Of a stretch of 63,651 bases of DNA, positions 1 to 63,651 are shown piece by piece (position 1 is the first letter of the stretch; each line of letters opens with the position of its first letter). The notes beneath the pieces were generated by a model. The model saw only the letters and a program-made list of their open reading frames with translations. It ran no database searches and was not told the origin of the DNA. The DNA lies in NCBI GenBank assembly GCA_964448765.1, contig CAYUXM010000001.1:1-63651 (forward strand). The letters run 5' to 3'. The translations under genes were made by a program, and so were the position numbers. Origin of the DNA: an uncultured Rhodobacterales bacterium. Lineage in GTDB: Bacteria > Pseudomonadota > Alphaproteobacteria > Rhodobacterales > Rhodobacteraceae.

Positions 1-943
1 CGAGGATGCGTTCGAGCAGGGCGACGGGTTTCTGGGTGGGGTAGCCGAGGCGTTCGGCCGCCTGGGCGGTCAACGGCGCTATATCGAGCCAGATATCTTG
101 TAGCGGCGTGCCTGGCATTTCGTCGAGATAGCGTTTCTGCCGTGGCACCACTCCGGGCTTACTCTGAAAGATACGACCTTCGGCATAGAGTTTTTCCATA
201 CGCTCTCTTGAGAAACGCCAATATCGCGTCACGCCAAGGAACTCGTAATGCGGGTTTCGCTTTTTCGGGTCTGAACCGCCGGGTGCAGTAATGTCGAAAG
301 AACCGAACCGCCGGCCGGTGCCCTCTTCTACGTGTCGGTAGTGTTTGTCGATATAGCTTTGATCATATGCGTGATATTGCGTGTTCCACGTGTAGTTGTC
401 TGATTTCATATACTGAAAGATGACATCATGCTGATAGCCAAGTAGGCGGCGACCTTGCCCAGCGTCGCTGTGCGCGGATGTGCGTTTCCAAATGATCTCT
501 GCACCGAACCGCCGCGCCCCGAACACCGCATCCAGCAAGATCTTCAGGTAATGGCTCGCCGTCGGGTCACAGTGCAGATACAGGCTGCCGGTCGGTTTCA
601 GCACCCGGTGCAGTTCCAGCATCCTGACCGCCATCATCGCCAGGTAGGCCATCATGTCGTTGTCGCCCAGGAACGCCCGCATCGCGCGCAGCATCTCGCC
701 CGCGTCGGACCCGGAATGCAGCACGTCGCGATAGGCCGCCTCCGCCGCCTCGCCCCAGTGCCACGTATCGTCGAACGCCTCGATCTGCGCGGCGCTGTCG
801 CGCCCCGTCGGCCCCTTGAACAGCACGTTGTAGCTGGCATTGGAATTGAACGGCGGGTCGAGGTAGATCAGGTCCACCGTTTCGTCGCCGATCTCGTTGC
901 GCAACACGTCAAGGTTGTCGCCGTAGTAAAGATGGTTGGACAC
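1..943 (-). CDS. Site-specific DNA methyltransferase, beta-class N6/N4 (PF01555-like). 3' end lies beyond the window edge.
   Basis: Manual minus-strand translation from GTG at 943 gives VSNHLYYGDNLDVLRNEIGDETVDLIYLDPPFNSNASYN...LHCDPTASHYLK...IIWKRTSAHSD...PTQKPVALLERIL. It has a DPPF catalytic motif near the N-terminus and a motif-X-like PTQKP near the edge. It is absent from the ORF track because it has no stop codon inside the window. Confidence 0.85.
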   Translation of the reverse strand, partial: MSNHLYYGDNLDVLRNEIGDETVDLIYLDPPFNSNASYNVLFKGPTGRDSAAQIEAFDDTWHWGEAAEAAYRDVLHSGSDAGEMLRAMRAFLGDNDMMAYLAMMAVRMLELHRVLKPTGSLYLHCDPTASHYLKILLDAVFGARRFGAEIIWKRTSAHSDAGQGRRLLGYQHDVIFQYMKSDNYTWNTQYHAYDQSYIDKHYRHVEEGTGRRFGSFDITAPGGSDPKKRNPHYEFLGVTRYWRFSRERMEKLYAEGRIFQSKPGVVPRQKRYLDEMPGTPLQDIWLDIAPLTAQAAERLGYPTQKPVALLERIL

Positions 944-1066
944 CGCACACCGCCTACTGCACCTTTCGGCAGGATAACGGGCGGGGCGCGGCGATCAAGC
1001 CCGGCGGCGGTTGACCTTGCCGCGCCGCGCGCCATCATCCCGGCGGCGGGGCGAACGGGGGCGGCG

Positions 1067-1375
1067 ATGCGGGCGATTTTCCTGGCGGCGGTGATCGGGG
1101 CGCGCACGGTTCCGGCCGGGGCCGGGCAGATCGAAAGCGCCTGCCTGCTGTCGGACCGCGCCGGCGGCGACCGGGCGCTGTGCGCCTGCATCCAGACCGT
1201 CGCCGACCGGATGCTCACCCAGGCCGACCAGCGCGACGTGGCGCGGTTCTTCCGCGACCCGGAACGCTCGCACGACATGAAGCTGCGCGACGATGCGCGG
1301 GCCGAGGCGTTCTGGGCCCGGTTTTCCGAATTCGGTGCCGCCGCCGAAAGCGCCTGCGCCCCCGGCGGCGGCTGA
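1067..1375 (+). CDS. Hypothetical small Cys-containing protein, possibly exported
   Basis: This is the 3' part of track ORF 455..1375. The 5' part of that ORF is antisense to the methylase. Starts at the ATG at 1067, has strong GC3 bias and a hydrophobic N-terminus (MRAIFLAAVIGA), and contains 5 Cys. Confidence 0.5.
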   Translation: MRAIFLAAVIGARTVPAGAGQIESACLLSDRAGGDRALCACIQTVADRMLTQADQRDVARFFRDPERSHDMKLRDDARAEAFWARFSEFGAAAESACAPGGG

Positions 1376-1378
1376 TCC

Positions 1379-1894
1379 TCAGTTCGAGTCCTGCATCTGG
1401 CCGTGGCCGTTGCCGTGGCCCATGCCCTGCTGCATCTGGCCGCCCATCATCGGCTTGCGTTCCAGATCTACCGGGATCTCCAGCGTGATGTCGCCGGCCT
1501 TCTCGAAGGTCAGCGTGACCGCGACCGTGTCGCCATGTTGCAGCGACCGGTTGAGGCCCATGAACATCACGTGGTCGCCGCCGCGCGCCAGCGCGTGGCT
1601 GCCGCCGGCGGGGATGGCAAAGCCCTCCTCGACCTCGATCATCTTCATCACGCCGTTGGCGTCGGCCTCGTGGGTGTGCAGTTCCACCCGCGCGGCGATG
1701 TCCGAGGCGGCGGCGACCAGCCGGTCATCCTCGGCGCCGTGGTTCTCGATCACCATGAAGGCGGCGCCGGATTTCGACATCATCGTCGAGACGCGGGCAT
1801 AGGGATCGGTGACGGTGATCGTGTCTGCGGCGAAGGCCGGCAGGGCGAAGGCGGCCGCGGCGGTGGCGGCCAGGAAGGTGCTGCGAAGGACCAT
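1379..1894 (-). CDS. Copper chaperone PCu(A)C (DUF461) with Met/His-rich C-terminal tail
   Basis: MVLRSTFLAATAAAAFALPAFA signal peptide. PYARVS...AFMVIENHG...HVMFMGL copper motif. Tail is KPMMGGQMQQGMGHGNGHGQMQ. The ATG at 1894 was confirmed on the sequence. Confidence 0.85.
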   Translation of the reverse strand: MVLRSTFLAATAAAAFALPAFAADTITVTDPYARVSTMMSKSGAAFMVIENHGAEDDRLVAAASDIAARVELHTHEADANGVMKMIEVEEGFAIPAGGSHALARGGDHVMFMGLNRSLQHGDTVAVTLTFEKAGDITLEIPVDLERKPMMGGQMQQGMGHGNGHGQMQDSN

Positions 1895-1929
1895 CTGTCT
1901 CTCCTGTCTGAACGTGGAATTTCCGGGGT

Positions 1930-2283
1930 TCAGACAGGCAGCGGGGGGCCTCGGGCGGCGGGGCGCGGGGCATCGGCGCCGCGCGCCGTGGCGGGCTCCG
2001 GCAGGCCGGGCGCGCGCCGGGCGGTATCGGGCGGGGTCAGCGTGAGGGCCGCGGCCGGCGGCGCGGCCAGAAGCGCCAGCGCCATGTCGGGGCAGATATG
2101 CGCCGGGCCGGTCGGGTTGCCCTGGGCATCGACGGTGATCACCGTCACCCCGAGGCCCGAGCAGATCACGATCTCGCCCGCCACCCGCGCCTGGCCGCGC
2201 GCCACCGCCATCGTCAGGCTGGTGGCGGCGAGGATCAGGGCCAGCGACAGGGCCAGCAGTCTGCGGGCGAAGGGGCGCGTCAT
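1930..2283 (-). CDS. Hypothetical membrane-anchored protein upstream of PCu(A)C
   Basis: MTRPFARRLLALSLALILAATSL N-terminal anchor, conserved-looking ICSGLG...HICPD cysteines. Same strand as PCu(A)C and 35 nt upstream of it. Confidence 0.5.
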   Translation of the reverse strand: MTRPFARRLLALSLALILAATSLTMAVARGQARVAGEIVICSGLGVTVITVDAQGNPTGPAHICPDMALALLAAPPAAALTLTPPDTARRAPGLPEPATARGADAPRPAARGPPLPV

Positions 2284-2349
2284 CGCCGCAGATATAGCCA
2301 TACCGGCGCGGGCGTGAAAGGGGCAGTTCAGCGCAGGGCAAACGAGAAC

Positions 2350-2369
2350 GGCCCCGCCGGGGCGGGGCC
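2350..2369 (-). terminator. GC-rich hairpin downstream of rpmB
   Basis: GGCCCCGCC-GG-GGCGGGGCC palindrome 23 nt after the rpmB stop. The minus-strand 3' flank is GTTCTCGTTTGC. Confidence 0.5.
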
Positions 2370-2391
2370 GCGCAGTCCGTCCGGCCGTGGC

Positions 2392-2679
2392 TCAGGCCGC
2401 GGCCCGGGCCTTCTGGATGTCCTTCTTCAGCTTCAGCGCGCGGGCGCTGAGCTCGTCGTCCTTGGCCTTCAGCAGGAAGGCGTCAAGCCCGCCGCGATGG
2501 TCGACCGAGCGCAGCGCGGCGGCCGAGATCCGCAGCTTGACCGGCTGGCCCAGCACGTCCGACAACAGCGTCACATCGGTCAGGTTCGGCAGGAACCGGC
2601 GCCGGGTCTTGTTGTTGGCGTGGCTCACGTTGTTGCCCGTCATCGGGCCCTTGCCGGTCAGTTCGCAAACGCGCGACAT
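2392..2679 (-). CDS. rpmB: 50S ribosomal protein L28
   Basis: [33 protein letters not shown] is a canonical L28 N-terminus. Confidence 0.95.
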
Positions 2680-2865
2680 GGGTTTCTTCCTTTTTCCGCT
2701 AGGCGGGGTCGTGCGCCGCCTGGCCCAAACATGCGGGGCGCCCCGCGGACGCCCCCGAATTCCGTCGGCGCGGATTAGCCGCTCTTCCCGTTCCCGTCAA
2801 GCGATTCATCCCCGTGCCGGCCGGACCCCCGGCCGCGATCACGCCCGGGCCGGACCTCAGGGTGC

Positions 2866-2906
2866 CGGGAAAAGCAAGAAGCCCCATCTGGACGACCGGA
2901 TGGGGC
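2866..2906 (-). terminator. Rho-independent terminator of the VPLPA-CTERM gene
   Basis: On the minus strand, GCCCCATC-N10-GATGGGGC is followed by TTCTTGCTTTTCCC. It starts about 23 nt after the stop at 2929. Confidence 0.7.
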
Positions 2907-2928
2907 GTTTCAGGGGAGTGTCAGCCGG

Positions 2929-3318
2929 TCAGGCCTTGGCGTTGCGCTTGCGGCGCATCAGCGCGAAGCCGCCGATCGCGGTCAGCAGAAGCGCACCACC
3001 TGCCGGGAGCGGCACCGCCGAGGGGGTCACTTCCGGCGCCCCGTGGTCGTGGCCCCGACGGTGTGCGCGGATCATGTTCCGCACCATACGACGCATCTCA
3101 TGACGGCAACCGCGAACGCCCTCGCCCCCGCACATCTGGCGGATGTGGCCCTGCCAGGACGCGCCATGCGAGTTCGAGATATGCTCGAACATCGAACCCA
3201 TATGGCCCGTGTAGCGCTCAACCAGCGCGCTGCCGTAGCTGTTGCCGTTGTAGGTGGACGCGGTGGCGCCGGTGCTCATCACTGCCGCGACAGCGGCGAT
3301 TGCAATAAACTTGATCAT
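2929..3318 (-). CDS. Secreted His/Met/Cys-rich protein with VPLPA-CTERM-type sorting tail
   Basis: N-terminal signal MIKFIAIAAVAAVMSTGATA. C-terminus is VPLPAGGALLLTAIGGFALMRRKRNAKA, i.e. motif, TM helix and basic cluster. Confidence 0.75.
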   Translation of the reverse strand: MIKFIAIAAVAAVMSTGATASTYNGNSYGSALVERYTGHMGSMFEHISNSHGASWQGHIRQMCGGEGVRGCRHEMRRMVRNMIRAHRRGHDHGAPEVTPSAVPLPAGGALLLTAIGGFALMRRKRNAKA

Positions 3319-3646
3319 TCAAAACCCCTGATGAGGATGTCAGCTTCAAAATGTGCCAAGCCCGTCCACCGGGCACGGTACGAGGCATACACCAAGGGAT
3401 AGCGCGCCGGACCGTGGTAAGCAATCGGTAAATTGCAAGGCTGGACTTTTCGGCAGGCTTCCGGCCGGTGACGGGACTCGGCCGTCCTGCCGGGGCTGCC
3501 GCGGTTTGCGCGGGCCGCCGATCTCTGATACCCGACGGCAACCACGCGGCGCGACGACCGGGCGATGACCGGCCCGCCCGCCCGCACAACCGAGTACCCG
3601 CGACGAAGCGGCCTCGGAAAACTCATCAAAGCCACAGGACGATGAA

Positions 3647-4078
3647 ATGACCCAAGCCGCCAAGGCCGGAGACAAGTTGCGCATTCACTACACGGGCCGT
3701 TTGGACGACGGCACCGTGTTCGACAGTTCCGAGGGCCGCGAGCCGCTGGAATACACCGCCGGCAGCGGCGAGATCATTCCCGGCCTCGACGAGGGCGTGA
3801 TCGGCATGGCGGTGGGCGACAGCCGCCAGGTCACCGTCGCCCCCGAAGACGCCTACGGCCCGCGCGACGAGGGCCGGGTCCAGACCGTCCCGCGCGAGGC
3901 GATCCCCGATCACGTTCCGACCGATCCGGGCACCCAGCTGTCGGCCCAGATGCAGGACGGCCAGACCGTGCAGCTGGTGGTGACGAACCGCACCGACAGC
4001 CATGTCGAGCTGGACGCCAACCACCCGCTGGCCGGCAAGGTGCTGACCTTCGACGTGGAACTGGTGGAGATCGGCTGA
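3647..4078 (+). CDS. FKBP-type peptidyl-prolyl cis-trans isomerase (SlyD-like, no His tail)
   Basis: HYTGRLDDGTVFDSS...PLEYTAGSGEIIPGLDEGVIGM...HPLAGKVLTFDVELVEI. Confidence 0.9.
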   Translation: MTQAAKAGDKLRIHYTGRLDDGTVFDSSEGREPLEYTAGSGEIIPGLDEGVIGMAVGDSRQVTVAPEDAYGPRDEGRVQTVPREAIPDHVPTDPGTQLSAQMQDGQTVQLVVTNRTDSHVELDANHPLAGKVLTFDVELVEIG

Positions 4079-4079
4079 C

Positions 4080-4123
4080 CGCCGGCCGGGCCGCGCGGCG
4101 CCCCCGCGCGGCCGCCCGGCGGA
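4080..4123. terminator. Long imperfect GC hairpin between convergent PPIase and aspS genes
   Basis: CCGCCGGCCGGGCCGCGCGG...CCGCGCGGCCGCCCGGCGG fills the whole 45-nt spacer. No clear U-tract. Confidence 0.4.
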
Positions 4124-5899
4124 TCACTCCCGTGGCACGATCCTGAGGCCCAGTTCGCGCAGCTGCTCGTTCGAGGCCTCGGTCGGCGCGCCCATCATCA
4201 GGTCTTCGGCGCGCTGGGTCATCGGGAACATGATGACCTCGCGGATATTGGTTTCGTCGGCCAGAAGCATCACCAGCCGGTCGATGCCCGCCGCGCAGCC
4301 GCCATGCGGCGGGGCGCCGTATTTGAACGCCTTGACCATGCCGCCGAAGCGCCGCTCGACCTCGTCCCGGCCGTAACCGGCGATCTCGAAGGCCCGGAAC
4401 ATGATCTCGGGCTTGTGGTTGCGGATGCCGCCCGACAGCAGTTCATAGCCGTTGCAGGCGAGATCGTATTGCCAGGCCAGCACCGTCAGCGGATCGCCCT
4501 GAAGCGCCTCCAGCCCGCCCTGCGGCATCGAGAACGGGTTGTGGCTGAACTCGATCTTCCCGGTTTCCGCGTCCTTCTCGAACATCGGGAAATCGACGAC
4601 CCAGGCGAAGCGGAACACGCCCTGTTCGGTCAGGCCAAGCTCGTTGCCGATCTCCACCCGCGCCTTGGCCGCGACGGTCTCGAAGGTCTCGGGCCGGCCG
4701 CCGAGGAAGAAGGCCGCGTCGCCGGCCTTCAGGCCGAGTTCCTGCCGGATCGCCTCGGTCCGTTCCGGGCCGATGTTCTTGGCGAGCGGGCCTGCGCCTT
4801 CCGGCACGCCGCCCTCGTCGCGCCAGAAGATGTAGCCCATCCCCGGCAGGCCCTGCGCCTGCGCGAAGGCGTTCATCCGGTCGCAGAACTTGCGGCTGCC
4901 GCCGCCCGGCGCCGGGATCGCGCGGATCTCGGTGCCCTCGTTTTCCAGAAGCTTGGCGAAGATGGCAAAGCCCGAGCCGCGGAAATGCTCGCTGACCACC
5001 TGCATCCGGATCGGGTTGCGCAGGTCGGGCTTGTCGGTGCCATACCACAGCATCGCGTCGCGATAGGCGATCCGCGGCCAGTCGGGATCGACCGTGCGGC
5101 CGCCGCCGAACTCCTCGAACACACCCTGGATCACCGGCTGCACGGCGGCGAAGACATCGTCCTGGGTGACGAAGCTCATTTCCACATCGAGCTGGTAGAA
5201 ATCGGTGGGCGAGCGGTCGGCGCGCGGGTCTTCGTCGCGGAAGCAGGGCGCGATCTGGAAATAGCGGTCGAAGCCCGCCACCATGATCAGCTGCTTGAAC
5301 TGCTGCGGCGCCTGCGGCAGCGCGTAGAACCGGCCCGGATGCAGCCGCGACGGCACGAGGAAATCGCGCGCCCCCTCGGGTGACGACGCGGTGATGATCG
5401 GCGTCTGGAATTCGGTGAAGCCGCTGTCCCACATCCGGTCGCGCAGGCTTTTGACCACCCGCGCGCGCAGCATGATGTTGTCGTGCAGGCTGTCGCGGCG
5501 CAGGTCGAGGAACCGGTAGGCCAGCCGCGTCTCCTCGGGGTAGTCGAGATCGCCGAAGACCGGCAGCGGCAGTTCCTCGGCCGGGCCCAGCACCTCGACC
5601 GCGCGCACGTAAACCTCGATCTCGCCGGTCGGGATCTTCGCGTTGATCAGCGTGGCGTCGCGCAGCTTCACCTCGCCGTCGATCCGGATCACCCATTCGG
5701 ACCGCACCGTCTCCAGCGTCGCGAAGGCGGCGCTGTCGCCGTCGCACAGCACCTGGGTGATGCCGTAGTGGTCGCGCAGGTCGATGAACAGCACCCCGCC
5801 GTGGTCGCGGACCCGGTGCACCCAGCCCGAAAGACGCACCGTCTGACCGGCATGGGCGGCGTTGAGCTCGGCGCAGGTGTGGCTGCGATAGATGTGCAT
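4124..5899 (-). CDS. aspS: Aspartate--tRNA ligase
   Basis: [46 protein letters not shown]. Class II motifs FRDED and [10 protein letters not shown]. The ATG at 5899 was confirmed; the track ORF starts 24 codons upstream. Confidence 0.95.
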
Positions 5900-5995
5900 G
5901 GGCGTGTCCTGGCGCTGGCGTGGGCGGTTTCGCGTCCGCGCCGATACACTCGACTGCCCGGCCAATGTCAACCCGAGCGGGCGGCGGGCCGGGGC

Positions 5996-6637
5996 TCAGA
6001 AGGGCCGCTCGACATAGCCGGTGTAGAAGAACACGCCCAGCCCCAGCGTGAACAGGATGCCGCCGGCCACCGCGTGCAGCACCACGGCGGCGGGGAAGCT
6101 GCCCTGGCGGGCGTAGACATGGGCAAAGACCAGCCCGCCGCCGAAGGTCATCAGGACCGCCGGCCAGTTCCAGTACATCAGATGCGCCAGAGCGAAGACC
6201 AGCGCGTTGAGCACGATCGCCGCCCGGCCCGCGGGCAGAAGGCTGCCGTAGCGGCGAAAGAACAGCGGCCGGAAGATCAGTTCCTGCGGCAGCGCCGAGA
6301 GCACCGGGTAGAGCAGCAGGATCGCCGCCAGCAGCGCGGGCTGCCGGCGCGGCAGGGCCAGGAACGCCTCGGGCCGCAGGGCCAGGATCACGGCCGAGCC
6401 GAACGCCGCCGTCGCCAGCGCAAAGCCCGCGACCTGCCGCCAGTCGATCCGCCCCGCGCCGCGCAGCAGTTCGCCCCAGCGAAACCCCGGCGTCAGATGC
6501 AGCAGCACGGCGCCGAGACCGGTCATGACGAACAGCACCGGGAACATCCAGCCCGGCGGCATCGCCAGCGCCATGGCGAGCGGCAGCAGCAGGAAGAAGC
6601 CTATGAACTCGGCCCAAAGGATGGTTTTCGTCGTCAT
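5996..6637 (-). CDS. CPBP family intramembrane glutamic endopeptidase (CAAX protease-like)
   Basis: Polytopic membrane protein with QELIFRPLFF (EExxxR-like), FALAH and HAVAG motifs. Starts MTTKT at 6637. Confidence 0.8.
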   Translation of the reverse strand: MTTKTILWAEFIGFFLLLPLAMALAMPPGWMFPVLFVMTGLGAVLLHLTPGFRWGELLRGAGRIDWRQVAGFALATAAFGSAVILALRPEAFLALPRRQPALLAAILLLYPVLSALPQELIFRPLFFRRYGSLLPAGRAAIVLNALVFALAHLMYWNWPAVLMTFGGGLVFAHVYARQGSFPAAVVLHAVAGGILFTLGLGVFFYTGYVERPF

Positions 6638-6797
6638 CGCAGGACCGGTTCCGCCCCCGTTTCGCGCGCCCTGCCGAGACTTCGGGCCGGCGCGCCGAAG
6701 ATCAAGGTGCCGCGGCGCGGAAACCCGGCCAATTTGCGCCTTGAACCGGCAAGCGAGCCGTCTATAAACCGCGGGACTTTGAGCCGGGGGTGCTGCC

Positions 6798-9700
6798 ATG
6801 CCGAAGAGAACCGACATCCGGTCGATCATGATCATCGGAGCCGGTCCCATCGTCATCGGCCAGGCCTGCGAATTCGACTATTCCGGCGCGCAGGCCTGCA
6901 AGGCGCTCAGGGAAGAGGGCTACCGGGTGATCCTGGTGAACTCCAACCCCGCGACGATCATGACCGATCCGGGGCTGGCCGACGCCACCTATATCGAGCC
7001 GATCGATCCCGGGATCGTGGCGAAGATCATCGAAAAGGAGCGGCCCGACGCGCTGTTGCCGACGATGGGCGGGCAGACCGGGCTCAACACCGCGCTGGCG
7101 CTGGCCGACATGGGGGTTCTGCACAGGTACGGGGTGGAGCTGATCGGCGCCAACCGCGCCGCGATCGAGATGGCCGAGGACCGCAAGCTGTTTCGCGAGG
7201 CGATGGACCGGATCGGGCTGGAAAACCCGCGCGCCACCATCGTTTCCGCGCCGAAGCTGGCCAGCGGCAAGTACGACATCAAGGAAGGCGTTCGGCTTGC
7301 GATGGCCGCGCTGGACGAGGTCGGCCTGCCGGCGATCATCCGCCCGGCCTTCACGCTCGGCGGCACCGGCGGCGGCATCGCCTACAACCGCGACGACTAC
7401 GAGGCGATCGTCAAGGGCGGGCTGGAGGCCAGCCCGGTCGCGCAGGTGCTGATCGACGAAAGCCTGCTGGGCTGGAAGGAATACGAGATGGAGGTGGTCC
7501 GCGACCGCGCGGACAACGCGATCATCATCTGCTCGATCGAGAACGTCGATCCGATGGGCGTGCATACCGGCGATTCGATCACCGTCGCCCCGGCGCTGAC
7601 GCTGACCGACAAGGAATACCAGCGGATGCGCAACGGCTCCATCGCCGTGCTGCGCGAAATCGGGGTGGAGACCGGCGGTTCGAACGTGCAATGGGCGATC
7701 AACCCCGCCGACGGCCGGATGGTGGTGATCGAGATGAACCCGCGGGTCTCTCGTTCCTCGGCGCTGGCCTCGAAGGCCACGGGGTTCCCGATCGCCAAGA
7801 TCGCCGCGAAGCTGGCGGTGGGCTACACGCTCGACGAGCTGGACAACGACATCACCAAGGTCACGCCGGCCTCGTTCGAACCCACCATCGACTATGTCGT
7901 GACGAAGATCCCGCGCTTCGCCTTCGAGAAGTTCCCGGGATCGAAGCCGGAACTCACCACCGCGATGAAATCGGTGGGCGAGGTCATGGCGATCGGCCGC
8001 ACGATCCATGAATCGCTGCAAAAGGCGCTGGCCGGGCTGGAAACCGGGCTGAGCGGCTTCGACGAGATCGAGATCGCCGGCGCCCCGGACAAGGCCGCCG
8101 TGGTCAAGGCGCTGTCGGCGCGCACGCCGGACCGGATGCGGCTGATCGCGCAGGCGATGCGGTACGGGCTGGGCGATGACGAGATCTGCGCGGCCACCGA
8201 CTTCGACGCCTGGTTCGTCGCCCGGATCCGCGAGATCGTCGAGGCCGAGGAACAGGTGCGCCGCGACGGGCTGCCGCTGGACGCCGCCGGGCTCCGGGCG
8301 CTGAAGATGATGGGCTTCACCGATGCCCGGCTGGCCGCGCTGACCGGCCGCGACGAGGGCCAGGTGCGCCGCGCGCGCCGCAACCTCGGCGTCCGCGCCG
8401 TGTTCAAGCGGATCGACACCTGCGCGGCCGAGTTCGAGGCGCAGACGCCCTACATGTATTCCACCTACGAGGTTCCCGCGATGGACGAGGTGGAATGCGA
8501 GGCGCGGCCCTCGGACCGCAAGAAGGTCGTCATCCTCGGCGGCGGGCCGAACCGGATCGGGCAGGGGATCGAGTTCGACTACTGCTGCTGTCACGCCTGT
8601 TTCGCGCTGACCGACGCGGGCTACGAGACGATCATGATCAACTGCAACCCCGAGACCGTGTCGACCGACTACGACACCTCGGACCGTCTGTATTTCGAAC
8701 CGCTGACGCTGGAACACGTGCTGGAGATCCTGCGGGTGGAACAGGAGGCGGGCACGCTGCACGGCGTGATCGTGCAGTTCGGCGGCCAGACGCCGCTGAA
8801 GCTGGCCAATGCGCTTTACGACGAGGGGATCCCGATCCTCGGCACCACGCCCGACGCGATCGACCTGGCCGAGGATCGCGAGCGGTTCCAGAAGCTGCTG
8901 AACGATCTGGGCCTGAAACAGCCGGTGAACGGCATCGCCGCCTCCGACGAACAGGCCTTCGCCATCGCCGAGCGGGTCGGCTTCCCGCTGGTGATCCGGC
9001 CCTCCTACGTGCTTGGCGGCCGCGCGATGGAGATCGTGCGCGACATGGACGGGCTCAGGCGCTACATCACCCATGCGGTCGATGTCTCGGGCAGGAACCC
9101 GGTGCTGCTTGACAGCTATCTTTCCGGCGCGATCGAGGTCGATGTCGATGCTCTGTCGGACGGCGAGACGGTGCATGTCGCCGGGATCATGGAACATATC
9201 GAGGAGGCCGGGGTGCATTCGGGCGACAGCGCCTGCTGCCTGCCGCCGCATACGCTGCCCGCCGGGGTCGTCTCCGAGATCAAGCGCCAGACCGCCGCGC
9301 TGGCCCGCGCGCTGAACGTCGTGGGGCTGATGAACGTGCAATACGCGGTCAAGGGCGGCGAGATCTTCGTGCTCGAGGTCAATCCGCGGGCCTCGCGCAC
9401 CGTGCCCTTCGTCGCCAAGGCCACCGACAGCGCGATCGCCTCGATCGCCGCGCGGCTGATGGCCGGCGAGCCGATGGCGGCCTTCCCGATGCGGCCGGCC
9501 TATCCCGATGGCGTCGGCCCCGACACGCCCCTGCCCTTCGCCGATCCGCTGACGCTGGCCGATCCCGACATGCCGTGGTTTTCGGTCAAGGAGGCGGTGA
9601 TGCCGTTTGCCCGCTTCCCCGGCGTCGACACGATCCTCGGCCCCGAGATGCGGTCGACCGGCGAGGTGATGGGCTGGGACCGGACCTTCGCGCTGGCGTT

Positions 9701-10130
9701 TCTCAAGGCGCAGATCGGCGCCGGCACCCATCTGCCCGAGGCCGGCACCGTCTTCATCTCGATCCGCGACGCCGACAAGACCGCCGACATGGCCGGGGCC
9801 GCGCGCGGGCTGGTCGAGATGGGCTTCACCATCGTCGCGACCCGCGGCACCGCGGCCTTCCTGGCCGGGAAGGGGGTTGCGGCCGAGGTCGTCAACAAGG
9901 TCTACGAGGGCCGGCCCGACATCGTCGACCGGCTCAAGGACGGCGGCATCGCGCTGGTGATGAACACCACCGAGGGCGCGCAGGCGGTGGCCGACAGCCG
10001 CGACATCCGCGCCGTCGCGCTTTACGACAAGATCCCGTATTTCACCACCGCCGCCGCCAGTATCGCCGCGGTCGCCGCGATGCAGGCCCGCAGCGAGGGC
10101 GAGATCGGGGTGCGCAGCCTGCAGAACTGA
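6798..10130 (+). CDS. carB: Carbamoyl-phosphate synthase large subunit
   Basis: 1110 aa. [42 protein letters not shown], with duplicated ATP-grasp halves. Confidence 0.97.
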
Positions 10131-10202
10131 CGCGCGCGGCCGGCCGGGCCGGCGGGGTTTCGGCCACAACCGGTGTCGCCGCGGCGCTTCCGGGCACCGC
10201 GC

Positions 10203-10889
10203 TCAGGCGCTTGCCGCCGCCTGCGCATCCTCCGCGATCAGGCAGGCCACGAGGATCCGCGCCATGTCGAGCGGCAGGACGGTGTAGCCCGAGGGCGTGC
10301 GCTCCGGCCGGCCGGTCGGCGCCGGGCCGGCGCCGGCGGTTTCGGGCGGCGGGCAGTGGATCAGGCCGACGCCGTTGGCATAGACGATCTCGTCGCCCGC
10401 GCAGTGCAGCGACACGGTTTCAACCCGCCGGTGCGGTTCGATCGTCGCGATCCCGCGCCAGCCGTCGAGCGCGGCGGCCGGGATCAGCACGTAGGGCGCG
10501 CCGTAGCTCGTCTCCGCCAGGTCGCTTTCGACCAGCACGAGCTGTTCGGGCAGCAGCAGCAGCGCGGTGCGGTTGCCCAGCGCGGTCGGCGGCACGGCCA
10601 GCGGGCACAGCTTGTCCGGGCAGGGCTCGGGCCCCGACCACAGCGCCCGGCGGCGCACGTCGACGAGCTGCTGGGGGCCGTTGTCGACCGTCATCACCGG
10701 GTCGCCCGGCCTCAGATCCTCGACCGTGCGCCAGCCGCCGACCGTCGCCACGCGGGTGCCGGCGACGATGCCGCGCGCCGGGCCGCCGCGCGCCGGTTCG
10801 GCCGTGGGGATCCAGCCCGCCTCGCCGGTGAAGATCTCGGCCCGTCGCGGGATCGGCCCCGCACTCATGGTCTTGCCCTGAAGCTCCAT
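10203..10889 (-). CDS. Hint (Hedgehog/intein) domain-containing protein
   Basis: GIVAGTRVATVGGWRTVEDLRPGDPVMTVDNGPQQLVDV...VYANGVGLIHC. AGGAGG lies 5 nt upstream of the ATG at 10889. Confidence 0.7.
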   Translation of the reverse strand: MELQGKTMSAGPIPRRAEIFTGEAGWIPTAEPARGGPARGIVAGTRVATVGGWRTVEDLRPGDPVMTVDNGPQQLVDVRRRALWSGPEPCPDKLCPLAVPPTALGNRTALLLLPEQLVLVESDLAETSYGAPYVLIPAAALDGWRGIATIEPHRRVETVSLHCAGDEIVYANGVGLIHCPPPETAGAGPAPTGRPERTPSGYTVLPLDMARILVACLIAEDAQAAASA

Positions 10890-11068
10890 CTCGCCCTCCT
10901 GACGTGTCCGGGCGCGCTGCGGCTGCGCCCTGGTATCCAAGACCAATCGAGGGCGGCAGAGCGGCCGCATGATGCCGCGAATCCGGCAATTCCGCGGCAG
11001 TGTCGCGGCCCGGGCGACGGCCGCGGCCGGACGCCGCGACTGTTGCCGGTGCGGGCGGCGAAATGCGG

Positions 11069-11974
11069 CTAGCGCGCGCGCAGGACGATGGCGGTGCCCG
11101 CCGCGGCGATCAGCGCGATTCCGGCGATGGCGGCAAGGCCCGGCACCTCGCCCCAGATGATCCACGACCACAGCGCCGCCACCGGCAAGACGACGTATTC
11201 GAGGATCGCCACGCGGCTCGCCTCCGCCAGCTGGTAGGCCCGGACCATCGCGCCCACGGCGATCAGCGAGCCGACCGCCTGTACCGCGGTCCACAGGATC
11301 AGCGCGCCGCCCGGCCACAGCGGCCCGCGCGTCAGGAAGCCGGCCGGACCCTCCGGCACCGGCAGCGGAAACACCGACAGAACCGCCATCCCGGCCAGCC
11401 CGATCAGTCCGAGCGCGAGGAAGAACCCGGCGGTCAGCGTCAGCGTCGATTCGGCCGCGCACCATTGCCGGGTGGCGATGTTGCCCAGCCCGTAGAACGC
11501 GCCGGCGACGACCGGCAGCAGGCTGGCCCAGCCCAGCCCCGCCGCCCCGGCCGGCCCGAGAACCAGCAGGACGCCGGCGAAACCCGCGACGACCGCGGCG
11601 ATCCGCACCGGGCCGAGCGGATGGCCGAAGACGAACCGCGAGATCAGCAGCACGAAGATCGGCGCGGTGAACAGCCCGGCCGCGACCTGCGCCACCGGCA
11701 GGAAGCCGAGCCCGGCGAAATAGATCAGGATCGCGGTGCCGTGCAGGGCGGAACGCGCGGCGACCGCGCCGGGCCGCACCGGCCGCCAGCGCAGGCCGAG
11801 CGCGGCGGCCGCCAGCGCGATCGCCGACAGGATCATCACGGTGCGCATCGCGTGAAACTGCCACAGCCCCGAGACGGCCGCGATCACCCGCACGTAATTG
11901 TCGACAAGGCCGATGACCACGGCATAGACGAGGATCATCGCCGCCGCCGCCAGCGTCCGGTTGTCCTGCGCCAT
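11069..11974 (-). CDS. DMT (EamA-like) family transporter
   Basis: About 10 hydrophobic helices with a duplicated EamA-like architecture. Starts MAQDN at 11974. Confidence 0.8.
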   Translation of the reverse strand: MAQDNRTLAAAAMILVYAVVIGLVDNYVRVIAAVSGLWQFHAMRTVMILSAIALAAAALGLRWRPVRPGAVAARSALHGTAILIYFAGLGFLPVAQVAAGLFTAPIFVLLISRFVFGHPLGPVRIAAVVAGFAGVLLVLGPAGAAGLGWASLLPVVAGAFYGLGNIATRQWCAAESTLTLTAGFFLALGLIGLAGMAVLSVFPLPVPEGPAGFLTRGPLWPGGALILWTAVQAVGSLIAVGAMVRAYQLAEASRVAILEYVVLPVAALWSWIIWGEVPGLAAIAGIALIAAAGTAIVLRAR

Positions 11975-12069
11975 GGACCGTCCCCTCCTTGCCCCTTTCC
12001 AACAAGCCCGCACCGCGCCAAACTGCACGTCCGGAAACGACATCTGCCGACGCAAAGGGGAGGAACGGC

Positions 12070-13698
12070 ATGGGGTGGCTGGCTGACGAGACGGGGCTTG
12101 GGAAATCGGCGGCCAACTTCGTGCCGCTGACGCCGCTGTCGCATCTGAACCGCGCGGCCGATGTCTTCGCCGACCGGCTCGCGGTGGTCTACGGCAGCCA
12201 TCGCAAGACCTATGCCGAGTATCACGCGCGGGTCACCCGGCTGGCCTCGGCGCTGGCCGGGATGGGGGTGCGGCCCGGCGACGTGGTCGCCACGCTGCTG
12301 CCCAACGTGCCCGCGCAGGCCGAGGCGCATTTCGGCGTGCCGGCGGCGGGCGCGGTGCTGAACACGATCAACACAAGGCTCGACGTCGACACGGTGGCCT
12401 ATATCTTCGGCCATGGCGGCGCGAAGGTGGTGCTGGTCGATACCGCGCTTCTGCCGCTGGCCGCCGCCGCCTCGGCGAAGATGACCGAGGGCACGCCGCC
12501 GATGATCGTCGAGGTCGCCGATCCGCAGGCGGGCCATCCCGCGACCGGCGATTATGCCGAATACGAGGCGCTGCTGGCCGCCGCCGATCCCGGTTTCGCC
12601 TGGATCATGCCCGAGGACGAATGGGAAAGCCTGGCGCTGAACTACACCTCCGGCACCACCGGGCGGCCGAAGGGCGTGGTCTATCACCACCGCGGCGCCT
12701 ACCTTATGACGATGGGCACGGTGGTGGCCTGGCGGATGGTGCTGCACCCGGTGTTCCTGACCATCGTGCCGCTGTTTCACTGCAACGGCTGGTGCCACAC
12801 CTGGATGATGCCGATGCTGGGCGGCACGGTCGTGTGCTGCCGCGACATCACCGCGGCGAACATCTATGCCGCCATCGGCGACGAGGGCGTGACCCACATG
12901 GGCGGCGCGCCGATCGTGCTGAACGCGATCATCAACGCGAAGGCCGAGGAGCGCCGCGACTTCGACCATGTCGTCGAGGTCTTCACCGCCGGCGCGCCGC
13001 CGCCCGCCGCGACGCTGGCGGCGATCGAGCCGCTGGGCTTCAACGTCACCCAGGTCTACGGGCTGACGGAAACCTATGGCCATGTCACCGAATGCCTGTG
13101 GCGTGCCGAATGGGACGAACTGGAGCCCGAGGACCGCGCCGCCCACAAGGCCCGCACCGGTATCCTGATGCCGATGATGGAGGAGATCACGGTCGTCACC
13201 GAGACCGGCGAGGAGGTCGCGCGCGACGCAGGCCATCTGGGCGAGATCGTGATCCGCGGCAACTGCGTGATGAAGGGCTATTACCGCAACCCGCAAGCGA
13301 CGGCCGAGGCCTTCGCCGGCGGCTGGTTCCATTCCGGCGACATCGCGTTCCGGCACGACGACGGCTACATCAAGATCACCGACCGCGCCAAGGACATCAT
13401 CATCTCGGGTGGCGAGAACGTGTCGTCGGTGGAGGTCGAGGGGGTGCTGATGCATCACCCGGCGGTCTCGCTCTGCGCCGTGGTCGCCAAGCCCGACGAC
13501 AAATGGGGCGAGGTGCCCTGCGCCTTCGTCGAGTTGCGCGACGGCGCGGAAGCGACGGAGGCCGAGCTGATCGCCTTCGCCCGCGCGCGTCTGGCCGGGT
13601 TCAAGACGCCCAAGACCGTGGTGTTCTGCGAATTGCCGAAGACCTCGACCGGCAAGATCCAGAAGTTCGAACTGCGCGCGGTCGCCAAGATGGCCTGA
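12070..13698 (+). CDS. AMP-dependent acyl-CoA synthetase (short/medium-chain type)
   Basis: NYTSGTTGRPKGV AMP-binding motif, TETYG, SGDIAFRHDDGYIKITDRAKDIIISGGENV, PKTSTGKIQKF. GGGGAGGA RBS precedes the ATG at 12070. Confidence 0.9.
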   Translation: MGWLADETGLGKSAANFVPLTPLSHLNRAADVFADRLAVVYGSHRKTYAEYHARVTRLASALAGMGVRPGDVVATLLPNVPAQAEAHFGVPAAGAVLNTINTRLDVDTVAYIFGHGGAKVVLVDTALLPLAAAASAKMTEGTPPMIVEVADPQAGHPATGDYAEYEALLAAADPGFAWIMPEDEWESLALNYTSGTTGRPKGVVYHHRGAYLMTMGTVVAWRMVLHPVFLTIVPLFHCNGWCHTWMMPMLGGTVVCCRDITAANIYAAIGDEGVTHMGGAPIVLNAIINAKAEERRDFDHVVEVFTAGAPPPAATLAAIEPLGFNVTQVYGLTETYGHVTECLWRAEWDELEPEDRAAHKARTGILMPMMEEITVVTETGEEVARDAGHLGEIVIRGNCVMKGYYRNPQATAEAFAGGWFHSGDIAFRHDDGYIKITDRAKDIIISGGENVSSVEVEGVLMHHPAVSLCAVVAKPDDKWGEVPCAFVELRDGAEATEAELIAFARARLAGFKTPKTVVFCELPKTSTGKIQKFELRAVAKMA

Positions 13699-13798
13699 AT
13701 CTGGCCCTGCCGGCCGGCCGCCGCGGGCCGCGTTTACGCGGGCCCGGTTGCAGGCTAGGATCGGCCCGAGGCACGAGACAGGCACGCCGCGGTACCCG

Positions 13799-14824
13799 AT
13801 GACGGCGCTACCAGAATACGAACGGCTTGAGGCCACGGGCCTCTGGCGCCCCGACGCGACCGCGCAGCGGCGCGAGGTGATCGTCAGTTTCGGCGACGCC
13901 ACGCTGGCGATCACCGAGGCGCAGGGCCTGACGACCGTGGCGCACTGGTCGATCGCCGCCGCCGAGCGGCAGAATCCCGGCCGGATGCCCGCGCTCTACC
14001 GGCCCGGCCCCGATGCGGTGGAACTGCTGGAACTCGACGATCCGTCGCTGGTCGCGGCGATCGAGAAGGTCCATGCCGGGCTGAACGCGCGCCGGCCGCG
14101 GCCCGGCCGGCTGCGCGGCGCGCTCTTGGGCGGGGCGCTTGCGCTGGTGCTGGCGCTGGCCCTGTTCTGGCTGCCCGGCGAACTCAGGCGCCACACCGCC
14201 GCCGTGCTGCCGCCCTCGGCGCGGGCCGAGATCGGCGCGGCGGCGCTGGCCGATCTGGCCCGCCTGACCGGCCCGCCCTGCGGCGGCCCGGCCGAGGTGC
14301 GGGCGCTCGACGCGCTGGCGGCACGGGTCTTTCCCGACCAGCCGGTGCGGATCGTCGTGCTGCCGCAGGCGCTGGCCGGTGTGCGGCCCCTGCCGGGCCG
14401 GATCGTCGCCGTGGGCGCGCCGCTGGTCGAGGATCATGAAACCGCCGATGTTCTCGCCGGCCATCTTCTGGCCGCGCGGCTGCGCGCCGCGGCCGAGGAT
14501 CCGCTGGCGCGGCTGCTCGACTGGGTGGGGCTGCGCGCCACCTTCGGCCTCCTGACCGCCGGGCGGCTGCCCGAAGGCGCGCTGGCCGGTTATGGCGAGG
14601 CGCTGCTTGCGGCCGACCCCGCGCCGGTCGCGCCCGCGGCGCTGCTCGCGGCTTTCGAGGCGGCGGGGCTGGCCGTGGCGCCCTATGCCGGGGCGCTTGC
14701 CGCGCTGGGCCGGCCGCAGGCGGCGGACCTGGCCGCCGGCGATCCGTTCCGCGACGGCGTGCCGCCCGCGCCGGCCCTGCCGGATGCCGACTGGGTGCTA
14801 TTGCAGGCGATCTGCGCGCGCTGA
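13799..14824 (+). CDS. Hypothetical protein with one central TM segment
   Basis: Long ORF with high GC3. TM segment is LRGALLGGALALVLALALFWL. I recognise no motif. Confidence 0.55.
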   Translation: MTALPEYERLEATGLWRPDATAQRREVIVSFGDATLAITEAQGLTTVAHWSIAAAERQNPGRMPALYRPGPDAVELLELDDPSLVAAIEKVHAGLNARRPRPGRLRGALLGGALALVLALALFWLPGELRRHTAAVLPPSARAEIGAAALADLARLTGPPCGGPAEVRALDALAARVFPDQPVRIVVLPQALAGVRPLPGRIVAVGAPLVEDHETADVLAGHLLAARLRAAAEDPLARLLDWVGLRATFGLLTAGRLPEGALAGYGEALLAADPAPVAPAALLAAFEAAGLAVAPYAGALAALGRPQAADLAAGDPFRDGVPPAPALPDADWVLLQAICAR

Positions 14825-14831
14825 GCGGCGC

Positions 14832-15464
14832 TCACTTCGTGCCGAACATCCGGTCGCCGGCGTCACCCAGCCCCGGCACGATATAGCCGTGATCGTTCAG
14901 CCGTTCGTCGACCGCGGCGGTCACGATCGGCACGTCGGGATGCGCCTCTTTCATCCGCGCCACGCCCTCGGGCGCGGCCAGAAGGCACAGGAAGCGCAGA
15001 TGCGTCGCGCCGGCCTCTTTCAGCCGGTCGATCGCGGCGGCCGAGGAATTGCCGGTCGCCAGCATCGGGTCGACGACGATCACCATCCGGTCCTCCAGTT
15101 CGGCGGGCACCTTGCAGTAATACTGCACGGGCCTCAGCGTTTCGGGGTCGCGGTAAAGGCCGATGAAGCCCACCCGCGCCGAGGGGATCAGGTCGAGAAT
15201 CCCGTCCAGCAGCCCGTTGCCGGCGCGCAGGATCGACACCAGCGCCAGTTTCTTGCCCGCCAGCGTCGGGGCCTCCATCTCGCACAGCGGCGTGTCGATC
15301 ACCCGCGTCGTCATCGGCAGTTCGCGCGTCACCTCGTAGGCCAGTAGCTGGCTGATCTCCTTGAGAAGCTGGCGAAAGCTCGCGGTCGAGGTGTCCTTCT
15401 CGCGCATCAGCGTCAGCTTGTGCTGCACCAGCGGGTGGGTGACGACGGTGAGATGGTCGAACAT
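14832..15464 (-). CDS. upp: Uracil phosphoribosyltransferase
   Basis: [27 protein letters not shown]...[11 protein letters not shown]...[17 protein letters not shown]. Confidence 0.95.
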
Positions 15465-15476
15465 CGAACGCTCCTG

Positions 15477-16454
15477 TCAGGCCAGTTTCTTGAGGATTTC
15501 GGCGCGGGTGGCCGCGTCGCAGAAGGCCGCCTCGGCCGCGGTCCGGGCAAGGCGCAGGAATTGCCCCTCGTCCCAGTCGAAGGCCTCGGCCAGCGCCTCG
15601 TATTCGCGCCGCATGGTGGTGTGGAAGAACGGCGGATCGTCGGTCGAGACGGTGACCTTCACGCCGCGCCGGTCCAGGTCCGCGATCGGATGGGCGCGGA
15701 ACGACGGGTAAAGCCCCAGCGCGACGTTCGATCCGGGGCAGACCTCCAGCACGATGCCGGCCTCGGCGATCTCGTCCACCAGCGCGAGATCCTCGATCGC
15801 GCGCACGCCGTGACCGATCCGGCTGACGCGCAGATCGCGGATCGCGGCGCGCACGCTGTCCGGCCCGGCCCATTCCCCGGCATGGGCGGTCAGTCCCAGC
15901 CCGGCCTCGCGCGCCAGGTCGAAGGACCAGGCGAAATCCCCGGGTTTGCCTTTGCTTTCGTCGCCGGCCAGTCCGAACCCGGTGATGAAATCGCCCATCG
16001 TCTCGGCCGCGCAAAGCGCGGTTTCGCGGGCCTTGTCGGGACCGAAATGGCGGATCGCGGTGACCACGCCGCGCAGGGTGATGCCGCAGTCGCGCCGCGC
16101 CGCCGCCGCGGCCTCGGCGATCGCGGCCACGTAGTCGCGCCAGGCGGAAACGTCGCGGCCGCCGCAGAAATCCGGCGACAGGAAGACCTCGGAATAGATC
16201 ACGCCGTTCTCGGCGCTTTGTTCCAGCACGGCGCGGGTCAGGCGGGCGTAATCCTCCGGCGTGGTCAGGACCGAGGTGGCGGCCTCGTAGACGCCGAGGA
16301 ACTGCCAGAAATCGCGGAAGGCATAGCCGCCGCGCGCGTCGAAGATGCCCGACAGGTCGACATGCTTCTGCCGCGCGAGATCGCGGATCAGCGCCGGCGG
16401 CGCGGCGCCTTCCAGGTGCAGGTGCAGTTCGACCTTGGGCAGTTCGGCGCTCAC
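15477..16454 (-). CDS. add: Adenosine deaminase
   Basis: PKVELHLHLEGA...HAGE...STDDPPFF. The GTG at 16454 overlaps the deoB stop (GTGA). Confidence 0.9.
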   Translation of the reverse strand: MSAELPKVELHLHLEGAAPPALIRDLARQKHVDLSGIFDARGGYAFRDFWQFLGVYEAATSVLTTPEDYARLTRAVLEQSAENGVIYSEVFLSPDFCGGRDVSAWRDYVAAIAEAAAAARRDCGITLRGVVTAIRHFGPDKARETALCAAETMGDFITGFGLAGDESKGKPGDFAWSFDLAREAGLGLTAHAGEWAGPDSVRAAIRDLRVSRIGHGVRAIEDLALVDEIAEAGIVLEVCPGSNVALGLYPSFRAHPIADLDRRGVKVTVSTDDPPFFHTTMRREYEALAEAFDWDEGQFLRLARTAAEAAFCDAATRAEILKKLA

Positions 16455-17662
16455 AGGAAGCTTTCCCCCGGTCCTTCGGCGGGAATGCCCAGATGCGCCG
16501 CGACCGTGGCCGCGACATCGGCGAAACCGACAAGGCCCGCGGCGCGGGTGCCCGCGCCCCAGCCCAGCACCGGCACCCGTTCGCGGGTGTGATCGGTGCC
16601 CGCCCAGGTCGGATCGTTGCCATGATCGGCGGTGAAGATCGCCAGATCGCCCGGCGCCAGCCGTTCCAGGAACCGCCCGGCGGCCGCGTCGAACCATTCC
16701 AGGTGGCGCGCGTAGCCGGACACGTCGCGGCGGTGCCCATAGAGGCTGTCGAACTCGACGAAGTTGGCAAATGTCAAGGAACCCTGCTCGGCTTCGCCAG
16801 ACAGCGCCAAGAGATGTTCGAAAAGTGCAGCGTCGTCCCGGCCCTTCCAGACCCTGTCGATGCCCCGGCCGGAAAAGATGTCGGCGATCTTGCCCACCGC
16901 ATGCACCTGCCGGCCCGCGCCCTGCGCCCAGTCCAGCAACGTCGGCGCGGGCGGCGCGATGGCATAGTCGTGCCGGTTCGCGGTGCGCCGGAACGCCCCC
17001 GGCTGGCCGACGAAGGGCCGCGCGATCACCCGGCCCACCCGCATCGCGTGCAGCGTCGGCGCCAGCCGCTCGCACAGTGTCAGCAGCCGGTCGAGGCCGA
17101 AGGTCTCTTCATGCGCGGCGATCTGGAACACGCTGTCGGCGGAGGTATAGCAGATCGGCCAGCCGCTGCGCAGATGTTCCGCCCCCAGCCGGTCCACGAT
17201 CTCGGTGCCCGAGGCATGGCAATTGCCCAGCGTGCCGTCGGTTCCGGCCAGCCGCGCCGCTTCGTCCATGATTTCGGGCGGAAAGGCGGGCACCTCGCGC
17301 GGGAAATACGTCCAGTCCCAGGGCACCGGAACGCCGGCCAGTTCCCAGTGGCCCGAGGGCGTGTCCTTGCCCCGCGAAACCTCCGTCGCCGCGGCCCACA
17401 GCCCCCGCGGTTCGGCACCGAGCCCCGGCGCCCCGGCGCCCGAGGCAAGTTGGATCGCCGCGCCAAGGCCCAGACCGTCCAGCACCGGCATCCGCAACGG
17501 CCCGCTGCGGCCCTCTTCGGCCCGGCCCGCCGCGCAGGCCTCGGCGATATGGGCCAGCGTGTTCGCGCCGGTATCGGGCCGGCCGGCGTTGAAGAACTCC
17601 GCCGCGTCGGGCGCGCCGCCGCAGCCGACACTGTCCATCACGATCACGAAGGCCCGTGTCAT
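16451..17662 (-). CDS. deoB: Phosphopentomutase
   Basis: MTRAFVIVMDSVGCGGAPDA...TADHGNDPTW. Confidence 0.93.
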   Translation of the reverse strand: MTRAFVIVMDSVGCGGAPDAAEFFNAGRPDTGANTLAHIAEACAAGRAEEGRSGPLRMPVLDGLGLGAAIQLASGAGAPGLGAEPRGLWAAATEVSRGKDTPSGHWELAGVPVPWDWTYFPREVPAFPPEIMDEAARLAGTDGTLGNCHASGTEIVDRLGAEHLRSGWPICYTSADSVFQIAAHEETFGLDRLLTLCERLAPTLHAMRVGRVIARPFVGQPGAFRRTANRHDYAIAPPAPTLLDWAQGAGRQVHAVGKIADIFSGRGIDRVWKGRDDAALFEHLLALSGEAEQGSLTFANFVEFDSLYGHRRDVSGYARHLEWFDAAAGRFLERLAPGDLAIFTADHGNDPTWAGTDHTRERVPVLGWGAGTRAAGLVGFADVAATVAAHLGIPAEGPGESFL

Positions 17663-18969
17663 CGGCCGATCCGGTCCAGCACCAGCGCCGGCGCCTTGGG
17701 CGGCGCGTCGGCCAGCCGGTAGGCGGCCCGCACCTCGGCCACCGCGCGATCGGCCGCCGCCGGTGTCGCGGCATGGACAAGGGCAAGCGGCAGGCCCTCG
17801 CCCACCGCCGCACCAAGGGGCGCGAGCGCCGAAAGGCCCACCGCCGGGTCGATCCGGTCGCCGGCCGACAGCCTTCCGCCGCCCAGCCGCACGACAATAT
17901 GGCCCAGCGCCTCGGTTTCGATCGCGGCGACGATGCCGGGCCGGGCCGGCAGCACCTCGCGCACCACCGGGGCGGCGGGCAGCCGGTCACGGAAATGCTC
18001 GACGAAATCCGCCGGCCCGCCCAGCGCGGCGACCATCCGGCCGAAGACCTCCGCCGCACGGCCGTCGGCCAGCGCCGCGGCGATCCGCGCCCCACCGTCC
18101 TCGGCGCTTTCGGCCAGGCCGGCCAGCGCCAGCGCCTCGCCGCCCAGCGCGCGGATCACCGACTCCAGCCGGTCATGCCGCCGCGCGCCGGTCAGCACCT
18201 CCATCGAGGTGATGACCTCCAGCGCGTTGCCCGCGGCCGGGGCCAGCGGCTGGCCCATGTCGGTGATCAGCGCCGCGGTGGCGCAGCCCGCGCCGTTCGC
18301 GGTATCGACCAGCGCCTGCGCCAGGGCGCGCGCGTCCTCGGCGGTCTTCATGAAGGCGCCGGAGCCGCATTTCACGTCGAGCACCAGTGCATCCAGCCCC
18401 GCCGCCAGCTTCTTCGACAGGATCGAGGCGGTGATGAGGTCGACGCTTTCGACGGTGCCGGAAATGTCGCGGATGCCGTAAAGCCTGCGGTCGGCCGGGG
18501 CGATATCGTCGGTCGCGCCGACGATGGCGCAGCCCACATCGGCGACGACGGATTGCAGTTCGGCCGACGGGCGATCAGGCCGGTAGCCGGGGATCGCCTC
18601 CATCTTGTCGAGCGTGCCGCCGGTATGGCCGAGCCCGCGGCCCGAGATCATCGGCACGAAGGCGCCGCAGGCGGCCAGCGCCGGGGCCAGCGGCAGCGAC
18701 ACGCAATCGCCGATCCCGCCGGTGGAATGCTTGTCGACGACCGGGCCGGGCAGATCCCATGTCAGCACCCGGCCGGAGTCGCGCATCGCGCGGGTCAGCG
18801 CCACCCGGCCCGCGGCGCCGATCCCGTTCAGCAGCACCGCCATCGCGAAGGCGCCGGCCTGGGCATCGCCCACGCTGCCGTCGGCCAGCCCCTCGGCGAA
18901 CCAGCGCGCGGCGTCTTCGTCGAGGCCCTTGCCGTCCCGGACGCCCGCGATGACGGTGCGGGCGTCCAT
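17659..18969 (-). CDS. deoA: Thymidine phosphorylase
   Basis: VDKHSTGGIGD...MISGRGLGHTGGTLDK. The ATG at 18969 overlaps the cdd stop. Confidence 0.93.
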   Translation of the reverse strand: MDARTVIAGVRDGKGLDEDAARWFAEGLADGSVGDAQAGAFAMAVLLNGIGAAGRVALTRAMRDSGRVLTWDLPGPVVDKHSTGGIGDCVSLPLAPALAACGAFVPMISGRGLGHTGGTLDKMEAIPGYRPDRPSAELQSVVADVGCAIVGATDDIAPADRRLYGIRDISGTVESVDLITASILSKKLAAGLDALVLDVKCGSGAFMKTAEDARALAQALVDTANGAGCATAALITDMGQPLAPAAGNALEVITSMEVLTGARRHDRLESVIRALGGEALALAGLAESAEDGGARIAAALADGRAAEVFGRMVAALGGPADFVEHFRDRLPAAPVVREVLPARPGIVAAIETEALGHIVVRLGGGRLSAGDRIDPAVGLSALAPLGAAVGEGLPLALVHAATPAAADRAVAEVRAAYRLADAPPKAPALVLDRIGR

Positions 18970-19361
18970 CACTCTCCGTCCAGGTGCCGGCGGCCGAAAT
19001 GGCCGGGCAGCAACTCGCCGATCGTGGTCTCGGCGATCCTGCCTTCCACCGTTGCCAGCGTGACCCGCACGTCGGGGCGGCCGAATTCCGCAAGCTTCTG
19101 GCGGCAGCCGCCGCAGGGCGAGACCGGCTCGGGGCAATCCGCGATCACCGCGACTTCGGTCAGTTCCGTCTCGCCGGCGGCCACCATCGCGGCGATCGCG
19201 CCGGCCTCGGCGCAGGTGCCCTCGGGATAGGCGGCGTTCTCGACGTTGCAGCCCCGGTAGACCGCGCCCGACAGGCCGCGCACCGCCGCGCCGACCTTGA
19301 AGCGGGAGTAGGGCGCATAGGCGTTCTCGCGCACGTCGGTGGCTGCTGGCAGAAGGTCCAT
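18969..19361 (-). CDS. cdd: Cytidine deaminase
   Basis: ENAYAPYSRFKVGAA...CAEAGAI...PCGGCRQ zinc motif. GGAGGAG RBS precedes the ATG at 19361. Confidence 0.92.
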   Translation of the reverse strand: MDLLPAATDVRENAYAPYSRFKVGAAVRGLSGAVYRGCNVENAAYPEGTCAEAGAIAAMVAAGETELTEVAVIADCPEPVSPCGGCRQKLAEFGRPDVRVTLATVEGRIAETTIGELLPGHFGRRHLDGE

Positions 19362-19446
19362 CCTCGCTCCTCCCCGGCGTTGCGGGCTGATGATCGGGCA
19401 CATGCTGCGCCGCCCGCGCCCGCGATGCAAGGGGCTGGCCCGGCGC

Positions 19447-20544
19447 TCAGGCGGGGGGCGGGGCCGCGACGGTGCGGAACCGGCCGGGCAGGGTGACCTC
19501 CAGCAATTCGAAATCCGGCGACGGCGCGGCCCAGCGGGTCGCCATGCCGGGCGGGATGACGAAGGCGTCCCCGGCCGTGAGCCGGTAGGGCCGCTTGCCC
19601 TCGCCTTCCAGCAGCATCTCGCCGCTCATGACGAAACCGAACAGGATATCGGCGTCGTGCCGCACCCATTCCGGTGTTCCTTGACCTTTTCGAACAACCA
19701 TCACGCCGGCCACGTCTTTCGTGTTTTCCGCGATCGTGGTGTCGCGCGCCGCGTATCCCGACAGCCGGAACGGGTGCCATTCCCCGGTCGCGCCGACATT
19801 GTGGACGAAGCGCTGGCCCTGCCATTCGCGCTCCGGGCGCAGGTGCGGGGTGGGCAGTGCCATTTCGTGGTCGATCTCGGTGACATGCTCGGCCGGCACG
19901 CCGATCTCGATCACCTCGATCCCGTCCGAGGCCTCGACGACGCGGTGGCGGATCTCCGGCGGCTGGATGAAACAGTCGCCGGGATGCAGCCGCCGGACAT
20001 CGCCCTGGTCCTCGTAGAGCACGTCGACCCAGCCCTTGACGCAGAAGATCAGCTGGAACCCGACCTTGTGGAAATGCACCATGTCGGGCACCGGCCCGCC
20101 GTCGGGGATGCGGATGTGGCTGGCGATCATCGCGCCGCCCAGGCGCGAGGGCACGAGGTCGCGATACTGCATCCCGGCGCGGCCGACGACCCAGGGCGCC
20201 TGGTCGGCCAGCCGGCGGACGACGAAGGCATGTTCGGTCTCGGGCAGGACCAGCGGCGGATTCAGCTCGTCGATCTCCACCCGCGTGCCGTTCGGCGCGG
20301 TCAGCAGCCGCGCGCCATTGGCGACGGCCCCGGGATCCTCGGTCAGGATCCGGATCGTGCCGGGCGGTTCCGCCGCGCCCTTCTCGATCCGGATCCGCAG
20401 CCCGTGGCCCGACAGCACCGCCACCGCCGGATCGTCGGCGGGATAGATCATGTCCAGCCGCATCCCCAGGACGTTCTGGTAGAACGGCAGGTCGTCGCGA
20501 AGCTCCTGCGTGGGCAGGCGGATTTCGGCGCGCGTCTCGGTCAT
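19447..20544 (-). CDS. Cupin (bicupin-like) domain protein
   Basis: This is the 3' 365 codons of the 1235-aa track ORF. It has two cupin-like blocks (HFHKVGFQLIFCVKGW...HPGDCFIQPPEIRH and a second one near the C-terminus). Starts MTETR at 20544. Confidence 0.7.
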   Translation of the reverse strand: MTETRAEIRLPTQELRDDLPFYQNVLGMRLDMIYPADDPAVAVLSGHGLRIRIEKGAAEPPGTIRILTEDPGAVANGARLLTAPNGTRVEIDELNPPLVLPETEHAFVVRRLADQAPWVVGRAGMQYRDLVPSRLGGAMIASHIRIPDGGPVPDMVHFHKVGFQLIFCVKGWVDVLYEDQGDVRRLHPGDCFIQPPEIRHRVVEASDGIEVIEIGVPAEHVTEIDHEMALPTPHLRPEREWQGQRFVHNVGATGEWHPFRLSGYAARDTTIAENTKDVAGVMVVRKGQGTPEWVRHDADILFGFVMSGEMLLEGEGKRPYRLTAGDAFVIPPGMATRWAAPSPDFELLEVTLPGRFRTVAAPPPA

Positions 20545-20682
20545 GGCCCTCTCCCCTCGATGATGGCATGCTGCGCGCGGCGCGTGGCGGTTGCAAGTTG
20601 CGCTTGCGCGCGGTCGCACAAGGCCGCTATTCAGGCGGCAAAAGAGATAGTTCAGCATTGAACTATCCTTCGGGAGGGGCGA

Positions 20683-22962
<2,280 letters not shown>

Positions 22963-22971
22963 GCGCGGCCG

Positions 22972-23036
22972 GGGGCTGCGCGCCCCCGCCGGCAGGCGGC
23001 GCCTGCCGCCCCCGCGGGATATTTCTGGACCAAAAT
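22972..23036 (+). repeat. REP/MITE-like intergenic element, copy A
   Basis: GGGGCTGCGCGCCCCCG...CCCCCGCGGGATATTTCTGGACCAAAAT with an internal GGCAGGC-GGC-GCCTGCC hairpin. Starts 10 nt after the maeB stop. Confidence 0.75.
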
Positions 23037-23147
23037 CCCCTTGCCGGTGCAGGTTAGCGCCAGCCGTGTCTTTTCGGCGAAGGGCGGGCGCTTGCGCACA
23101 CAGGTTGTCGTGATCTATGCAGCGGCGCGAGCGGAGGAGGGCATGCG

Positions 23148-25046
23148 ATGGCATACAATGACGTCTACGGCAGCTGGAAGGCGGATCCCGAAGGCTTCTG
23201 GATGCGGGCCGCGGAGGCGATAGACTGGGTCGCGAAACCCTCGCGCGCGCTGTTCGACGACAACGCGCCGCTATACGAATGGTTCGTCGACGGGCAGGTG
23301 AACACCTGCTGGAACGCCGTCGACCGGCATGTCGAGGCCGGCCACGGCGACCGGATCGCGATCATCCACGACAGCCCGGTGACGCACACCAAGCACGAGA
23401 TCACCTATGCCGAGTTGCGCGACCGGGTGGCCAGCCTGGCCGGCGCGCTGCGCGCCAAGGGGATCGGCAAGGGCGACCGGGTGATCATCTACATGCCGAT
23501 GGTGCCCGAGGCGCTGGAGGCGATGCTGGCCTGCGCCCGGCTCGGCGCGATCCATTCGGTCGTGTTCGGCGGGTTCGCGGCGCACGAGCTTGCGGTGCGG
23601 ATCGACGATGCGCAGCCCAAGGCGATCATCGCGGCCTCCTGCGGGATCGAGCCGGGCCGGGTGGTGCATTACAAGCCGCTGCTGGATGCCGCGATCGAGC
23701 AGGCCGCGCACAAGCCCGCGTTCTGCGTGATCTTCCAGCGCGAGCAGGAGGTCGCGCAGCTGACCGAGGGCCGCGATCATGACTGGCACGCCGTCCAATA
23801 CGGGGTGGCGCCGGCGGACTGCGTGCCGGTCGCGGGCAACCATCCCGCCTACATCCTTTACACCTCCGGCACCACCGGCCAGCCCAAGGGCGTGGTGCGC
23901 CCCACCGCCGGGCACCTCGTGGCGCTGAACTGGACGATGCGGGCGATCTACGATGTCGGCCCCGGCGACGTGTTCTGGGCGGCCTCGGATGTCGGCTGGG
24001 TCGTCGGCCACAGCTATATCTGCTACGCGCCGCTGATCGCCGGCTGCACCACGATCGTGTTCGAGGGCAAGCCCGTGGGTACCCCCGATGCCGGCACCTT
24101 CTGGCGGGTGATCGCCGAACACAAGGTGCGCAGCTTCTTCACCGCGCCCACCGCCTTCCGCGCGATCAAGCGCGAGGATCCCGAGGGCAAGCTGGTCAGG
24201 GATTACGACCTGTCGTCGCTGCGCGCGCTCTACCTCGCCGGCGAGCGGGCAGACCCGGACACGGTGAAATGGGCCGAGGCGCAACTGGGCGTGCCGGTGA
24301 TCGACCACTGGTGGCAGACCGAAACCGGCTGGGCGATCGCCGCCAACCCGCTCGGGATCGAGGAACTGCCGGTCAAGATCGGCTCTCCCTCCGTCGCGAT
24401 GCCCGGCTACGATGTGCAGGTGCTCGACGAGGGCGGCCACCCGGTGCCGGCCGGCACGCTCGGCGCCATCGCGGTCAAGCTGCCGCTGCCGCCGGGCACC
24501 CTGCCGGGGCTTTGGAATGCCGAGGCGCGGTTCCGCAAGTCCTACCTCGAACACTTCCCCGGCTATTACGAGACCGGCGACGCGGGTTACATCGACGAGG
24601 ACGGCTATCTCTACATCATGGCGCGCACCGATGACGTGATCAACGTCGCGGGCCACCGGCTGTCGACCGGCGGGATGGAAGAGGTTCTGGCCGGCCATCC
24701 CGATGTCGCCGAATGCGCCGTGATCGGTGTCACCGACGCGTTGAAGGGCCAGTTGCCGCTGGGCTTTTTGTGCCTCAACAAGGGCTGCAACCGGCCGCAT
24801 GACGACGTGGTGAAGGATTGCGTGCGGCTGGTGCGCGACCAGATCGGCCCGGTCGCGGCCTTCAAGCTCGCCGTCGTGGTCGATCGGCTGCCGAAGACCC
24901 GGTCGGGCAAGATCCTGCGCGGCACGATGGTCAAGATCGCCGATGGCGAGGCCTTCAAGATGCCCGCCACGATCGACGATCCCGCGATCCTCGACGAGAT
25001 CGCGGAGGCGCTGAAGGCGCTGGGCTATCCGGCCGCGGGCGGCTGA
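23148..25046 (+). CDS. prpE: Propionate--CoA ligase (acetyl/propionyl-CoA synthetase family)
   Basis: 632 aa. YGSWKADPEGFW...YTSGTTGQPKGV...WWQTETG...PKTRSGKILR. Confidence 0.8.
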   Translation: MAYNDVYGSWKADPEGFWMRAAEAIDWVAKPSRALFDDNAPLYEWFVDGQVNTCWNAVDRHVEAGHGDRIAIIHDSPVTHTKHEITYAELRDRVASLAGALRAKGIGKGDRVIIYMPMVPEALEAMLACARLGAIHSVVFGGFAAHELAVRIDDAQPKAIIAASCGIEPGRVVHYKPLLDAAIEQAAHKPAFCVIFQREQEVAQLTEGRDHDWHAVQYGVAPADCVPVAGNHPAYILYTSGTTGQPKGVVRPTAGHLVALNWTMRAIYDVGPGDVFWAASDVGWVVGHSYICYAPLIAGCTTIVFEGKPVGTPDAGTFWRVIAEHKVRSFFTAPTAFRAIKREDPEGKLVRDYDLSSLRALYLAGERADPDTVKWAEAQLGVPVIDHWWQTETGWAIAANPLGIEELPVKIGSPSVAMPGYDVQVLDEGGHPVPAGTLGAIAVKLPLPPGTLPGLWNAEARFRKSYLEHFPGYYETGDAGYIDEDGYLYIMARTDDVINVAGHRLSTGGMEEVLAGHPDVAECAVIGVTDALKGQLPLGFLCLNKGCNRPHDDVVKDCVRLVRDQIGPVAAFKLAVVVDRLPKTRSGKILRGTMVKIADGEAFKMPATIDDPAILDEIAEALKALGYPAAGG

Positions 25047-25199
25047 TCCCGTCGCCGGGGCGGCGGAGCAGGCGGCCTGTCCTTTCCGGCAGGTTGGCGA
25101 AATGCAAAGCCCGGCGTAGAACCTCCGCAAGATGCAACGCTTCCTTGCAGTTGGGCCGGGCGGCCGGGCCACGGGCGCGGCCATGCGGCGCGGGCGCGG

Positions 25200-26555
25200 A
25201 TGACGCGGCCCCGCGGCGCCTCGCATGACGACGCGGCGGCCCGCACGCGTGAGCTGCGCGCCGCGCTCGACGACATCGTCGAGGGGCTGCGCCTTGTCGA
25301 TGCCGCGGGGCTGGGCGAGGCCGCGCAGCGCCAGCTTGGCCGGGCGCTGGCGGCCAGCCGCGCGGCGCTGCGGCTGGTCGAGGCCGGCGGCACCGACGGG
25401 CCGGCGGACCTGATCGGCCTGCTGCGCGATCTGGAGGATCGCTGGGGCGGGCGCGCCGCGGCGCTGGACTCGACCCTGGCGCTGTCGGTCGCGCCGGACG
25501 TGCCGCGCTGGCTGCCGCTCGACCAGGTGACGCTGGAACGGCTCCTGTCCAATCTGCTGGCGCATGCGCTTGCCGGCGTGCAGGGCGGCAGCGTGCGGCT
25601 TGCCGTGGAACGCACCGCCGAGGCGCTTGTGTTCACCGTCGCGGATGACGGCGCGGTGCATCTCGATCGCGCCGGCAGCGAGGTGACCCTCGGTTTTGCC
25701 GAGGCGCTGGCCGCCGCGCTTGGCGGGCGGCTGGCGCTGCGGTCCGATCCGGCCGAAGGGCTGAGCGCGCGCCTTGCCCTGCCGCGCGGCGTCTGGGACC
25801 GGCCCGGTCCCGACGCGCGCGACGCGGGCGACCTGTCCGGTCTGACGCTGGCGCTTGTCGGCCTGCCGAGGGCGGAGGCCGCGGCGCTAGCCGATATCGT
25901 GGCCGGGCGGGGCGGCAGCGCCACCTGCCTGTCGCCCGACGCGGTCGCGGAGGCGCAAGCGGGGTCGATCCTCGTGCTCGACGCCGATGCCCCCGGCGCG
26001 GCCGACCTGCTGGCGGCAAGCCGGCACGGCCCGGCCGCGGTGGTGGCGGTGACCGGGGCGATCCTCGCGGTGCATCGTGCCGGGCTTGCCGATGCCGGGG
26101 CCGACGCGCTGCTCGCCCGGCCGCTGCCGGGCCCCGAAATCGTCGCCCGGACGCTGCGATCGGCCCTCGAGACGCGGCAGGCGGCCGACAACGCCGATCC
26201 CGGCCGGCTCGACCCGGCGCGGCTGGAGCGGCTGCTCGACCTCGCCGGGGCCGAGGTGGCCGGCGAGCTTCTGGACCGGCTGGTCGACGACCTCGGCACG
26301 GTGGCGCGTGGCATCGCGGCCGCCGCCCCGGATCGCGACGGCACCGCGCTCAGGGCCCATACCCATGTGCTGATCTCGCTGGCCGGCGCCGTCGGTGCAG
26401 AGCGGTTGCAGCGTCTGGCCGAGGCGCTCAACCTCGCGGCCCATGCCGGCGACGGCCCCGAGATCGACCGCCTCGGGGCGGAAACCACCGGCGAACTCGA
26501 CCGGCTGGTCGCGCTGGTCGAGGCCGTGCGCGCGCAGCGGGCGGCGGCGTCATGA
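25200..26555 (+). CDS. Soluble hybrid kinase-like protein: HATPase_c-like, receiver-like and HPt domains, several motifs degenerate
   Basis: No TM or sensor region. N-box-like LLSNLLAHAL, weak G-box DDGAV, receiver-like ILVLDAD...ADALLARPL, HPt-like LRAHTHVLISLAGAVGAERL. The stop overlaps the next gene's start (ATGA at 26552-26555). Confidence 0.6.
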   Translation: MTRPRGASHDDAAARTRELRAALDDIVEGLRLVDAAGLGEAAQRQLGRALAASRAALRLVEAGGTDGPADLIGLLRDLEDRWGGRAAALDSTLALSVAPDVPRWLPLDQVTLERLLSNLLAHALAGVQGGSVRLAVERTAEALVFTVADDGAVHLDRAGSEVTLGFAEALAAALGGRLALRSDPAEGLSARLALPRGVWDRPGPDARDAGDLSGLTLALVGLPRAEAAALADIVAGRGGSATCLSPDAVAEAQAGSILVLDADAPGAADLLAASRHGPAAVVAVTGAILAVHRAGLADAGADALLARPLPGPEIVARTLRSALETRQAADNADPGRLDPARLERLLDLAGAEVAGELLDRLVDDLGTVARGIAAAAPDRDGTALRAHTHVLISLAGAVGAERLQRLAEALNLAAHAGDGPEIDRLGAETTGELDRLVALVEAVRAQRAAAS

Positions 26556-27958
26556 CCGGTTGGCCGGAACTTTTGCTGGTCGAGGACACGCCGGCGCTGC
26601 AGATGGTCTACCGGGCCGTCCTGACGGGGGCGGGGCACCGGGTCCGCTGTGCCGGAACCGCCGACGAGGGGCTTGCCGCGTTCCGCGAAATGCGCCCGCC
26701 CGTGGTCCTGCTCGACCTGATGCTGCCGGATCGCGACGGGCTCGACCTGATGGGCGAGATGCTGGCGCTGCGCGCGGATGCCGCGGTGATCGTCATCACC
26801 GCCAACGGCTCGATCAACAAGGCGGTGGAGGCGATGCGCGCCGGGGCCTACGATTTCCTCGTCAAGCCCTTCGACGAGACCCGGTTCCTCAACGCGATCG
26901 AGAATGCGCTGGCCTCCGTCGCGCCCGAACCGCGACCCGGCGCGCGTGCCACGCCGGCGACCGCGCCGCCGGGCGAGTTCATCGGCACCTCGCCCCCGAT
27001 GCAGGCGGTCTACGCCAAGATCCGCTCGGTCGCGCGGTCGATGGCGACGGTGTTCATCACCGGCGAATCCGGCACCGGCAAGGAGCTTTGCGCGCAGGCG
27101 GTGCATGAACTGTCGAACCGGGCGCGGGGCCCGTTCATCGCGCTGAACTGCGGTGCGATCCCCTCGGAACTTCTGGAGTCGGAGGTCTTCGGCCATCTCA
27201 AGGGCTCGTTCACCGGGGCGATTTCCGACAAGACCGGGGCGGCGGCGGCGGCCGATGGCGGCACCCTGTTTCTTGACGAGATCTGCGAGCTGGACCCGAA
27301 CCTGCAGACCAAGCTGCTGCGTTTCCTGCAAACCTCCACGATCCAGCCGGTCGGCGCCACGCGGCCGCGCAAGGTCAATGTCCGCATCGTCTGCGCCACA
27401 AATCGCGACCCGCTGGACGCCGTGCGCCGTGGCCGGTTCCGCGAGGATCTCTACTACCGGCTGCACGTGATCCCGATCCCGATGCCGCCGTTGCGGGAGC
27501 GGGGCGGGGATATCCTGGCCATCGCGCAGGCGGCGCTGGCCCGCTGTTCGGCCGAGGAAGGGCGGCGGTTCCGCGCCTTCGACCCGGCGGTGGAGGCGCA
27601 GATGCTGCGCCTGCCCTGGCCGGGCAACGTGCGCCAGCTGCTCAACGTGATCCGCAACGTCGTGGTGCTGAACGACGGCGACAGGGTGACGCTGCCGATG
27701 CTGCCGATCGACCTGCATCACGAGATCGAGCGGGTGGAAACCGCGCCGGCCGGGCCGGCCGCGAACGACCGGCCCGAGATCGCGCTCGACGGGCTGATCG
27801 GCCGGCCGCTGGCCGAGATCGAGCGGCTGGTGATCGAGGAGACGATCGCGCGGCACGGCGGATCGGTGCCGAAGGCGGCGCGGGCGCTCGACATCGCGCC
27901 CTCCACGATCTACCGCAAGATCGAGGGCTGGGCGCGCAAGGACGGCGCGTCCGGCTGA
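26552..27958 (+). CDS. Sigma-54-dependent response regulator, LuxO-like
   Basis: Receiver VVLLDLMLPDRDG...FLVKPFD. AAA+ GESGTGKE. GSFTGA loop. FLQTSTIQPVG...FREDLYYRL. C-terminal Fis-type HTH AARALDIAPSTIYRKI. Confidence 0.88.
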   Translation: MTGWPELLLVEDTPALQMVYRAVLTGAGHRVRCAGTADEGLAAFREMRPPVVLLDLMLPDRDGLDLMGEMLALRADAAVIVITANGSINKAVEAMRAGAYDFLVKPFDETRFLNAIENALASVAPEPRPGARATPATAPPGEFIGTSPPMQAVYAKIRSVARSMATVFITGESGTGKELCAQAVHELSNRARGPFIALNCGAIPSELLESEVFGHLKGSFTGAISDKTGAAAAADGGTLFLDEICELDPNLQTKLLRFLQTSTIQPVGATRPRKVNVRIVCATNRDPLDAVRRGRFREDLYYRLHVIPIPMPPLRERGGDILAIAQAALARCSAEEGRRFRAFDPAVEAQMLRLPWPGNVRQLLNVIRNVVVLNDGDRVTLPMLPIDLHHEIERVETAPAGPAANDRPEIALDGLIGRPLAEIERLVIEETIARHGGSVPKAARALDIAPSTIYRKIEGWARKDGASG

Positions 27959-27963
27959 GCCGG

Positions 27964-28728
27964 TCAGACGAACTGTTCGCGGATCAGCCGTTCCTCGAGC
28001 CCGTGGCCGGGATCGAACAGGATCCGGTGCGCGACCGCGGGTTCGGAGCGGATTTCCACCCACAGCACCTCGCGCACCGACCGGCTGTCGGCATCGGCCA
28101 TCACCGGGCGCTTGTCGGCCTCCAGCACGTCGAACCGCACCAGCGCGGTCTTCGGCAGCAGCGCGCCGCGCCAGCGCCGGGGCCGGAACGCCGCCATCGC
28201 GGTCAGCGCCAGCACGTCCGAGCCGATCGGCAGGATCGGGCCGTGGGCGGAATAGTTGTAGGCCGTCGATCCGGCCGGGGTGGAGACCAGCGCGCCGTCG
28301 CAGACCAGTTCCTCCAGCCGCACCTTGCCATCGACGCTGATCCTGAGCTTCGCGGCCTGCGGGCCGGCGCGCAGCAGGCTCACCTCGTTGATCGCCAGCG
28401 CCTCGTGCACCCGGTCCTTCGTGTCGCCGGCGCGCATCGCCAGCGGGTTGATCACCGCCTCTTCGGCCGCGGCCAGCCGTTCGGTCAGGCCGCCCTCGGC
28501 ATATTCGTTCATCAGGAAGCCGATGGTGCCGCAGTTCATCCCGTAGACCGGCTGCGGCAGCGCCTGGGTGGCATGCAGCGTGTGCAGCATGAACCCGTCG
28601 CCGCCCAGCGCCACGATCACCTCGGCGCGTTCGCGCGGGGCCTGCCCGTAGCGCGCGGTCAGCCGCGCCAGCGCCGCCTGCGCGACCTCACTGTCGCTGG
28701 CGCTGAAATGGATCGGCCCGTCGCTCAT
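27964..28728 (-). CDS. nadK: NAD kinase
   Basis: [11 protein letters not shown]...NCGTIGFL...[17 protein letters not shown]. Starts MSDGP at 28728. Confidence 0.9.
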
Positions 28729-28889
28729 GCTGGTCCCCCGGCTCGCCGCCGGCAGTGTTTCGCGCGGGCCGCGGGAACTCAAGCCCCGGCTCGGGATTTC
28801 GCGCAAGTGATGCAGGGTGTCGGATTCCACTCTTCCGGGGCGCGGCCGGCTCGGCTAAAAGGGCGCGCATTGCAGCCGGAGGACAGCCC

Positions 28890-30185
28890 ATGAACGCCCC
28901 GCATCGCGACGACGGTTTCTTCACCGAAAGCCTCGAGTCCCGCGATCCCGAGATTTTCGGCGCGATCCGCTCCGAACTCGGCCGCCAGCGCGCCGAGATC
29001 GAGCTGATCGCCTCGGAGAACATCGTCTCCGCCGCCGTGATGGAAGCGCAGGGCGGCGTGATGACGAACAAGTATGCCGAGGGCTATCCCGGCCGGCGCT
29101 ATTACGGCGGCTGCCAGTTCGTCGACGTGGCCGAGGAACTTGCGATCGAACGGGCGAAGCAGTTGTTCAACTGCGGTTTCGCCAACGTGCAGCCGAATTC
29201 GGGCAGCCAGGCCAACCAGGGGGTCTATACCGCGCTCCTGCAGCCCGGCGACACGATCCTCGGGATGAGCCTTGACGCCGGCGGTCACCTGACGCACGGC
29301 GCGAAACCCAACCAGTCGGGCAAGTGGTTCCATGCGGTGCAGTACGGCGTCCGCCAGCAGGACAACCAGATCGACTACGACCAGATCGCCGCGCTGACCG
29401 CCGAGCACAAGCCGAAGATGATCATCGCCGGCGGCTCCGCCATTCCGCGCGTCATCGACTTCGCGAAGATGCGCGAGATCGCCGACACGGTCGGCGCCTG
29501 GCTGCTGGCCGATGTGGCGCATTTCGCCGGGCTGATCGCGGCGGGCGTCTACCCCTCGCCGTTCCCGCATGCCCATGTCGCCACCACGACGACGCACAAG
29601 ACCCTGCGCGGCCCGCGCGGCGGCATGATCCTGACCGATGACGAGGCGATCGCGAAAAAGGTCAATTCCGCGATCTTCCCCGGCATCCAGGGCGGGCCGC
29701 TGATGCATGTCATCGCCGCCAAGGCCGTCGCCTTCGGCGAGGCGCTGCGGCCGGAGTTCAAGACCTACCAGGAACAGGTGATCAGGAACGCCCAGGCGCT
29801 GGCCGACCAGTTGATGAAAGGCGGTCTGGACATCGTTACCGGCGGCACCGACACCCATGTGATGCTGGTGGACCTGCGCCCCAAGGGCGTGAAGGGCAAC
29901 GCCACCGAACAGGCGCTGGGCCGGGCGCATATCACCTGCAACAAGAACGGCATCCCGTTCGATCCCGAAAAGCCCACCGTGACCTCGGGCATCCGCCTTG
30001 GCACCCCGGCAGGCACCACCCGCGGCTTCGGCGAGGCGGAATTCCGGCAGGTGGCCGACTGGATCGTGGAAGTGACCGAGGGGCTGGCCGCGAACGGCGA
30101 GGACGGCAACGAGGCCGTGGAGGCCAAGGTCCGCGGCGAGGTGGCCGAGCTTTGCGCCCGGTTCCCGATCTACCCGAACCTCTGA
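28890..30185 (+). CDS. glyA: Serine hydroxymethyltransferase
   Basis: [18 protein letters not shown]...[17 protein letters not shown]...[23 protein letters not shown] precedes the ATG at 28890. Confidence 0.96.
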
Positions 30186-30192
30186 CGGCGCG

Positions 30193-30966
30193 ATGCTGCA
30201 TGGCGTGAGCCACGGCGCGGCGGGCGATGGCCCGCCGCTGGTCATCGCGCATGGTCTGTTCGGCTCGGCCCGGAACTGGAACGTGATCGCGAAACGGCTG
30301 GCCGAGGCGCGGCCGGTGTTGGCCGTCGACATGCGCAACCACGGCGACAGCCCGTGGGCCGACAGCCACGGCTACCGTGACCTCGCCGTCGATCTCGCCG
30401 AGGTGATCGCCGGGCTGGGCGGACGGGCCGACGTGCTGGGCCATTCGATGGGCGGCAAGGCGGCGATGGCGCTGGCGCTGACCCGGCCCGCGATGCTGCG
30501 CAAGCTCGTCGTCGCCGATATCGCGCCGGTGGCCTATGGCCACAGCCAGACCCACCTGATCGCGGCGATGCGGGCCCTGCCGCTCGATTCGGTGGCAAGC
30601 CGCGGCGATGCCGACCGGCTGTTGGCGCCGGCCGTGCCGGACGCATCGACGCGGGCGTTCCTGTTGCAATCTCTCGACATCAAGGCCGATGGCGGCCCGC
30701 GATGGCGCCTCAACCTCGATGTGCTGGAGGCCGAGATGGACAGGATCACCGGCTGGCCCGACGACCTTGACGGCCGGTTCGACGGCCCGGCGCTGTTCCT
30801 GTCCGGCGCGGCCTCCGACTACGTGCGCCCCGAGGCGCGGGGCCGGATCAAGGCCCGGTTTCCCGCGGCGGTGATGGCGAAGATCCCCGGTGCCGGGCAC
30901 TGGCTGCATGCCGAGAAGCCGCGCGAATTCGAAGCTGCTGTCGCGGCCTTCCTCGACGCGGCCTGA
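30193..30966 (+). CDS. Alpha/beta hydrolase (YbfF-like esterase)
   Basis: PPLVIAHGLFGS...RNHGDS...GHSMGG nucleophile elbow...GHWLHAEKP. Confidence 0.85.
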   Translation: MLHGVSHGAAGDGPPLVIAHGLFGSARNWNVIAKRLAEARPVLAVDMRNHGDSPWADSHGYRDLAVDLAEVIAGLGGRADVLGHSMGGKAAMALALTRPAMLRKLVVADIAPVAYGHSQTHLIAAMRALPLDSVASRGDADRLLAPAVPDASTRAFLLQSLDIKADGGPRWRLNLDVLEAEMDRITGWPDDLDGRFDGPALFLSGAASDYVRPEARGRIKARFPAAVMAKIPGAGHWLHAEKPREFEAAVAAFLDAA

Positions 30967-30976
30967 GGGGGCCGGC

Positions 30977-31465
30977 TCAGGCCGGCCGTTTCATCCGCTC
31001 CATCAGGTTCGTCTTCAGCACGAACTGCTGGTAGAGCGCGCCGACGACATGCAGAGCCACCAGCGCAAGCAGCAGCACCTTCATCGTCTCGTGCGCTTCC
31101 GCCGCCGGTTCGACGCCGCCGAACCAGGCCGCGAGGCCGGAGACCGGCATCAGCACCAAAAGCAGGTAAAGCCCGCCATGCGTGGCCTTGGCCACCAGTT
31201 TCAGCGCCGGGTGTTCGGCCTCGGGCGGCGGCGGCGCGCCGCGGCGGGCGCGCAGCGCGAGCCGCCAGATCGCCAGGGCGAGGATCGCGATCCCGCCGAT
31301 CACATGGCCGGCGACGAGCGGATCGAACCCCACCGCGATCCCGTCCTCCACCTTGTCCCAGGCCGCGGCGATGCCGTCATGCAGCACGAACTGCGGCACG
31401 ATCAGCACGGCGACGATCCAGTGCAGCGCGATCTGGGCGCGCGAATACCCCTTGGGCGCGGACAT
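30977..31465 (-). CDS. Cytochrome b561 family protein
   Basis: MSAPKGYSRAQIALHWIVAVLI..., four TM helices with conserved His. GGAGGG RBS precedes the ATG at 31465. Confidence 0.8.
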   Translation of the reverse strand: MSAPKGYSRAQIALHWIVAVLIVPQFVLHDGIAAAWDKVEDGIAVGFDPLVAGHVIGGIAILALAIWRLALRARRGAPPPPEAEHPALKLVAKATHGGLYLLLVLMPVSGLAAWFGGVEPAAEAHETMKVLLLALVALHVVGALYQQFVLKTNLMERMKRPA

Positions 31466-31530
31466 CAATCCCTCCTGTCCCGACGAAGCTGACCGTTGAA
31501 CGCGTGAGACGGGGCTTTCCGTCGGCGGCG

Positions 31531-31713
31531 CTATTCCTCGCGCAGCTTTTTCGCCACGATCCACGAAACCGGAACGGCCGCCGCGAAGCCCAGGACGGCG
31601 GCGACGATGATCGAACGGGTGTCGAACATGTTCATCGTCAGCGCGGCGACGATGACGCTGCCGGCAAGGGTGACGCCGACGAAGATATAAATGAGCAAGA
31701 ACAGGCGAATCAT
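31531..31713 (-). CDS. Small two-TM membrane protein (60 aa)
   Basis: MIRLFLLIYIFVGVTLAGSVIVAAL...IIVAAVLGFAAAVPVSWIVAKKLREE. GGAGGG RBS precedes the ATG at 31713. Confidence 0.5.
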   Translation of the reverse strand: MIRLFLLIYIFVGVTLAGSVIVAALTMNMFDTRSIIVAAVLGFAAAVPVSWIVAKKLREE

Positions 31714-31804
31714 GACACCCTCCGGGGTTGACCGTTGCGGCCACAGGGATGCGGCAGCCGGTTTCGGGCCACCTTGATCCATGTCAGGTGGCGCGCCGGC
31801 GCGC

Positions 31805-32791
31805 TCAGCCTGCGTCAATCCGCGCGAGGATCTCGGCCGCGGCGCTGGCGGGTTCGGCGCGGCCCGCCGCCACCTCGGCGCCCAGCGCCGCCATCCGCGC
31901 CGTCACGGCCGGGTCGTCGGCAAGCCGGGCAAGCAGGCCCTGCCGTACCTCGGCCTCGAACCAGCCCCGCGCCTGCTCCGCCCGGCGACGGGCGAAATGG
32001 CCCTCGGCCCTGCGCCAGTCCACCAGCGCCCGCATCTCGGCCCAGGCCTCGGCGAGCCCGTTTTCCTCCTGCGCGGAAACCGACAGCGCCTTTGGAAAGC
32101 CCTCCGGGTCTTGCGGGCGCCGGCGCAGCAGCCGCAGCGCCCCGGCATAATCGGCGCAGGTCCGCAGCGCCGCCGGTTTCAGATCGCCGTCGGCCTTGTT
32201 GACAAGGATCAGGTCGGCGATCTCCATGATCCCGCGCTTGACGCCCTGCAACTCGTCGCCGCCGCCGGGCGCCAGCAAGAGCACGAAAAGGTCGGTCATC
32301 TCGGCGACCAGCGTCTCCGACTGGCCCACGCCGACCGTCTCGATCAGGATCACGTCGAAGCCGGCGGCCTCGCACAGCGCCGCCGCCTCGCGGGTGCGCC
32401 GGCCCACGCCGCCCAGTTCCGCCTGGCTGGGCGAGGGGCGGATGAAGGCGCGCGGGTCGCGCGACAGCCGTTCCATCCGCGTCTTGTCGCCCAGGATCGA
32501 GCCGCCGGAGCGGGCCGAAGAGGGATCGACGGCCAGCACCGCCACCTTGAGGCCCCGGCCGGTCAGCATCGTCCCGAAGGCCTCGATGAAGGTCGACTTG
32601 CCCACGCCCGGCGTGCCCGACAGCCCGATCCGCAGCGCCTGCCGCCCCGATCCGGCCAGCCGCGCCAGCAGCGCGCGCGCCTCGGCCCGGTGATCGGCCC
32701 GGCCGCTTTCGACCAGCGTGATCGCGCGGGCCAGCGCCCGTCGGTCGCCCGCCAGCAGCCGTTGCGCCAGATCCTCCGCCGTCGTCGCCAT
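31805..32791 (-). CDS. meaB: Methylmalonyl-CoA mutase-associated GTPase MeaB (ArgK)
   Basis: [12 protein letters not shown]...ETVGVGQSE...LVNKADGD. Confidence 0.92.
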
Positions 32792-32898
32792 GTGCCCCCC
32801 GTGGCGCCCACCCGTGGCGGTGTCATCCGCCGGTTTCCGTTCCGCGTTATCTGCGGGATCGGGCCGGGCCTGTCCAGCCCGCGACCGATGGAACCGCC

Positions 32899-33588
32899 AT
32901 GCGTCTGCCGCGCCACGTCCTGCTCTGCCTTGCCCTTGCCTGCGCGTCGCCCGCGGCTGTAGCGGCCGAGGTCATGGCATTCGACGTCAGCCTCGCGGGC
33001 CTGCCGGTGGCGCGGCTGACGGTGAGCGGCGCGGTGCAGCGCGGGCGCTATGCCGCGGCGATGCAGCTCGGCTCCACCGGGCTTGCCGCGATGCTGCGGC
33101 GGGTCCGTTTCGCGGCGCGGGCCGAGGGCCGCGCCGGACCGGCCGGCCCGGTGCCCGAGCGCTATGCCGAGGATGTCGATACCGGGCGCCGGCAATCGCG
33201 CACCGATCTGGCCTGGCAGGGCGGTCTGGTCACCGCCGGCGCCGGTGCCGGCTGGCCCGCGCCGGTGCCGGCGGCGGGTGCGGTCGACCCGTTGACCGCG
33301 CTGTTCTTCGGGTTGCGCGACCGGCCGGCCGCGGGCCTGTGCCGCTACCGCGCCCGCACCTTCGACGGCACCCGGCGCGCCGAGGTGGCGCTGGCCCCGG
33401 TCGCGGGCGCGCCGGACGCCTGCCGCGGCAGCTTTCGCCGCCTGTCGGGCTATACCGCCGCCGAGATGGCCGAGCGGCGGACCTTCGCCTTCATCCTGCG
33501 CTACGCGCCCGCGCCCGGCGGGCGGATGCGGGCGGTGCGGATCGAGGCCCAGACGATCTATGGCCAAGCGGTGCTGGAACGCCGATAA
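32899..33588 (+). CDS. DUF3108-like secreted protein
   Basis: Signal peptide [24 protein letters not shown]. Overall resemblance to DUF3108 proteins, from memory. Confidence 0.55.
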
Positions 33589-33595
33589 CCGGGGC

Positions 33596-36040
33596 ATGGC
33601 CGCATCCGCGCTTCCCATCGATGACGTCCTGCCCGATCTGCTGGCCGCGCTGGCCCGCGCGGGCCGGGCGGTTCTGTCGGCGCCGCCCGGCGCGGGCAAG
33701 ACGACGGGCGTGCCGCTCGCACTGCTGGCCGAGGGCCGGATCGGCGGCCGGATCGTGATGCTGGAGCCGCGCCGCATCGCCGCCCGCGCGGCGGCGGAGC
33801 GGATGGCCGAGGTTCTGGGCGAACCGGTCGGCCGCCGCGTCGGCTACCGGATCCGTGGCGAGGCGAAGGTCACGCGCGAGACCCGGATCGAGGTGGTGAC
33901 CGAGGGCATCCTGACCCGGATGATCCAGTCCGACCCCGAGCTTGCCGGGATCGGCGCCCTGATCTTCGACGAGTTCCACGAACGCAGCCTGAACGCCGAT
34001 CTTGGCCTTGCGCTGGCCTGGGAGGTGCGCGGCGCGCTGCGCCCCGATCTCGATATCCTGGTGATGTCGGCCACGCTGGAGGCCGCGCCGGTGGCCGCGA
34101 TGCTGGACGACGCGCCGGTGGTGGCGGCCGAGGGCCGCGCCTTCCCGGTGGAAACCCGCTGGCTCGACCGGCCGGCCGACCGGTCGATGCGGTTCGAGGC
34201 GCGGGCGGCGGCGCTGATCGACCGGGCGCTGGAGGAAACCGCCGGCGGCGTTCTGGTGTTCCTGCCCGGCGAGGGCGAGATCCGCCGTGTCGCCGGGCTG
34301 CTGGAGGGCCGGCTGCCGGCGGGCGTGCAGCTGCGCCCGCTTTACGGCGCGCTGCCCTTCGCCCGCCAGCGCGCGGCGATCGCGCCGGAACCGGCCGGGC
34401 GGAAACTGGTGCTGGCCACCGCGATCGCCGAAACCTCGCTGACCATCGAGGATGTGCGGGTGGTGGTGGATTGCGGCCGGGCGCGGCGGTCGCGCCACGA
34501 TCCGGCGACCGGCATGGCGCGGCTGGTCACCGAACCGGTGAGCCGGGCCGAGGCCGACCAGCGCCGCGGCCGGGCCGGGCGGGTGGCGGCGGGCATCTGC
34601 TACCGGATGTGGGCGAAGGCCGAGGAGGGCGCGCTGCCCGCCTTCCCGCCGCCCGAGATCGCCGAGGCCGATCTGGCCGGCCTCGCGCTCGACCTCGCGC
34701 TCTGGGGGGCGGGCGCGGCGGAACTGGCCTTCCTCACCCCGCCGCCCGGCCCGGCGCTGGCCGAGGCGCGGGCGCTGCTGGAACGGCTGGGCGCGCTGGA
34801 CGCGGCGGGGCGGATCACCGCGCATGGCCGGGCGCTGGCGGCGCTGCCGCTGCATCCCAGGCTCGCGCATATGCTGGCCGTGGCCGGCCCCGCCGCCGCG
34901 CCGCTGGCCGCGCTGCTGTCCGATCGCGACCCTTTGCCGGGCGCCGGCGCGGACCTCGCCGACCGGCTTTCGGCGCTGGCCGCGCCGGGCCGCGCGCCCG
35001 CGTCCGCGCGCGGCGCGTTGGACCGGATCGCGGCGGAGGCGCGGCGGCTGGCGCGGCTGGCCCCGGCGCCGGAGTCGCCCGGTCTCGGCCCCGGCGCGAT
35101 GGCCGCGCTGGCCTATCCCGACCGGATCGGCCAGCGCCGGGCGGGGGAAGCGCCGCGCTACCTGCTGTCGGGCGGCCGCGGCGCGGTGACGGCGCCGGGC
35201 GAGGCGCTGGGGCGCGAGCCCTTCCTCGTGGCCACCGATCTTGACGGCGCGGGGGTGGAGGCGCGGATCCGCAGCGGCCTGCCGCTGACCGAGGCGGAGC
35301 TCCGCGCGCTTTTCGCCGACCGGATCGGCTGGCATGACACCTGCCGCTGGTCGCGCCGCGCCGGCCGGGTCACGGCCCGGCGCGAGGAGCGGCTGGGCGC
35401 GCTGGTGCTGGCCGAGGCGCCCTGGCCCGACGCGCCGGCCGAGGCGCTGGCGCGGGCGGCGCGCGAGGGGCTCAGGCAGATCGGGCTGACCTGGCCCGCC
35501 GCTGCGGCGCGGTTGCGCGACCGGGTGCGGATGCTGCTGGCCGAGGGCGCAGACCTGCCGGACCTGTCCGATGCCGCGATCCTCGCCGATCCCGACGACG
35601 CGCTGCTGGCCCATCTGGCCGGGGCGCGGACCGCGGCCGATCTGGCGCGGCTCGACCTGATGGCGGTGATCGAGGCGCGGCTGGGCTGGGAGGGGCGGCA
35701 GCGCGTCGACCGCCTCGCACCGGCGGAGTTCGTCACGCCGCTGGGCCGCCGGGTGCCGATCGACTACTCGGGCGAAGCGCCGGCGGTGGCGCTGCGCCTG
35801 CAGGAGCTTTTCGGCGTGACCGAGCATCCGGCGATCGGGCCGAAGCGCCGGCCGCTGGTGATCACGCTGCTGTCGCCCGCGGGCCGGCCCCTGCAGGTCA
35901 CCGCCGATCTGCCGGGGTTCTGGGCCGCCGCCTATGCCGAGGTGCGCAAGGAGATGCGCGGCCGGTATCCCAGGCATCCCTGGCCCGAGAACCCGACGCG
36001 GGCGGCGCCGACGCTGCGCGCCAAGCCGCGCGGGACATGA
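33596..36040 (+). CDS. hrpB: ATP-dependent RNA helicase HrpB
   Basis: APPGAGKTT...DEFHERS...SATL...TAIAETSLTIEDV...QRRGRAGR, with the long HrpB C-terminal region. Confidence 0.92.
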   Translation: MAASALPIDDVLPDLLAALARAGRAVLSAPPGAGKTTGVPLALLAEGRIGGRIVMLEPRRIAARAAAERMAEVLGEPVGRRVGYRIRGEAKVTRETRIEVVTEGILTRMIQSDPELAGIGALIFDEFHERSLNADLGLALAWEVRGALRPDLDILVMSATLEAAPVAAMLDDAPVVAAEGRAFPVETRWLDRPADRSMRFEARAAALIDRALEETAGGVLVFLPGEGEIRRVAGLLEGRLPAGVQLRPLYGALPFARQRAAIAPEPAGRKLVLATAIAETSLTIEDVRVVVDCGRARRSRHDPATGMARLVTEPVSRAEADQRRGRAGRVAAGICYRMWAKAEEGALPAFPPPEIAEADLAGLALDLALWGAGAAELAFLTPPPGPALAEARALLERLGALDAAGRITAHGRALAALPLHPRLAHMLAVAGPAAAPLAALLSDRDPLPGAGADLADRLSALAAPGRAPASARGALDRIAAEARRLARLAPAPESPGLGPGAMAALAYPDRIGQRRAGEAPRYLLSGGRGAVTAPGEALGREPFLVATDLDGAGVEARIRSGLPLTEAELRALFADRIGWHDTCRWSRRAGRVTARREERLGALVLAEAPWPDAPAEALARAAREGLRQIGLTWPAAAARLRDRVRMLLAEGADLPDLSDAAILADPDDALLAHLAGARTAADLARLDLMAVIEARLGWEGRQRVDRLAPAEFVTPLGRRVPIDYSGEAPAVALRLQELFGVTEHPAIGPKRRPLVITLLSPAGRPLQVTADLPGFWAAAYAEVRKEMRGRYPRHPWPENPTRAAPTLRAKPRGT

Positions 36041-36060
36041 GCGTGGCCGGCGTCGCGGCG

Positions 36061-36105
36061 GGGGCTGTCTGCCCCCGCACCCCCGAGGATATTTCCGGAC
36101 CAAAA
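36061..36105 (+). repeat. REP/MITE-like intergenic element, copy B (short form)
   Basis: GGGGCTGTCTGCCCCCGCACCCCCGAGGATATTTCCGGACCAAAAC. Starts 21 nt after the hrpB stop. Confidence 0.75.
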
Positions 36106-36178
36106 CGGGCGCGGGGCGCGCCGGTTGCCCGCGCCGCGCACGTCGCTAAGCTGGGCGCGGCGGCAGGCGGAGGGTGAC

Positions 36179-36889
36179 ATGCGCAAATCGGGTGACGAGG
36201 TGCCGGGCTGGCGGCCGCCGCCACGGCCGGAGGCGGTGGCGATCGAGGGGCAATACGCGCGGCTGGAACCGCTGGCGCAGGCCCATGCGGCGGGGCTGCA
36301 TGCCGCCTATGCCGGTGCGGATGCGCTGTGGGACTATCTGCCCTACGGCCCGCATGCCGATCCGGCCGCGCAGGCGGCCTGGGTGGCGGATTGGGCCGGG
36401 CGCGACGATCCGGTGTTCTTCGCGATCCGCGACCGGGATGCCGGGGGGCGGATCGGCGGCGTGGCGAGCTTTCTGCGGATCCAGCCGGAGGCCGGGTCGA
36501 TCGAGGTCGGCCATATCAATTTCGGCCCGGCCCTGCAGGGCAGCCGCGCCGCGACCGAGGCGATGGCGCTGATGATGGGCCATGCCTTCGCGCTGGGCTA
36601 TCGCCGCTACGAGTGGAAATGCGACGCGCTGAACCTGGCCTCGCGGCGCGCCGCGGCGCGGCTGGGGCTGAGTTACGAGGGCGTGTTTCGGCAGGCCGCG
36701 GTGGTCAAGGGACGCAACCGCGACACTGCCTGGTTCGCCGCGATCGACCGGGAATGGCCGGCGCTGTCGGCGGCGTTCGAGGCCTGGCTCGATCCGGGGA
36801 ATTTCGATGCCGCCGGCCGGCAGAGGCGGCGGCTGTCCGACCTGACGCGCCCGATCCTTGCAGCGCGCGATCCGGTGCCGGCGGGCTAG
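36179..36889 (+). CDS. GNAT family N-acetyltransferase
   Basis: RIGGVASFLRIQPEAGSIEVGHINF...QGSRAATEAMALMMGHAF..GYRRYEWKCDALN. Confidence 0.85.
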   Translation: MRKSGDEVPGWRPPPRPEAVAIEGQYARLEPLAQAHAAGLHAAYAGADALWDYLPYGPHADPAAQAAWVADWAGRDDPVFFAIRDRDAGGRIGGVASFLRIQPEAGSIEVGHINFGPALQGSRAATEAMALMMGHAFALGYRRYEWKCDALNLASRRAAARLGLSYEGVFRQAAVVKGRNRDTAWFAAIDREWPALSAAFEAWLDPGNFDAAGRQRRRLSDLTRPILAARDPVPAG

Positions 36890-37593
36890 AACCGGGTTCC
36901 GCTGGCGAGGCGATCATGCACCATGCCGGCGAGCCGCGTCACCTCGGGTGCGGCGGCGCGGTCGCGGACCACGGCGCGGGCGGCATCCTCCAGCGCGCCG
37001 TCATGCGCCGAAAGCGCGACGCCGGAGAGGAACTGCGCGGCATAGGCGACGCGGCTGGCGTCGCCGGGCTCGGCGAGGAGGCCGGCGGCTTCCTTCAGAT
37101 CGTCCTGCAGGGCCAGCGGATCGGGGCGGATCGTTTCGTCATGGACGGCGCGCAGGCCGAAGGGCCGGGCCTCGGCCGGCAGGGCGCGCAGCACCACGCC
37201 CTGGAAGGCCGCGAGGCTCTCGATCGGTTTCTCGAGGAAGTCGTCGGCCCCGGCCGCTAGCGCCGCATCGCGCAGCTCGCTGCTGCCCGAGGTGCCGAGG
37301 ATCACCGGCACCCGCGGCACCGCGCGGGCGAGATCGGCGATCAGGTCGAGCCCGCTGCCGTCGGGCAGGCCGAGATCGACGACGATCACCGCGGGCCGGT
37401 AGGTCGCGAGATGGCGGCGGGCGGAGCGCAGGCAATCGGCCCGCCGGATCCGGGCGCCGGAGCGCAGGCACAAAAGCCGCATCGCCTCGCAGGCGAAGCG
37501 GCTGTCCTCCACGACGAGCACGGTGAGGCCCTGCAGCGGCCGGTGTCCCGATGCGGGCCGCAGGGCGATGAAGTCGTTCAGGTCGTCGGTCAT
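36886..37593 (-). CDS. Response regulator receiver protein with uncharacterised C-terminal domain
   Basis: LTVLVVEDS...VIVVDLGLPDGSG...DDFLEKP, followed by about 100 aa with no recognisable output domain. Confidence 0.8.
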   Translation of the reverse strand: MTDDLNDFIALRPASGHRPLQGLTVLVVEDSRFACEAMRLLCLRSGARIRRADCLRSARRHLATYRPAVIVVDLGLPDGSGLDLIADLARAVPRVPVILGTSGSSELRDAALAAGADDFLEKPIESLAAFQGVVLRALPAEARPFGLRAVHDETIRPDPLALQDDLKEAAGLLAEPGDASRVAYAAQFLSGVALSAHDGALEDAARAVVRDRAAAPEVTRLAGMVHDRLASGTRF

Positions 37594-37748
37594 CGGTTCA
37601 TTCCATCCCCGGAAATCGTGCAACCGGGAGTAAAGCGGAGACGCCCCTAACGAATCGTAAAGGCGTGGCAGCTTGTGCGACGGTTGCGCCCCTTGCACCG
37701 GCCCGGCGGCGGGGCATATCACTGCGGGGTGTCAACGGAGGGCAACCC

Positions 37749-38153
37749 ATGATCGGACGACTGAACCACGTGGCCATCGCCGTGCCGGACCTCGCGGCCG
37801 CGGCCGAGCAGTACCGCGCGGTGCTGGGCGCCGATGTGGGGCCGCCGCAGGATGAGCCCGATCACGGTGTCACGGTGGTCTTCATCACCCTGCCCAACAC
37901 CAAGATCGAGCTTCTGCACCCGCTTGGCGAAGGCTCCCCGATCGCCGGTTTCCTGGAAAAGAACCCCGCCGGCGGGATCCATCACATCTGCTACGAGGTC
38001 GAGGATATCCTCGCCGCCCGCGACCGGCTGAAGGCCGAGGGCGCGCGGGTGCTGGGCACGGGCGAACCGAAGATCGGCGCGCATGGCAAGCCGGTGCTGT
38101 TCCTGCACCCGAAGGATTTCAACGGCTGCCTCGTCGAACTGGAGCAGGTCTGA
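37749..38153 (+). CDS. mce: Methylmalonyl-CoA epimerase
   Basis: MIGRLNHVAIAVPDL...GGIHHICYEVEDI...VLFLHPKD (VOC fold). Confidence 0.9.
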   Translation: MIGRLNHVAIAVPDLAAAAEQYRAVLGADVGPPQDEPDHGVTVVFITLPNTKIELLHPLGEGSPIAGFLEKNPAGGIHHICYEVEDILAARDRLKAEGARVLGTGEPKIGAHGKPVLFLHPKDFNGCLVELEQV

Positions 38154-38437
38154 TGAGCATCACCGGCGGTCTCGTCCTGTTCGCGGTGATCTGGTTTCTG
38201 GTGTTCTTCGTCACCCTGCAGATCCGGCCCCGCAGCCAGGCGGATGGGGGCGAGGTGGAGCCCGGCACCCCGCCCGGCGCGCCGGCCGATGCCCAGGTCG
38301 GCCGCAAGGCGCGGATCGCCACGGTCGTGACCCTGGCGATCTGGGCGGTGATCGCGGCCGTGATCCTGTCGGGCGCGGTCACGATCCACGACCTGGACTG
38401 GTTCGGCCGTCTCGGCCCCGCGCCTGCGACGAATTAG
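38153..38437 (+). CDS. DUF1467 family membrane protein
   Basis: MSITGGLVLFAVIWFLVFFVTL... The ATG overlaps the mce stop. Confidence 0.7.
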   Translation: MSITGGLVLFAVIWFLVFFVTLQIRPRSQADGGEVEPGTPPGAPADAQVGRKARIATVVTLAIWAVIAAVILSGAVTIHDLDWFGRLGPAPATN

Positions 38438-39132
38438 CGCGGCTCCGCGCCGGTCAGCCGGTGGAAGAGATGGGTGAAGGTCGCGACGCCCAGAACCGGG
38501 ATCGCGAGGTTGACCACGGGAATCGACAGCGGCGCGGCCATAAGCACCCCGGCGGCGAGCACCGTGCCGGAATGGCGCTTGCGCAGCGCCTTTGCGGCCT
38601 TGCGATCCATCCGGCGCATCGCGACGAGGGTGAAGTATTCCCGCCCCAGCAGCCAGCCGTTGACGAACCAGAACAGGATCGGCCCGAACGGGCCGACCAT
38701 CAGGTAGGCGACCAGCGCCAGCAGGTTCACCGCGATCACGACGCCGAGGAAGTTGATCGAATCGATCAGCGCCTCGGCGAAGGGGACCGGCCGCGCGGGC
38801 GGCAGTTGCGGGTAGTGCCGGTCCTCCACCGCGTCGGCGATCCGTTCGAGGAACAGCCCGACGAAGGCCGAGGCGACCGGCACCATCAGGAACACCGACA
38901 GCCCCAGCATCATCAGGATCGAGGCGGCGCCCAGCACCCCGCCGATCCAGGTCACCTCGCCCACGAAGGGCAGGGTGATCGCCTCGGGCACGAACCAGCC
39001 CACGGCCATCACCACGACGACATGCAGCCCGAACAGCAAAAGCAGCGTCAGGCCGACACCAAGTGCGAAGACACCAAGGAACCGGCCATCGCCAAGCTGG
39101 CCCAGCGCGCGGGAAAAACAGCCGAGGATCAC
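38434..39132 (-). CDS. EI24/CysZ-like membrane protein
   Basis: Polytopic membrane protein: FVGLFLERIADAVE...LLALVAYLMVGP...WLLGREYF. The GTG at 39132 overlaps the nitroreductase stop (GTGA). Confidence 0.7.
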   Translation of the reverse strand: MILGCFSRALGQLGDGRFLGVFALGVGLTLLLLFGLHVVVVMAVGWFVPEAITLPFVGEVTWIGGVLGAASILMMLGLSVFLMVPVASAFVGLFLERIADAVEDRHYPQLPPARPVPFAEALIDSINFLGVVIAVNLLALVAYLMVGPFGPILFWFVNGWLLGREYFTLVAMRRMDRKAAKALRKRHSGTVLAAGVLMAAPLSIPVVNLAIPVLGVATFTHLFHRLTGAEPR

Positions 39133-39707
39133 GTCGCCATCCAGCGGGTAATCGCGCCCAGATCGGGGCGCGGGCGCTCCGGCGGCGCGGCGGTTTCGGT
39201 GCCGATGTGGATCAGGCCGGCCAGCCATTCGCCGGGGTCAAGGCCCAGCCCCTCGCGGCCGAAGCCTTCGTCATGCGCGGCCCAGCCGGTCAGCCAGTTC
39301 GCGCCCCAGCCGGCGGCCAGCGCGGCGTTCAGCAGCGCGAGGCAGACCGCGCCGGTGGACAGCACCTGTTCGATTTCCGGGATCTTGTCGGTCGGGCGCG
39401 GGACGTGGATGACGGCGACGGCGAGATTGCCGGTGCGGAACTGCGCGGCGGCCTTGTCCACGCGCTCGGGCGGCAGGCCGGCGGCCTCTGCCCGCGCCGC
39501 GGCGAGGCCGGCCAGCCGCTCCAGCGCCGGTCGTTCCAGCACGATGAAGCGCCAGGGCTCCAGCTTGCCGTGATCGGGGGTGCGCGCCGCCGCCGTCAGG
39601 ATCGGCATCAGCGCCGCGCGGTCGGGCACCGGCAGGGTCAGCGTCTTGGCCGGGCGCGAGCGGCGGGTGAGCAGGAAATCGAGCGCGGCGGGATTCGGGT
39701 CGGGCAT
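39129..39707 (-). CDS. Nitroreductase family protein
   Basis: LLTRRSRPAKTL...TPDHGKLEPWRFIVL. GAGGAG RBS precedes the ATG at 39707. Confidence 0.85.
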   Translation of the reverse strand: MPDPNPAALDFLLTRRSRPAKTLTLPVPDRAALMPILTAAARTPDHGKLEPWRFIVLERPALERLAGLAAARAEAAGLPPERVDKAAAQFRTGNLAVAVIHVPRPTDKIPEIEQVLSTGAVCLALLNAALAAGWGANWLTGWAAHDEGFGREGLGLDPGEWLAGLIHIGTETAAPPERPRPDLGAITRWMAT

Positions 39708-39753
39708 GGTCACTCCTCGGTCGTGTCCGATGTCGGGGGCCGGGCCGGCCGGG

Positions 39754-40857
39754 TCAAGGGCCAAGCAGCATGTCGGCCAGCCGCCCGATATGGGCCGAGA
39801 CATGGGCCTGCCACTCCGGCCCCGGCTGCCGGGTGGCGAGGGTTGCGGCCATCGGGTCGGGGGCGCGGCGGGCGCTGCCCGCCAGCGTCTCGATCGCGGC
39901 ATGGCCGCAGAACGGCACGTAGACCTCGGAATAGCCGCCCTCGTGCACCAGCACCAGCCGGCCGTCGCAAAGGTCGTCCGCCGCCGCCATCGCGCGGGCG
40001 GTGAGCGTGCCGAAGGTTTCCGCGGTGGCCAGCATCCGGCCCAGCGGATCGAAGGCCGAGGCGTCGTAGCCCGAGGCGATCACGATCGCCTCGGGGTGGA
40101 ACCGGTCGATCAGCGGGCGCACGATCCGGTCCCAGGCCTCGAGGTAGCTGGCATGCCCGGTGCCCGGCGGCAGCGGGATGTTGGCGTTGAACCCGGACCC
40201 CGCGCCGATGCCGCGCATCTCTGCCCCGCCGGTGTCGAGCGGGTAGTTGCGGTCCTGGTGCAGCGAGATCGTCAGCACCCCGGGATCGTCCCGGAAGATC
40301 GCCTCGGTGCCGTTGCCGTGGTGCACGTCCCAGTCGATCACGGCGAAGCGGCGGGCGAGGCCCGCGGCCTGCGCCGCGCGGATCGCCACGGCGATGTTGT
40401 TGATCAGGCAAAAGCCGTTCGGATAGTCGGGCAGGGCATGATGGCCCGGCGGGCGCGACAGCGCATAGGCGTTGCGCTGCCGCCCCTCCAGCACCGCGAA
40501 CAGCGCCGCGCGTGCCAGCCCGGCGGACAGCGCGGCGATCTCGTAGCCGCCCGGCCCGAACGGCGTGCGCAGCCCCAACTCGCCGCCGCCGGCGTCGGAG
40601 GCGGCCTTGAACGCGTCGAGATAGGCGGCCGGATGCACGCGCAACAGGTCGTCGCGCGTTGCCTCCGGGGCCGACGAGACCTGCAACTCCGCCAGGAGCC
40701 CGGTCACGGCCAGAAGGTTGACCAGCCGCCGTTTGGTTTCCGGCGATTCGGGCAGCCCGCCGCCGGGCTGCACCAGCCCGCCCACCGGCAGCGTCAGCGC
40801 GTAGTTGCCGCCACCGTGCCAAAGGCAGCGCTCGTCATGGAAAAATCCGGTCGTCAT
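39754..40857 (-). CDS. Histone deacetylase-family amidohydrolase (class II HDAC / acetylpolyamine amidohydrolase-like)
   Basis: RPPGHHA...DWDVHHGNGT...SGYDAS...EGGY. Confidence 0.88.
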   Translation of the reverse strand: MTTGFFHDERCLWHGGGNYALTLPVGGLVQPGGGLPESPETKRRLVNLLAVTGLLAELQVSSAPEATRDDLLRVHPAAYLDAFKAASDAGGGELGLRTPFGPGGYEIAALSAGLARAALFAVLEGRQRNAYALSRPPGHHALPDYPNGFCLINNIAVAIRAAQAAGLARRFAVIDWDVHHGNGTEAIFRDDPGVLTISLHQDRNYPLDTGGAEMRGIGAGSGFNANIPLPPGTGHASYLEAWDRIVRPLIDRFHPEAIVIASGYDASAFDPLGRMLATAETFGTLTARAMAAADDLCDGRLVLVHEGGYSEVYVPFCGHAAIETLAGSARRAPDPMAATLATRQPGPEWQAHVSAHIGRLADMLLGP

Positions 40858-40942
40858 CGGCCCCTCCGTCGCGACCGAACCTATCGGGGCAGGCGGGGAG
40901 GCGCGAGGCCAAAGCGCGGGAAGCGCCGGTTCGCCCGGCGGT

Positions 40943-41185
40943 TCAGGCCTTCACGCCCGGAACCCGGCGGTAGACGCCTTCGGGCAGGTCCAGCGCGGCG
41001 GCGAGGTCGCGCAACTGCGCCAGCGACAGGGTGATCCGCACCACGGTGTCGCGGCGCGGGTCGTATTGCTCGACCGTGACGCAATCCTCGAACCCGTGCA
41101 CCGTCACATCCTCCTGCAAGGGCGCGCCGCCCTCGTCGACGAGGGTGATCACGGTCGCGTCGAAGTCGTGCTCGATCGAGAACAT
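40943..41185 (-). CDS. Hypothetical small protein (80 aa)
   Basis: MFSIEHDFDATVITLVDEGG..., high GC3. I recognise no motif. Confidence 0.5.
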   Translation of the reverse strand: MFSIEHDFDATVITLVDEGGAPLQEDVTVHGFEDCVTVEQYDPRRDTVVRITLSLAQLRDLAAALDLPEGVYRRVPGVKA

Positions 41186-41328
41186 GGCGCGAGCCTAGCC
41201 CAGCGGCCCCGCGCCCGCAACGGCCGTACGCCGGCCGGCAGCGTCAGGCGACGGTTGATCTGGATCATGGCGACACGGCCGGCCCGGCCCGATCCTTTCC
41301 CGCGTGGACCAGCGACGGAGGGCCCGCG

Positions 41329-41607
41329 ATGTTCGGAGCCAAGACGATCAACCGGCATGCCGCCCTGATGAACAGGATGGCGGAAACCCTTGGCGTCGAC
41401 CTCACCGAGGCGATCGCCGATGGCCGGCTTCCGGCCGAGGCCTGGCGCGAGGCGGTCGTGCGCTGCACCGGCTGTTCCGACCCGGAGGGCTGCCAGCACT
41501 GGCTGGCCGAACATGCCGAGGACGAACCCGTTCCGGCGGCGGCGCCGGGCTACTGTCGCAACCGCGACCTGATGCAAAGCCTGCGCCTTGCGCTGGCGGA
41601 AGAGTGA
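41329..41607 (+). CDS. DUF6455-like small Cys-motif protein, paralog 1
   Basis: RHAALMNRMAETLGVDLTEA...VVRCTGCSDPEGCQHWLAEH...GYCRN. Confidence 0.65.
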   Translation: MFGAKTINRHAALMNRMAETLGVDLTEAIADGRLPAEAWREAVVRCTGCSDPEGCQHWLAEHAEDEPVPAAAPGYCRNRDLMQSLRLALAEE

Positions 41608-41621
41608 CGGCGGAGGTCACG

Positions 41622-41894
41622 ATGGCATTTCACGCAAGCCTCGACATGCATTTCTGGCTGACCCGCGGGATGGCGCGGCGTCTCGGCATCAACCTGACCG
41701 AAGCGATGCACCAGGGCCTTCTGACGCGGGCGGATTTCGCGCAGATGGTCGCCCGCTGCCGGACCTGCACCGACAGCCAGCGCTGTCTCGATTTCCTTGC
41801 CGAGCATCCCGAAAGCGTCTCGGCCCCCCCGGAAGGCTGCACCAACGCCGAGGTGCTGAGCGAGCTTCGGAACCTGATCGACGAGACCCGCTGA
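41622..41894 (+). CDS. DUF6455-like small Cys-motif protein, paralog 2
   Basis: FWLTRGMARRLGINLTEA...VARCRTCTDSQRCLDFLAEH...EGCTN. GGAGG RBS precedes the ATG at 41622. Confidence 0.65.
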   Translation: MAFHASLDMHFWLTRGMARRLGINLTEAMHQGLLTRADFAQMVARCRTCTDSQRCLDFLAEHPESVSAPPEGCTNAEVLSELRNLIDETR

Positions 41895-41976
41895 GGCCGG
41901 CGAGCCACCGGACGCGCGGGCCGTCCGGCCCGTGCCCCCGGGCACGGGCCCGGGCAAGGCGAGGGCGGCAATCGCA

Positions 41977-42354
41977 ATGACGGACCTGCTGGTGCTGCGC
42001 GATGTCGCGCGCGATCGCGGGTCGCGCTACGCGGTGGCCGGCGCGCCGGCAGCGACGCGCGCCGAGGCCGAGGCGGCGGTGGCCGACCTGCGCCGCGACC
42101 GGAAGTTCGCCAGGGCCACGCACAACACCTGGGCCGTGCTGCTGGAGGCCGATGGCCGGCGCGAGCCCGTCAAGCAGGACGATGGCGAAAGCGGCGCGGG
42201 CATGGTGATCCTGCGGGTGCTAGACGGCGCGGGCGTGACGAACCACGTGGTCATCGTCACCCGCTGGTACGGCGGGGTTCACCTGGGCGGCGACCGGTTC
42301 CGCCATGTCGCGACGGCGGCGCAGGCCTATCTGGCGGCGCGCGGGCTGCGCTAG
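41977..42354 (+). CDS. YigZ/IMPACT N-terminal domain family protein (UPF0029)
   Basis: SRYAVAGAP...ATHNTWAV...[12 protein letters not shown]...[20 protein letters not shown]. Confidence 0.8.
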
Positions 42355-43733
42355 ACGCACCGGCCCCACAGGTCGTACTCGCCCGCCTCGTCGACCTCGA
42401 CGGTCACGATGTCGCCCGGTGCCAGCCCCTCGAACCCGGCGTCGATGTAGAGGTTGCCGTCGATCTCGGGCGCGTCGGCCTTGGTGCGGCAGGTCGCGCC
42501 CTCGTCGTCCACCGTGTCGACGATCACCTCCAGCCGCCGGCCGACCTTCGCGGCCAGCTTGGCCTCGGAAATCGCCTGCGCCCTTTCCATGAACCGGTGC
42601 CAGCGCTCGTCCTTGACCTCTTCGGGAACGTGATCGGGCAGGGCGTTCGACCGCGCGCCGGCGACATTCTCGTAGCGAAAGCAGCCGACACGGTCGAGTT
42701 GCGCCGCGTCCAGCCAGTCCAGCAGGGTTTCGAATTCCGCTTCCGTCTCGCCGGGATAGCCGACGATGAAAGTGGACCGGAGCGCGATGTCGGGGCAGGC
42801 CGCGCGCCAGGCGGCGATCTCGTCCAGCGTCTTCGCCGCCGCGGCGGGCCGGGCCATCCGGCGCAGCGTGTCGGGATGGGCGTGCTGGAACGGGATGTCG
42901 AGATAGGGCAGCACCAGCCCCTCCGCCATCAGCGGCACGAGGTCGCGCACATGCGGATAGGGATAGACGTAGTGCAACCGCACCCAGGCCCCCAGCCGCC
43001 CCAGCTCGCGCGCAAGGTCGGTGATGTGGCTGCGGACCTCGCCGCCCTTCCAGGGGTGCCGGTCGTGCCTTCGGTCGACGCCGTAGGCCGAGGTGTCCTG
43101 GCTGATCACCAGAAGCTCCTTCACGCCGGCCTCGACCAGTTTCTCGGCCTCGCGCAGCACCGCGTGCGCCGGCCGGCTGACGAGTTTTCCGCGCATGTCG
43201 GGGATGATGCAGAACTTGCAGGCGTGGTTGCAGCCCTCGGAAATCTTGAGGTAGCTGTAGTGCCTTGGCGTCAGCTTCACCCCCGCCGGCGGCAGCAGGT
43301 CCACGAACGGGTCGGGCGCGGGCGGCACGGCGGCGTGCACCGCGTCCAGCACCGCCTCGTATTGCTGCGGGCCGGTGACCGCCAGAACCGAGGGATGCGC
43401 GCCGGTGATGTAGTCGGGCTCCGCGCCGAGGCAGCCGGTGACGATCACCCGGCCGTTCTCGGCCAGCGCCTCGCCGATCGCCGCGAGGCTTTCGGCCTTG
43501 GCGCTGTCGAGAAAGCCGCAGGTGTTCACGATCACCGCCTGTGCCCCGGCATAGTCGGGGCTGACGGCATAGCCCTCGGCCCGCAACCGGGTCAGGATGC
43601 GCTCGCTGTCGACCAGCGCCTTGGGGCAGCCGAGGCTGACCATGCCGATGGCGGGCTGGCCGGTCCGGCGCGCGGCGTCGAACACCGGCGCGGGCGCAAG
43701 ATCGGGGCGAAGCTCGGGCGGATTGGCGGACAT
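42351..43733 (-). CDS. rimO: Ribosomal protein S12 methylthiotransferase
   Basis: [14 protein letters not shown]...[15 protein letters not shown] radical-SAM motif...C-terminal TRAM domain. Starts MSANP at 43733. Confidence 0.92.
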
Positions 43734-43829
43734 GGGGCCGGATATAGTCGTGCCGGGGGCCGGTGGAAAGGCCCCGCGCTTGCCCCGACTCGGGCGTCGT
43801 CCTAGGCTCTCGGTGGCGTCCGTTGGGAG

Positions 43830-45869
43830 GTGACCATGCGGTGGGTTCTGCGCATTCTCGGCGTTCTGGTCGGGTTGGTGGTGCTTGTCGGCCTCGCCGT
43901 CGCCCTGATCCCCACCGAACGGATCGCGGCGCTGGCGGCGGGAGAGTTCCGCAAGGCGACCGGCCGGGCGCTGACGATCGGCGGGTCGGTGCGCCCGACG
44001 GTCTGGCCCGAACTTGGCGTCCGGCTGGGCGAGGTGGCCGTCGCCGATGCGCCCTGGGCCGGGCCCGCACCGATGTTCGAGGCCGAGGCGCTGGCCGTCG
44101 GCGTCGATCTTGCCGCGCTGGTCTCCGGCGAGGTGCGGATCACCGGGGTGGAGGCCGTGGCCCCGGTGCTGCGGCTCACCCGGGCCGAGGACGGCCGCGG
44201 CAACTGGGAGGTTGCGCCGCCGGGAGGCGCCGGTGCCGCCGCGCCCGTGGCCGGTGCCGCCGCGCCCGTGGCCGATGCGCCGGCCGATGCGCCGGCCGCG
44301 GCCCGGCGCCCGTTCAGCCTTGATCGCGCGACGGTCGCCGGCGGCCGGGTGATCTACCGCGATGACGCCGCCGGGCAGGTCTTCGACCTGACCGATCTGG
44401 CGCTGGAGACCGCGATCCCGGCGCTGGACGGGCCGGTTTCCGCCACCGTTTCGGGCCGGCTGAACGGCGCGCCGCTGACCGCCCGGATCGATCTGGCGCG
44501 GCTGTCGGACGTGCTGGCGGGACGGGTGAGCGGGATCGGCGCCGATGTCGCGCTGGCCGGCGCCACGGCCCGGTTCGAGGGCCGTGCCGGCGGGACGCCG
44601 ACGTCCGTCGAGGGCCGGATCGCGCTGGCCGCCGAAGGGCTCGCGGCGCCCTTCGCCGCGCTGGGCCTGCCCGCGCCCGACCTGCCCCGCGGCGCCGGGC
44701 GCGACCGGTTGTCGCTCGACGCCGGGCTGACCCTGGACGCCGCGGGCACGCTCTATCTGCGCGACATGGTCCTCACGCTCGACGACAACCGGATCGCCGG
44801 CGCCGTCGACCTTGCCACCGGCGGCGACCGGCCCCGGCTGACGGCGGATCTGGCCGCCGGTGCGCTGAGCCTGCCGGCGGCGGCGGAATCCCCGGCCGCC
44901 GGGGGCGGCGGCGGCTCGGGCGGCGGGGCGGGGGGCGGCTGGTCGACCGCGCCGATCGACGTCTCGGCGCTGGGCCTGCTCGACGCCACCGTCGCGCTGA
45001 CCGCCGAGGGGATCGATGCCGATCCGGTCGCGCTCGGCCGCACCGCGCTCCTTGCCCGGCTCGACGACCGGCGGCTGGTGATCGAGATCGCGGACCTGCG
45101 GGCCTATGGCGGCCGGATCACCGGCGAGGCCTTCGTCAACGGCCGCGGCGGGCTCTCGGCCTCGGCCGATCTCGACGCGAGCGGCATCGCGCTGCAACCG
45201 CTTCTGTCGGCCTTCGCCGGCACCGACCGGCTGCTCGCCGCGGCCGACGGCCGGGTGCGGCTGCTGTCCTCCGGCGCCTCCGTGGACGCGCTGGTCCGCC
45301 GCCTGTCGGGCGAGGGCCGGATCGCGCTGGGCGAGGGCGAATTGCGCGGCCTCGACATCGCCGGGATGATCCGCAACCTCGATCCGGGCTATGTCGGCGA
45401 GGGGCAGAAGACGATCTTCGACAGCGTGACCGCGCGCGTCACGATCGCCGACGGCGTCCTGAGAAACGACGACCTCGCCTTCACCGCGCCGCTCCTGACC
45501 GCGGCGGGGCGCGGAACGGTCGACCTGGGCCGCCAAAGCCTGGACTACCGGCTGACGCCGCGCGCCCTGCCCGGCGCCGACGGCACCGGCGGGGTCATGG
45601 TGCCGGTGACGATCGCGGGCCCCTGGGCCGATCCGCGGATCGCGCTCGATCTCGAGTCGCTGGCCGAACAGCGGCTGAAGATCGAGGAGGAAAAGATCCG
45701 CGCCCGCGCCGAGGCGGAACTGCAAAGGCAGGCCGAAGACCTCGGCATCACGCCCGAAGCCGACGAATCGCTGCAGGACGCGGCGAAGCGCAAGCTGGAG
45801 GAACGCGCCGAGGAGGTGCTGAAACGCGAGGGCGACAAGCTGCTGCGCGGGCTGCTGGGCGGCAACTGA
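43830..45869 (+). CDS. AsmA family outer-membrane biogenesis protein
   Basis: N-terminal anchor [22 protein letters not shown] followed by long AsmA-like repeats. C-terminal basic/acidic coiled region. Confidence 0.8.
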
Positions 45870-45890
45870 ACCCGCCCGGCCGGCCCTCAA

Positions 45891-46505
45891 TCAGCGGCGC
45901 CGGTCGCGGCGCGACGACATCGGCTGGAACGCCACGCCGACATGCGCGTCGCAATAGGGCTTGCCCTGTTGCGTCGGCAGGCCGCAGAACCAGAAATCCG
46001 GCGTCGCCGGATCGCCGATCGGCCATTTGCACGTCCGCTCGGTCAGTTCCATCAGCGACAGCTTGCGCGCCTTCTTCTCGGCCTCCCGCACCGTCGCCAT
46101 CGCCTCGGCGCTGATCTCGCCGGCCGACGGCTGCGGCGGCAGCGGCTGCCCGGCCGTCGGCACCGGCTTGCGCACCGCCGGGGTGGCGGCCGGCGCGGCG
46201 GCCGCCACGGCCCGCGGTTCCGGCGCGGGTTCGGGCGGCGGCGGCGGCGGGGCCGGCGCGTCGCTGCTGCCCGCGGCCTCCGGTTCGGCCGCCGCAACCG
46301 TCTTCGGCGCCTTCGCCGGCTCCGCCTTGGCGGCGGCCGGGGCCGGGGCCGGGCCGCCGGCCCGGTTCGACAGCCCGAGCCGGTGAACCTTGCCGATCAC
46401 GGCATTGCGGGTCACGCCGCCAAGCTCCTTGGCGATCTGGCTGGCCGACTGTCCCTCGGCCCACATCTTCTTCAGCGTCTCGACGCGTTCGTCGGTCCAG
46501 GACAT
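45891..46505 (-). CDS. gcrA: Cell-cycle transcriptional regulator GcrA
   Basis: MSWTDERVETLKKMWAEGQSASQIAKELGGVTRNAVIGKVHRLGL...TCKWPIGDP...FCG....PYCDAH. Confidence 0.93.
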   Translation of the reverse strand: MSWTDERVETLKKMWAEGQSASQIAKELGGVTRNAVIGKVHRLGLSNRAGGPAPAPAAAKAEPAKAPKTVAAAEPEAAGSSDAPAPPPPPPEPAPEPRAVAAAAPAATPAVRKPVPTAGQPLPPQPSAGEISAEAMATVREAEKKARKLSLMELTERTCKWPIGDPATPDFWFCGLPTQQGKPYCDAHVGVAFQPMSSRRDRRR

Positions 46506-46897
46506 CCTCGGCCCCTCAGGCTGGTGGGGCAGGGCCGGGGCCCCGCCGGTCGCGGAAAACCATTCGCCCCCATAGTAATGGCGACGGGTCGAGATACAAG
46601 GCGGCGGCCCCGGATGCAAGGCGCGCGGCGGTCGGCGTTCCGCCGCCCCGCCTCGCCGCGAAAACGCGGTGGACAGGGGCCGCCGGGTTGCGCTAAGGCC
46701 CCCGCATGATCGACCGGTCCCGCCTCCGCCCGTGCCCGCGACGTCGCCGCCGCCGCGGCTGACGCCCGATCGCCCGTGGCCGCGACCCGGCCGCACATCC
46801 CGCCCGACCATGACCCGACCATCGCCGCCGAAGCCGTCCGCGTTGACACGGTCCCGCCGCTTTGGCACCCATTGGCCTTCCGCTCCGGAGACATCGC

Positions 46898-48079
46898 ATG
46901 ATCCCCGCCGTCCTTCCGACCTATTCCCGCGCGCCGCTCGCCTTCGACCGCGGCGAGGGCAGCTGGCTGATCGACACCGAGGGCCGCCGCTTTCTCGACA
47001 TGACCGCCGGTATCGCGGTCAACGCGCTCGGCCATGCCCATCCCGCGCTGGTCGCCGCGCTGGCCGGGCAGGCCGGGAAGCTGTGGCATGTCTCGAACCT
47101 CTACCGGATCCCCGAACAGGAACGGCTGGCCGAGGCGCTGGTGGATGCCACCTTCGCCGACACCGTGTTCTTCACCAGTTCCGGCACCGAGGCCGCCGAA
47201 CTCGCGATCAAGATGGTCCGCAAACACTGGGCCGACCGGGGCGACCCCGAGCGGGTGGAGATCGTGGCCTTCGAAGGCGCGTTCCACGGCCGCTCCACCG
47301 GCGCCATCGCCGCGGCCGGGGGCGAGAAGCTGACCGGCGGCTTCGGGCCCCTGATGCCGGGCTTTCGGCACCTGCCCTGGGGCGATCACGAGGCGCTGCG
47401 CGCCGCCGTCGGCCCGACGACCGCCGCGGTCCTCGTCGAGCCGATCCAGGGCGAGGGCGGCATCCGGCCGCTGCCCGATGCCTGCCTCAGGGGCCTGCGC
47501 GACCTCTGCGACGCGACCGGCGCGCTTCTGGTGCTGGACGAGGTGCAATGCGGCATGGGCCGCACCGGCCGGCTCTTCGCGCATGAATGGGCCGGGATCG
47601 CACCCGATGTCATGATGGTCGCCAAGGGGATCGGCGGCGGCTTCCCGCTGGGCGCGGTGCTGGCGACCGAGGCCGCCGCCGCGGGGATGACGGCGGGCAC
47701 CCACGGCTCCACCTACGGCGGCAACCCGCTGGGCTGCGCGGTCGGGCTAAAGGTGATGGAGATCGTCTCCGACCCGGCGTTCCTGGGCGCGGTGGCGCGC
47801 AAGGGCGCGCTCCTGCGCCAGCGCCTCGAAGGGCTGGTGGCCGGCCACCCCGACGTGTTCGAGTCGGTGCGCGGCCAGGGCCTGATGCTGGGCCTGAAAT
47901 GCCGCGCCGCGGCCGCCGATGTCGTCGCGTCCGCGCGCGACGAGGCGGTGCTGACGGTGCCGGCGGCCGACAATGTCGTCCGGCTGCTGCCGCCCCTGAC
48001 GATCACCGAGGCCGAGATCGCCGAGGCCGTCGACCGGCTCGACCGCGCCGCGGCCCGGCTAGCGGCGCCGGCCACCTGA
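46898..48079 (+). CDS. argD: Acetylornithine aminotransferase
   Basis: FFTSSGTEA...LVLDEVQCGMGRTG...STYGGNPL. Confidence 0.9.
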   Translation: MIPAVLPTYSRAPLAFDRGEGSWLIDTEGRRFLDMTAGIAVNALGHAHPALVAALAGQAGKLWHVSNLYRIPEQERLAEALVDATFADTVFFTSSGTEAAELAIKMVRKHWADRGDPERVEIVAFEGAFHGRSTGAIAAAGGEKLTGGFGPLMPGFRHLPWGDHEALRAAVGPTTAAVLVEPIQGEGGIRPLPDACLRGLRDLCDATGALLVLDEVQCGMGRTGRLFAHEWAGIAPDVMMVAKGIGGGFPLGAVLATEAAAAGMTAGTHGSTYGGNPLGCAVGLKVMEIVSDPAFLGAVARKGALLRQRLEGLVAGHPDVFESVRGQGLMLGLKCRAAAADVVASARDEAVLTVPAADNVVRLLPPLTITEAEIAEAVDRLDRAAARLAAPAT

Positions 48080-48090
48080 CCCGGTGCGGA

Positions 48091-48159
48091 GTTTTGGTCG
48101 GGAAATATCCTCGGGGGGTGAAGCGGCCGGCAGGCCGCGAGGGGGGCAGACGGCCCCCC
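48091..48159 (-). repeat. REP/MITE-like intergenic element, copy C (inverted, long form)
   Basis: The reverse complement reads GGGGGGCCGTCTGCCCCCC..GCGGCCTGCCGGCCGC..CCCCCCGAGGATATTTCCCGACCAAAAC. Starts 12 nt after the argD stop. Confidence 0.75.
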
Positions 48160-48184
48160 TTGCCCCCGCAACCACAGGCATGAC

Positions 48185-49114
48185 ATGACCCGGCACTTCC
48201 TCGACATCCACAAGACCGATGCCGCCGAGCTGCGCGCGATGATCGACGCGGCGCGCGCGATGAAGACCGCCCGCGACGGCAAGCCGCGCGGCACGCCCGA
48301 CGACGACCAGCCGCTCGCCGGCCGCATGGTCGCCCTGATCTTCGAGAAACCCTCGACCCGGACGCGGATCTCCTTCGACGTCGGCGTACGGCAGATGGGC
48401 GGGCAGACGATGGTCCTGTCGGGCGCCGACATGCAACTGGGCCATGGCGAGACGATCGCCGACACCGCGCGGGTGCTCAGCCGCTATGTCGATCTGATCA
48501 TGATCCGCACCTTCGAGGAGGCGACGCTTCTGGAGATGGCCGAACATGCCGACGTGCCGGTGATCAACGGGCTGACCAACCGCACCCATCCCTGCCAGAT
48601 CATGGCCGACGTTATGACCTACGAGGAGCATCGCGGCCCGATCGCGGGGCGCAAGGTCGTGTGGTCGGGCGACGGCAACAACGTCTTCGCCTCCTTCGCC
48701 CATGCCGCCGGGCAGTTCGGCTTCGACCTGACCTTCACCGGGCCCGAAACGCTCGATCCCGAACCCGCCTGGCTCGACTGGTGCGCCGCGAAGGGCCATC
48801 CGATCACGATCGAGCGCGACCCTGAGGCGGCGGTGGCCGGCGCCGATCTGGTGGTGACGGACACCTGGGTCAGCATGCACGATCCGCAATCGGCGCGCGA
48901 GCGGCGGCACAACCAGCTGCGCGCCTATCAGGTCAACGAGGCGCTGATGGCGCGGGCCAAGCCCGATGCGCTGTTCATGCACTGCCTGCCCGCGCATCGC
49001 GACGACGAGGCGACGAGCGCGGTGATGGACGGGCCGCATTCGGTGATCTTCGACGAGGCGGAGAACCGGCTGCACGCGCAAAAGGCGATCCTGCGCTGGT
49101 GCCTGGGGCTGTGA
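48185..49114 (+). CDS. argF: Ornithine carbamoyltransferase
   Basis: FEKPSTRTR...HPCQ...DTWVSMH...HCLPAHR. Confidence 0.95.
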
Positions 49115-49199
49115 GCCTGCCCGGCGCGGCAGGCCGGTGGCGGCGTCGGCGGGCTCCGGCGCGGTTGCCGGCGAACCGGCAAACGGGGCGGCGCGCGCG

Positions 49200-49811
49200 A
49201 TGATCTTCACGGTGGCGATCGACGGGCCGGCGGCGGCGGGCAAGGGCACGATCTCGCGCGCGGTGGCGGCGCGGTTCGGCTTCGCGCATCTCGACACCGG
49301 GCTTCTCTATCGCGCGGTGGGCGCGAAGGGCGGCGATCCGGTGGCCGCGGCGCGCGGTCTGGTGCCGGCGGATCTCGACCGCGGCGACCTGCGCACGCTG
49401 GAGGCCGGGCAGGCGGCAAGCCGGGTCGCCGCGATCCCCGAGGTGCGCGCGGCGCTGGTCGATTTCCAGCGCCGGTTCGCGCGGGCCGAGGGCGGCGCGG
49501 TGCTGGACGGGCGCGACATCGGCACGGTGATCTGCCCCGGGGCGGAGGTGAAGCTTTACGTCACCGCCTCGCCAGAGGTGCGGGCGCGCCGGCGCTGGCT
49601 GGAACTGGGCGGCGACACCGCGCCGAAGAGCTATGACGCGGTGCTGGCCGAGGTGCGCGAACGCGACGCCCGCGATACCGGCCGGGCGGATGCGCCCCTT
49701 CGGCCGGCCGAAGATGCGCTCTTGCTCGACACGACCGATCTGACTATAGAGACGGCCGTCCAGAAGGCGATCGAGGCCGTCGAGCAGGGGATCGGGCAGG
49801 GTCGGGCGTAA
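49200..49811 (+). CDS. cmk: Cytidylate kinase
   Basis: [36 protein letters not shown]. Confidence 0.9.
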
Positions 49812-49929
49812 GCCGCGGCCCTTTGCGTTTATCGCCCGGTCGCGGCGCCTGCGCCTCGGGACGTGATCAAAGACCGGCGGAGCCAACCGCCAGGCCGGAA
49901 AATCGAACTGCAAAGGAACCGAACGCCAC

Positions 49930-51615
49930 ATGGCTCAGAATACATCGATGGAGGAATTCGAAGCCCTCCTCAAGGAAAGCTTCGAGATCGACACGCCCGC
50001 CGAGGGCTCTGTCGTCAAGGGCAAGGTCATCGCCGTCGAGGCGGGCCAGGCCATCATCGACGTCGGCTACAAGATGGAAGGCCGCGTCGAACTCAAGGAA
50101 TTCGCCAATCCCGGCGAGGCGCCGCAGATCGAGGTCGGCGACACCGTGGAGGTCTATCTCGACCGGGTCGAGAACGCCCGCGGCGAGGCCGTGATCAGCC
50201 GCGAGAAGGCCCGCCGCGAAGAGGCATGGGACCGGCTGGAAAAGGCCTACGAGAAGGAAGAGCGGGTCGAGGGCGCGATCTTCGGCCGCGTCAAGGGCGG
50301 CTTCACCGTCGATCTCGGCGGCGCCGTGGCCTTCCTGCCCGGTAGCCAGGTCGATGTGCGGCCGGTGCGCGACGCCGGGCCGCTGATGGGCCTCAAGCAG
50401 CCGTTCCAGATCCTCAAGATGGACCGCCGCCGCGGCAACATCGTCGTGTCGCGCCGCGCGATCCTGGAAGAAAGCCGCGCCGAACAGCGCGCCGAGGTGA
50501 TCGGCCGCCTGTCCGAGGGCGACACGGTCGACGGCGTCGTGAAGAACATCACCGAATACGGCGCGTTCGTCGATCTCGGCGGTGTCGACGGCCTGCTGCA
50601 CGTCACCGACATGGCGTGGCGCCGGGTCAACCACCCGTCGGAAATCCTGTCGATCGGCGAGACCGTCAAGGTCCAGGTCATCAAGATCAACAAGGAAACC
50701 CACCGCATCAGCCTCGGCATGAAGCAGCTGCAGTCCGATCCCTGGGACACGGTGGAAGAGAAGTTCCCGATCGGGTCGGTGCATAGCGGCCGGGTCACCA
50801 ACATCACCGATTACGGCGCCTTCGTGGAGCTGGAAGCCGGGGTCGAGGGCCTTGTCCACGTCTCGGAGATGTCCTGGACCAAGAAGAACGTCCATCCCGG
50901 CAAGATCGTCTCGACCAGCCAGGAAGTCGACGTCATGGTGCTGGAGATCGACACCGCGAAGCGCCGCGTGTCGCTGGGTCTCAAGCAGTGCATGCGCAAC
51001 CCCTGGGAGGTTTTCGCCGAAAACCATCCGGTCGGCAGCGAGATCGAGGGCGAGGTCAAGAACATCACCGAGTTCGGCCTGTTCATCGGGCTGGAGAACG
51101 ACATCGACGGGATGGTGCACCTCTCCGATCTCAGCTGGGACCAGCGCGGCGAGGAGGCGATCCAGAACTACCGCAAGGGCGACGTGGTGAAGGCCGCCGT
51201 CATCGAGGTCGATGTCGACAAGGAGCGGATCTCGCTCTCGGTCAAGGCACTCGAGGACGATACCTTCTCCGGCGCCGTCGACGGCGTGAAGCGCGGCTCG
51301 ATCATCACCGTCACGGTGACCAAGATCGAGGACGGCGGGATCGAGGTGGAATACAACGGCATGAAGTCGTTCATCCGCCGCTCCGACCTCAGCCGCGACC
51401 GGGCCGAGCAGCGCCCCGAACGGTTCCAGGCGGGCGACCATGTCGACGTGCGGGTCACCAATGTCGACCCCAAGACGCGGCGGCTGGGCCTGTCGATCAA
51501 GGCGCGCGAGATCGCCGAGGAAAAGGAGGCGGTGGAACAGTACGGCTCCTCCGATTCCGGCGCCTCGCTGGGCGACATCCTGGGCGCCGCGCTCAAGGGC
51601 TCCGGCGACAGCTGA
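49930..51615 (+). CDS. rpsA: 30S ribosomal protein S1
   Basis: 561 aa with six S1 repeats (e.g. ITEYGAFVDLGGVDGLLHV, ITDYGAFVELEAGVEGLVHVSE). Confidence 0.97.
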   Translation: MAQNTSMEEFEALLKESFEIDTPAEGSVVKGKVIAVEAGQAIIDVGYKMEGRVELKEFANPGEAPQIEVGDTVEVYLDRVENARGEAVISREKARREEAWDRLEKAYEKEERVEGAIFGRVKGGFTVDLGGAVAFLPGSQVDVRPVRDAGPLMGLKQPFQILKMDRRRGNIVVSRRAILEESRAEQRAEVIGRLSEGDTVDGVVKNITEYGAFVDLGGVDGLLHVTDMAWRRVNHPSEILSIGETVKVQVIKINKETHRISLGMKQLQSDPWDTVEEKFPIGSVHSGRVTNITDYGAFVELEAGVEGLVHVSEMSWTKKNVHPGKIVSTSQEVDVMVLEIDTAKRRVSLGLKQCMRNPWEVFAENHPVGSEIEGEVKNITEFGLFIGLENDIDGMVHLSDLSWDQRGEEAIQNYRKGDVVKAAVIEVDVDKERISLSVKALEDDTFSGAVDGVKRGSIITVTVTKIEDGGIEVEYNGMKSFIRRSDLSRDRAEQRPERFQAGDHVDVRVTNVDPKTRRLGLSIKAREIAEEKEAVEQYGSSDSGASLGDILGAALKGSGDS

Positions 51616-51642
51616 TCGCCGGCAGACCGCCGCAAGACACGA

Positions 51643-51671
51643 GGGCCCCGCCGAACCGGCGGGGCCCTTTC
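51643..51671 (+). terminator. Rho-independent terminator of rpsA
   Basis: GGGCCCCGCCG-AAC-CGGCGGGGCCC followed by TTTCG, 28 nt after the stop. Confidence 0.75.
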
Positions 51672-51897
51672 GCGTGCCGATGGGGTGATTCGCGGCGCGG
51701 GCGCGCCACGCGGCGGGCGACGCGATTCTGCGATGCGGCAACGCTTCACGATGGTCCGAACCGTTGCCTTCACGTCGCGCGGGCGGGAATCAGACGCCTT
51801 TCCAAGGGCTTTCCTGTTTCCTGCCCTTCGGGTTTCGCCCTATAGTCCGTTCCGAAAAACAGTCGGCCGGTCCATGGCCGCACCCAGGGGGGCATTG

Positions 51898-52179
51898 ATG
51901 ATTCGGTCCGAGTTGATCCAGAAGATCGCCGAGGAAAACCCGCACCTTTTCCAGCGCGATGTCGAACGTATCGTCAACACGATCTTCGAGGAGATCATCG
52001 AGGCGATGGCCCGCGGCGACCGGGTGGAACTGCGCGGCTTCGGCGCCTTCTCGGTCAAGAAGCGCGACGCCAGAACCGGCCGGAACCCGCGCACCGGCGA
52101 AAGTGTCGCGGTCGATGAAAAGCACGTGCCGTTCTTCAAGGCCGGCAAGCTCTTGCGCGACCGGCTGAACGGCAGTTAA
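51898..52179 (+). CDS. ihfB: Integration host factor subunit beta
   Basis: [17 protein letters not shown]...[37 protein letters not shown]. Confidence 0.95.
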
Positions 52180-52187
52180 ACCGGGGC

Positions 52188-52556
52188 ATGATCCGAACCC
52201 TGCGCCTCCTGTTCCTTTTCGCCATCGGCATCGTGCTGCTGACGGTCGCGCTGGCCAACCGCGCGCCGGTGGAGTTGCGGTTGCTGCCCGAGGAGACCGG
52301 CGTGTTCTTCGGCATCGACTGGACGGTGGACCTGCCGCTGTTTCTGGTGATCTTCGGCGGGGTCGTCGCGGGGCTGCTGATCGGCTTCGTGTGGGAGTGG
52401 CTGCGCGAGGCCAAGCACCGGGCCGAGGCCAGCCGCCGGCGCGGCGAGGTCGCGCGGCTGGAGCGCGAGGTCAGCGCGCTCAAGGGCAAGGCCGGCGCGC
52501 CGCCCGAGGACGAGGTTCTGGCGCTGGTCGACGGCGGGGCCCGGAAGCGCGCGTGA
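52188..52556 (+). CDS. LapA/DUF1049 family inner-membrane protein
   Basis: Two TM helices followed by a charged coiled tail. Conserved position after ihfB. Confidence 0.75.
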
Positions 52557-53194
52557 GCGTGCGCGTCAAGATCTGCGGGCTGACCCGGGCCGAGGACGTG
52601 GCGGCGGTGGCCGCCGCCGGCGCGCGCTACGCGGGCTTCGTCTTCTTCCCGAAATCCCCCCGTCACCTGGACCCGGCCGCGGCGCGGGCGCTGATGCTGG
52701 CGGTGCCCGAGGGGATCGCCAAGGTCGCGCTGACGGTGAACGCGACCGATGCCGAGCTTGACGCGCTGATCGCCGATCTGCCGATCGACATTCTCCAGCT
52801 TCACGGCCGCGAAAGCCCCGACCGGGTGGCGGCGGTGCGCGCGCGCTCCGGCCTGCCGGTGATGAAGGCGGTGGGCATCGCGACCGAGGCCGATCTGCCG
52901 GCGCTGGAGGACCAGGGCCGCGCCGCCGACATGCTGCTGGTCGATGCCAAGCCGGCGCCCGGCGCGGCGCTGCCGGGCGGCAACGGGCTGGCCTTCGACT
53001 GGCGGCTGATCGCCGGGCGGCGCTGGCCGGTGCCGTGGATGCTGGCGGGCGGGCTGACGCCGGACAACGTGGCCGAGGCGGTGCGGCTGACCGGGGCGCG
53101 GCAGGTCGATGTCTCGTCGGGCGTGGAGGCCGCGCCGGGGGTGAAGGACGCCGCGCGGATCGCCGATTTCGTGCGCGCGGCGCAGGCGGTCTGA
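52553..53194 (+). CDS. trpF: Phosphoribosylanthranilate isomerase
   Basis: [11 protein letters not shown]...[11 protein letters not shown]...LQLHG...LAGGL.PDNV. The GTG at 52553 overlaps the lapA-like stop (GTGA). Confidence 0.9.
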
Positions 53195-53292
53195 CCGGGC
53201 CGGTGCGACCACTGGGCGCGGAAGATCGCGCCCGCTTTACCGCGCCCCGCCGCGGCGCTAGGTAGCTGCAAGATCGAACAGCGGAGGGACGC

Positions 53293-54525
53293 ATGGCCGA
53301 GGATCTGGTGAACAGCTTCATGACCGGGCCGGACGAGAACGGCCGTTTCGGCATCTTCGGCGGGCGCTTCGTGTCGGAAACGCTGATGCCGCTGATCCTC
53401 GACCTCGAGGCGGAATACGAGAAGGCCAAGACCGACGCGGGCTTCTGGGCCGAGATGGACGATCTGTGGAAGCACTATGTCGGCCGGCCCAGCCCGCTCT
53501 ACTTCGCGCCGCGGCTGACCGAGCATCTGGGCGGCGCCAAGGTCTACATGAAGCGCGACGAGCTGAACCACACCGGCGCGCACAAGATCAACAACGTGCT
53601 GGGCCAGATCCTGCTGGCCCGCCGGATGGGCAAGGAACGGATCATCGCCGAAACCGGCGCCGGCCAGCATGGGGTGGCCACCGCGACCGTCTGCGCCAAG
53701 TTCGGGCTGAAATGCGTGGTCTACATGGGCGCGCATGATGTCGAACGGCAGGCGCCGAACGTGTTCCGCATGCGGCTTCTGGGCGCCGAGGTGGTGCCGG
53801 TGACCTCCGGCCGCGGCACGCTGAAGGACGCGATGAACGACGCGCTGCGCGACTGGGTGACCAATGTGCGCGACACGTTCTACTGCATCGGCACCGTCGC
53901 GGGCCCGCATCCCTACCCGGCGATGGTGCGCGATTTCCAGTCCATCATCGGCAAGGAAGTGCGCTGGCAACTGGCCGAGCAGGAGGGCGAGGGCCGGCTG
54001 CCCGACACCGTGATCGCCGCGATCGGCGGCGGATCGAACGCGATGGGGCTGTTCTACCCGTTCCTCGACGATCCGTCCGTGGGAATCATCGGGGTGGAGG
54101 CCGGCGGCAAGGGTGTGGATGACCGGATGGAGCATTGCGCCAGCCTCACCGGCGGACGGCCCGGCGTTCTGCACGGCAACCGCACCTACCTGTTGCAGGA
54201 CGAGGACGGCCAGATCCTCGAAGGCTTCTCGATCTCCGCCGGGCTCGACTATCCGGGCATCGGGCCGGAGCATTCCTGGCTGCACGACACCGGCCGCGCG
54301 CAATACGTGTCGATCACCGATGACGAGGCGCTGGAGGCGTTCCAGCTGAGTTGCAGGCTGGAGGGCATCATCCCGGCGCTGGAGCCCAGCCATGCGCTGG
54401 CCCATGTGACGAAGATCGCCCCGGACCTGCCGAAGGACCATATCATCGTCATGAACATGTGCGGCCGCGGCGACAAGGATATCTTCACGGTCGCCCGGCA
54501 CCTCGGCTTCGACATGGGCGGCTGA
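53293..54525 (+). CDS. trpB: Tryptophan synthase beta chain
   Basis: [17 protein letters not shown]...[15 protein letters not shown]...GGGSNAMG. Confidence 0.97.
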
Positions 54526-54540
54526 GCGCCGGTTTCCGGG

Positions 54541-54581
54541 CCATAAACCCCGGTTTATGGGCAGGGTCCGATGGTTTATGG
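54541..54581. promoter_or_regulatory. GTTTATGG motif cluster: perfect inverted repeat plus a third direct copy
   Basis: CCATAAAC-CCCG-GTTTATGG (54541-54560), then 12 nt, then GGTTTATGG (54573-54581). It is AT-rich relative to its surroundings and lies between the trpB stop and the first PepSY-like gene. Confidence 0.4.
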
Positions 54582-54698
54582 ACCGCCGCCTAACCCTGGG
54601 GTCAATGGACCGGAGCGGGTCGGCGGCGTCCCTTTGCGGCGTCCGGCACCACCAAGACGCGGTGGCGGACCTGTGTATGCAAAGGAAAGGACAGATCC

Positions 54699-55535
54699 AT
54701 GACCCCCCGTATCTTCCAGCTTTCGGCGGTTGCCGCCCTTCTCGGCTCCGCCGCGCTGGCCGGCCCGTTCGAGGACCGGATCGTGGAGAACCTGCAAGAC
54801 CTCGGTTACGACTATATCGAGGTGAAGACCGGCCCGAGCCAGGTGAAGGCCGAGGCCGTGCGCGGCGCCCGCAAGCTCGAGGTCGTCTACGACCGCTCGA
54901 CCGGCCGGATCATCAGGCGCGAGGAGGAACGCGCGGGGGCCGAGTATCGCGGCCGCACCGGCGTGGAATTCGATGTCGAGAGCGACGACTTCCTCGACGA
55001 CGTGCCGCGGGCATCCAGCGCCCCGTCGGGGTCTGTGGCCGGTGCGCCGGGCGCGTTCGAAAGCCAGATCGTGGACGACCTGCAGGGCATGGGCTACGAG
55101 TATATCGAGATCGAGACCGGCCCGGGCCAGGTGAAGGCCGAGGCCGTGCGCGGCGACCGCAAGCTCGAACTGGTGTTCGACCGGGCCACCGGCCGGGTGA
55201 TCAAGCGCGAGGAGGAACGCGCGGAGGCCGAGTATCTGGGCCGCACCGGTGTCGAGTTCGATACCGACGACGAGGATTTTCTCGATGACGACGACCGCGA
55301 TGACGACGATGATCGCTACGATGACGACGATCGCGACGATGATCGCGACGATGACGACGATCGTGACGACGACCGGGATGACGATCGCGACGATGATCGC
55401 GATGATGACCGGGACGACGATCGCGACGACGACGACGATGATGATGACCGCGATGACGACCGCGACGACGACGATGACGATGACCGCGATGACGACCGTG
55501 ACGACGACGATGACGACGACGACGACGATGACTGA
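54699..55535 (+). CDS. Secreted protein with two tandem PepSY-like modules and an Asp/Arg-only C-terminal tail
   Basis: Signal peptide MTPRIFQLSAVAALLGSAALAG. Two 80-aa modules (GPFEDRIVENLQDLGYDYIEVKTGPSQVKAEAVRGARKLEVVYDRSTGRII... and GAFESQIVDDLQGMGYEYIEIETGPGQVKAEAVRGDRKLELVFDRATGRVI...). The 83-residue tail contains only D, R and one Y. AAGGAAAGGA RBS. Confidence 0.8.
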   Translation: MTPRIFQLSAVAALLGSAALAGPFEDRIVENLQDLGYDYIEVKTGPSQVKAEAVRGARKLEVVYDRSTGRIIRREEERAGAEYRGRTGVEFDVESDDFLDDVPRASSAPSGSVAGAPGAFESQIVDDLQGMGYEYIEIETGPGQVKAEAVRGDRKLELVFDRATGRVIKREEERAEAEYLGRTGVEFDTDDEDFLDDDDRDDDDDRYDDDDRDDDRDDDDDRDDDRDDDRDDDRDDDRDDDRDDDDDDDDRDDDRDDDDDDDRDDDRDDDDDDDDDDD

Positions 55536-55570
55536 GGGCAGCCATGCCCTTGTCGGCCCGCTGGCCGTGA

Positions 55571-55594
55571 CCCCGCCGCAGGATTGCGGCGGGG
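55571..55594 (+). other. Perfect 10-bp stem / 4-nt loop hairpin between the two PepSY-like genes
   Basis: CCCCGCCGCA-GGAT-TGCGGCGGGG, 36 nt after the stop at 55535 and 20 nt before the next ATG. No U-tract follows. Confidence 0.5.
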
Positions 55595-55613
55595 CTTGCC
55601 CCGGAGGACTGTC

Positions 55614-56171
55614 ATGACCGCCCGCCGCAGCCTGCTGTTCGGCCTGGCCGCGCTCGTCGCCCTGCCCGGCGCGGCCCTTGCGCAGGACCGCGGGATCCAG
55701 GACCGGATCATCGAGGCGCTGAAGGATCAGGGCTACGCGCGGATCCAGATCGGCCGCACCTTCCTCGGCCGTGGCCGGATCGAGGCCGAAGGCCCGCCCG
55801 GCGAGCGCGAGATCATCTTCAACCCGCGCACCGGCGAGATCCTGCGCGACGTCTGGCGCGACGGCGGCGACGGCGGCGGCGGGCGCGACGAGGACCGGGT
55901 GCTCGACCGCGATGATTACGACGAGGAGGACGACCGGGACGACGATGACCGGGACGATGCTGACGACGACGACCGCGATGATCGCGACGATGATCGCGAC
56001 GACGACAGGGATGACGACCGCGACGATGACGACCGCGACGACGATGACGACCGCGATGACGATGATCGCGATGACGACGATGATCGCGACGACGACCGCG
56101 ACGACGACGACCGGGATGACGACGACCGGGATGACGATCGCGACGACGATGACGACGATGACGATGACTGA
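55614..56171 (+). CDS. Secreted protein with a single PepSY-like module and an Asp/Arg-rich tail (paralog)
   Basis: Signal peptide MTARRSLLFGLAALVALPGAALAQ. Module is IIEALKDQGYARIQIGRTFLGRGRIEAEGPPGEREIIFNPRTGEILRD. Tail is DDRDDDDRDDADDDDRDDRDDDRDDD...DDDDDDDDD. GGAGGA RBS. Confidence 0.8.
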   Translation: MTARRSLLFGLAALVALPGAALAQDRGIQDRIIEALKDQGYARIQIGRTFLGRGRIEAEGPPGEREIIFNPRTGEILRDVWRDGGDGGGGRDEDRVLDRDDYDEEDDRDDDDRDDADDDDRDDRDDDRDDDRDDDRDDDDRDDDDDRDDDDRDDDDDRDDDRDDDDRDDDDRDDDRDDDDDDDDD

Positions 56172-56230
56172 ACCGGGCCGAGACACCGACGGCGCCGATC
56201 CGTCATTCGGGCCATGCAGTTAGCGGGCGC

Positions 56231-56779
56231 GTGAAGGGGTCCGCCACGATCACGCTGATCCTTGTCGTGCAGGCGGCCTGCGCGGTGTTCTTCGTCTATG
56301 ACATCCTGTCCAGCGTGATCGGTTTCGGAACCACGCCGATGTCCTGGCAGTTGCGCGAGTTGCTGGAAATCGGCGCGGCGCTGGGCCTCGTGCTGGGCAT
56401 CGTGCTGGGCGCGATGGCGCTCAGGCGCACGATGGAGGCGCGCCGGCGTGCCGAGCGGCAGTTGCGCGCGGCCTCGGCGGCCTTCATGGAGGTGCTGGAG
56501 GAACGGTTCGCGGACTGGGGGCTGACCCCGGCCGAGCGCGACGTGGCGTTGTTCGCGATCAAGGGCATGTCCACCGCCGAGATCGCGCAGTTGCGGGCGA
56601 CCTCGGAAGGCACGGTGAAGGCGCAGACCAACGCGATCTACCGCAAGGCGGGTGTCAGCGGACGGCCGCAGCTGCTGTCGCTGTTCATCGACGACCTGAT
56701 GCAGCCCGGCCCCGTGCCCGATGCCGGCGGCCCGGCAGCGACGCCGGGCGCAGCGCCGGTGACAAGCCGCCGGGCCTGA
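56231..56779 (+). CDS. Membrane-anchored LuxR/GerE-type HTH transcriptional regulator
   Basis: Two N-terminal TM helices (ITLILVVQAACAVFFVYDIL, LLEIGAALGLVLGIVLGAMAL). C-terminal domain is LTPAERDVALFAIKGMSTAEIAQLRATSEGTVKAQTNAIYRKAGV. GTG start. Confidence 0.8.
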   Translation: MKGSATITLILVVQAACAVFFVYDILSSVIGFGTTPMSWQLRELLEIGAALGLVLGIVLGAMALRRTMEARRRAERQLRAASAAFMEVLEERFADWGLTPAERDVALFAIKGMSTAEIAQLRATSEGTVKAQTNAIYRKAGVSGRPQLLSLFIDDLMQPGPVPDAGGPAATPGAAPVTSRRA

Positions 56780-56781
56780 CC

Positions 56782-57156
56782 TCAGCTCGACACCGCCTGG
56801 GTGTGCAGCACCTCGAAGGGCACGATGTCCAGCGCGCCCCGATGCGTGGCCTCCAGCACCACGCGCGGCGCGCAGCCTTCCTCGTGCGCCTGCAGGAACC
56901 GCGCCGCGCACAGGCACCAGCGGTCGCCGGGCCGCAGGCCGGGGAACTGGAACTCCGGCCGCGGTGTCGACAGGTCGTTGCCGACGTATTTCGAGAACGC
57001 AAGGAACTCCGCCGTCATGATCGCGCAGACGGTGTGGCTGCCGTGATCCTCCGCGCAGGTGTTGCAATGCCCGTCCCGGAAGAAACCGGTCCTCGGTTCC
57101 GCCGAACAGGGTTCCAGCGGGGTGCCGAGAACGTTGACCGCCGGGTCCATCTGCAT
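56782..57156 (-). CDS. DUF2237 family protein
   Basis: NVLGTPLEPCS..PRTGFFRDGHCNTCAEDHGSHTVCA.MT.EFL. The ATG overlaps the upstream stop by 1 nt (TGATG). Confidence 0.8.
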   Translation of the reverse strand: MQMDPAVNVLGTPLEPCSAEPRTGFFRDGHCNTCAEDHGSHTVCAIMTAEFLAFSKYVGNDLSTPRPEFQFPGLRPGDRWCLCAARFLQAHEEGCAPRVVLEATHRGALDIVPFEVLHTQAVSS

Positions 57157-57398
57157 CACAGCCGTCCGTGTGTGCCGTCGCATAGCGGCGCGCGGGCGGA
57201 ATGCTTGCAGCCGCAGAAGAACAGCTTGCCGGTCTTCTCCGCCTGATATTTCACGGGGTTGAACGATGTGCCCTTGTGCGATCCGTCGCAGAACGGCTGG
57301 TTGCCGGAGCGCCCGCAGGCGCACCAGAAATAGGTCTTGCCCTCCGTCACCTCGACCGGGAAGGGCGCGTCTTGCGCGATTGTCGGTTTGTCTGTCAT
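57156..57398 (-). CDS. CDGSH-type iron-sulfur domain protein (two CDGSH motifs)
   Basis: CACGRSGNQPFCDGSH and CGCKHSARAPLCDGTH. GGGAGGA RBS. Confidence 0.9.
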   Translation of the reverse strand: MTDKPTIAQDAPFPVEVTEGKTYFWCACGRSGNQPFCDGSHKGTSFNPVKYQAEKTGKLFFCGCKHSARAPLCDGTHGRL

Positions 57399-57415
57399 GC
57401 CGTCCTCCCTGCGTC

Positions 57416-58492
57416 TCAGGGTAGGGTGAGATCGGCCGCGGGCAAGGGCGGCACTGTCCATTTCACGTGACGGCCGTGAAAGTCCGTGCGTCCCAGCGAC
57501 GTGACAGTTCCGCCGGGCCAGGTCGTGAGGGTCAGGGCCGCGCTGCCGGGGGTTGAATCGGCTTCCATCGCCAGACGGGCGAGCGGCGCGGCCCGTGTCG
57601 CCCGCGCGCCGGCGGCGTTCAGCGCGGCGGCGCAGTGCGTCCGGGTCGCCCTTGGGAAATACTGCCAGGCCACGGTGTGACAGACCAGGTGCAGGCGCCC
57701 CGGCATCGGCTCGGCCAGCCGCGCCTCCAGCCAGTCGGCGGCATCGCCGCGGTCGGGCCGGAGGCCAAGCCGCGCGGCCTCGGCCGCCGCGCGCCGCGTC
57801 CGGTCGAGCCGCGCGGGCTGGTCGGGCCAGAGAAAGGCCAGCAGCCGCGGCAGGTCGACGGCCGGATCGAGCGGGTTCAGGTCCACCCCGGCGCGGCCGG
57901 CGATCCGGGGGGTGGCGACGGGCGGCAGTGGTCCTTCCCAGCCCGGCGCGAGGCTTAGGACGGCATCGGCCGGGCCAAGGCGGCGACCGGGCAGGTCCAG
58001 CGCGTAGCGATCCCAGATCAGGTTGAGCCCGGCGCTGGCGCCAAGCTCCGACAACACCAGCGGCAGGCCGAACCGCGCCGCCAGCCAGTGCCCCGCGGCG
58101 ATCAGGACGGCGGAGCGCCCGGTTTCGTTGGTTTGCGGCGCGTGGTCGAGCCAGCGGTCGATCCGGGTGGCGTGGCGCCGCATCGCGCCGGCCAGCGCCT
58201 GCCAGAGCGCCGCGTCGTCGATCGCGTCGCGATCGGCATAGGCGCGGGCGAGCGCCGGGTCTGCGCCGTCCAGCGCCAGCGCATGCAGCGCCCCGGCCAG
58301 CCGCAGCGGCACCGCGTCGCCGGTGGCGGTGATGTCGCCGGGCCAGGCCAGCAGGCGGTCGGCCAGCGGCAGGTCGGCGGTCAGCCGATCCCCGATCAGG
58401 CGCAGCAGCCTTTCCATGAAGGGCGAGCCCAGCCGCCCGCAGGCCCGGGCCTGTGCCGCGCAGGCCGCGGCGAAGCGGCCCGCGCCGGTCAC
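57416..58492 (-). CDS. DUF2332 family protein
   Basis: [21 protein letters not shown]...[15 protein letters not shown]...FLWPDQ..R. The GTG at 58492 overlaps the pth stop (GTGA). Confidence 0.7.
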
Positions 58493-59274
58493 CGGAACCG
58501 GTCCACCAGCCGTTGCAACGGGCTGCGCGGTTCGGCCGCCGGGTCCGGCTTCGTGGCGGGCGCCGGATCGGCCTTGCCCGCGCCATCACTGTCCGCGTCG
58601 GCCGACGTCGCGCCGCCCTGTTCCGCGCCCGTCTTGCCCGTGCCCGTCTTGCCCGTGCCCGTCTTGCGCGTGCCCGTCTTGCCCGTTCCGGTCGAGGACC
58701 GCGGCGGCGCCGTCCTCAGCGCCACGGCATTGAGAAACTTCGCCGGATCGCCCGCGGCCAGTGCCGGGGCGCCATCGGAAATCCCGCGCAGCAGGTCGTC
58801 GAGCCAGTCGGCATCGGCCTTCGCGAAATCCGACAGCACGTAGCCCGATACCCGGTCCTTGTGGCCCGGATGGCCGATCCCCAGCCGGACCCGCGCATAG
58901 GCATCGGTGCCAAGGTGCTGGTGGATCGAGCGCAGCCCGTTGTGCCCGGCATGGCCGCCGCCCTGCTTTTGGCGCAGCTTGCCCGGCGCGAGGTCCAGCT
59001 CGTCATGGAACACCGTGACATCGGCGGGCGTCAGCTTGAAGAACCGCAGCGCCTTGCCGACCGACTGGCCCGAGAGGTTCATGAAGGTCTGCGGCTTGAG
59101 CAGGATCACCTTCTCGCCGCCGAGGTTGCCCTCGCTCACCGCGGCCTGGAATTTCGACCGCCAGGGCGAAAAGCCGTGATCCGCCGCGATCCGGTCGAGC
59201 GCCATGAAGCCGATGTTGTGCCGGTTCTGCGCGTATTTCGCGCCCGGGTTGCCAAGGCCCACGAAAAGCCGCAT
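58489..59274 (-). CDS. pth: Peptidyl-tRNA hydrolase with a roughly 70-aa low-complexity C-terminal extension
   Basis: [27 protein letters not shown]...[22 protein letters not shown]. Extension is [26 protein letters not shown]... Confidence 0.93.
58627..58686 (-). repeat. Four tandem 15-bp repeats inside the pth 3' extension
   Basis: Plus-strand unit GCCCGTCTTGCCCGT x4 (one unit has C>G). Encodes (TGKTG)n on the minus strand. Confidence 0.85.
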
Positions 59275-59363
59275 GGGCGTTCCCCCTTTCCGGTTCGTTT
59301 GCGCTTGACCCCGCCGCGCCGCGCCGCACCCTTGGGGCGAACCGAGCGACCGGAGGGCATGCG

Positions 59364-59684
59364 ATGTATCTGACGATGAACCGCTTCAAGGTCAAGCTGG
59401 GGCAGGAGGATGCGTTCGAGGCGGTGTGGACCGGCCGCGACAGCCAGTTGAAGGCGGTGCCGGGCTTCGTGGCCTTTCACCTGATGAAGGGGCCGGAGCG
59501 GGACGATCACCGGCTTTATGCCTCGCATACCCTTTGGCAGAGCGAGGCGGCGTTCACCGACTGGACCCGGTCGGAGGCGTTCCGCGCCGCCCATCGCGGC
59601 GCCGGGGCGCATGCCGATATCTACCTCGGCCCGCCGGACCTGGAGGTGTTCGAGGCGGTTCAGGTGATCATGCCCGAGGGCTGA
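59364..59684 (+). CDS. Antibiotic-biosynthesis-monooxygenase (ABM) fold protein
   Basis: [20 protein letters not shown]...........[13 protein letters not shown]...[16 protein letters not shown]. Confidence 0.8.
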
Positions 59685-59742
59685 AACGGAAAACGGCGCG
59701 CGGGGCCCCGCGCGCCGTGCCGTCCGTCGCCGTGTCGCGGGC

Positions 59743-60369
59743 TCAGGCCTGGGCCTCGCCCTCGGCCTCGTCCTCGGCCGGTTCGTCGCCGCCGATGAAG
59801 CCGGCCGGCGCCGAGATGTTGGCGATCACGAAGTTCCGGTCGATCGTGGGCTTCGCGCCCTGCGGCAGATCGACGTCGCCGATATGGATCACGTCGCCGA
59901 TCTGCTTGCCGGCGAGGTCCACGGTGATCGATTCCGGGATGTCGCCGGCGGTGACCTCAAGCTCCACCTCCGGGCGCACGATCGTCATCACGCCGCCGCG
60001 CTTCAGGCCGGGGGCCTTGTCGTGGTTGATGAAGTCGACATGGATGTAAAGGTTGATCCGGCTGGTGCGGCGCAGGCGCATCAGGTCCAGATGCGTCGGC
60101 AGATCCTTGACGATGTCGCGCTGAACGTTGCGGCAGATCACCCGCACGTCCTCCTCGCCCTCGACCTTGAGGTTGTAGAGCGTGGACAGGAACCGGCCCT
60201 GCTTGAGCCGCTTCAGCAGCATGTTGAAATTGACGTTGATCGGAAGCGGATCCTTGCCGCCGCCGTAGACGATGCCGGGTACGTAGCCCTTTCTGCGGGC
60301 TTGACGGGCGGCCCCCTTGCCTGTCCCCGTCCGCACCTCGGCGACAAGATCGGGGATCTCACCAGCCAT
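59743..60369 (-). CDS. rplY: 50S ribosomal protein L25 / general stress protein Ctc
   Basis: [29 protein letters not shown]...[12 protein letters not shown]. Acidic C-terminus. Confidence 0.93.
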
Positions 60370-60528
60370 AGGTCTCTCCATTGATGAAGCCGGGCATCCT
60401 CCAAGGGTGCATGCCCGCGCGAAGCGCTCCTTTAGCGCGGTTCGCCGGGCAAGGGAAGCCCAAAGATCGGCCTTGCCGGGACGCGCCGCGCGGGCGTAGC
60501 TAGCCCGGGCACGGGACGGGGCCAGGGC

Positions 60529-61692
60529 ATGGCGGCGGGCGGTTCTTCGAGGCAGGCGGCGGGGCTTTTCGTGGCCTCGCGCGGGCCGTTGTTCGCCTTC
60601 ATGGCGATGGGGGTGCTGTGGGGCAGTTTCGCCGCGCTCGTGCCGGACACCAAGGCGATGCTGGGCGTCGACGATGCCGCCTGGGGGCTCTTGCTGCTGT
60701 GTTCGGCCAGCGGCGGGATCGTGGCGATGCTGGCCGCACCGCGGATCGGGGCGCGGCTGGGCGGCTGGGGCGTGCCGGTGGCGACCGGCTGTCTGGCGCT
60801 GGCCTTTGCGCTGCCGGGGCACATGGGGGCGGTCTGGGCCTTCGGCCTGGCGATGGTGTTCGTCGGCCTCGGCTCGGGCCTGCTCGACGTGCTGATGAAC
60901 GCGCGGGTCAGCGCGATCGAAAGCGAACGGGGCCTGCACCTGATGAACCTCAACCACGGCTTCTACTCGCTCGCCTATGCCGCGGGGGCGGGGGCGACGG
61001 GGCTGGCGCGCGGCGCCGGGGCCGGGCCGGCGGAGGTGTTCACCGTCGCCGCGGCGCTGATCGGCCTGATGGCGCTGGCCACGATCGAGCCGGGCGGGCG
61101 GCTGGGCCGGCTGCGGCCCCGCGCCGGCGACAGGGCGGCGGCGCTGGGCCTGGTGCCGGTGCTGGGCGGGCTGGTGATCTTCGTGGCCTTCCTCGCCGAG
61201 AACGCGGCCGAGGTCTGGTCGGCCCTGCATATCGAGCGCAGCCTCGGCGGCAGCCCGGGGCAGGGCAGTTCCGGCCCGGCGCTGCTGGGCCTGACGATGG
61301 CGGCGGGGCGGCTGGCCGGGCAGGCGGTGGTGCAGCGGCTGCCGGAGGCGCGGTTGCTGACCGGCGGCCTGCTTCTGGCGGCGGCGGGCGCGGCGCTGGC
61401 GGCGCTGGCGACCGTGCCGCTGGCCGCGCAGGCCGGCTTCGTGGTGCTGGGCCTCGGCGTGTCGGTGGTGGCGCCGGTGGCCTTCGCGCTGGTCGGACGG
61501 CTGGCGACGGAAGAGACGCGGGCGCGGGCCATCGCGCGCGCCTCGGTGCTGGGCTACATGGGCTTCTTCATCGGCCCGCCGGCGCTGGGCGCGCTGGCCG
61601 ACCTGTTCGGGCTGCGCGCCTCGTTCCTCGCCATCGCGGCGCTGCTGGTGGTCAGCCTGCCGCTGGTCGCGCCGTTGCTGCGCCGCCGCTGA
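60529..61692 (+). CDS. MFS transporter
   Basis: 387 aa, about 12 hydrophobic helices with two-fold MFS-like organisation. Confidence 0.8.
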
Positions 61693-61720
61693 CGGGCGAT
61701 CGTTCGGCGACCGATCGCGG

Positions 61721-62884
61721 CTATTGCCAGCGGGTGGTGAAATCCTCGGGCAGAAGCAGGTTGTGGCGGCCGAGATCGGCGACGTCGCGTTCGCCGCAAA
61801 GCGCCATCGTGATGTCCAGTTCGCGGTGGATCACCTCCAGCGCCTTGGTCACCCCGGCCTCGCCCATCGCGCCCAGCCCGTAGACGAAGGCGCGGCCGAT
61901 ATAGGTGCCCCTGGCCCCCAGCGCGAGCGCCTTGAGCACGTCCTGTCCCGAGCGGATGCCGCCGTCGAACTGCACCTCGATCCTGTCGCCCACCGCCTCG
62001 ACGATCGGCCCCAGCATCCGGATCGCCGAGAGGGCGCCATCGAGTTGTCGGCCGCCGTGGTTCGACACGATGATCGCGTCGGCGCCGAAATCGGCCGCCA
62101 TCTTCGCATCCTCGACATCGAGGATGCCCTTGAGGATGAACTTGCCGCCCCACTTGTCGCGCAGCCGCGCCACCTTGGACCAGTCGAGCTGCGGATCGAA
62201 CTGCTCGTTCGTCCACGAGGCGAGCGAACTCATGTCGCCCACGCCCTTGGCATGGCCGACGATGTTGCCGAAGTCGCGCCGCCGGGTGCCCAGCATCTGC
62301 ATCCCCCAGCGCCACTTGGTGGCGAGGTCGGCCATCACCGGAAGGGTCAGTTTCGGCGGGGCCGAAAGGCCGTTCTTGAGATCCTTGTGGCGCTGGCCGA
62401 GGATCTGCAGATCGAGCGTGAGCACCAGCGCCGAGCAGCCCACCGCCTTCGCGCGGTCGATGATCCCGTCGACGAATTCCTCGTCGCGCATCACGTAAAG
62501 CTGGAACCAGAACGGCTTGGTCACATGCGCGGCCACGTCCTCGATCGAGCAGATCGACATCGTCGACAGCGTGAACGGCACGCCGAATCTCTCGGCCGCG
62601 CGGGCGGCCTTGATCTCGCCATCGGCCGATTGCATGCCGGTCATGCCGACGGGGGCGAGGGCGACGGGCATCGCCACCTCCTCGCCCGCCATCCGGCCCA
62701 CGGTGCTGCGCCCCGACATGTCGACAGCGACGCGCTGGCGCAGCCGGATGTCGGCGAAATCGCCGGTATTGTCGCGGAACGTCTGTTCCGTCCAGCTGCC
62801 GGTTTCCGCGTAATCGTAGAACATCTTCGGCACGCGGCGCTTGTAGAGGCGCTTGAGATCGTCGATGCAGGTGATCACGGGCAT
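61721..62884 (-). CDS. lldD: FMN-dependent alpha-hydroxy-acid dehydrogenase (L-lactate dehydrogenase-like)
   Basis: [31 protein letters not shown]...SNHGGRQLD...[10 protein letters not shown]. Confidence 0.88.
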
Positions 62885-62954
62885 GGCGCTGATCCTCGGG
62901 ATTGGTAAACCGGGATTACCGGTTGACCCGGCGCTTGGCAATGACGGTGAGGGC

Positions 62955-63651
62955 ATGCAGGCGATCCTCTGGGGCGGTTTGGGCAGTCTCGCGGCCGGGC
63001 TGATGACCGGGGTCGGGGCGCTGCCGGTGCTGTTCGGGCGCGAGGTCGCGGTGCGGCGGGCCGACCTGATGCTGGGCTTCGCGGCCGGCGTGATGCTGAC
63101 CGCCTCGTTCTTCTCGCTGATCCTGCCCGCGATCGAGACGGTGGAGGCGCGCGGCGGCACCGTGCTTCGGGCCGCGCTGGTGGCCTCGGCGGGAATCGCG
63201 CTGGGCACGGTCTTCGTGGCCTGGCTGAACCGGGTGCTGCCGCACGAGCATTTCGAGGCCGGCCGCGAGGGCGCCGATCCCGGCGCGCTGGCGCGGATCT
63301 GGCTGTTCGTTCTTGCGATCACGATCCACAACCTGCCCGAGGGCATGGCGGTCGGCGTCGGCTTCGGCAGCGGCGATTTCGGCAACGGGTTGACGCTGGC
63401 GATCGGCATCGGGCTGCAGAACGCGCCGGAGGGGCTGGCGGTGGCGGTCGCGCTGGTCGGCATCGGCTACGCGCCGCTGCGGGCCTTCCTCGTGGCGCTG
63501 CTGACCGGTCTGGTGGAACCGCTGGGCGGGCTGGCCGGGGCGGCGGCGGTGCATCTTGTCCAGCCGCTTCTGCCCTGGGGGCTGGCCTTCGCCGCCGGCG
63601 CGATGCTTTACGTCATCAGCCACGAGATCATCCCCGAAACCCATCGCCACG
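62955..63651 (+). CDS. ZIP family divalent-metal transporter (ZupT-like). 3' end lies beyond the window edge.
   Basis: Manual translation from the ATG at 62955 gives MQAILWGGLGSLAAGLMTGVGALP...LAITIHNLPEGMAVGVGF...GIGLQNAPEGLAVA...YVISHEIIPETHRH. It is absent from the ORF track because it has no stop codon in the window. Confidence 0.85.
   Translation, partial: MQAILWGGLGSLAAGLMTGVGALPVLFGREVAVRRADLMLGFAAGVMLTASFFSLILPAIETVEARGGTVLRAALVASAGIALGTVFVAWLNRVLPHEHFEAGREGADPGALARIWLFVLAITIHNLPEGMAVGVGFGSGDFGNGLTLAIGIGLQNAPEGLAVAVALVGIGYAPLRAFLVALLTGLVEPLGGLAGAAAVHLVQPLLPWGLAFAAGAMLYVISHEIIPETHRH

Follow-up and report, generated by a model that had tools for sequence, protein, structure and literature searches.

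A low-GC cassette, probably an exchangeable specificity module, in a solitary methylase-Mrr gene of an uncultured Rhodobacterales bacterium

The gene at the left edge of the window (the whole stretch of DNA that was analysed, 63,651 nt) is best explained as a whole, with a probability of roughly 0.8, as a solitary methylase-Mrr gene that carries a 152-codon exchangeable specificity cassette. According to this explanation the enzyme family would hold many unrelated cassette alleles, and entire cassettes would be exchanged by homologous recombination in the conserved flanks. Such an exchange would alter the sequence that is methylated and, given an active nuclease domain, the one that is cut, and would leave the remaining gene unchanged. 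The cassette, whose loop is predicted to face the DNA, would set the sequence specificity of the enzyme. The evidence was obtained from the base composition of the gene, from the gene of a congener at the same site, and from a comparison of cassettes and flanks across the family.

The gene, its product and its neighborhood

The ORF at 2..943 on the minus strand begins with a GTG start at 943 and is open as far as the contig edge, the first letter of the window being base 1 of its own contig. It comprises 314 codons and represents the 5' part (58%) of a gene of 538 codons, of which codons 315-538 lie beyond the contig edge. The source MAG consists of 443 contigs and is 83% complete; the 3' end of the gene and lepA were searched for in this MAG and were not found. 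The missing 3' end was read from L002, a near-identical contig of another metagenome (99.4% identity to the window across 10.9 kb). L002 holds the complete gene, and the 942 nt present in the window are 100% identical in DNA to L002:10001-10942. The absence of mismatches within the gene (0, as compared with 55 in 10 kb) was considered as the trace of a sweep; this reading was rejected because the mismatches are clustered in two patches. Most 1-kb bins of the comparison contain 0-1 mismatches.

The product matches PF01555 (residues 23-352) with 72.3 bits for the part in the window and 138.3 bits at full length, against a cut-off of 26.7. Motif IV, the catalytic motif of amino-methyltransferases, is present as DPPF (codons 29-32, 848..859, minus strand, reverse complement GAC CCG CCG TTC) and is invariant in 103 of 103 relatives. 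Motif X (YPTQKP, residues 301-306) and motif I (DPFCGCGTT, residues 326-334) are both invariant in the relatives, and the succession of motif IV, recognition domain, motif X and motif I is the permuted order of the beta class. The closest solved structure by sequence is H. pylori Mod 6K0W (phmmer, E 2.6e-20, residues 3-343) and the closest by fold is EcoP15I Mod 4ZCF (Foldseek, E 1.2e-20); RsrI, CcrM, M.BceJIV and MboIIA follow the Type III Mod proteins as further structural relatives. Domain match, motif order and solved relatives agree with the original prediction of an edge-truncated beta-class DNA methyltransferase. Judged by its sequence, the complete protein is a Type III Mod-like beta-class DNA methyltransferase with a C-terminal Mrr-type PD-(D/E)xK domain. 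The methylated base is probably N6-adenine, since the motif is DPPF and the best matches are N6-A enzymes (EcoP15I Mod, RsrI, CcrM, M.BceJIV).

The nuclease and methyltransferase domains are located within one polypeptide. Mrr_cat (PF04471) was identified at residues 409-486 with 38 bits (cut-off 21, E 1.8e-9), and full-length relatives of 530-550 aa carry the same additional C-terminal domain. D422, E437 and K439 are all present here, so that the PD-(D/E)xK residues are intact in the pattern D...ExK. Among the relatives, D418, D422 and K439 are each kept in 102 of 103, and position 437 is occupied by S (69), Q (29) or E (4). As this position is mostly S, less often Q and seldom E, many members of the family may not cut. 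A sequence search with the C-terminal domain against solved structures gave no match, a single-sequence AlphaFold model of this domain had a pLDDT of 42, and PADLOC reported a weak match only, to the candidate family PDC-S02. Literature searches yielded no paper characterising a methylase-Mrr fusion and no member with demonstrated activity. HVO_A0006 (PMC4389544) was set aside as an N-terminal Type IIG fragment with no relation to the fusion. A one-chain restriction-modification enzyme spreading as a single gene is suggested, with somewhat better than even odds, by three features: the gene is mobile on its own, D and K are near-invariant, and the present protein has the canonical D...ExK motif. 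An orphan methylase whose tail does not cut is possible though rather unlikely; this alternative would fit the S that most members have at the middle catalytic position, the location among housekeeping genes and the lack of a characterised member.

The gene order in L002 is rpmB, a gene for a 117-aa hypothetical protein, a PCuAC-like gene, a gene for a 102-aa hypothetical protein, the methylase-Mrr gene, and lepA. The original prediction had left room for a defence partner beyond position 1. Annotation of the neighbors in L002 revealed in that place the rest of the same gene with its Mrr-type domain, followed by lepA, and no Res, helicase or mobile genes were found within 10 kb on either side of the gene. 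A "75-aa gene" beside the methylase was considered as a partner and was rejected, since it is an artefact called in antisense across the true 5' end of lepA. The site is empty in three other genera of the same taxonomic family, where the 102-aa gene adjoins lepA directly; the methylase-Mrr gene is for this reason regarded as a 1.8-kb single-gene insertion. A search for transposon ends and target duplications around the insertion returned only GC-rich chance repeats and two tandem hairpins. Among 24 genomes from other genera of the taxonomic family and one genome from the same genus, a full-length member was detected in the same-genus genome and in one other. Four close relatives (P0006, P0008, P0009, P0010) occupy four different loci, each solitary among housekeeping genes, and no res gene was found in these loci. 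The enzyme family is very large: the matches listed in one search number more than 8000, and 441 IMG/VR contigs also carry it.

The central cassette and its exchange

Positions 56-511 (codons 145-296) have a GC content of 0.534, as compared with 71% for the whole window, and the lowest 120-nt value (0.40) is reached at 324-443. This segment represents the minimum GC of all 63,651 nt at scales of 120, 300 and 420 nt (fraction of equally low stretches 5e-5 to 9e-5), and at 300 and 420 nt no other region falls more than 3 sd below the mean. The sliding-window values thus confirm the dip that had been estimated from the letters at about 100-440, and refine its borders to 56-511; also as originally supposed, the low-GC part corresponds to the variable module that separates the motif IV-VIII block from motif X/I. 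GC3 is 0.896 in codons 1-144, 0.579 in codons 145-296 and 0.833 in codons 297-314; five neighboring genes have values of 0.90-0.94. At codon positions 1 and 2 the GC content is similar within and outside the segment. The effect is therefore located at third positions, and the dip is not due to amino-acid composition. Other weakly conserved stretches of the same protein have no dip; the dip is regional and also covers the conserved residues inside the cassette. Four-fold sites in the cassette are nearly flat in composition (A.23, C.29, G.22, T.25), and those outside the cassette are extreme (A.01, T.02-.03).

Three modules can be distinguished in the gene. The 5' conserved module (codons 1-144, 512..943, minus strand) extends from motif IV to the helix HYLKILLDAVFGAR; with a GC3 of 0.896 it resembles the host in codon usage, and its conservation across the enzyme family is 0.7-0.98. 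The putative specificity cassette (codons 145-296, 152 codons, 56..511, minus strand) is delimited by its low GC3 and by its divergence from the same-genus genome G001, and contains the EIIWKR strand, a variable loop, a second core strand and the target-recognition domain proper. The 3' conserved module begins with codons 297-314 (2..55, minus strand; ERLGYPTQKPVALLERIL, motif X), with a GC3 of 0.83 and a conservation of 0.95. The junctions are situated after ...DAVFGAR and before ERLGYPTQKP, and the right-hand recombination junction falls between positions 55 and 56.

G001 carries the gene at the syntenic site. In the comparison with G001, codons 3-144 are 100% identical in amino acids and 97% in nucleotides (dS 0.13, dN 0.00), and codons 297-538 are 97% identical in both (dS 0.10, dN 0.013); for codons 145-296 the corresponding values are 40% and, with indels, 48% (dN 0.57, dS not computable). 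Nucleotide identity ends after TTC GGG GCG CGG (codon 144) and returns at GAA CGC CTC GGC TAC CCC (codon 297). As the identity breaks sharply at codons 144/145 and 296/297, the central module was exchanged as one block. The two sequences thus represent an allelic replacement of the recognition domain, of the kind known from Type III mod genes. The GC3 of the cassette is low in both alleles (0.58 and 0.59). The gene of G001 is thus an orthologue with a low-GC segment at a syntenic position and with no defence or mobile neighbors, a finding that had been named beforehand as one that would speak against a swap; swapping was nevertheless confirmed, because the low-GC segment of the orthologue is a different sequence.

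A recent swap is most parsimoniously placed on the side of G001 and not in the genome of the window, since the six nearest backbones all carry the cassette type of the window. In a donor search among 5.8 billion proteins, the best relative of the G001 cassette was 78% identical. Plasmid and phage records were searched for a donor of the cassette of the window and contained nothing above 52%; the best matches, at 48-52%, are unrelated methylases, some of them inside helicase operons. As no donor was found, the two alleles could represent an old polymorphism instead of a recent import.

For the family-wide comparison, 80 loci were drawn from one-genome-per-species collections of Alphaproteobacteria, Chloroflexota, Acidobacteriota and Verrucomicrobiota. 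The pairwise statistics exclude the partial genes L043, L046, L047, L051 and L073, and the border comparison excludes L004 and L022, whose nucleotide mapping was inconsistent. As the relatives are not independent, the counts overstate the statistical support. Identity of the flanks and identity of the cassette are uncorrelated (r = -0.18 over 2926 pairs). With flanks at least 85% identical, the cassette was below 60% in 94 of 104 pairs; in 13 pairs, some of them across phyla, the cassette was more similar than the backbone by at least 0.12. Clustering of 77 genes at a threshold of 55% identity yields at least 18 classes of cassette and a single group of backbones. The borders seen with G001 recur in 13 other pairs whose flanks are near-identical: the divergent block begins at codons 143-148, apart from one pair at 155, and its end lies at 294-298, again with one outlier. 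Since cassette and backbone are uncoupled and the borders are fixed, the module is a discrete exchangeable unit. The cassette of the window is 59-65% identical in amino acids to members from Verrucomicrobia, Acidobacteria and Chloroflexi, and 36-48% to most members from Rhodobacterales.

The AT shift and its explanation

Cassette GC3 is lower than flank GC3 in all of the 74 genome loci (medians 0.55 and 0.82, median gap 0.26) and in 67 of 78 loci on viral contigs, that is, in 141 of 152 genes in contexts of 44-73% GC. Among 302 neighboring ORFs, only 1% have a GC3 drop of at least 0.25. In the six nearest backbones that share the cassette type of the window (L043, L047 and L126-L129, the latter being P0006, P0008, P0009 and P0010), the dN of the cassette (0.09-0.13) does not exceed that of the flanks, and synonymous sites are saturated; although the hosts have 66-71% GC, cassette GC3 in these genes is still 0.46-0.66. 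When cassette GC3 was regressed on host GC, the slope was 0.69 in one of two samples and 1.46 in the other. Synonymous changes polarised by majority rule amounted to 55 from W to S and 50 from S to W, at saturated sites. Low-GC plasmid methylases with a homologous recognition domain have no or a slight dip; they belong to other families and constitute weak evidence.

The low-GC segment had originally been interpreted as a recognition domain that was acquired or swapped horizontally. Exchange by recombination is borne out by G001 and by the family as a whole; the use of low GC as a mark of recent import is contradicted by the trough in 141 of 152 genes. The low GC3 does not date a recent import into the genome of the window, since the trough is family-wide and persists after synonymous saturation. 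If the genome of the window had recently taken its recognition domain from a low-GC donor, so that the low GC would be unameliorated foreign DNA, then the sharp step in GC3 at the module borders would be expected, and two further points would be in agreement: the cassette is closer to members from Verrucomicrobia, Acidobacteria and Chloroflexi than to most from Rhodobacterales, and plasmid methylases that are very AT-rich contain homologous recognition domains. Such an import is nevertheless improbable, as the six nearest backbones share the cassette type with saturated synonymous sites, which indicates a long association, and their cassettes still have the low GC3 given above; the trough is moreover common to nearly the whole family, and no donor sequence was found. 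"Foreign DNA not yet ameliorated" is therefore a weak explanation for the genome of the window. The trough reflects either repeated re-import from an unsampled AT-richer reservoir, or a cassette with its own compositional equilibrium. An artefact of amino-acid composition, chance or chimeric metagenome assembly has hardly any probability. The gene is cut by a contig end of a fragmented and incomplete MAG, which might raise this suspicion, but the first two codon positions have much the same GC in the cassette as in the rest of the gene, all 942 nt recur with 100% identity in an independent assembly, and the same pattern is present in the isolates Maritimibacter fusiformis, Roseovarius, Paracoccus yibinensis and Novosphingobium taihuense; in addition, at three scales no other part of the window is as low in GC as this segment.

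AT-rich codons might also be maintained because selection acts on the cassette at the level of DNA or mRNA: slow translation could help the recognition domain to fold, expression of a potentially toxic enzyme could be throttled, or an AT-seeking silencer could bind. In favor of such selection, the trough outlasts synonymous saturation and is present in hosts of 44-73% GC, and it is regional and includes conserved residues of the cassette. Its four-fold sites are flat, however, with no bias to particular codons, and there is no nucleotide conservation in the cassette, the synonymous sites being saturated with a third-base agreement of 0.38-0.55. The borders match the recombination junctions and not a structural pause point, and 152 codons are unnecessary for a throttle. 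Selection of this kind is accordingly regarded as a distant candidate. Codon selection linked to expression cannot separate cassette and flanks, because both are on one transcript, which leaves the recombination history. The difference would have to stem from this history, since expression level, strand and chromosomal position are the same for cassette and flanks.

The reading of the trough as the product of a separate evolutionary regime of the cassette has a little less than an even chance. The cassettes would be long-lived allelic lineages with no internal recombination that pass between backbones and hosts, phage-borne copies included, and would thereby escape the GC-raising pressure that acts on the flanks. 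A candidate basis for this escape is the GC-biased gene conversion hypothesis, as presented in the available part of PMC4450053. Divergent cassette alleles would form no heteroduplex and would escape GC-biased gene conversion, and the flanks, in which the crossovers take place, would not. That such an escape explains the GC3 contrast within one gene is a tentative proposal. If it is true, then the low GC of hypervariable allelic modules would generally stem from allelic divergence and not from a low-GC donor, and the enzyme family would be a natural within-gene experiment on the determinants of bacterial GC content. For genome scans, a low-GC patch in such a gene marks an exchangeable module and does not date a transfer.

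Comparison with known systems

The present gene provides a case of clean recognition-domain replacement outside the pathogens in which the phenomenon was first described. The genes of the two congeners differ essentially in the 152-codon cassette, and the enzymes should therefore methylate different sequences, and cut different ones if the nuclease is active. The exact junctions could serve as cut-and-paste sites for re-targeting of the enzyme. The comparison provides two congeners with the gene at one locus and with exactly defined breakpoints, module borders that are fixed, and an AT shift that survives synonymous saturation across the family.

Replacement of the target-recognition domain is known from the modA alleles of Neisseria and Haemophilus. 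For the beta-class Type III mod genes of H. pylori, both allelic and inter-locus replacement ("domain movement") at motif-coding flanks were reported by Furuta & Kobayashi 2012 (PMC3467074). As in H. pylori mod, the recognition module of the present gene is central, with the motif IV-VIII block on one side and the motif X-I-III block on the other, alleles of one locus have common flanks and unrelated recognition domains, the junctions are in motif-coding DNA, and the trees of recognition domain and backbone disagree. Unlike H. pylori mod, the present gene is a solitary methylase-Mrr fusion without a res partner, is found in high-GC Alphaproteobacteria from the environment and in four or more further phyla, and is free of simple-repeat phase variation. 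It also differs in the strong family-wide synonymous AT shift; no mention of GC content was found in PMC3467074. With the Type III Mod proteins in general (EcoP15I 4ZCF, H. pylori 6K0W, Mbo45V 7DSU) the protein shares the fold, the motif order of the beta class and the placement of its recognition domain. It differs from them in that no Res (helicase-nuclease) gene is nearby and that a nuclease-like domain is fused to the methylase. As the res gene is absent, this is not a Type III system.

Characterised Type IIG enzymes have an N-terminal nuclease and a gamma-class methyltransferase. The present protein differs from these in its beta-class methylase and its C-terminal Mrr-type domain. It resembles the single-chain Type IIG/IIC/IIL enzymes (MmeI, BpuSI, Eco57I; PMC2731913, PMC3185434) in having PD-(D/E)xK, methyltransferase and recognition domains in one chain, in traveling as a single gene, and in a specificity that can be altered via the recognition domain. 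The C-terminal Mrr_cat match and the D...(E/Q/S)xK pattern are shared with Mrr and the Type IV modification-dependent nucleases; unlike these, the protein carries at its N terminus an apparently active methyltransferase, as far as the motifs indicate, and not a domain that reads modified DNA.

Junction-side codons and a possible separate history of the nuclease module

The exchangeable recognition cassette of the methylase-Mrr protein (codons 145-296) is bordered by two recombination junctions, and some codons in the flanks beside them depart from a G/C-ending habit. The D138 codon (window 530-532) lies in the conserved 5' flank near the junction; the E297 codon (window 53-55) and the E311 codon (codon 311; window 11-13) lie in the conserved 3' flank, the former directly at the junction. 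All three keep an AT ending. Family-wide, the share of G/C-ending codons is only 0.23 at D138, 0.25 at E297 and 0.31 at E311, and these AT endings persist across the family, high-GC hosts included. Their cause may be conservation, at the nucleotide level, of recombination 'handles'.

The 3' module, which includes the Mrr-type nuclease-like domain, spans codons 297-538 (10889-11614 on L002, the near-identical contig with the full-length gene). In this module the genus of the window is an outlier, with a dN of 0.23-0.28 to its six nearest relatives, as compared to 0.09-0.20 among those relatives. The 5' module and the cassette of the same genus are not dN outliers against these relatives. At catalytic position 437 the genus has E, not S or Q. 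The nuclease module of the window's genus may have had a separate exchange history.

Local features of the window and of L002

The window and L002 show 55 differences, concentrated in two patches (window 1221-1553 and 7229-7403) that are possibly small recombination tracts or hypervariable spots. Relative to L002, a 12-nt indel (window 1416-1427) is located near the Met/His-rich tail of a PCuAC-like gene. Among the lowest-GC patches of the window, 3235-3425 ranks second (0.525 in 120 nt); it spans the start of a 129-aa minus-strand ORF (2929-3318) and the adjoining intergenic DNA.

On L002, the methylase gene is separated from lepA by a 252-nt spacer. Inside it a GC-rich hairpin of the type CGCCCGCC TTGG GGCGGGCG occurs twice in tandem (L002:11666-11757); the pair may act as a terminator or REP-like element. 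In the public annotation, a 75-aa gene on the minus strand occupies L002:11856-12083 and lepA starts at 12089. The 75-aa gene was rejected as an antisense artefact, because the canonical LepA N-terminus, as read in the sequence, is encoded from L002:11870 onward.

Other methylases

Plasmid methylases of Enterococcus faecalis, Vibrio alginolyticus and Spirosoma linguale (loci L097, L098 and L100) contain segments distantly homologous to the recognition cassette, at 29-48% identity. These methylases are flanked by two large helicase genes, in a recurring set of three or four genes, and probably belong to Type III-like or other helicase-coupled systems. The metagenome-assembled genome of the window (G000) also carries a second amino-methyltransferase (G000:C275:2140-2346; a 515-aa open frame), 38% identical in the stretch from motif X to motif I.

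C-terminal tail

The full-length protein ends in QGRLDL (L002:11597-11614, off the window). The pattern Q-x-x-L-x-[LFIM] forms the extreme C-terminus in 32 of 103 relatives in one set and in 39 of 78 in another; the majority of the remaining relatives have a Q-x-x-(L/M)-(L/I/F) ending. This tail is a putative sliding-clamp-binding peptide; in pattern it resembles the one by which DNA polymerase IV binds the clamp.

Follow-up and report, generated by a model that had tools for sequence, protein, structure and literature searches.

A sensor-less, HPt-bearing relative of hybrid kinases overlaps a predicted LuxO-like sigma-54 activator in Rhodobacteraceae

Organization of the gene pair

The stretch of DNA analyzed here (the window, 63,651 nt of a contig from an uncultured Rhodobacterales bacterium) carries two overlapping genes on its forward strand. 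ORF1 (positions 25200 to 26555) encodes a 451-aa protein composed of a pseudo-kinase, a pseudo-receiver, and an HPt domain, and ORF2 (26552 to 27958) encodes a 468-aa predicted sigma-54 enhancer-binding protein (EBP) of the LuxO family and AprX type. The stop codon of ORF1 is overlapped by the start codon of ORF2 (ATGA, 26552 to 26555; the overlap reads GTCATGACC), which suggests translational coupling. Most of our 74 paired loci show a 4-nt overlap of this kind, and so do further members of the degenerate clade described below and the loci that encode an HPt domain alone. A previous inspection of the window (the sequence-only reading) had described two frames overlapping by ATGA and a sensor-less, degenerate kinase/receiver/HPt protein coupled to a LuxO-like EBP; our analysis recovered both frames and the proposed architecture.

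Domains of ORF1

The degeneracy of ORF1 was gauged by alignment to 80 relatives. In the AlphaFold2 (AF2) model of the protein (mean pLDDT, 87.9), four domains follow one another in the order DHp (residues 9 to 61), CA (71 to 199), receiver (216 to 331), and HPt (339 to 450), and the top Foldseek match of the model is the hybrid kinase ShkA, followed by RetS, GacS, and DivL. In line with the sequence-only reading, no transmembrane helix was found in ORF1; the highest hydropathy over 19 residues is 1.7, inside the receiver fold. Pfam scanning of ORF1 matched neither HisKA nor Response_reg, and HATPase_c matched residues 108 to 196 (E = 3e-5) with 24.7 bits, below the gathering score of 26.4.

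Both the DHp-like helical hairpin (25224 to 25382, forward strand; AF2 helices at residues 9 to 31 and 40 to 61) and the alpha/beta fold of the HATPase_c-like CA domain (25410 to 25796, forward strand) are kept, with Foldseek matches to ShkA, RetS, GacS, CpxA, and HK853 at E values of 1e-12 to 1e-6. The H-box position of ORF1 aligns to TRELRAAL, with Arg17 (codon 25248 to 25250) where the canonical GHDLRAAVSD has its His, and the H-box His is missing in all seven members of the degenerate clade. The sequence-only reading was thus right that no canonical H-box exists, but its only suggested remnant, ASHDDAAART near the N-terminus, was dropped because the His of this motif (His8) is not aligned with the H-box and occurs neither in the closest relative (P0002) nor in any other clade member. 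The ATP-binding motifs of the CA domain are gone as well: His122 replaces the Asn of the N-box, 18 residues of the G1/ATP-lid region are deleted following D149-x-G151, and G2 is lost. These losses, together with the HATPase_c match below cut-off, agree with the HATPase-like block with weak G-boxes that had been noted.

The pseudo-receiver (25845 to 26192, forward strand) has a (beta-alpha)5 fold in the AF2 model. Its acidic pair, Glu-Asp, is changed to G221/L222 and its Lys to Arg307; D261 is kept in ORF1 and is variable within the clade, being replaced in two members (P0005 and P0006). Canonical relatives have Pfam-positive receivers in the region homologous to residues 216 to 331, so that the receiver-like block reported earlier is real both as a fold and by homology.

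The HPt domain (26214 to 26549, forward strand) is a helical bundle in the AF2 model and contains His389 (codon 26364 to 26366) within THVLISLAGAVGA. Pfam Hpt (PF01627) matched residues 356 to 443 with 23.5 bits (E = 7e-5) in the whole-protein scan and with 28 bits, above the cut-off, in the genome search. His389 is invariant in both the 44-sequence and the 91-sequence sets, and the HPt domain shows the lowest dN/dS (0.23) among the domains of ORF1. A family HPt profile aligned His389 with the His of the HxxKG motif of the ArcB HPt domain, which we take to be the ArcB phospho-acceptor, and also matched the HPt chain 7c1i. What had been seen as an HPt-like helix is therefore a recognizable HPt domain. 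LuxU was considered as its nearest relative and rejected, with an NCBIfam score (NF041948) of 13.4 bits against an equivalog cut-off of 140; a PDB search with the HPt profile matched no LuxU chain at E values up to 10.

Judged by these substitutions, the kinase and receiver parts of ORF1 are predicted to be catalytically dead in the lineage of the window only, most Rhodobacteraceae having canonical versions. Hence, only the HPt domain could feed the activator ORF2 here.

ORF2 is predicted to be an AprX counterpart

ORF2 comprises a REC domain (26573 to 26902, forward strand; Asp55 codon at 26714 to 26716), an AAA+ domain (26981 to 27478; GSFTGA at 27203 to 27220), and an HTH_8 domain identified by Pfam (27809 to 27925). 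It keeps D55, K105, Walker A, the GSFTGA loop, and the HTH. The Pfam scores are 226 bits for Sigma54_activat and 41 bits for HTH_8, and the motifs GESGTGKE, LFLDEI, GSFTGA, and FREDLYYRL are intact. ORF2 thus has the complete REC-AAA+(GSFTGA)-HTH build of a sigma-54 EBP and is one of only two EBPs of this genome that retain a GAFTGA-type loop.

Among 116 NCBIfam families, LuxO gave the highest score (531 bits over the full length, versus 382 for NtrC); since the LuxO equivalog cut-off (NF041946) is 800, LuxO is the closest family and ORF2 is not an equivalog. In the PDB, LuxO (5ep0) was likewise first, with 407 bits and collinear over residues 6 to 388, ahead of NtrC1 with 287. The earlier assignment of ORF2 to the NtrC family with a LuxO-like AAA+ core is in line with these matches. 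Close homologs of ORF2 already carry the label LuxO in some public sources.

The AprX protein of Cereibacter sphaeroides (RSWS8N_13400) was represented in our analysis by a proxy, a protein of a Cereibacter sp. MAG that is 72% identical to ORF2 and lies in the same maeB-prpE context. Our paired loci include two species tabulated in the AprX study (Vega-Baray et al. 2025, PLoS One; PMC11999139), Defluviimonas denitrificans and Albidovulum inexpectatum, as well as other species or strains of its genera Dinoroseobacter, Actibacterium, and Rhodovulum. Species lists and promoter strings in common, together with synteny and the 72% proxy, lead us to assign ORF2 as the AprX counterpart by comparative prediction.

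Conservation and reduction of the upstream gene

The gene pair is kept in 74 of 80 Rhodobacteraceae loci, within a maeB-prpE-HK-EBP-nadK-glyA block, which settles in the affirmative whether it is conserved in relatives. In nearly all relatives, the counterpart of ORF1 is a catalytically canonical hybrid kinase. The degenerate ORF1 sequences form a monophyletic clade (support, 1.0) on a long stem. Their sister (L091) is in an intermediate state: its CA domain is dead, but it retains His, Asp, and Lys. The frame of ORF1 is intact in eight clade members of 48 to 75% identity. In comparison with the sister species, ORF1 is 75% and ORF2 92% identical, and dN/dS is 0.32 for ORF1 (0.23 to 0.44 for its domains) and 0.12 for ORF2. 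The clade of the window is a single, old, and still-selected degenerate offshoot.

AprX-positive genomes were found in 45 of 201 sampled genera. Directly upstream of the activator, 23 of them have a full-length gene and 5 a REC-HPt gene; 17 gave no kinase match, and 2 of these loci were examined individually. The REC-HPt forms of two genomes (G018 and G004) have a canonical receiver. The Cereibacter sp. MAG encodes a 199-aa DHp stub, in which the His is again changed to Arg, plus HPt, and in Paragemmobacter the gene has shrunk to a 130-aa HPt domain alone. All steps of this reduction series, from full kinase through REC-HPt and DHp stub plus HPt to HPt alone, lie at one genomic position, and all of them overlap the activator gene by 4 nt and keep the HPt domain. 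Every form of the upstream gene examined encodes an HPt-bearing protein.

Promoters and the putative target gene

The intergenic region between prpE and ORF1 contains a promoter-like element, TTGGCG-N16-GTAGAA (25094 to 25121, forward strand), read from the sequence and immediately preceded by a CCTG...CAGG hairpin (25076 to 25093). A match to TTGRCR-N15-19-GTANAM is present in 23 of the 74 orthologous intergenic regions, and the alignment consensus is conserved; the element is a putative promoter. A generic scan for sigma-70 promoters and terminators between 24900 and 28200 found nothing. Farther downstream lies a conserved element, ATGCAAC...TTGCA (25125 to 25149, forward strand), which overlaps a LuxO-like box with two mismatches (CCGCAAGATGCAA); another box with two mismatches is located at 25095 to 25107. 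In 22 of 74 loci, ATGCAAC follows the promoter-like element at a distance of exactly 10 nt, and LuxO boxes with at most one mismatch occur in this intergenic region in 8 of 73 loci, compared with 0.4 expected from shuffles. It is possible that the ATGCAAC...TTGCA element is an autoregulatory operator.

As the sequence-only reading had it for the flanks, no sigma-54 promoter was detected within 10 kb of the pair; the only matches in the window are weak and lie at about 40.5 to 40.8 kb. A search for Qrr and other Rfam families near the pair yielded two sub-threshold chance matches and no Qrr. The gene for sigma-54, rpoN, whose presence had been suggested as a check, exists in this genome on another contig. 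The only perfect sigma-54 promoter of the genome is located 48 nt before xrpA, likewise on a contig other than that of the window (C53). This promoter of xrpA is present in all six family genomes that have the activator and in none of 13 that lack it, and its sequence in D. denitrificans is identical to the entry tabulated in PMC11999139. In C. sphaeroides, the XrpA protein is a repressor of ctrA and chpT, and its gene requires both AprX and RpoN3 (PMC11999139).

Vibrio-type LuxO boxes, TTGCA-N3-TGCAA, are found about 150 to 200 bp upstream of the -24/-12 element of xrpA in 10 of 10 AprX-positive genomes, some of them identical letter for letter to the qrr1 and qrr3 sites of Vibrio cholerae (PMC10328515). 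In the genome of the window and in one related genome (G001), the boxes have two mismatches each and are recognized by position and cross-genus conservation alone. A genome-wide search for boxes with at most one mismatch found 17 in the genome of the window, versus 23 expected, which is chance level; such a search is therefore uninformative there. On these sequence grounds, xrpA is likely the target of ORF2 in this genome, and the output of the pair is most likely the sigma-54 promoter of this XRE repressor gene rather than a Qrr-type sRNA.

Proposed phosphorelay and alternative explanations

We propose that XrpA is controlled by a phosphorelay in the style of LuxU/LuxO, with ORF1 and ORF2 at its input end; we assign this proposal a probability of roughly 0.6. 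ORF1 would descend from a soluble, sensor-less DHp-CA-REC-HPt kinase of the kind that most Rhodobacteraceae have in canonical form. In the lineage of the window, ATP binding, autophosphorylation, and phosphorylation of its own receiver would have been lost, with His389 of the HPt domain still active; the dead kinase and receiver folds would be held by purifying selection, probably as a dimerizing or docking scaffold. His389 may be phosphorylated in trans by at least one of the HPt-less hybrid kinases of the genome, and the phosphoryl group would then pass to Asp55 of the cotranslated ORF2, activating rather than inhibiting it. Phosphorylated ORF2, bound to the tandem boxes upstream of xrpA, would switch on this gene together with sigma-54.

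The genome encodes five hybrid kinases without HPt that could serve as donors. It also holds a stand-alone HPt protein (on contig C168) and a hybrid kinase with an HPt domain of its own (on C37); thus, the role of ORF1 as a hub would not be exclusive. Among related genomes, all 25 with a reduced or degenerate form of the upstream gene have at least one other profile-matching hybrid kinase, and 9 of 21 with a canonical form have none among the matches listed, which is a trend and not a statistical test.

Of the competing explanations, the one that fares best, although we consider it improbable, is that ORF1 acts mainly through contact, its dead DHp-CA part pairing with or blocking another kinase (as RetS does on GacS, or in the manner of DivL) or holding ORF2 inactive, with the HPt domain secondary. 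RetS, GacS, and DivL are indeed among the top structural matches, and the purifying selection on the dead domains argues that they are retained for some function. However, these matches reflect a generic kinase fold, and independent reductions universally keep the HPt domain and not DHp-CA. A contact function would also be compatible with the phosphorelay as an additional layer.

Still less probable is that ORF1 is a functionless, decaying relic and that ORF2 is run by other means, for example acetyl phosphate, a partner protein, a ligand, or the direct action of another kinase on Asp55. Every catalytic residue of the kinase and receiver has been lost, ORF1 evolves far faster than ORF2 by both identity and dN/dS, and the authors of the AprX study deemed phosphorylation-independent control possible (PMC11999139). 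A relic, however, would hardly have an intact frame in at least eight sequences diverged to about 50% identity, a dN/dS far below 1 in each domain, and an invariant HPt motif with the 4-nt coupling to ORF2 persisting even at 130 aa, nor would it retain precisely the HPt domain across independent reductions. We give very little credence to a third explanation, in which ORF1 is still an autokinase through noncanonical residues (e.g., His8, His122, or His387) and forms a complete if divergent relay independent of outside kinases: the DHp-CA fold is kept with high confidence, and both the N-box and the N-terminal region contain histidines, but the 18-residue G1/ATP-lid deletion, the loss of the Mg-binding Asn and of G2, and the absence of His8 from P0002 and the remaining clade oppose it, and in a receiver without its acidic pair and Lys, the internal His-to-Asp step would be broken too.

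The reduction series shows a hybrid kinase dismantled stepwise in nature, with the phosphotransfer domain alone indispensable, and offers a useful case for studying the rewiring of phosphorelays from cis to trans input. The HPt-bearing upstream gene points to the missing input route of AprX, and the comparative series makes the question of this input testable by naming an HPt-bearing gene that overlaps aprX, the HPt His, the LuxO boxes, and candidate donor kinases. More tentatively, and with somewhat less than even odds, the gene found upstream of aprX throughout Paracoccaceae may encode a protein that does the work of LuxU: as an HPt hub, it would channel the signals of several orphan hybrid kinases to a LuxO-family activator. 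The module would then be an old and widespread alphaproteobacterial integrator of the Vibrio type that uses XrpA, acting on ctrA and chpT, instead of Qrr; in the lineage of the window, the pseudokinase-pseudoreceiver scaffold would gate the access of outside kinases to the HPt domain. In alphaproteobacteria, CtrA is the master regulator that governs motility and gene-transfer agents and, in some species, also the cell cycle. Such a module would extend LuxU/LuxO logic well beyond Vibrionaceae.

Comparison with known systems

The closest known system is the AprX/RpoN3/XrpA module of C. sphaeroides (PMC11999139). It shares with the system described here the REC-AAA+(GSFTGA)-HTH build of the activator, the context of xrpA (flanked by a divergent quinone-oxidoreductase-like gene on one side and by an IMPase/hisN paralog on the other), the -24/-12 promoter, and the joint occurrence of this promoter with the activator across Paracoccaceae. 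The study of AprX reported no kinase near aprX, left its input unassigned, and mentions neither LuxO, nor HPt, nor enhancer sites (PMC11999139). In our analysis, in contrast, an HPt-bearing gene adjoins the activator upstream, the enhancer is of LuxO type, and the partner in the window is a dead-kinase variant. This variant is new, as are the enhancer type and the reduction series.

The LuxU-LuxO-Qrr system of Vibrionaceae likewise has an HPt protein encoded beside, and presumably feeding, a REC-AAA+-HTH sigma-54 activator. The TTGCA-N3-TGCAA enhancer boxes are alike, LuxO is both the best family model and the best solved relative of ORF2, and in the reduced forms the hybrid-kinase input must arrive in trans, as it does for LuxU. 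The two systems differ in that (i) the HPt domain precedes the activator here, whereas in Vibrio luxO is followed by luxU; (ii) the output is a gene for a protein repressor, xrpA, instead of Qrr sRNAs; and (iii) the HPt domain is outside the LuxU family, ORF2 falls short of the cut-off for LuxO equivalogs, and the ancestor of ORF1 was one fused HK-REC-HPt protein.

ShkA (6qrj), the best match of the family by sequence and by structure, as well as RetS and DivL, resemble ORF1 in having a soluble DHp-CA(-REC) part without a membrane sensor. DivL lacks a canonical phospho-acceptor His, and RetS works chiefly by binding another kinase, so both set a precedent for signaling by a kinase fold that has no autokinase chemistry of its own. 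None of the three has a C-terminal HPt domain coupled to a sigma-54 activator, and what they share with ORF1 is the generic fold (TM scores of 0.25 to 0.5). Finally, ArcB, BarA, and TorS, to which weak NCBIfam matches were obtained, share the module order DHp-CA-REC-HPt with the ancestral family of ORF1. In contrast to them, ORF1 has no transmembrane or PAS input, its partner is a sigma-54 activator and not an OmpR- or NarL-type regulator, and in the lineage of the window the HPt domain alone is predicted to be still competent.

Fold and lost catalytic motifs of ORF1

ORF1 (positions 25200 to 26555, plus strand, 451 aa) gave sub-threshold Pfam matches to HATPase_c and Hpt, whereas HisKA and Response_reg were absent from the Pfam scan. 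An AlphaFold2 model built from a 44-sequence alignment (mean pLDDT, 87.9) shows four units: a dimerization (DHp) hairpin at residues 9 to 61, an ATP-binding (CA) alpha/beta domain at residues 71 to 199, a (beta-alpha)5 receiver (REC) fold at residues 216 to 331, and a helical phosphotransfer (HPt) bundle at residues 339 to 450. When Foldseek and a PDB profile search were used, the soluble hybrid kinase ShkA ranked first, followed by RetS, GacS, and DivL. No membrane segment was found in ORF1, and because only about 8 residues precede the DHp hairpin, there is no room for a sensor.

In the alignment, the H-box His position is occupied by Arg17 and the Mg-binding Asn position by His122; an 18-residue deletion has taken out the remainder of G1 together with the ATP lid, and ORF1 has no G2. 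The acidic pair of the receiver is replaced by Gly221-Leu222 and its Lys by Arg307, while Asp261 is kept in the window protein and is not conserved within the degenerate clade to which it belongs. The HPt motif and His389 are unaltered in every sequence of the family alignment, and the family HPt profile aligns His389 with the HxxKG-motif His of the ArcB HPt domain, which we take to be the phospho-acceptor of that domain. Thus, with four folds modelled, a membrane segment absent, and the catalytic motifs lost, the sequence-only reading of ORF1 as a degenerate, sensor-less kinase/receiver/HPt protein holds. The His8 that this reading had offered as an H-box remnant varies among relatives and does not fall at the H-box in the alignment.

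A degenerate clade under selection

A protein collection search returned two sorts of ORF1 relatives, those of about 450 aa (48 to 75% identity) with no or almost no Pfam match versus those of about 500 aa (33 to 36% identity) with HATPase_c and Response_reg. Scanning of species genomes yielded 80 ORF1-family loci, all labelled Rhodobacteraceae, Paracoccaceae, or just Alphaproteobacteria, with Albidovulum, Defluviimonas, Frigidibacter, Dinoroseobacter, Actibacterium, Rhodovulum, Gemmobacter, and Nioella among the genera. The full set of catalytic motifs is present in 78 of the 80 loci, namely, those of the kinase (H-box GHDLRAAVSD, N-box LSNxLSNAxKYT, G1 DxGPGF, and G2 GxGLGxH), the receiver (AEDNxTN, DIEMP, TAY, and KP), and the HPt domain (THVLIxLAGAVGA). 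The motif differences are common to the window protein and its six or seven nearest relatives.

In a tree with other hybrid kinases from the same genome as the outgroup, the degenerate proteins group together in a single clade with a support of 1.0 and a long stem. Its sister is locus L091 of a Paracoccaceae MAG, in which G1 is deleted, the N-box Asn is changed to Ser, and the acidic pair is lost, with the H-box His, receiver Asp, and Lys retained; L091 represents an intermediate stage of decay. The ORF1 frame is open in all members of the degenerate clade, other members also overlap a 468-aa activator gene by 4 nt, and the dN/dS values against the sister species are 0.29 (DHp), 0.44 (CA), 0.31 (REC), and 0.23 (HPt), all of which argues that the ORF1 gene is not a pseudogene.

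Locus and gene neighborhood

The source MAG (Rhodobacteraceae/Paracoccaceae, 3.3 Mb, 443 contigs) is 83% complete, and the G+C content of the window is about 70%. The end of ORF1 and the start of ORF2 (26552 to 27958, plus strand, 468 aa) share the sequence ATGA, a 4-nt overlap. Genes for a malic enzyme and a propionyl/acetyl-CoA synthetase-like protein lie 5' of ORF1, and those for NAD kinase (minus strand) and GlyA lie 3' of ORF2. Because the entire maeB-prpE-ORF1-ORF2-nadK-glyA block is syntenic across the family, the pair is an old chromosomal resident and not an island.

The prpE-ORF1 intergenic region contains, at positions 25076 to 25149, a hairpin followed by TTGGCG-N16-GTAGAA; exactly 10 nt beyond the latter lies ATGCAAC, and TTGCA comes after it. 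This fixed-spacing arrangement is repeated in 22 of 74 orthologous loci, and LuxO-like boxes are enriched in the same region (8 of 73 loci versus 0.4 in shuffles). These elements may be a putative operon promoter and an autoregulatory operator, as for luxO in Vibrio. No Qrr RNA was found near the ORF1-ORF2 pair. Elsewhere in the window, an orphan response regulator is encoded at positions 36889 to 37593 (minus strand); its Pfam match is Response_reg only, at residues 25 to 125, and its approximately 110 C-terminal residues have no family match.

Conservation of the pair and reduction of the upstream gene

The pair noticed in the sequence-only reading is conserved together in relatives: an activator gene lies immediately 3' of the ORF1 orthologue in 74 of the 80 loci, with the ATGA overlap in most. 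The unpaired loci are five from Nioella (L069, L072, L075, L078, and L084) and one other (L137). Nioella keeps a canonical HK-REC-HPt gene after prpE without an adjoining activator gene, and its kinase may have another receiver.

For the reverse count, 201 genera of the family were sampled, and an ORF2 orthologue (E <= 1e-140) was found in 45. The coordinates of these 45 activator loci were matched to an ORF1-relative profile search on the same genomes. A full-length ORF1-type gene lies directly upstream of the activator in 23 of them and a shorter gene matching the REC-HPt part only in 5; at the other 17, two of which were read further, an upstream ORF1 relative was not among the matches listed. 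In two genomes, the receiver of the REC-HPt protein is canonical throughout. A Cereibacter sp. MAG has a 199-aa ORF with zero Pfam matches that overlaps the activator start by 4 nt and matches the family HPt profile (E value, 4e-39); its N-terminal third resembles a DHp stub in which the His is once more replaced by Arg. Paragemmobacter straminiformis has a 130-aa HPt alone at the same place (E value with the same profile, 2e-24). Across lineages, the gene at this locus thus ranges from a complete relay kinase, through a form with an inactive ATP site and one (in the window) whose kinase and receiver are both dead but whose HPt is live, to REC-HPt, stub-HPt, and HPt-only proteins. The constants of the locus appear to be the HPt domain, its His, and the coupling to the activator.

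ORF2 and its probable sigma-54 output

Pfam identifies Response_reg, Sigma54_activat (226 bits), AAA_lid_14, and HTH_8 in ORF2. The top of 116 NCBIfam matches is the Vibrio LuxO equivalog, with 531 bits over the full length (cutoff, 800), and the NtrC model scores 382 bits. In the PDB, Photobacterium angustum LuxO (5ep0) matches best, with 407 bits and a collinear alignment over residues 6 to 388, and NtrC1 is the runner-up (287 bits). Close homologues are already named LuxO in some public records. ORF2 keeps Asp55, Lys105, Walker A and B, GSFTGA, and the Arg-finger motif, and its dN/dS against the sister species is 0.12. LuxO-like activators 49 to 52% identical to ORF2 also occur outside Rhodobacteraceae, in three genomes of other alphaproteobacterial families (G039, G031, and G033); in G039, the activator and an XRE homologue are on one contig.

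In line with the sigma-54 activator proposed earlier, rpoN is present in the genome. Only two enhancer-binding proteins found in this genome keep a GAFTGA-type sigma-54 contact loop, ORF2 (GSFTGA) and a DctD-like protein on contig C82 (GAFAGA); NtrC, NtrX, and two further NtrC-family proteins (contigs C68, C99, and C278) lack it and are probably sigma-54 independent. The only perfect site in a weighted whole-genome scan for TGGCACG-N4-TTGCW is on contig C53, 48 nt ahead of the initiation codon of an XRE-family gene for a 120-aa protein (here, xrpA), with a GGAGGA ribosome site in between. Nearly all genomes of the family have an orthologue of this gene, and a good -24/-12 element is present in all six family genomes with an ORF2 orthologue and in none of 13 without one. 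Weaker promoter-like sites occur at two more-distant XRE paralogues (G024 and G021).

Tandem TTGCA-N3-TGCAA boxes lie about 150 to 200 bp 5' of the xrpA promoter in all six genomes with the promoter and are also present at xrpA in four further genera (Frigidibacter, Albidovulum, Dinoroseobacter, and Rhodovulum). In the window's genome and the sister species, the boxes carry two mismatches each, at a homologous position. TTGCA-N3-TGCAA is the LuxO consensus of Lenz et al. (2004) as quoted in PMC3352281, and several xrpA boxes are identical to ChIP-seq LuxO sites at qrr1 and qrr3 of V. cholerae (PMC10328515). At xrpA of Nioella sediminis, both the sigma-54 promoter and the LuxO boxes are missing. 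At L106 (genome G020), a perfect LuxO box (TTGCAAAATGCAA) and an adjoining near-perfect box lie about 200 nt 5' of the xrpA orthologue, the spacing within the -24/-12 element falls 2 nt short, and an ORF2 orthologue is absent from the genome (the best enhancer-binding protein match has 43% identity). The pattern suggests a recent activator loss, similar to the Phaeovulum exception in PMC11999139.

Proposed phosphorelay

Judged by its motifs, ORF1 would be unable to make phospho-His from ATP or to use its own receiver. Its HPt domain is intact and the most constrained part, and ORF2 and the xrpA promoter and enhancer are likewise intact. In the simplest reading, in which we infer all phosphotransfer steps, His389 would receive phosphate in trans and hand it on to ORF2 at Asp55, in the manner of LuxU and LuxO. 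Candidate donors in the window's genome are five hybrid kinases (DHp-CA-REC) without an HPt (C110, C96, C135, C51, and C234); the genome also encodes a CheA-like protein, one hybrid kinase that has an HPt of its own, and a single stand-alone HPt protein (contig C168, 235 to 429; about 125 aa; Pfam Hpt, 31 bits), the last being a possible second phosphotransfer hub. Among the matches listed, all genomes in which the gene is reduced or degenerate encode one or more further hybrid kinases that fit the profile, whereas 9 of 21 canonical-form genomes encode none. This trend favors input in trans and is suggestive only, as the genomes are related and the counts come from the matches listed. Because it is kept under selection, the dead DHp-CA-REC part probably still dimerizes or docks partners, and it may also control access to the HPt.

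Comparison with the AprX-XrpA module

In Cereibacter sphaeroides, ctrA and chpT are repressed by the XRE protein XrpA, and xrpA depends on RpoN3 and the enhancer-binding protein AprX (REC-AAA+ with GAFTGA/GSFTGA-HTH) (Vega-Baray et al. 2025; PMC11999139). A histidine kinase gene near aprX is stated to be absent there and the AprX input to be unknown; LuxO, HPt, and enhancer sites are not mentioned in that paper. In the paper, xrpA is flanked by a divergently oriented NADPH:quinone oxidoreductase gene and, downstream, by a hisN paralogue, as on C53; the published species table shares genera and strains with the paired loci found here, and the published Defluviimonas denitrificans promoter string equals that read in genome G010. 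From these correspondences, we infer that ORF2 is the likely AprX counterpart.

The activator-target module has thus been published, and the LuxU/LuxO logic is textbook knowledge. What is new is the dead-kinase variant and its evolutionary position, the apparent pairing of aprX with an HPt-bearing gene throughout, even in Cereibacter, for which no kinase had been seen, and a putative LuxO-type enhancer at xrpA. Together, these findings suggest how AprX may receive its input, in terms concrete enough to be tested.

Follow-up and report, generated by a model that had tools for sequence, protein, structure and literature searches.

Many members of the Rhodobacterales, the order to which it appears confined on sequence evidence, carry a cassette of three genes (A, B and R) that is probably an uncharacterised module for sensing or buffering cations, likely calcium, in the cell envelope. 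Two PepSY-type proteins with disordered, polyanionic tails are encoded immediately before a membrane-anchored LuxR/GerE regulator, and a conserved palindrome lies at a fixed spacing ahead of the first gene. Tentatively, and with slightly less than even confidence, we read the cassette as a self-contained, single autoregulated operon that represents a cation-sensing, one-component variant of the modules in which PepSY proteins accompany membrane transducers. Literature searches on PepSY with LuxR, Asp-rich PepSY proteins, LIC13292, poly-aspartate in the periplasm and transmembrane LuxR proteins of the Rhodobacteraceae found nothing that describes such a cassette.

Gene organization

In the window, by which we mean the whole 63.6-kb stretch of DNA that was analysed, three plus-strand open reading frames lie directly 3' of trpB (53293-54525), as the original prediction of three same-strand genes had placed them (Table 1). 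The A-B and B-R gaps measure 78 and 59 nt, and no terminator-like site falls between the three genes; two terminator-like matches, one 3' of trpB and one inside R, do not exceed the number in shuffled sequence. A sigma-70-type promoter was not found by a promoter scan, and an Rfam scan of positions 54400-56900 returned neither a riboswitch or leader element nor a leader-type RNA structure. For gene B, the most plausible start is the ATG at 55614, which is preceded by GGAGGA. The coding frame of the tails in both proteins is backed by GC3 and by in-frame conservation across at least 80 genomes.

Table 1. Coordinates of the cassette, its protein segments and the candidate operator sites in the window.
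Feature	Position	Strand	Description
Operator site 1 (candidate)	54541..54560		Perfect palindrome CCATAAACC-CC-GGTTTATGG, 20 bp
Extra direct half-site	54573..54581	+	GGTTTATGG; lies 21 bp past the second site-1 arm
Operator site 2 (candidate)	54590..54608		Degenerate palindrome CTAACCC-TGG-GGTCAATGG
Gene A	54699-55535	+	278 aa; tandem PepSY_2 protein with polyanionic tail, predicted to be exported
A signal peptide	54699-54761	+	N-terminus MTPRIFQLSAVAALLGSAALA then GP; read by eye
A module 1	54765-54977	+	AF2 model, aa 23-93
A module 2	55053-55265	+	AF2 model, aa 119-189
A D/R tail	55284-55532	+	aa 196-278
Gene B	55614-56171	+	185 aa; divergent Arg-rich PepSY-like protein with D/R tail, predicted to be exported
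B signal peptide	55614-55682	+	Contains RR motif; sequence reading
B module	55683-55859	+	PepSY-like
B tail	55905-56168	+	D/R-rich
Gene R	56231 (GTG)-56779	+	182 aa; predicted membrane-anchored LuxR/GerE one-component regulator
R transmembrane hairpin	56234-56422	+	Two hydrophobic segments, AF2
R cytoplasmic stalk helix	56423-56518	+	AF2
R HTH	56519-56701	+	GerE PF00196

Two PepSY-type proteins of opposite core charge

Protein A begins with what reads by eye as a signal peptide, comprising a positive n-region, a hydrophobic core and an A-x-A cleavage motif, and it matches Pfam PepSY_2 (PF13670) over two stretches at 35.7 bits (gathering score 24.3). The AF2 model of A contains two alpha + beta-sheet modules with pLDDT values above 90 (a helix at residues 23-34 and another at 119-130, each followed by five strands), consistent with the PepSY/BLIP-like fold, in which one helix packs on a four-stranded antiparallel sheet. 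Foldseek returned 4exr as the best match, along with DUF2874 proteins and a BLIP-like protein, all at probabilities of 0.90-1.00 despite low whole-chain TM-scores. When compared with all PDB sequences, the type A profile matched no PepSY entry at E up to 10, the uS3/KH matches being spurious, and the profile search did not detect homology of A to UipA (7ATH) or to any solved PepSY metal binder. Residues 196-278 of the model, which correspond to the tail, have pLDDT values below 50. The original prediction of a signal peptide, two PepSY modules and an 83-residue tail composed of 68 Asp, 14 Arg and 1 Tyr thus stands, the tail count being exact.

The B protein of the window has no Pfam match by itself. 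At the profile level, 67 B orthologues align with the type A profile over 84 columns (hhalign probability 98.2%, E = 3e-14), and 42 of the 67 match PF13670 weakly while 30 match PF03413. These matches agree with the predicted paralogy of A and B, and place B in the PepSY superfamily. The two cores differ in charge: that of type A is net acidic, that of type B net basic with four invariant Arg residues. The B module is highly conserved and Arg-rich, with the invariant sequence REI..NP.TGEILRD, and its family extends to 1839 representative clusters. B proteins also tend toward a twin-arginine-like signal peptide, in that 52 of 79 proteins of type B contain RRx[FLIVMA][LIVMFT], vs 4 of 59 of type A. 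Assignment of B to the Tat pathway nevertheless remains just below the HMM threshold, since TIGR01409 scored 15.2-16.4 bits in 3 of 10 tested B proteins (cut-off 16.7), and the window's B, which carries RRSLLF, has no match to this model.

Acidic tails and putative EF-hand replacements

The composition of both tails is far beyond chance expectation. The strict D/R tail of B spans 69 residues (56 D, 13 R), or 88 if E, Y and A are allowed, and the post-domain regions of the two proteins have net charges of about -61 and -56. Among the homologues of A, roughly 70 of 72 clusters have Asp-rich or otherwise acidic low-complexity tails. The tails are acidic and of low complexity in most genomes, falling into D/E, D/S/G, D/N, D/H and poly-D types; a tail built only of D and R, as described in the original prediction, is not what is conserved and is restricted to this lineage. 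Some genomes contain runs of at least 40 Asp, the tails are often interrupted by R, G, S and N, and most finish with DD or DDD before the stop codon. About a quarter of B tails (19/76) have less than 25% D+E and are Gly/Ser-rich. Codon bias is unremarkable, GAC accounting for 62-66% of tail Asp codons against a background of 71%.

In two lineages (L036 and L063), the position of gene A is occupied instead by a putative EF-hand protein with a similar acidic tail; Aestuariibius insulae has such a protein. The EF-hand pattern PS00018 occurs once in the L036 protein and twice in that of L063, compared with 5 of 7942 ORFs over all loci; Pfam EF-hand_6 scored 18.1 bits on the L036 protein, under its gathering score of 25, and did not match the L063 protein. 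At the sequence level, these replacements hint at calcium and, together with the metal binding of the characterised PepSY proteins LanP and UipA, lend indirect backing to the cation idea of the original prediction.

A minimal membrane-anchored regulator

R matches GerE (PF00196) at 29.6 bits (gathering score 23.5), and Pfam searches identified neither a receiver (Response_reg) domain nor, at E up to 10, an autoinducer-binding domain (PF03472). Its N-terminal 64 residues form two hydrophobic helices (segments at about residues 5-27 and 44-64), and the AF2 model (pLDDT 82.8) consists of a helix at 2-30, an 8-residue loop and a helix at 39-96 that continues into the HTH. The HMM search, hydrophobicity and structural model all agree with the architecture first described, namely two transmembrane helices joined by a short loop and followed by a GerE HTH, with no receiver or autoinducer domain. 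Profile matches of the HTH in the PDB were to the DNA-binding domains of GerE and VraR, and by Foldseek it resembles those of RcsB, NarL and DosR (rmsd 1.1-1.9 Å over about 57 residues), in keeping with the four-helix HTH fold of the LuxR/GerE family; Foldseek recognised only the HTH, and the transmembrane hairpin had no relative. The NCBIfam models of response regulators align with the HTH alone and score far under their cut-offs, and by sequence R appears to be neither a NarL/FixJ response regulator nor a LuxR-type quorum-sensing receptor. The LIC13292 family model (NF047608) covers residues 67-157 only, that is, stalk and HTH, at 59.5 bits against a cut-off of 200; by this measure R is a relative, not a member, of that family.

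Across orthologues, the hairpin and its cap retain invariant residues at Q14, C17, D24, W39, R42, E43 and E46, and the recognition helix is invariant. The original prediction had the acidic tail signal simply through the membrane-bound regulator, and how it would do so is not obvious, as the AF2 model exposes only about eight residues of R to the periplasm. With so few residues exposed and no DbfS-like sensor domain, R offers little on which a periplasmic protein could dock.

Conservation, linkage and a dedicated operator

In every one of 80 related genomes, drawn from many genera, B immediately precedes R on the same strand, and the two genes stay together even at loci with rearranged flanks or a displaced trpB or DUF2237. 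Cultured carriers include Actibacterium naphthalenivorans DSM 105040, Tabrizicola thermarum, Thioclava sp. FR2 and Cypionkella sinensis. A is present in about 59 of the 80 loci, and A or another secreted acidic-tailed protein in about 65. Most loci preserve the synteny of the trpF-trpB-...-DUF2237-pth block; gene order is therefore weaker evidence than it appears, being partly inherited with this region. At the syntenic site of contigs encoding the Cereibacter sphaeroides TrpB, on the other hand, A, B, R and the palindrome are all missing, and this joint absence indicates that gain or loss affects the cassette as a whole. An apparent A-B fusion in P0212 proved to be a frameshifted assembly.

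The upstream palindrome has the general form CCATAAACC-NN-GGTTTATGG. In the window, the 9-mer of site 1 occurs exactly three times, always within 54541-54581, and ATAAACNNNNGTTTAT is unique. Allowing at most 4 mismatches in 18 positions, the palindrome was found in 45 of the 80 related loci; 47 of 48 matches lie upstream of PepSY genes, and the distance from the palindrome centre to the start codon of the first gene has a median of 146 nt (IQR 134-162). When these 45 loci are anchored on site 1, a forward half-site is present at offset +32 in 19, and site 2 emerges as a stretch of conservation between offsets +50 and +67 with the family consensus TAAACC-NN-GGTCAATG. Among high-GC metagenomic contigs with the palindrome, 30 of 39 have the cassette directly downstream. 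By these sequence searches the palindrome appears dedicated to the cassette and occurs essentially nowhere else; matches in low-GC metagenomes are an unrelated gut repeat, a variant with a TATA spacer is a different element, and a wider regulon was rejected because the strict palindrome in metagenomes nearly always adjoins the cassette. We also rejected a role as the trpB terminator: the palindrome stays with the cassette where trpB is 2 kb away (L058), direct-repeat copies of it are spaced 21 bp apart, its loop is only 2 nt long, and a T tract is lacking. The invariance of the recognition helix of R, which matches this conserved operator, is counted in favour of an R-operator pairing. Together, the B-R pairing, the block absence and the dedicated operator uphold the conserved linkage on which the original prediction depended.

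Comparison with known systems

The closest parallels are the modules in which an exported PepSY protein modulates a two-component system. In Vibrio cholerae, DbfQ binds the sensor domain of DbfS and is predicted to be co-transcribed with dbfRS, with a PdbfQRS reporter as the readout; in Pseudomonas aeruginosa, BqsRS is preceded by two PepSY genes (PA2659-PA2658), of which just the neighbouring one is predicted to encode a sensor-binding protein (PMC12714742). By gene layout, the cassette appears to be of the DbfQRS-like type, with exported PepSY proteins near a transducer on the same strand. As in those modules, small PepSY proteins (Sec-exported, here by prediction) are encoded just ahead of a membrane transducer and presumably share its transcript; there are one or two PepSY genes per module; the universally retained B corresponds to the transducer-adjacent PepSY protein predicted to bind in P. 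aeruginosa; and DbfQRS-type modules are read from their own promoter. The differences lie in the transducer, which is here a single 182-residue protein with a two-helix hairpin, an 8-residue loop and a LuxR HTH in place of a histidine kinase with a periplasmic sensor and a response regulator, and in the PepSY proteins, which carry disordered polyanionic tails of 70-100 residues and, in B, a twin-arginine-like signal peptide. Neither the cassette nor its conserved flanks contain a histidine kinase or receiver gene.

Additional precedents exist for the individual parts. LanP (Lanpepsy) of Methylobacillus flagellatus is a metal-binding PepSY protein whose best PDB relative by HHpred is 4EXR (PMC9988556), the entry that is also the top Foldseek match of the A model, and UipA of Microbacterium is a metal-binding PepSY protein encoded beside the regulatory system UipRS (Gallois et al. 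as cited in PMC8963506). LanP and UipA resemble A, as predicted, in being extracytoplasmic tandem PepSY proteins rich in acidic residues; their acidic residues are on the folded PepSY surface, whereas here the charge resides mostly in the disordered tail. Similarly, ToxR-ToxS (PMC13042144) pairs a membrane-bound DNA-binding protein with a co-encoded periplasmic partner and needs no phosphorelay, but ToxR has an N-terminal OmpR-type winged helix, one transmembrane helix and a folded periplasmic domain, whereas R has a C-terminal LuxR HTH, two transmembrane helices and no periplasmic domain. CoxC (PMC11347149) shares with R the fusion of an N-terminal membrane module to a C-terminal DNA-binding domain and an operator of repeated sites; its multi-helix MHYT module and LytTR domain contrast with the minimal hairpin and GerE/LuxR domain of R, and with LytTR as its DNA-binding domain it was discarded as a membrane LuxR precedent.

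Long disordered Asp/Glu runs with low-affinity, high-capacity cation binding are a feature of calsequestrin and of poly-Asp biomineralisation proteins. These are eukaryotic proteins of unrelated folds, and no transcription factor is linked to them.

Proposed mechanism and alternatives

We propose that A and B would be exported into the periplasm, where multivalent cations may be bound with high capacity by the disordered poly-Asp tails and by the acidic face of the A sheet, Ca2+ being the likeliest cation. Given that B is always encoded beside R and has a conserved Arg-rich module, it may be the direct partner of R, contacting the membrane-proximal acidic cap (invariant D24, R42, E43 and E46), with A as an accessory high-capacity binder. 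Should B be the sensor, its tail need not be acidic, considering the Gly/Ser-rich B tails described above. R would dimerise through its long stalk helix and bind the palindromic operators upstream of A, and expression of the cassette would follow the cation status of the envelope.

Several other readings draw on the same observations. The short loop of R, set against the many invariant residues of its hairpin, would also suit a regulator that senses a membrane or envelope cue through the polar residues of the hairpin and leaves A and B as output only; as polyanions in the periplasm they would buffer or sequester cations, keep minerals from nucleating or add fixed negative charge. An operator upstream of A makes A and B the obvious regulated genes, LanP and UipA are binders and not sensors, and the tails are free to vary in sequence and length as bulk polyanions would; however, B is invariably beside R, its conserved module exceeds what a carrier of bulk polyanion needs, and the DbfQ precedent casts PepSY proteins beside transducers as modulators. 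On balance we rate this output-only role as rather unlikely. A much more remote proposal, which we consider very improbable, is that A and/or B hold in check a protease of the periplasm or membrane, which if uninhibited would cut R and free its HTH. PepSY was originally defined, according to a paper citing that definition, as a putative peptidase inhibitor domain, and R is small, membrane-tethered and furnished with a long linker helix; yet no protease gene is located in or near the cassette in the loci inspected, and a hairpin of N-in/C-in topology gives site-1 cleavage no periplasmic domain to act on.

The tails might alternatively act during their own synthesis, long acidic nascent chains destabilising ribosomes in cis (intrinsic ribosome destabilisation, IRD). 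In Escherichia coli, translation of a GFP-20D construct ends prematurely for more than 50% of the product, and the IRD motif of mgtL senses Mg2+ and controls MgtA expression. By analogy, 70-90 mostly acidic codons could abort ribosomes and so set how much full-length A and B is made and how strongly R is expressed, an mgtL-like principle residing in the 3' ends of structural genes of a conserved operon, with read-through of the tails gating the downstream genes by cytoplasmic Mg2+ or translation capacity. The location of the tails at the 3' ends of both genes upstream of R, their DD or DDD endings and the longest Asp runs would fit such a role, whereas the interspersed R, G, S and N, the lack of any coupling in the two intergenic gaps and the absence of leader-type RNA structures or Rfam elements do not; moreover, the tails follow conserved exported domains and are retained in the putative EF-hand replacements, which argues for a role of the mature protein. 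We judge this reading highly improbable, and it may in any case coexist with periplasmic cation binding by the tails. Finally, the genes might have no functional link, their order being inherited with the syntenic trp region, R regulating unrelated genes and the tails being neutral products of slippage. The tail DNA is indeed an imperfect short-period repeat, tail length differs among near-identical metagenomic variants (P0012-P0019), and the P0212 assembly frameshifts within the tail. Against this, the cassette and operator are absent as a block in C. sphaeroides-type loci, B and R are inseparable despite flank rearrangement, the operator is dedicated to the cassette, and the two paralogues have held on to their reading frame and net acidity across genera although the sequence itself has turned over completely, such that a missing functional link is very unlikely.

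Implications

If the proposed envelope cation-sensing operon is correct, the Rhodobacterales, a dominant marine and freshwater group, would carry a previously undescribed and very compact envelope signalling module, in which the ligand-binding element is the disordered polyanionic tail of a periplasmic PepSY co-factor and a minimal two-helix LuxR protein binds DNA from the membrane. The recently recognised PepSY-transducer principle exemplified by DbfQRS would thereby extend from two-component to one-component systems, with a defined pair of operator and regulator available for genetics. The A and B proteins are candidate high-capacity metal-binding tags, and they raise the practical question of how 40-90 nearly consecutive Asp residues are translated and exported. 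More broadly, the cassette would provide a bacterial case of functional poly-Asp disordered regions in the homeostasis of Ca2+ or other cations.

Architecture of the cassette

Three same-strand genes, here designated A, B and R, follow trpB and, together with the palindromes upstream of A, make up the cassette. Gene A begins with a Sec-type signal peptide, MTPRIFQLSAVAALLGSAALA/GP, as read by eye from its n-region, hydrophobic core and A-x-A motif. Pfam PepSY_2 matches the protein over two stretches (35.7 bits against a gathering score of 24.3), and an AlphaFold2 model built from a 49-sequence alignment contains two helix-plus-sheet modules (aa 23-93 and 119-189, pLDDT >90) and an unstructured C-terminal tail (pLDDT <50) of 83 residues, comprising 68 Asp, 14 Arg and 1 Tyr. 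The best PDB matches of this model in Foldseek, namely 4exr, DUF2874 proteins and a BLIP-like protein, all have the PepSY-like fold. The original prediction, made from the sequence alone, had recognized both modules, and its manual tail count was exact.

Coordinates of the cassette genes, candidate operator elements and flanking genes

Feature	Position	Strand	Length	Remarks
trpB	53293-54525	+		precedes A, B and R
Perfect palindrome, CCATAAACC-CC-GGTTTATGG	54541-54560			between trpB and A
Third exact half-site	54573-54581			21 bp after the second arm of the perfect palindrome
Second, degenerate palindrome	54590-54608			between trpB and A
Gene A	54699-55535	+	278 aa	
Gene B	55614-56171	+	185 aa	most plausible start ATG 55614, with GGAGGA in front
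Gene R	56231-56779	+	182 aa	
pth	58489-59274	-		three genes downstream

Gene B of the window, searched alone, returned no Pfam match; its strict D/R tail spans 69 aa (56 D, 13 R). A profile of 67 type B orthologs (homologs of B) aligns with the type A profile at an hhalign probability of 98.2% (E = 3e-14), which supports at the profile level the earlier view of B as a paralog of A, and 42 of the 67 weakly match PF13670. A search at E up to 1e-3 places 1839 representative clusters in the type B family, which makes it a large one. Folded cores are net acidic in type A (median -3), with conserved Lys and Glu alternating along the strands, and net basic in type B (median +2.5), with four invariant Arg in RTLLGRxRI...REIIxNPRTGEILRD. 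Additionally, a twin-arginine-like RRxFL motif occurs in the signal peptides of 52 of 79 type B proteins, in the form M(K/N)RRxFL (window signal peptide 55614-55682; L001-L080), vs 4 of 59 type A proteins, whose signal peptides are Sec-type. Because type B scores for the TIGR01409 Tat model fall just below the cut-off, possible Tat export of B is only a lead.

Gene R matches GerE/LuxR above threshold (29.6 vs 23.5 bits); nothing else in the domain search was significant, and neither a receiver nor an autoinducer-binding domain was found. Hydropathy and AlphaFold2 (pLDDT 82.8) place a helix at residues 2-30, an 8-residue loop, and a continuous helix at 39-96 that forms TM2 and then a cytoplasmic stalk leading into a four-helix HTH, which superposes at ~1.1-1.9 A on the DNA-binding domains of RcsB, NarL and DosR. 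Pfam, hydropathy and AlphaFold2 thus agree with the predicted LuxR/GerE HTH behind two TM helices. The protein is strongly conserved (67-93% identity among the top 120 database relatives), its recognition region is invariant across the family, and all 41 relatives compared retain Q14, C17, D24, P36, W39, R42, E43 and E46. The membrane part is probably more than an anchor: in the model, D24, R42, E43 and E46 come together where the two helices reach the periplasmic side, and they are predicted to form a charged cap at the membrane surface, which could bind either a cation or B through its Arg-rich face. The domains of A, B and R are already known, and NCBI labels the genes 'PepSY domain-containing protein', 'hypothetical protein' and 'LuxR family / helix-turn-helix transcriptional regulator'.

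Conservation and genomic linkage

At least 519 species genomes carry a relative of R. The 80 best loci come from a wide range of genera (Rhodobacter, Tabrizicola, Cypionkella, Actibacterium, Thioclava, Roseovarius, Marivivens, Rubellimicrobium and others); in every one of them (80/80) the gene immediately 5' of R, in the same orientation, is of type B. Type A precedes B in 59, and in 6 more this position, slot A, is filled by another secreted acidic-tailed protein. The same arrangement surrounds four further A homologs looked up independently, including those of Salibaculum and Roseivivax. Because the whole neighborhood is syntenic (trpF-trpB-(A)-B-R, convergent DUF2237, then pth), gene order alone is weak evidence of a functional link. 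Three points exceed synteny. The B-R pair is never split, even where trpB or DUF2237 is displaced (L005, L015, L037, L044, L049, L058); a conserved cis element is dedicated to the cassette; and the cassette is present or absent as a block, since in L205/L206:6231-6319 trpB is followed by DUF2237 after 89 bp, with no A, B, R or operator at this site. The TrpB encoded on the latter contigs is identical to the Cereibacter sphaeroides protein, and absence of the cassette from such contigs explains why this model organism has no literature on it. Among open-access papers we found none on the cassette, its tails or its operator.

Several loci carry additional genes. A 2OG-Fe(II) oxygenase gene (PF13759) lies between slot A and B in three lineages, including Salibaculum halophilum (L082:5603-6226; L036:4713-5324; L151:412-1011, - strand), the three copies being ~72% identical to each other; that it modifies the Asp-rich tails, e.g. 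by hydroxylation, is pure speculation. A third, B-like paralog lies upstream in four cassettes (L018:3534-4088; L034:1798-2328; L054:2279-3064; L067:1755-2213). The sequences inspected (L018, L067) have a Pro/Ala/Ser/Val-rich tail and no acidic one, and in L034 and L067 a palindrome sits just 3' of trpB, 350-760 nt upstream of the paralog's ORF. Finally, the exact A and B proteins are absent from a 15-billion-protein collection in which R and TrpB of the same NCBI contig are present; gene callers evidently treat the low-complexity A and B genes differently, and the family is therefore under-represented in protein databases.

The acidic tails

In most cases the conserved tail property is acidity plus low complexity, not the D/R pattern. 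The original prediction described Asp/Arg-only tails for the window genes; homologs carry D/E, D/S/G, D/N, D/H, D/R or near-pure poly-Asp tails, some with Asp runs >40, and D/R composition is common to the window and its closest relative, L081 (a Rhodobacteraceae MAG). Of the linkage of PepSY protein, D/R tail and regulator that the prediction proposed to survey, the B-R adjacency stands, and D/R composition is not what is kept. The region following the modules has a median length of 89 aa and 50% D+E in A, and of 73 aa and 35% D+E, with higher Gly and Ser, in B; it exceeds 25% D+E in 41 of 43 A proteins vs only 57 of 76 B proteins. Nothing unusual was seen in the codon usage of the tails. Most tails of both types, whatever their composition, end in DD or DDD before the stop codon (L001-L080), and 24 A-type and 35 B-type scored ORFs end in DD.

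The A and B tails of any one genome resemble each other, with Spearman coefficients for residue fractions across genomes, uncorrected for phylogeny, of 0.72 (D), 0.67 (S), 0.60 (G), 0.55 (H) and 0.49 (R). The two window tails (55284-55532 and 55905-56168) share a 30-nt exact stretch, and in L081 (5934-6458) the final residues of the B tail follow the DDDR pattern that closes the window A tail. This likeness suggests exchange between paralogs or a common constraint. The tail-length comparison proposed with the original prediction, run on near-identical metagenomic variants (P0012-P0019), gave 38 to 99 aa, a spread to which repeat-assembly artifacts may contribute. The tail repeats also yield frameshifted chimeric proteins in public assemblies, as in P0212, an apparent A-B fusion, and a split regulator (L084:6343-6866). 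Long antisense or out-of-frame ORFs over the window tails (54576-56186, 55201-55711 and 55916-57067, - strand), of poly-Val/Ile, poly-Ser/Arg or Thr/Met-rich composition, are shadows of the GAC/GAT/CGC repeats rather than genes.

A candidate operator

A putative operator array (54541-54608) lies outside the interval of the original prediction, which did not mention it. All three copies of its half-site 9-mer in the 63.6-kb window fall within the array, and ATAAACNNNNGTTTAT is unique within the window. Allowing up to 4 of 18 mismatches, the palindrome occurs 48 times in 45 of the 80 loci; of these 48 occurrences, 47 are upstream of PepSY genes, and wherever gene starts were checked they precede the first PepSY-like gene, also in B-only cassettes and where trpB is 2 kb distant. 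Conservation extends to an extra half-site at +32 and to the second site at +50 to +67; the median distance between palindrome center and start codon is 146 nt (IQR 134-162). When metagenome contigs were scanned without bias for the strict palindrome, 39 high-GC contigs emerged, of which 30 have the cassette immediately downstream and one more is truncated by the end of the contig; the other matches belong to a distinct TATA-spacer element or to low-GC gut repeats. No known RNA element was found in the leader. A 20-bp palindrome would fit the binding site of a dimeric GerE/LuxR HTH, and we infer that R binds it.

Relationship to known systems and proposed function

As far as gene layout allows, the cassette may work like the DbfQRS module of V. 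cholerae. There, DbfQ, a small periplasmic PepSY protein encoded immediately upstream of dbfRS and predicted to be co-transcribed, binds the kinase DbfS at its sensor domain and determines that kinase's output, module activity being read from a PdbfQRS reporter in this 2025 study; PepSY plus two-component neighborhoods are >60-fold enriched across phyla, and of two PepSY genes upstream of P. aeruginosa BqsRS, sensor binding is predicted for the adjacent one alone (PMC12714742). The Rhodobacterales cassette has the same logic and two-gene layout. However, a single 2-TM LuxR factor with almost no periplasmic surface replaces the histidine kinase plus response regulator that defines DbfQRS modules, and the PepSY proteins bear long polyanionic tails. 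ToxRS-type co-component regulators (PMC13042144) and CoxC-type membrane one-component regulators (PMC11347149) are looser analogies.

Hints to a ligand come from slot A. In L036 (Paracoccaceae MAG, 4224-4604) and L063 (Aestuariibius insulae, 4787-5281), it encodes a different secreted protein in which one or two predicted EF-hand loops of the canonical pattern (DTNGDGELTYREL; DSNGDGELSFAEL and DDDNDGRVSLAEM) take the place of PepSY modules, followed by the same type of acidic tail. The PROSITE EF-hand pattern matches 5 of 7942 ORFs across all compared loci; Pfam EF-hand_6 scores the L036 protein below threshold (18.1 vs 25 bits). This non-orthologous exchange of A points to Ca2+ as a candidate ligand. 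Characterized PepSY proteins bind metals via acidic surfaces; LanP, whose best PDB relative is 4EXR, as for the gene A model, binds lanthanides (PMC9988556), and UipA, encoded beside the UipRS two-component system, binds uranyl and Fe3+ (Gallois et al., as cited in PMC8963506).

The main rival to a cation-sensing role holds that R senses the membrane by itself, A and B being merely its output. The 8-residue loop of R favors this reading; the strong constraint on the B module and its obligatory adjacency to R favor B as part of the sensor, and we regard sensing by R alone as rather unlikely. Protease control and the absence of any functional link are minor alternatives, as is a co-translational role of the tails via intrinsic ribosome destabilization, for which there is precedent: in E. 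coli, translation aborts on poly-acidic nascent chains, an effect that mgtL exploits for Mg2+ sensing. Peptidyl-tRNA hydrolase (Pth) clears peptidyl-tRNA dropped during poly-acidic translation. The pth gene is syntenic with the cassette in many loci, which is notable given the poly-Asp tails; its proximity is most likely coincidental, reflecting the usual pth-L25 neighborhood.

The reading that we favor, tentatively and at somewhat less than even odds, is that of an autoregulated envelope cation module, of which architecture, linkage and operator are the parts observed. The cation would probably be Ca2+, with A acting as a high-capacity binder, B as a co-sensor signaling to R, and R binding the palindromes upstream of its own cassette.

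Follow-up and report, generated by a model that had tools for sequence, protein, structure and literature searches.

The Asp/Arg runs that end two adjacent genes in the window (the whole stretch of DNA analysed here, 63,651 nucleotides from an uncultured Rhodobacterales bacterium) are genuine coding sequence, which gives two exported PepSY proteins a disordered C-terminal tail of poly-Asp/Arg, and a PepSY pair with such tails is conserved across the Rhodobacteraceae. At the nucleotide level, the two tails stand at the scrambled end of a cycle of expansion and divergence, and nothing in them points to a code arranged on purpose against slippage. Probably they are the product of ordinary low-complexity evolution, in which expansion and contraction, synonymous scrambling and a filter on repeat purity are combined with weak codon-pair selection. 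A plausible-looking anomaly is in this way mainly cleared up: the codon order is random, the tails of relatives are unstable and not protected from slippage, and the richness in GAT is largely the normal Asp usage of the genome.

The gene pair and its conserved cluster

The features on which the analysis is based are listed below by position in the window.

54699..55535, + strand: gene 1, 278 aa, with a signal peptide, two PepSY_2 modules and an Asp/Arg tail (ORF, Pfam, AlphaFold model)
55284..55535, + strand: tail 1, 83 codons (68 Asp, 14 Arg, 1 Tyr) plus stop, with a DDDR period
55614..56171, + strand: gene 2, encoding a paralogue, 185 aa, with an RR-motif signal peptide, one PepSY-like module and an Asp/Arg tail (ORF, hhalign)
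55884..56171, + strand: tail 2 as delimited in the sequence-only reading, 23 GAT and 47 GAC
55929-56168, + strand: nearly pure Asp/Arg core of tail 2, 64 Asp, 15 Arg and 1 Ala
56231..56779, + strand: membrane-anchored LuxR/GerE-type regulator, third gene of the conserved cluster (Pfam GerE)

Protein 1 was matched to Pfam PepSY_2 (PF13670) in two stretches, with 35.7 bits against a cut-off of 24.3, and its AlphaFold model consists of two alpha+beta modules (pLDDT 83-96 per 10-residue block) followed by a tail, residues 196-278, predicted to be without secondary structure (pLDDT 51-59). The Pfam search with protein 2 gave no match at E <= 1; its module was aligned to the family profile A1 by hhalign with a probability of 98.9% (E = 1e-17, 72 columns). 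A PDB sequence search with the proteins gave chance-level matches only, and NCBIfam has no family for either of them. Both are small secreted PepSY proteins, according to signal peptides read from the sequence. The signal of gene 1 is of the ordinary Sec type, and that of gene 2 (55614-55690) reads MTARRSLLFGLAAL, with MTMRRTVVFGLAAL as its counterpart in the congener; the twin-arginine motif in the signal peptide of gene 2 hints at possible Tat export. As to the downstream regulator, a GerE HTH was detected by Pfam (29.6 bits against a cut-off of 23.5) together with hydrophobic N-terminal segments and with neither a receiver nor a kinase domain, the same being the case in 39 of 40 genera. The long ORFs of the opposite strand (poly-Ser/Arg and poly-Val/Ile), which had been taken for spurious, are indeed present as by-products of the tract, as are off-frame poly-Thr/Met ORFs over the tracts, and all of them are artefacts.

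Conservation was assessed at the level of the family and of the gene order. The family profile matched 113 of 300 genera sampled from the same family, the homologues being from Rhodobacteraceae/Paracoccaceae and carrying the public names 'PepSY domain-containing protein' or 'hypothetical'. In a synteny sample of 40 genera (loci L041-L080, 20 kb each), the order trpB, PepSY-tail, PepSY-tail, membrane LuxR regulator was kept in 38-39, a homologue of the LuxR regulator was encoded directly 3' of the two PepSY genes in 39, and in 29 the regulator was followed by DUF2237 on the opposite strand. The same gene order was present in three metagenomic strain contigs (L081-L083). Throughout the family the tails are always Asp-rich and the interspersed residues vary (R, SGRG, H, N, E, G); therefore, it is the acidity that is conserved and not the DDDR pattern. 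The tails mark a widespread, unstudied Rhodobacteraceae cluster in which a membrane LuxR gene accompanies two PepSY-polyAsp genes. With 56-77% identity across the genera of the synteny sample (L041-L080), the membrane LuxR-type regulator is far better conserved than the PepSY modules, at 33-63%.

A further neighbour, on the opposite strand and 1-2 kb downstream, is pth, the gene for peptidyl-tRNA hydrolase, whose synteny with the two poly-Asp genes is kept (53293-58710; L081-L083). Acidic runs promote peptidyl-tRNA drop-off, and Pth clears the product. Its proximity to the poly-Asp genes is probably a coincidence within a conserved region of the core genome.

The closest described counterparts of the pair are small periplasmic PepSY regulators: DbfQ of Vibrio cholerae, which binds the membrane sensor DbfS, and PA2658/PA2659 of Pseudomonas aeruginosa, a two-gene version of the same (PMC12714742). 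Like the proteins studied here, these are small, Sec-exported PepSY proteins, sometimes in tandem, whose genes adjoin that of a membrane signalling protein; unlike in DbfQRS, no adjacent histidine kinase and response regulator are present here, and the partner is a membrane-anchored LuxR-type HTH protein. No acidic tail is described for DbfQ in that paper, in which the words 'acidic' and 'aspartate' occur 0 times, and a full-text literature search found no paper that combines PepSY with 'aspartate-rich'. A disordered, polyanionic tail in the periplasm suggests cation binding, and the tail may thus be a periplasmic polyanion that binds cations and acts with the adjacent membrane regulator. The cluster could serve to sense cations or the condition of the cell envelope.

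Codon order, repeats and length change in the tails

The count of about 26 GAT among the 68 Asp codons of tail 1, made by the sequence-only reading, was exact on recount, and the tract is in frame: the Asp codons are 26 GAT and 42 GAC (GAT share 0.382), and the others are 10 CGC, 2 CGG, 2 CGT and 1 TAC. For tail 2 (55884-56171), the codon counts given above correspond to a GAT share of 0.329. The loose 12-nt (DDDR) periodicity reported at the same time is also real. In tail 1, a spacing of exactly 4 residues accounts for 8 of the 13 Arg-Arg intervals (permutation P < 5e-5), and the nucleotide self-match peaks at lags 12 and 36. The period is looser in tail 2, where successive Arg residues are 4-5 positions apart (P = 0.01) and the self-match is highest at lags 15 and 33.

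Long perfect repeats are nearly absent from both tails, as had been claimed. TRF detected imperfect arrays only, with 61-79% matches, the longest run of one codon is 5 and the longest exact repeats of tails 1 and 2 measure 23 and 22 nt, compared to the 70 and 55 nt that would be found if the same peptides were recoded with a single codon. When synonymous codons were shuffled within each tail, the length of the longest repeat and the numbers of recurring 9- to 24-mers came out as observed (all P 0.3-0.7), the counts of adjacent codons fitted independence, and within the DDDR units GAT favoured none of the three Asp positions. Thus, GAT and GAC succeed one another in an order that cannot be told from a random one, and no arrangement tuned against repeats is shown.

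Three other accounts were rejected. The even distribution of GAT over the three positions rules out an ancestral DDDR unit with fixed codons, and both tRNA-Asp genes have the anticodon GTC, ruling out that codon mixing shares the load between tRNAs. A contingency (phase-variable) simple-sequence locus was likewise rejected, as there is no pure tract and the indels of relatives are all multiples of 3.

These indels were detected in the three strain contigs L081-L083, which are around 99.3% identical over 3.2 kb, from trpB to the regulator, and between which three in-frame indels were seen, of 57, 12 and 3 nt, each of them within one of the two tails; the contigs are metagenomic and from separate samples, and metagenome assemblies of repeats can err. 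In two more sets, of near-identical proteins, the tails likewise differed by indels when compared as protein sequences, and one set had in addition a 5-residue indel in the linker between modules. Length polymorphism is therefore nearly confined to the tract in close relatives, as shown in relatives of this species. When the congener (86% identity) was compared with this genome, tail length and content were both different. Tail 1 of this congener (L061, G001:C7, same genus) consists of DDDER units, with an inserted Glu, and has an exact repeat of 35 nt (k18 z = 7.2), so that the content of a tail can change within a genus. The tails of relatives are clearly not identical in length; it was identical lengths, together with a similar genome-wide GAT share, that the sequence-only reading had named as evidence against special constraint or instability. 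The length polymorphism among orthologous tails for which it had suggested looking, in multiples of 12 nt, was found, but the indels are multiples of 3, and the observed 57, 12 and 3 nt rule out a restriction to multiples of 12.

Repetitiveness was then compared in 52 related tails. None was less repetitive than its synonymous shuffle (z < -2), whereas 13-17 exceeded it (z > 2) and contained exact repeats 53-101 nt long. These exact repeats indicate that the tails of the family expand by copying of nucleotide blocks, the copies losing their identity later. In one of the tails (L046, G050:C24, tail ORF ~9380-9983) an exact internal repeat of 101 nt was found, with a GAT share of 0.74 vs. 0.455 in the flanks; this tail is a recent expansion of a GAT-rich unit.

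From the sequence, two readings had been offered for the tails, selection of the amino-acid pattern with avoidance of slippage-prone repeats and, as the alternative, a tract that expands and contracts and then diverges. It is the alternative that is better supported, by the indels among strains and by the fresh repeats in 13-17 of the 52 tails. In the mechanism that we propose, short blocks would be duplicated or deleted in frame, via replication slippage or unequal recombination, and third-position C/T substitutions would then scramble the copies of a block. Pure (GAC)n stretches would slip and be resized or lost, and synonymously interrupted tracts would persist. Both tails of this genome are old in this sense: their repeats are at chance level, GAT and GAC follow one another at random, and GAT makes up around 0.35 of the Asp codons.

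Frequency of GAT against different baselines

The sequence-only reading had described GAT as unusually frequent in the tails, and the answer depends on the baseline. The whole genome was used (3.32 Mb, 443 contigs, 70.4% GC), with crude gene calls consisting of 2084 high-GC3 ORFs of at least 150 aa. The GAT share of Asp is 0.29 genome-wide and 0.294 in the other 38 genes of the window. The window does use G/C heavily in third position (mean GC3 0.89), as had been remarked, but Asp is among the least biased amino acids. Compared to the plain genome share of 0.29, the excess of GAT gave p = 0.06 for tail 1, 0.28 for tail 2 and 0.058 for both combined, and a GAT share of at least 0.33 is reached by 35% of the genes in the genome. 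The genome-wide comparison of Asp codons that had been suggested as a check therefore gives a share roughly similar to that of the tails, although with this simple baseline only.

The codon that follows has a strong effect. In ordinary genes, the GAT share was 0.15 before an Asp codon (0.09 before GAT and 0.18 before GAC; 2361 Asp-Asp contexts), and in the genome it was 0.30 before CGC and 0.08 before CGG. Other next codons gave values in this genome (G000) as low as 0.006 (AAG), 0.025 (GAG) and 0.05 (TGG), or as high as 0.53 (GCC or CCG) and 0.79 (TTC). Under a codon-pair model, 12.8±3.0 GAT were expected in tail 1 and 26 observed (P < 0.0005), and 12.5±2.9 were expected in tail 2 and 21 observed (P = 0.0025). 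The same model predicted 374 and 304 repeated 12-mers, compared to 111 and 103 observed. Thus, with GAT at around twice the codon-pair expectation, the tails are far less repetitive than the codon-pair habits of the genome would make them. A single-codon model, on the other hand, reproduced the GAT counts of the tails as well as their repeat statistics. GAT is consequently not significantly frequent against the plain genome mean, but it is so against the baseline matched for the following codon.

When a context-adjusted score was calculated per gene (1399 genes, SD of z = 1.22), gene 1 ranked 7th and gene 2 13th, and the 2nd rank was taken by an unrelated TadE-like gene, also with a long Asp tract. 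This indicates that long Asp tracts escape the codon-pair rule, and that the escape is a property of the type of tract and not of the PepSY gene family. The TadE-like pilus-assembly protein is encoded outside the window (G000 C277:1059-1704, - strand) and ends with NDDDDDRDDDDR followed by 24 Asp, and 9 of the 24 codons of this run are GAT (0.375).

For the comparison across genera, tails were found by direct detection of D-rich C-termini, and the relatives compared are not independent of one another. Over 33 genera, the GAT share was 0.41 in the tails vs. 0.39 in flanking genes, being higher in the tail in 18 of the 33 (p = 0.34), and the tail share dropped as genomic GC rose. A regression over 30 genera, from which L046 and L071 were excluded for the very high GAT share of their tails, gave a tail share of 0.27 + 0.32 x background, with a slope well below 1. 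Where GAT is rare in the background the tail was above it in 9 of 12 cases, and where GAT is common the tail was below it in 6 of 8. In six other high-GC genera, for each of which 94-400 kb of background were fetched, the GAT share was 0.10-0.30 in Asp-Asp context and 0.29-0.43 in the tails, so that all six showed an excess, of z = 2.9-7.8 vs. the context and z = 1.0-3.1 vs. the plain mean.

Explanations of the codon mixture

The most economical explanation for the doubling of GAT relative to Asp-Asp context would be the purity filter, acting together with weak codon-pair selection in a tract of fast turnover. Relaxed synonymous selection alone could, however, yield the same intermediate composition as this filter, and the excess to be explained is not significant against the simple genome mean nor between tails and flanking genes in the 33 genera. 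A wider claim, that long poly-Asp tracts of bacteria are held at a GAT share of around 0.35-0.45 despite codon bias and the codon-pair rule, is put forward tentatively and may well prove wrong. If true, a ceiling on the purity of trinucleotide repeats would shape synonymous usage, a prokaryotic case of triplet-level selection for sequence stability, and the abundance of PepSY tails would allow this ceiling to be quantified across hundreds of genera. The clean, replicated departure of long Asp tracts from the codon-pair rule could be used as a natural test bed for the limits that repeat purity sets to codon choice in bacteria.

The first alternative is active selection for synonymous heterogeneity, by which GAT and GAC, and CGC, CGG and CGT, would be kept mixed so as to avoid slippage-prone perfect repeats. 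In favour of it are the GAT share, around double the value expected from context in this genome as in six other genera, the repeated 12-mers, 3-4 times fewer than the codon-pair model predicts, and the attraction of tail GAT towards around 0.4 at any background, expressed in the slope of 0.32. There is also a precedent in codon choice against mononucleotide repeats (Ackermann and Chao, 2006; PMC1378130), where, as here, synonymous choice cuts slippage-prone repeats below expectation. In that work, the bias concerned mononucleotide runs and was attributed to selection, whereas the repeats here are trinucleotide, their order is random and slippage persists in relatives. Selection of this kind also predicts over-dispersed interruptions, and the codon order was no more dispersed than random; no tail among the 52 fell below its shuffle in repetitiveness, and fresh exact repeats are present in 25-33%. 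It predicts protection from slippage too, but the indels among strains show that slippage is not being prevented, and the residues interspersed in the tails (R, SGRG, H, N, E) are not conserved across the family, which speaks against selection of one specific pattern. The reading preferred from the sequence, in which the amino-acid pattern is selected and repeats are avoided, is thus left with the doubled GAT on its side and the random codon order against it, and we regard active selection as unlikely.

It is distinctly unlikely that the tails are nothing special, that is, that they mirror ordinary genomic Asp usage and the excess is an artefact of the baseline. Such a reading is consistent with the closeness of the genome share (0.29) to that of the tails (0.33-0.38; p = 0.06 and 0.28), with the success of the single-codon model and with the lack of difference between family tails and flanking genes. 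Against it, the dependence on the next codon is strong and was measured well, over 2361 Asp-Asp contexts, the poly-Asp genes take the 2nd, 7th and 13th places among 1399 under an empirical null (SD 1.22), and the excess was replicated in six other genera. Finally, a placement of GAT that modulates the elongation of an acidic, ribosome-destabilising nascent chain is hardly credible, for although consecutive acidic residues can abort translation through intrinsic ribosome destabilisation (reviewed in PMC12340396) and the tails are extreme acidic runs, a single tRNA-Asp species (GTC) reads both codons, GAT has no positional pattern and the reported effect depends on the peptide and not on the codon.

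Under the preferred explanation, of expansion, contraction and scrambling, the tails resemble codon-heterogeneous homopeptide tracts and interrupted trinucleotide repeats, in which an expansion-prone run is likewise encoded by mixed synonymous codons, with fresh copies pure and older ones scrambled. The contrast of homopeptide and homocodon was surveyed by Wang and Harrison (2021; PMC8113271). Their survey covered fungi, whereas the case presented here is a bacterial poly-Asp/Arg tail that departs from a strong genomic codon-pair rule. Shuffles and position counts agree in that the synonymous codons of the tails are mixed without order, as fits a length-variable, codon-heterogeneous homopeptide tract. 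The Ser-Asp region of the staphylococcal Clf/Sdr proteins, for which we know of no homology to the PepSY tails, is also a long acidic low-complexity region with degenerate codon repeats and a length that varies among strains; it differs from the tails in being a dipeptide repeat, in belonging to Gram-positive wall-anchored adhesins and in having dedicated glycosylation.
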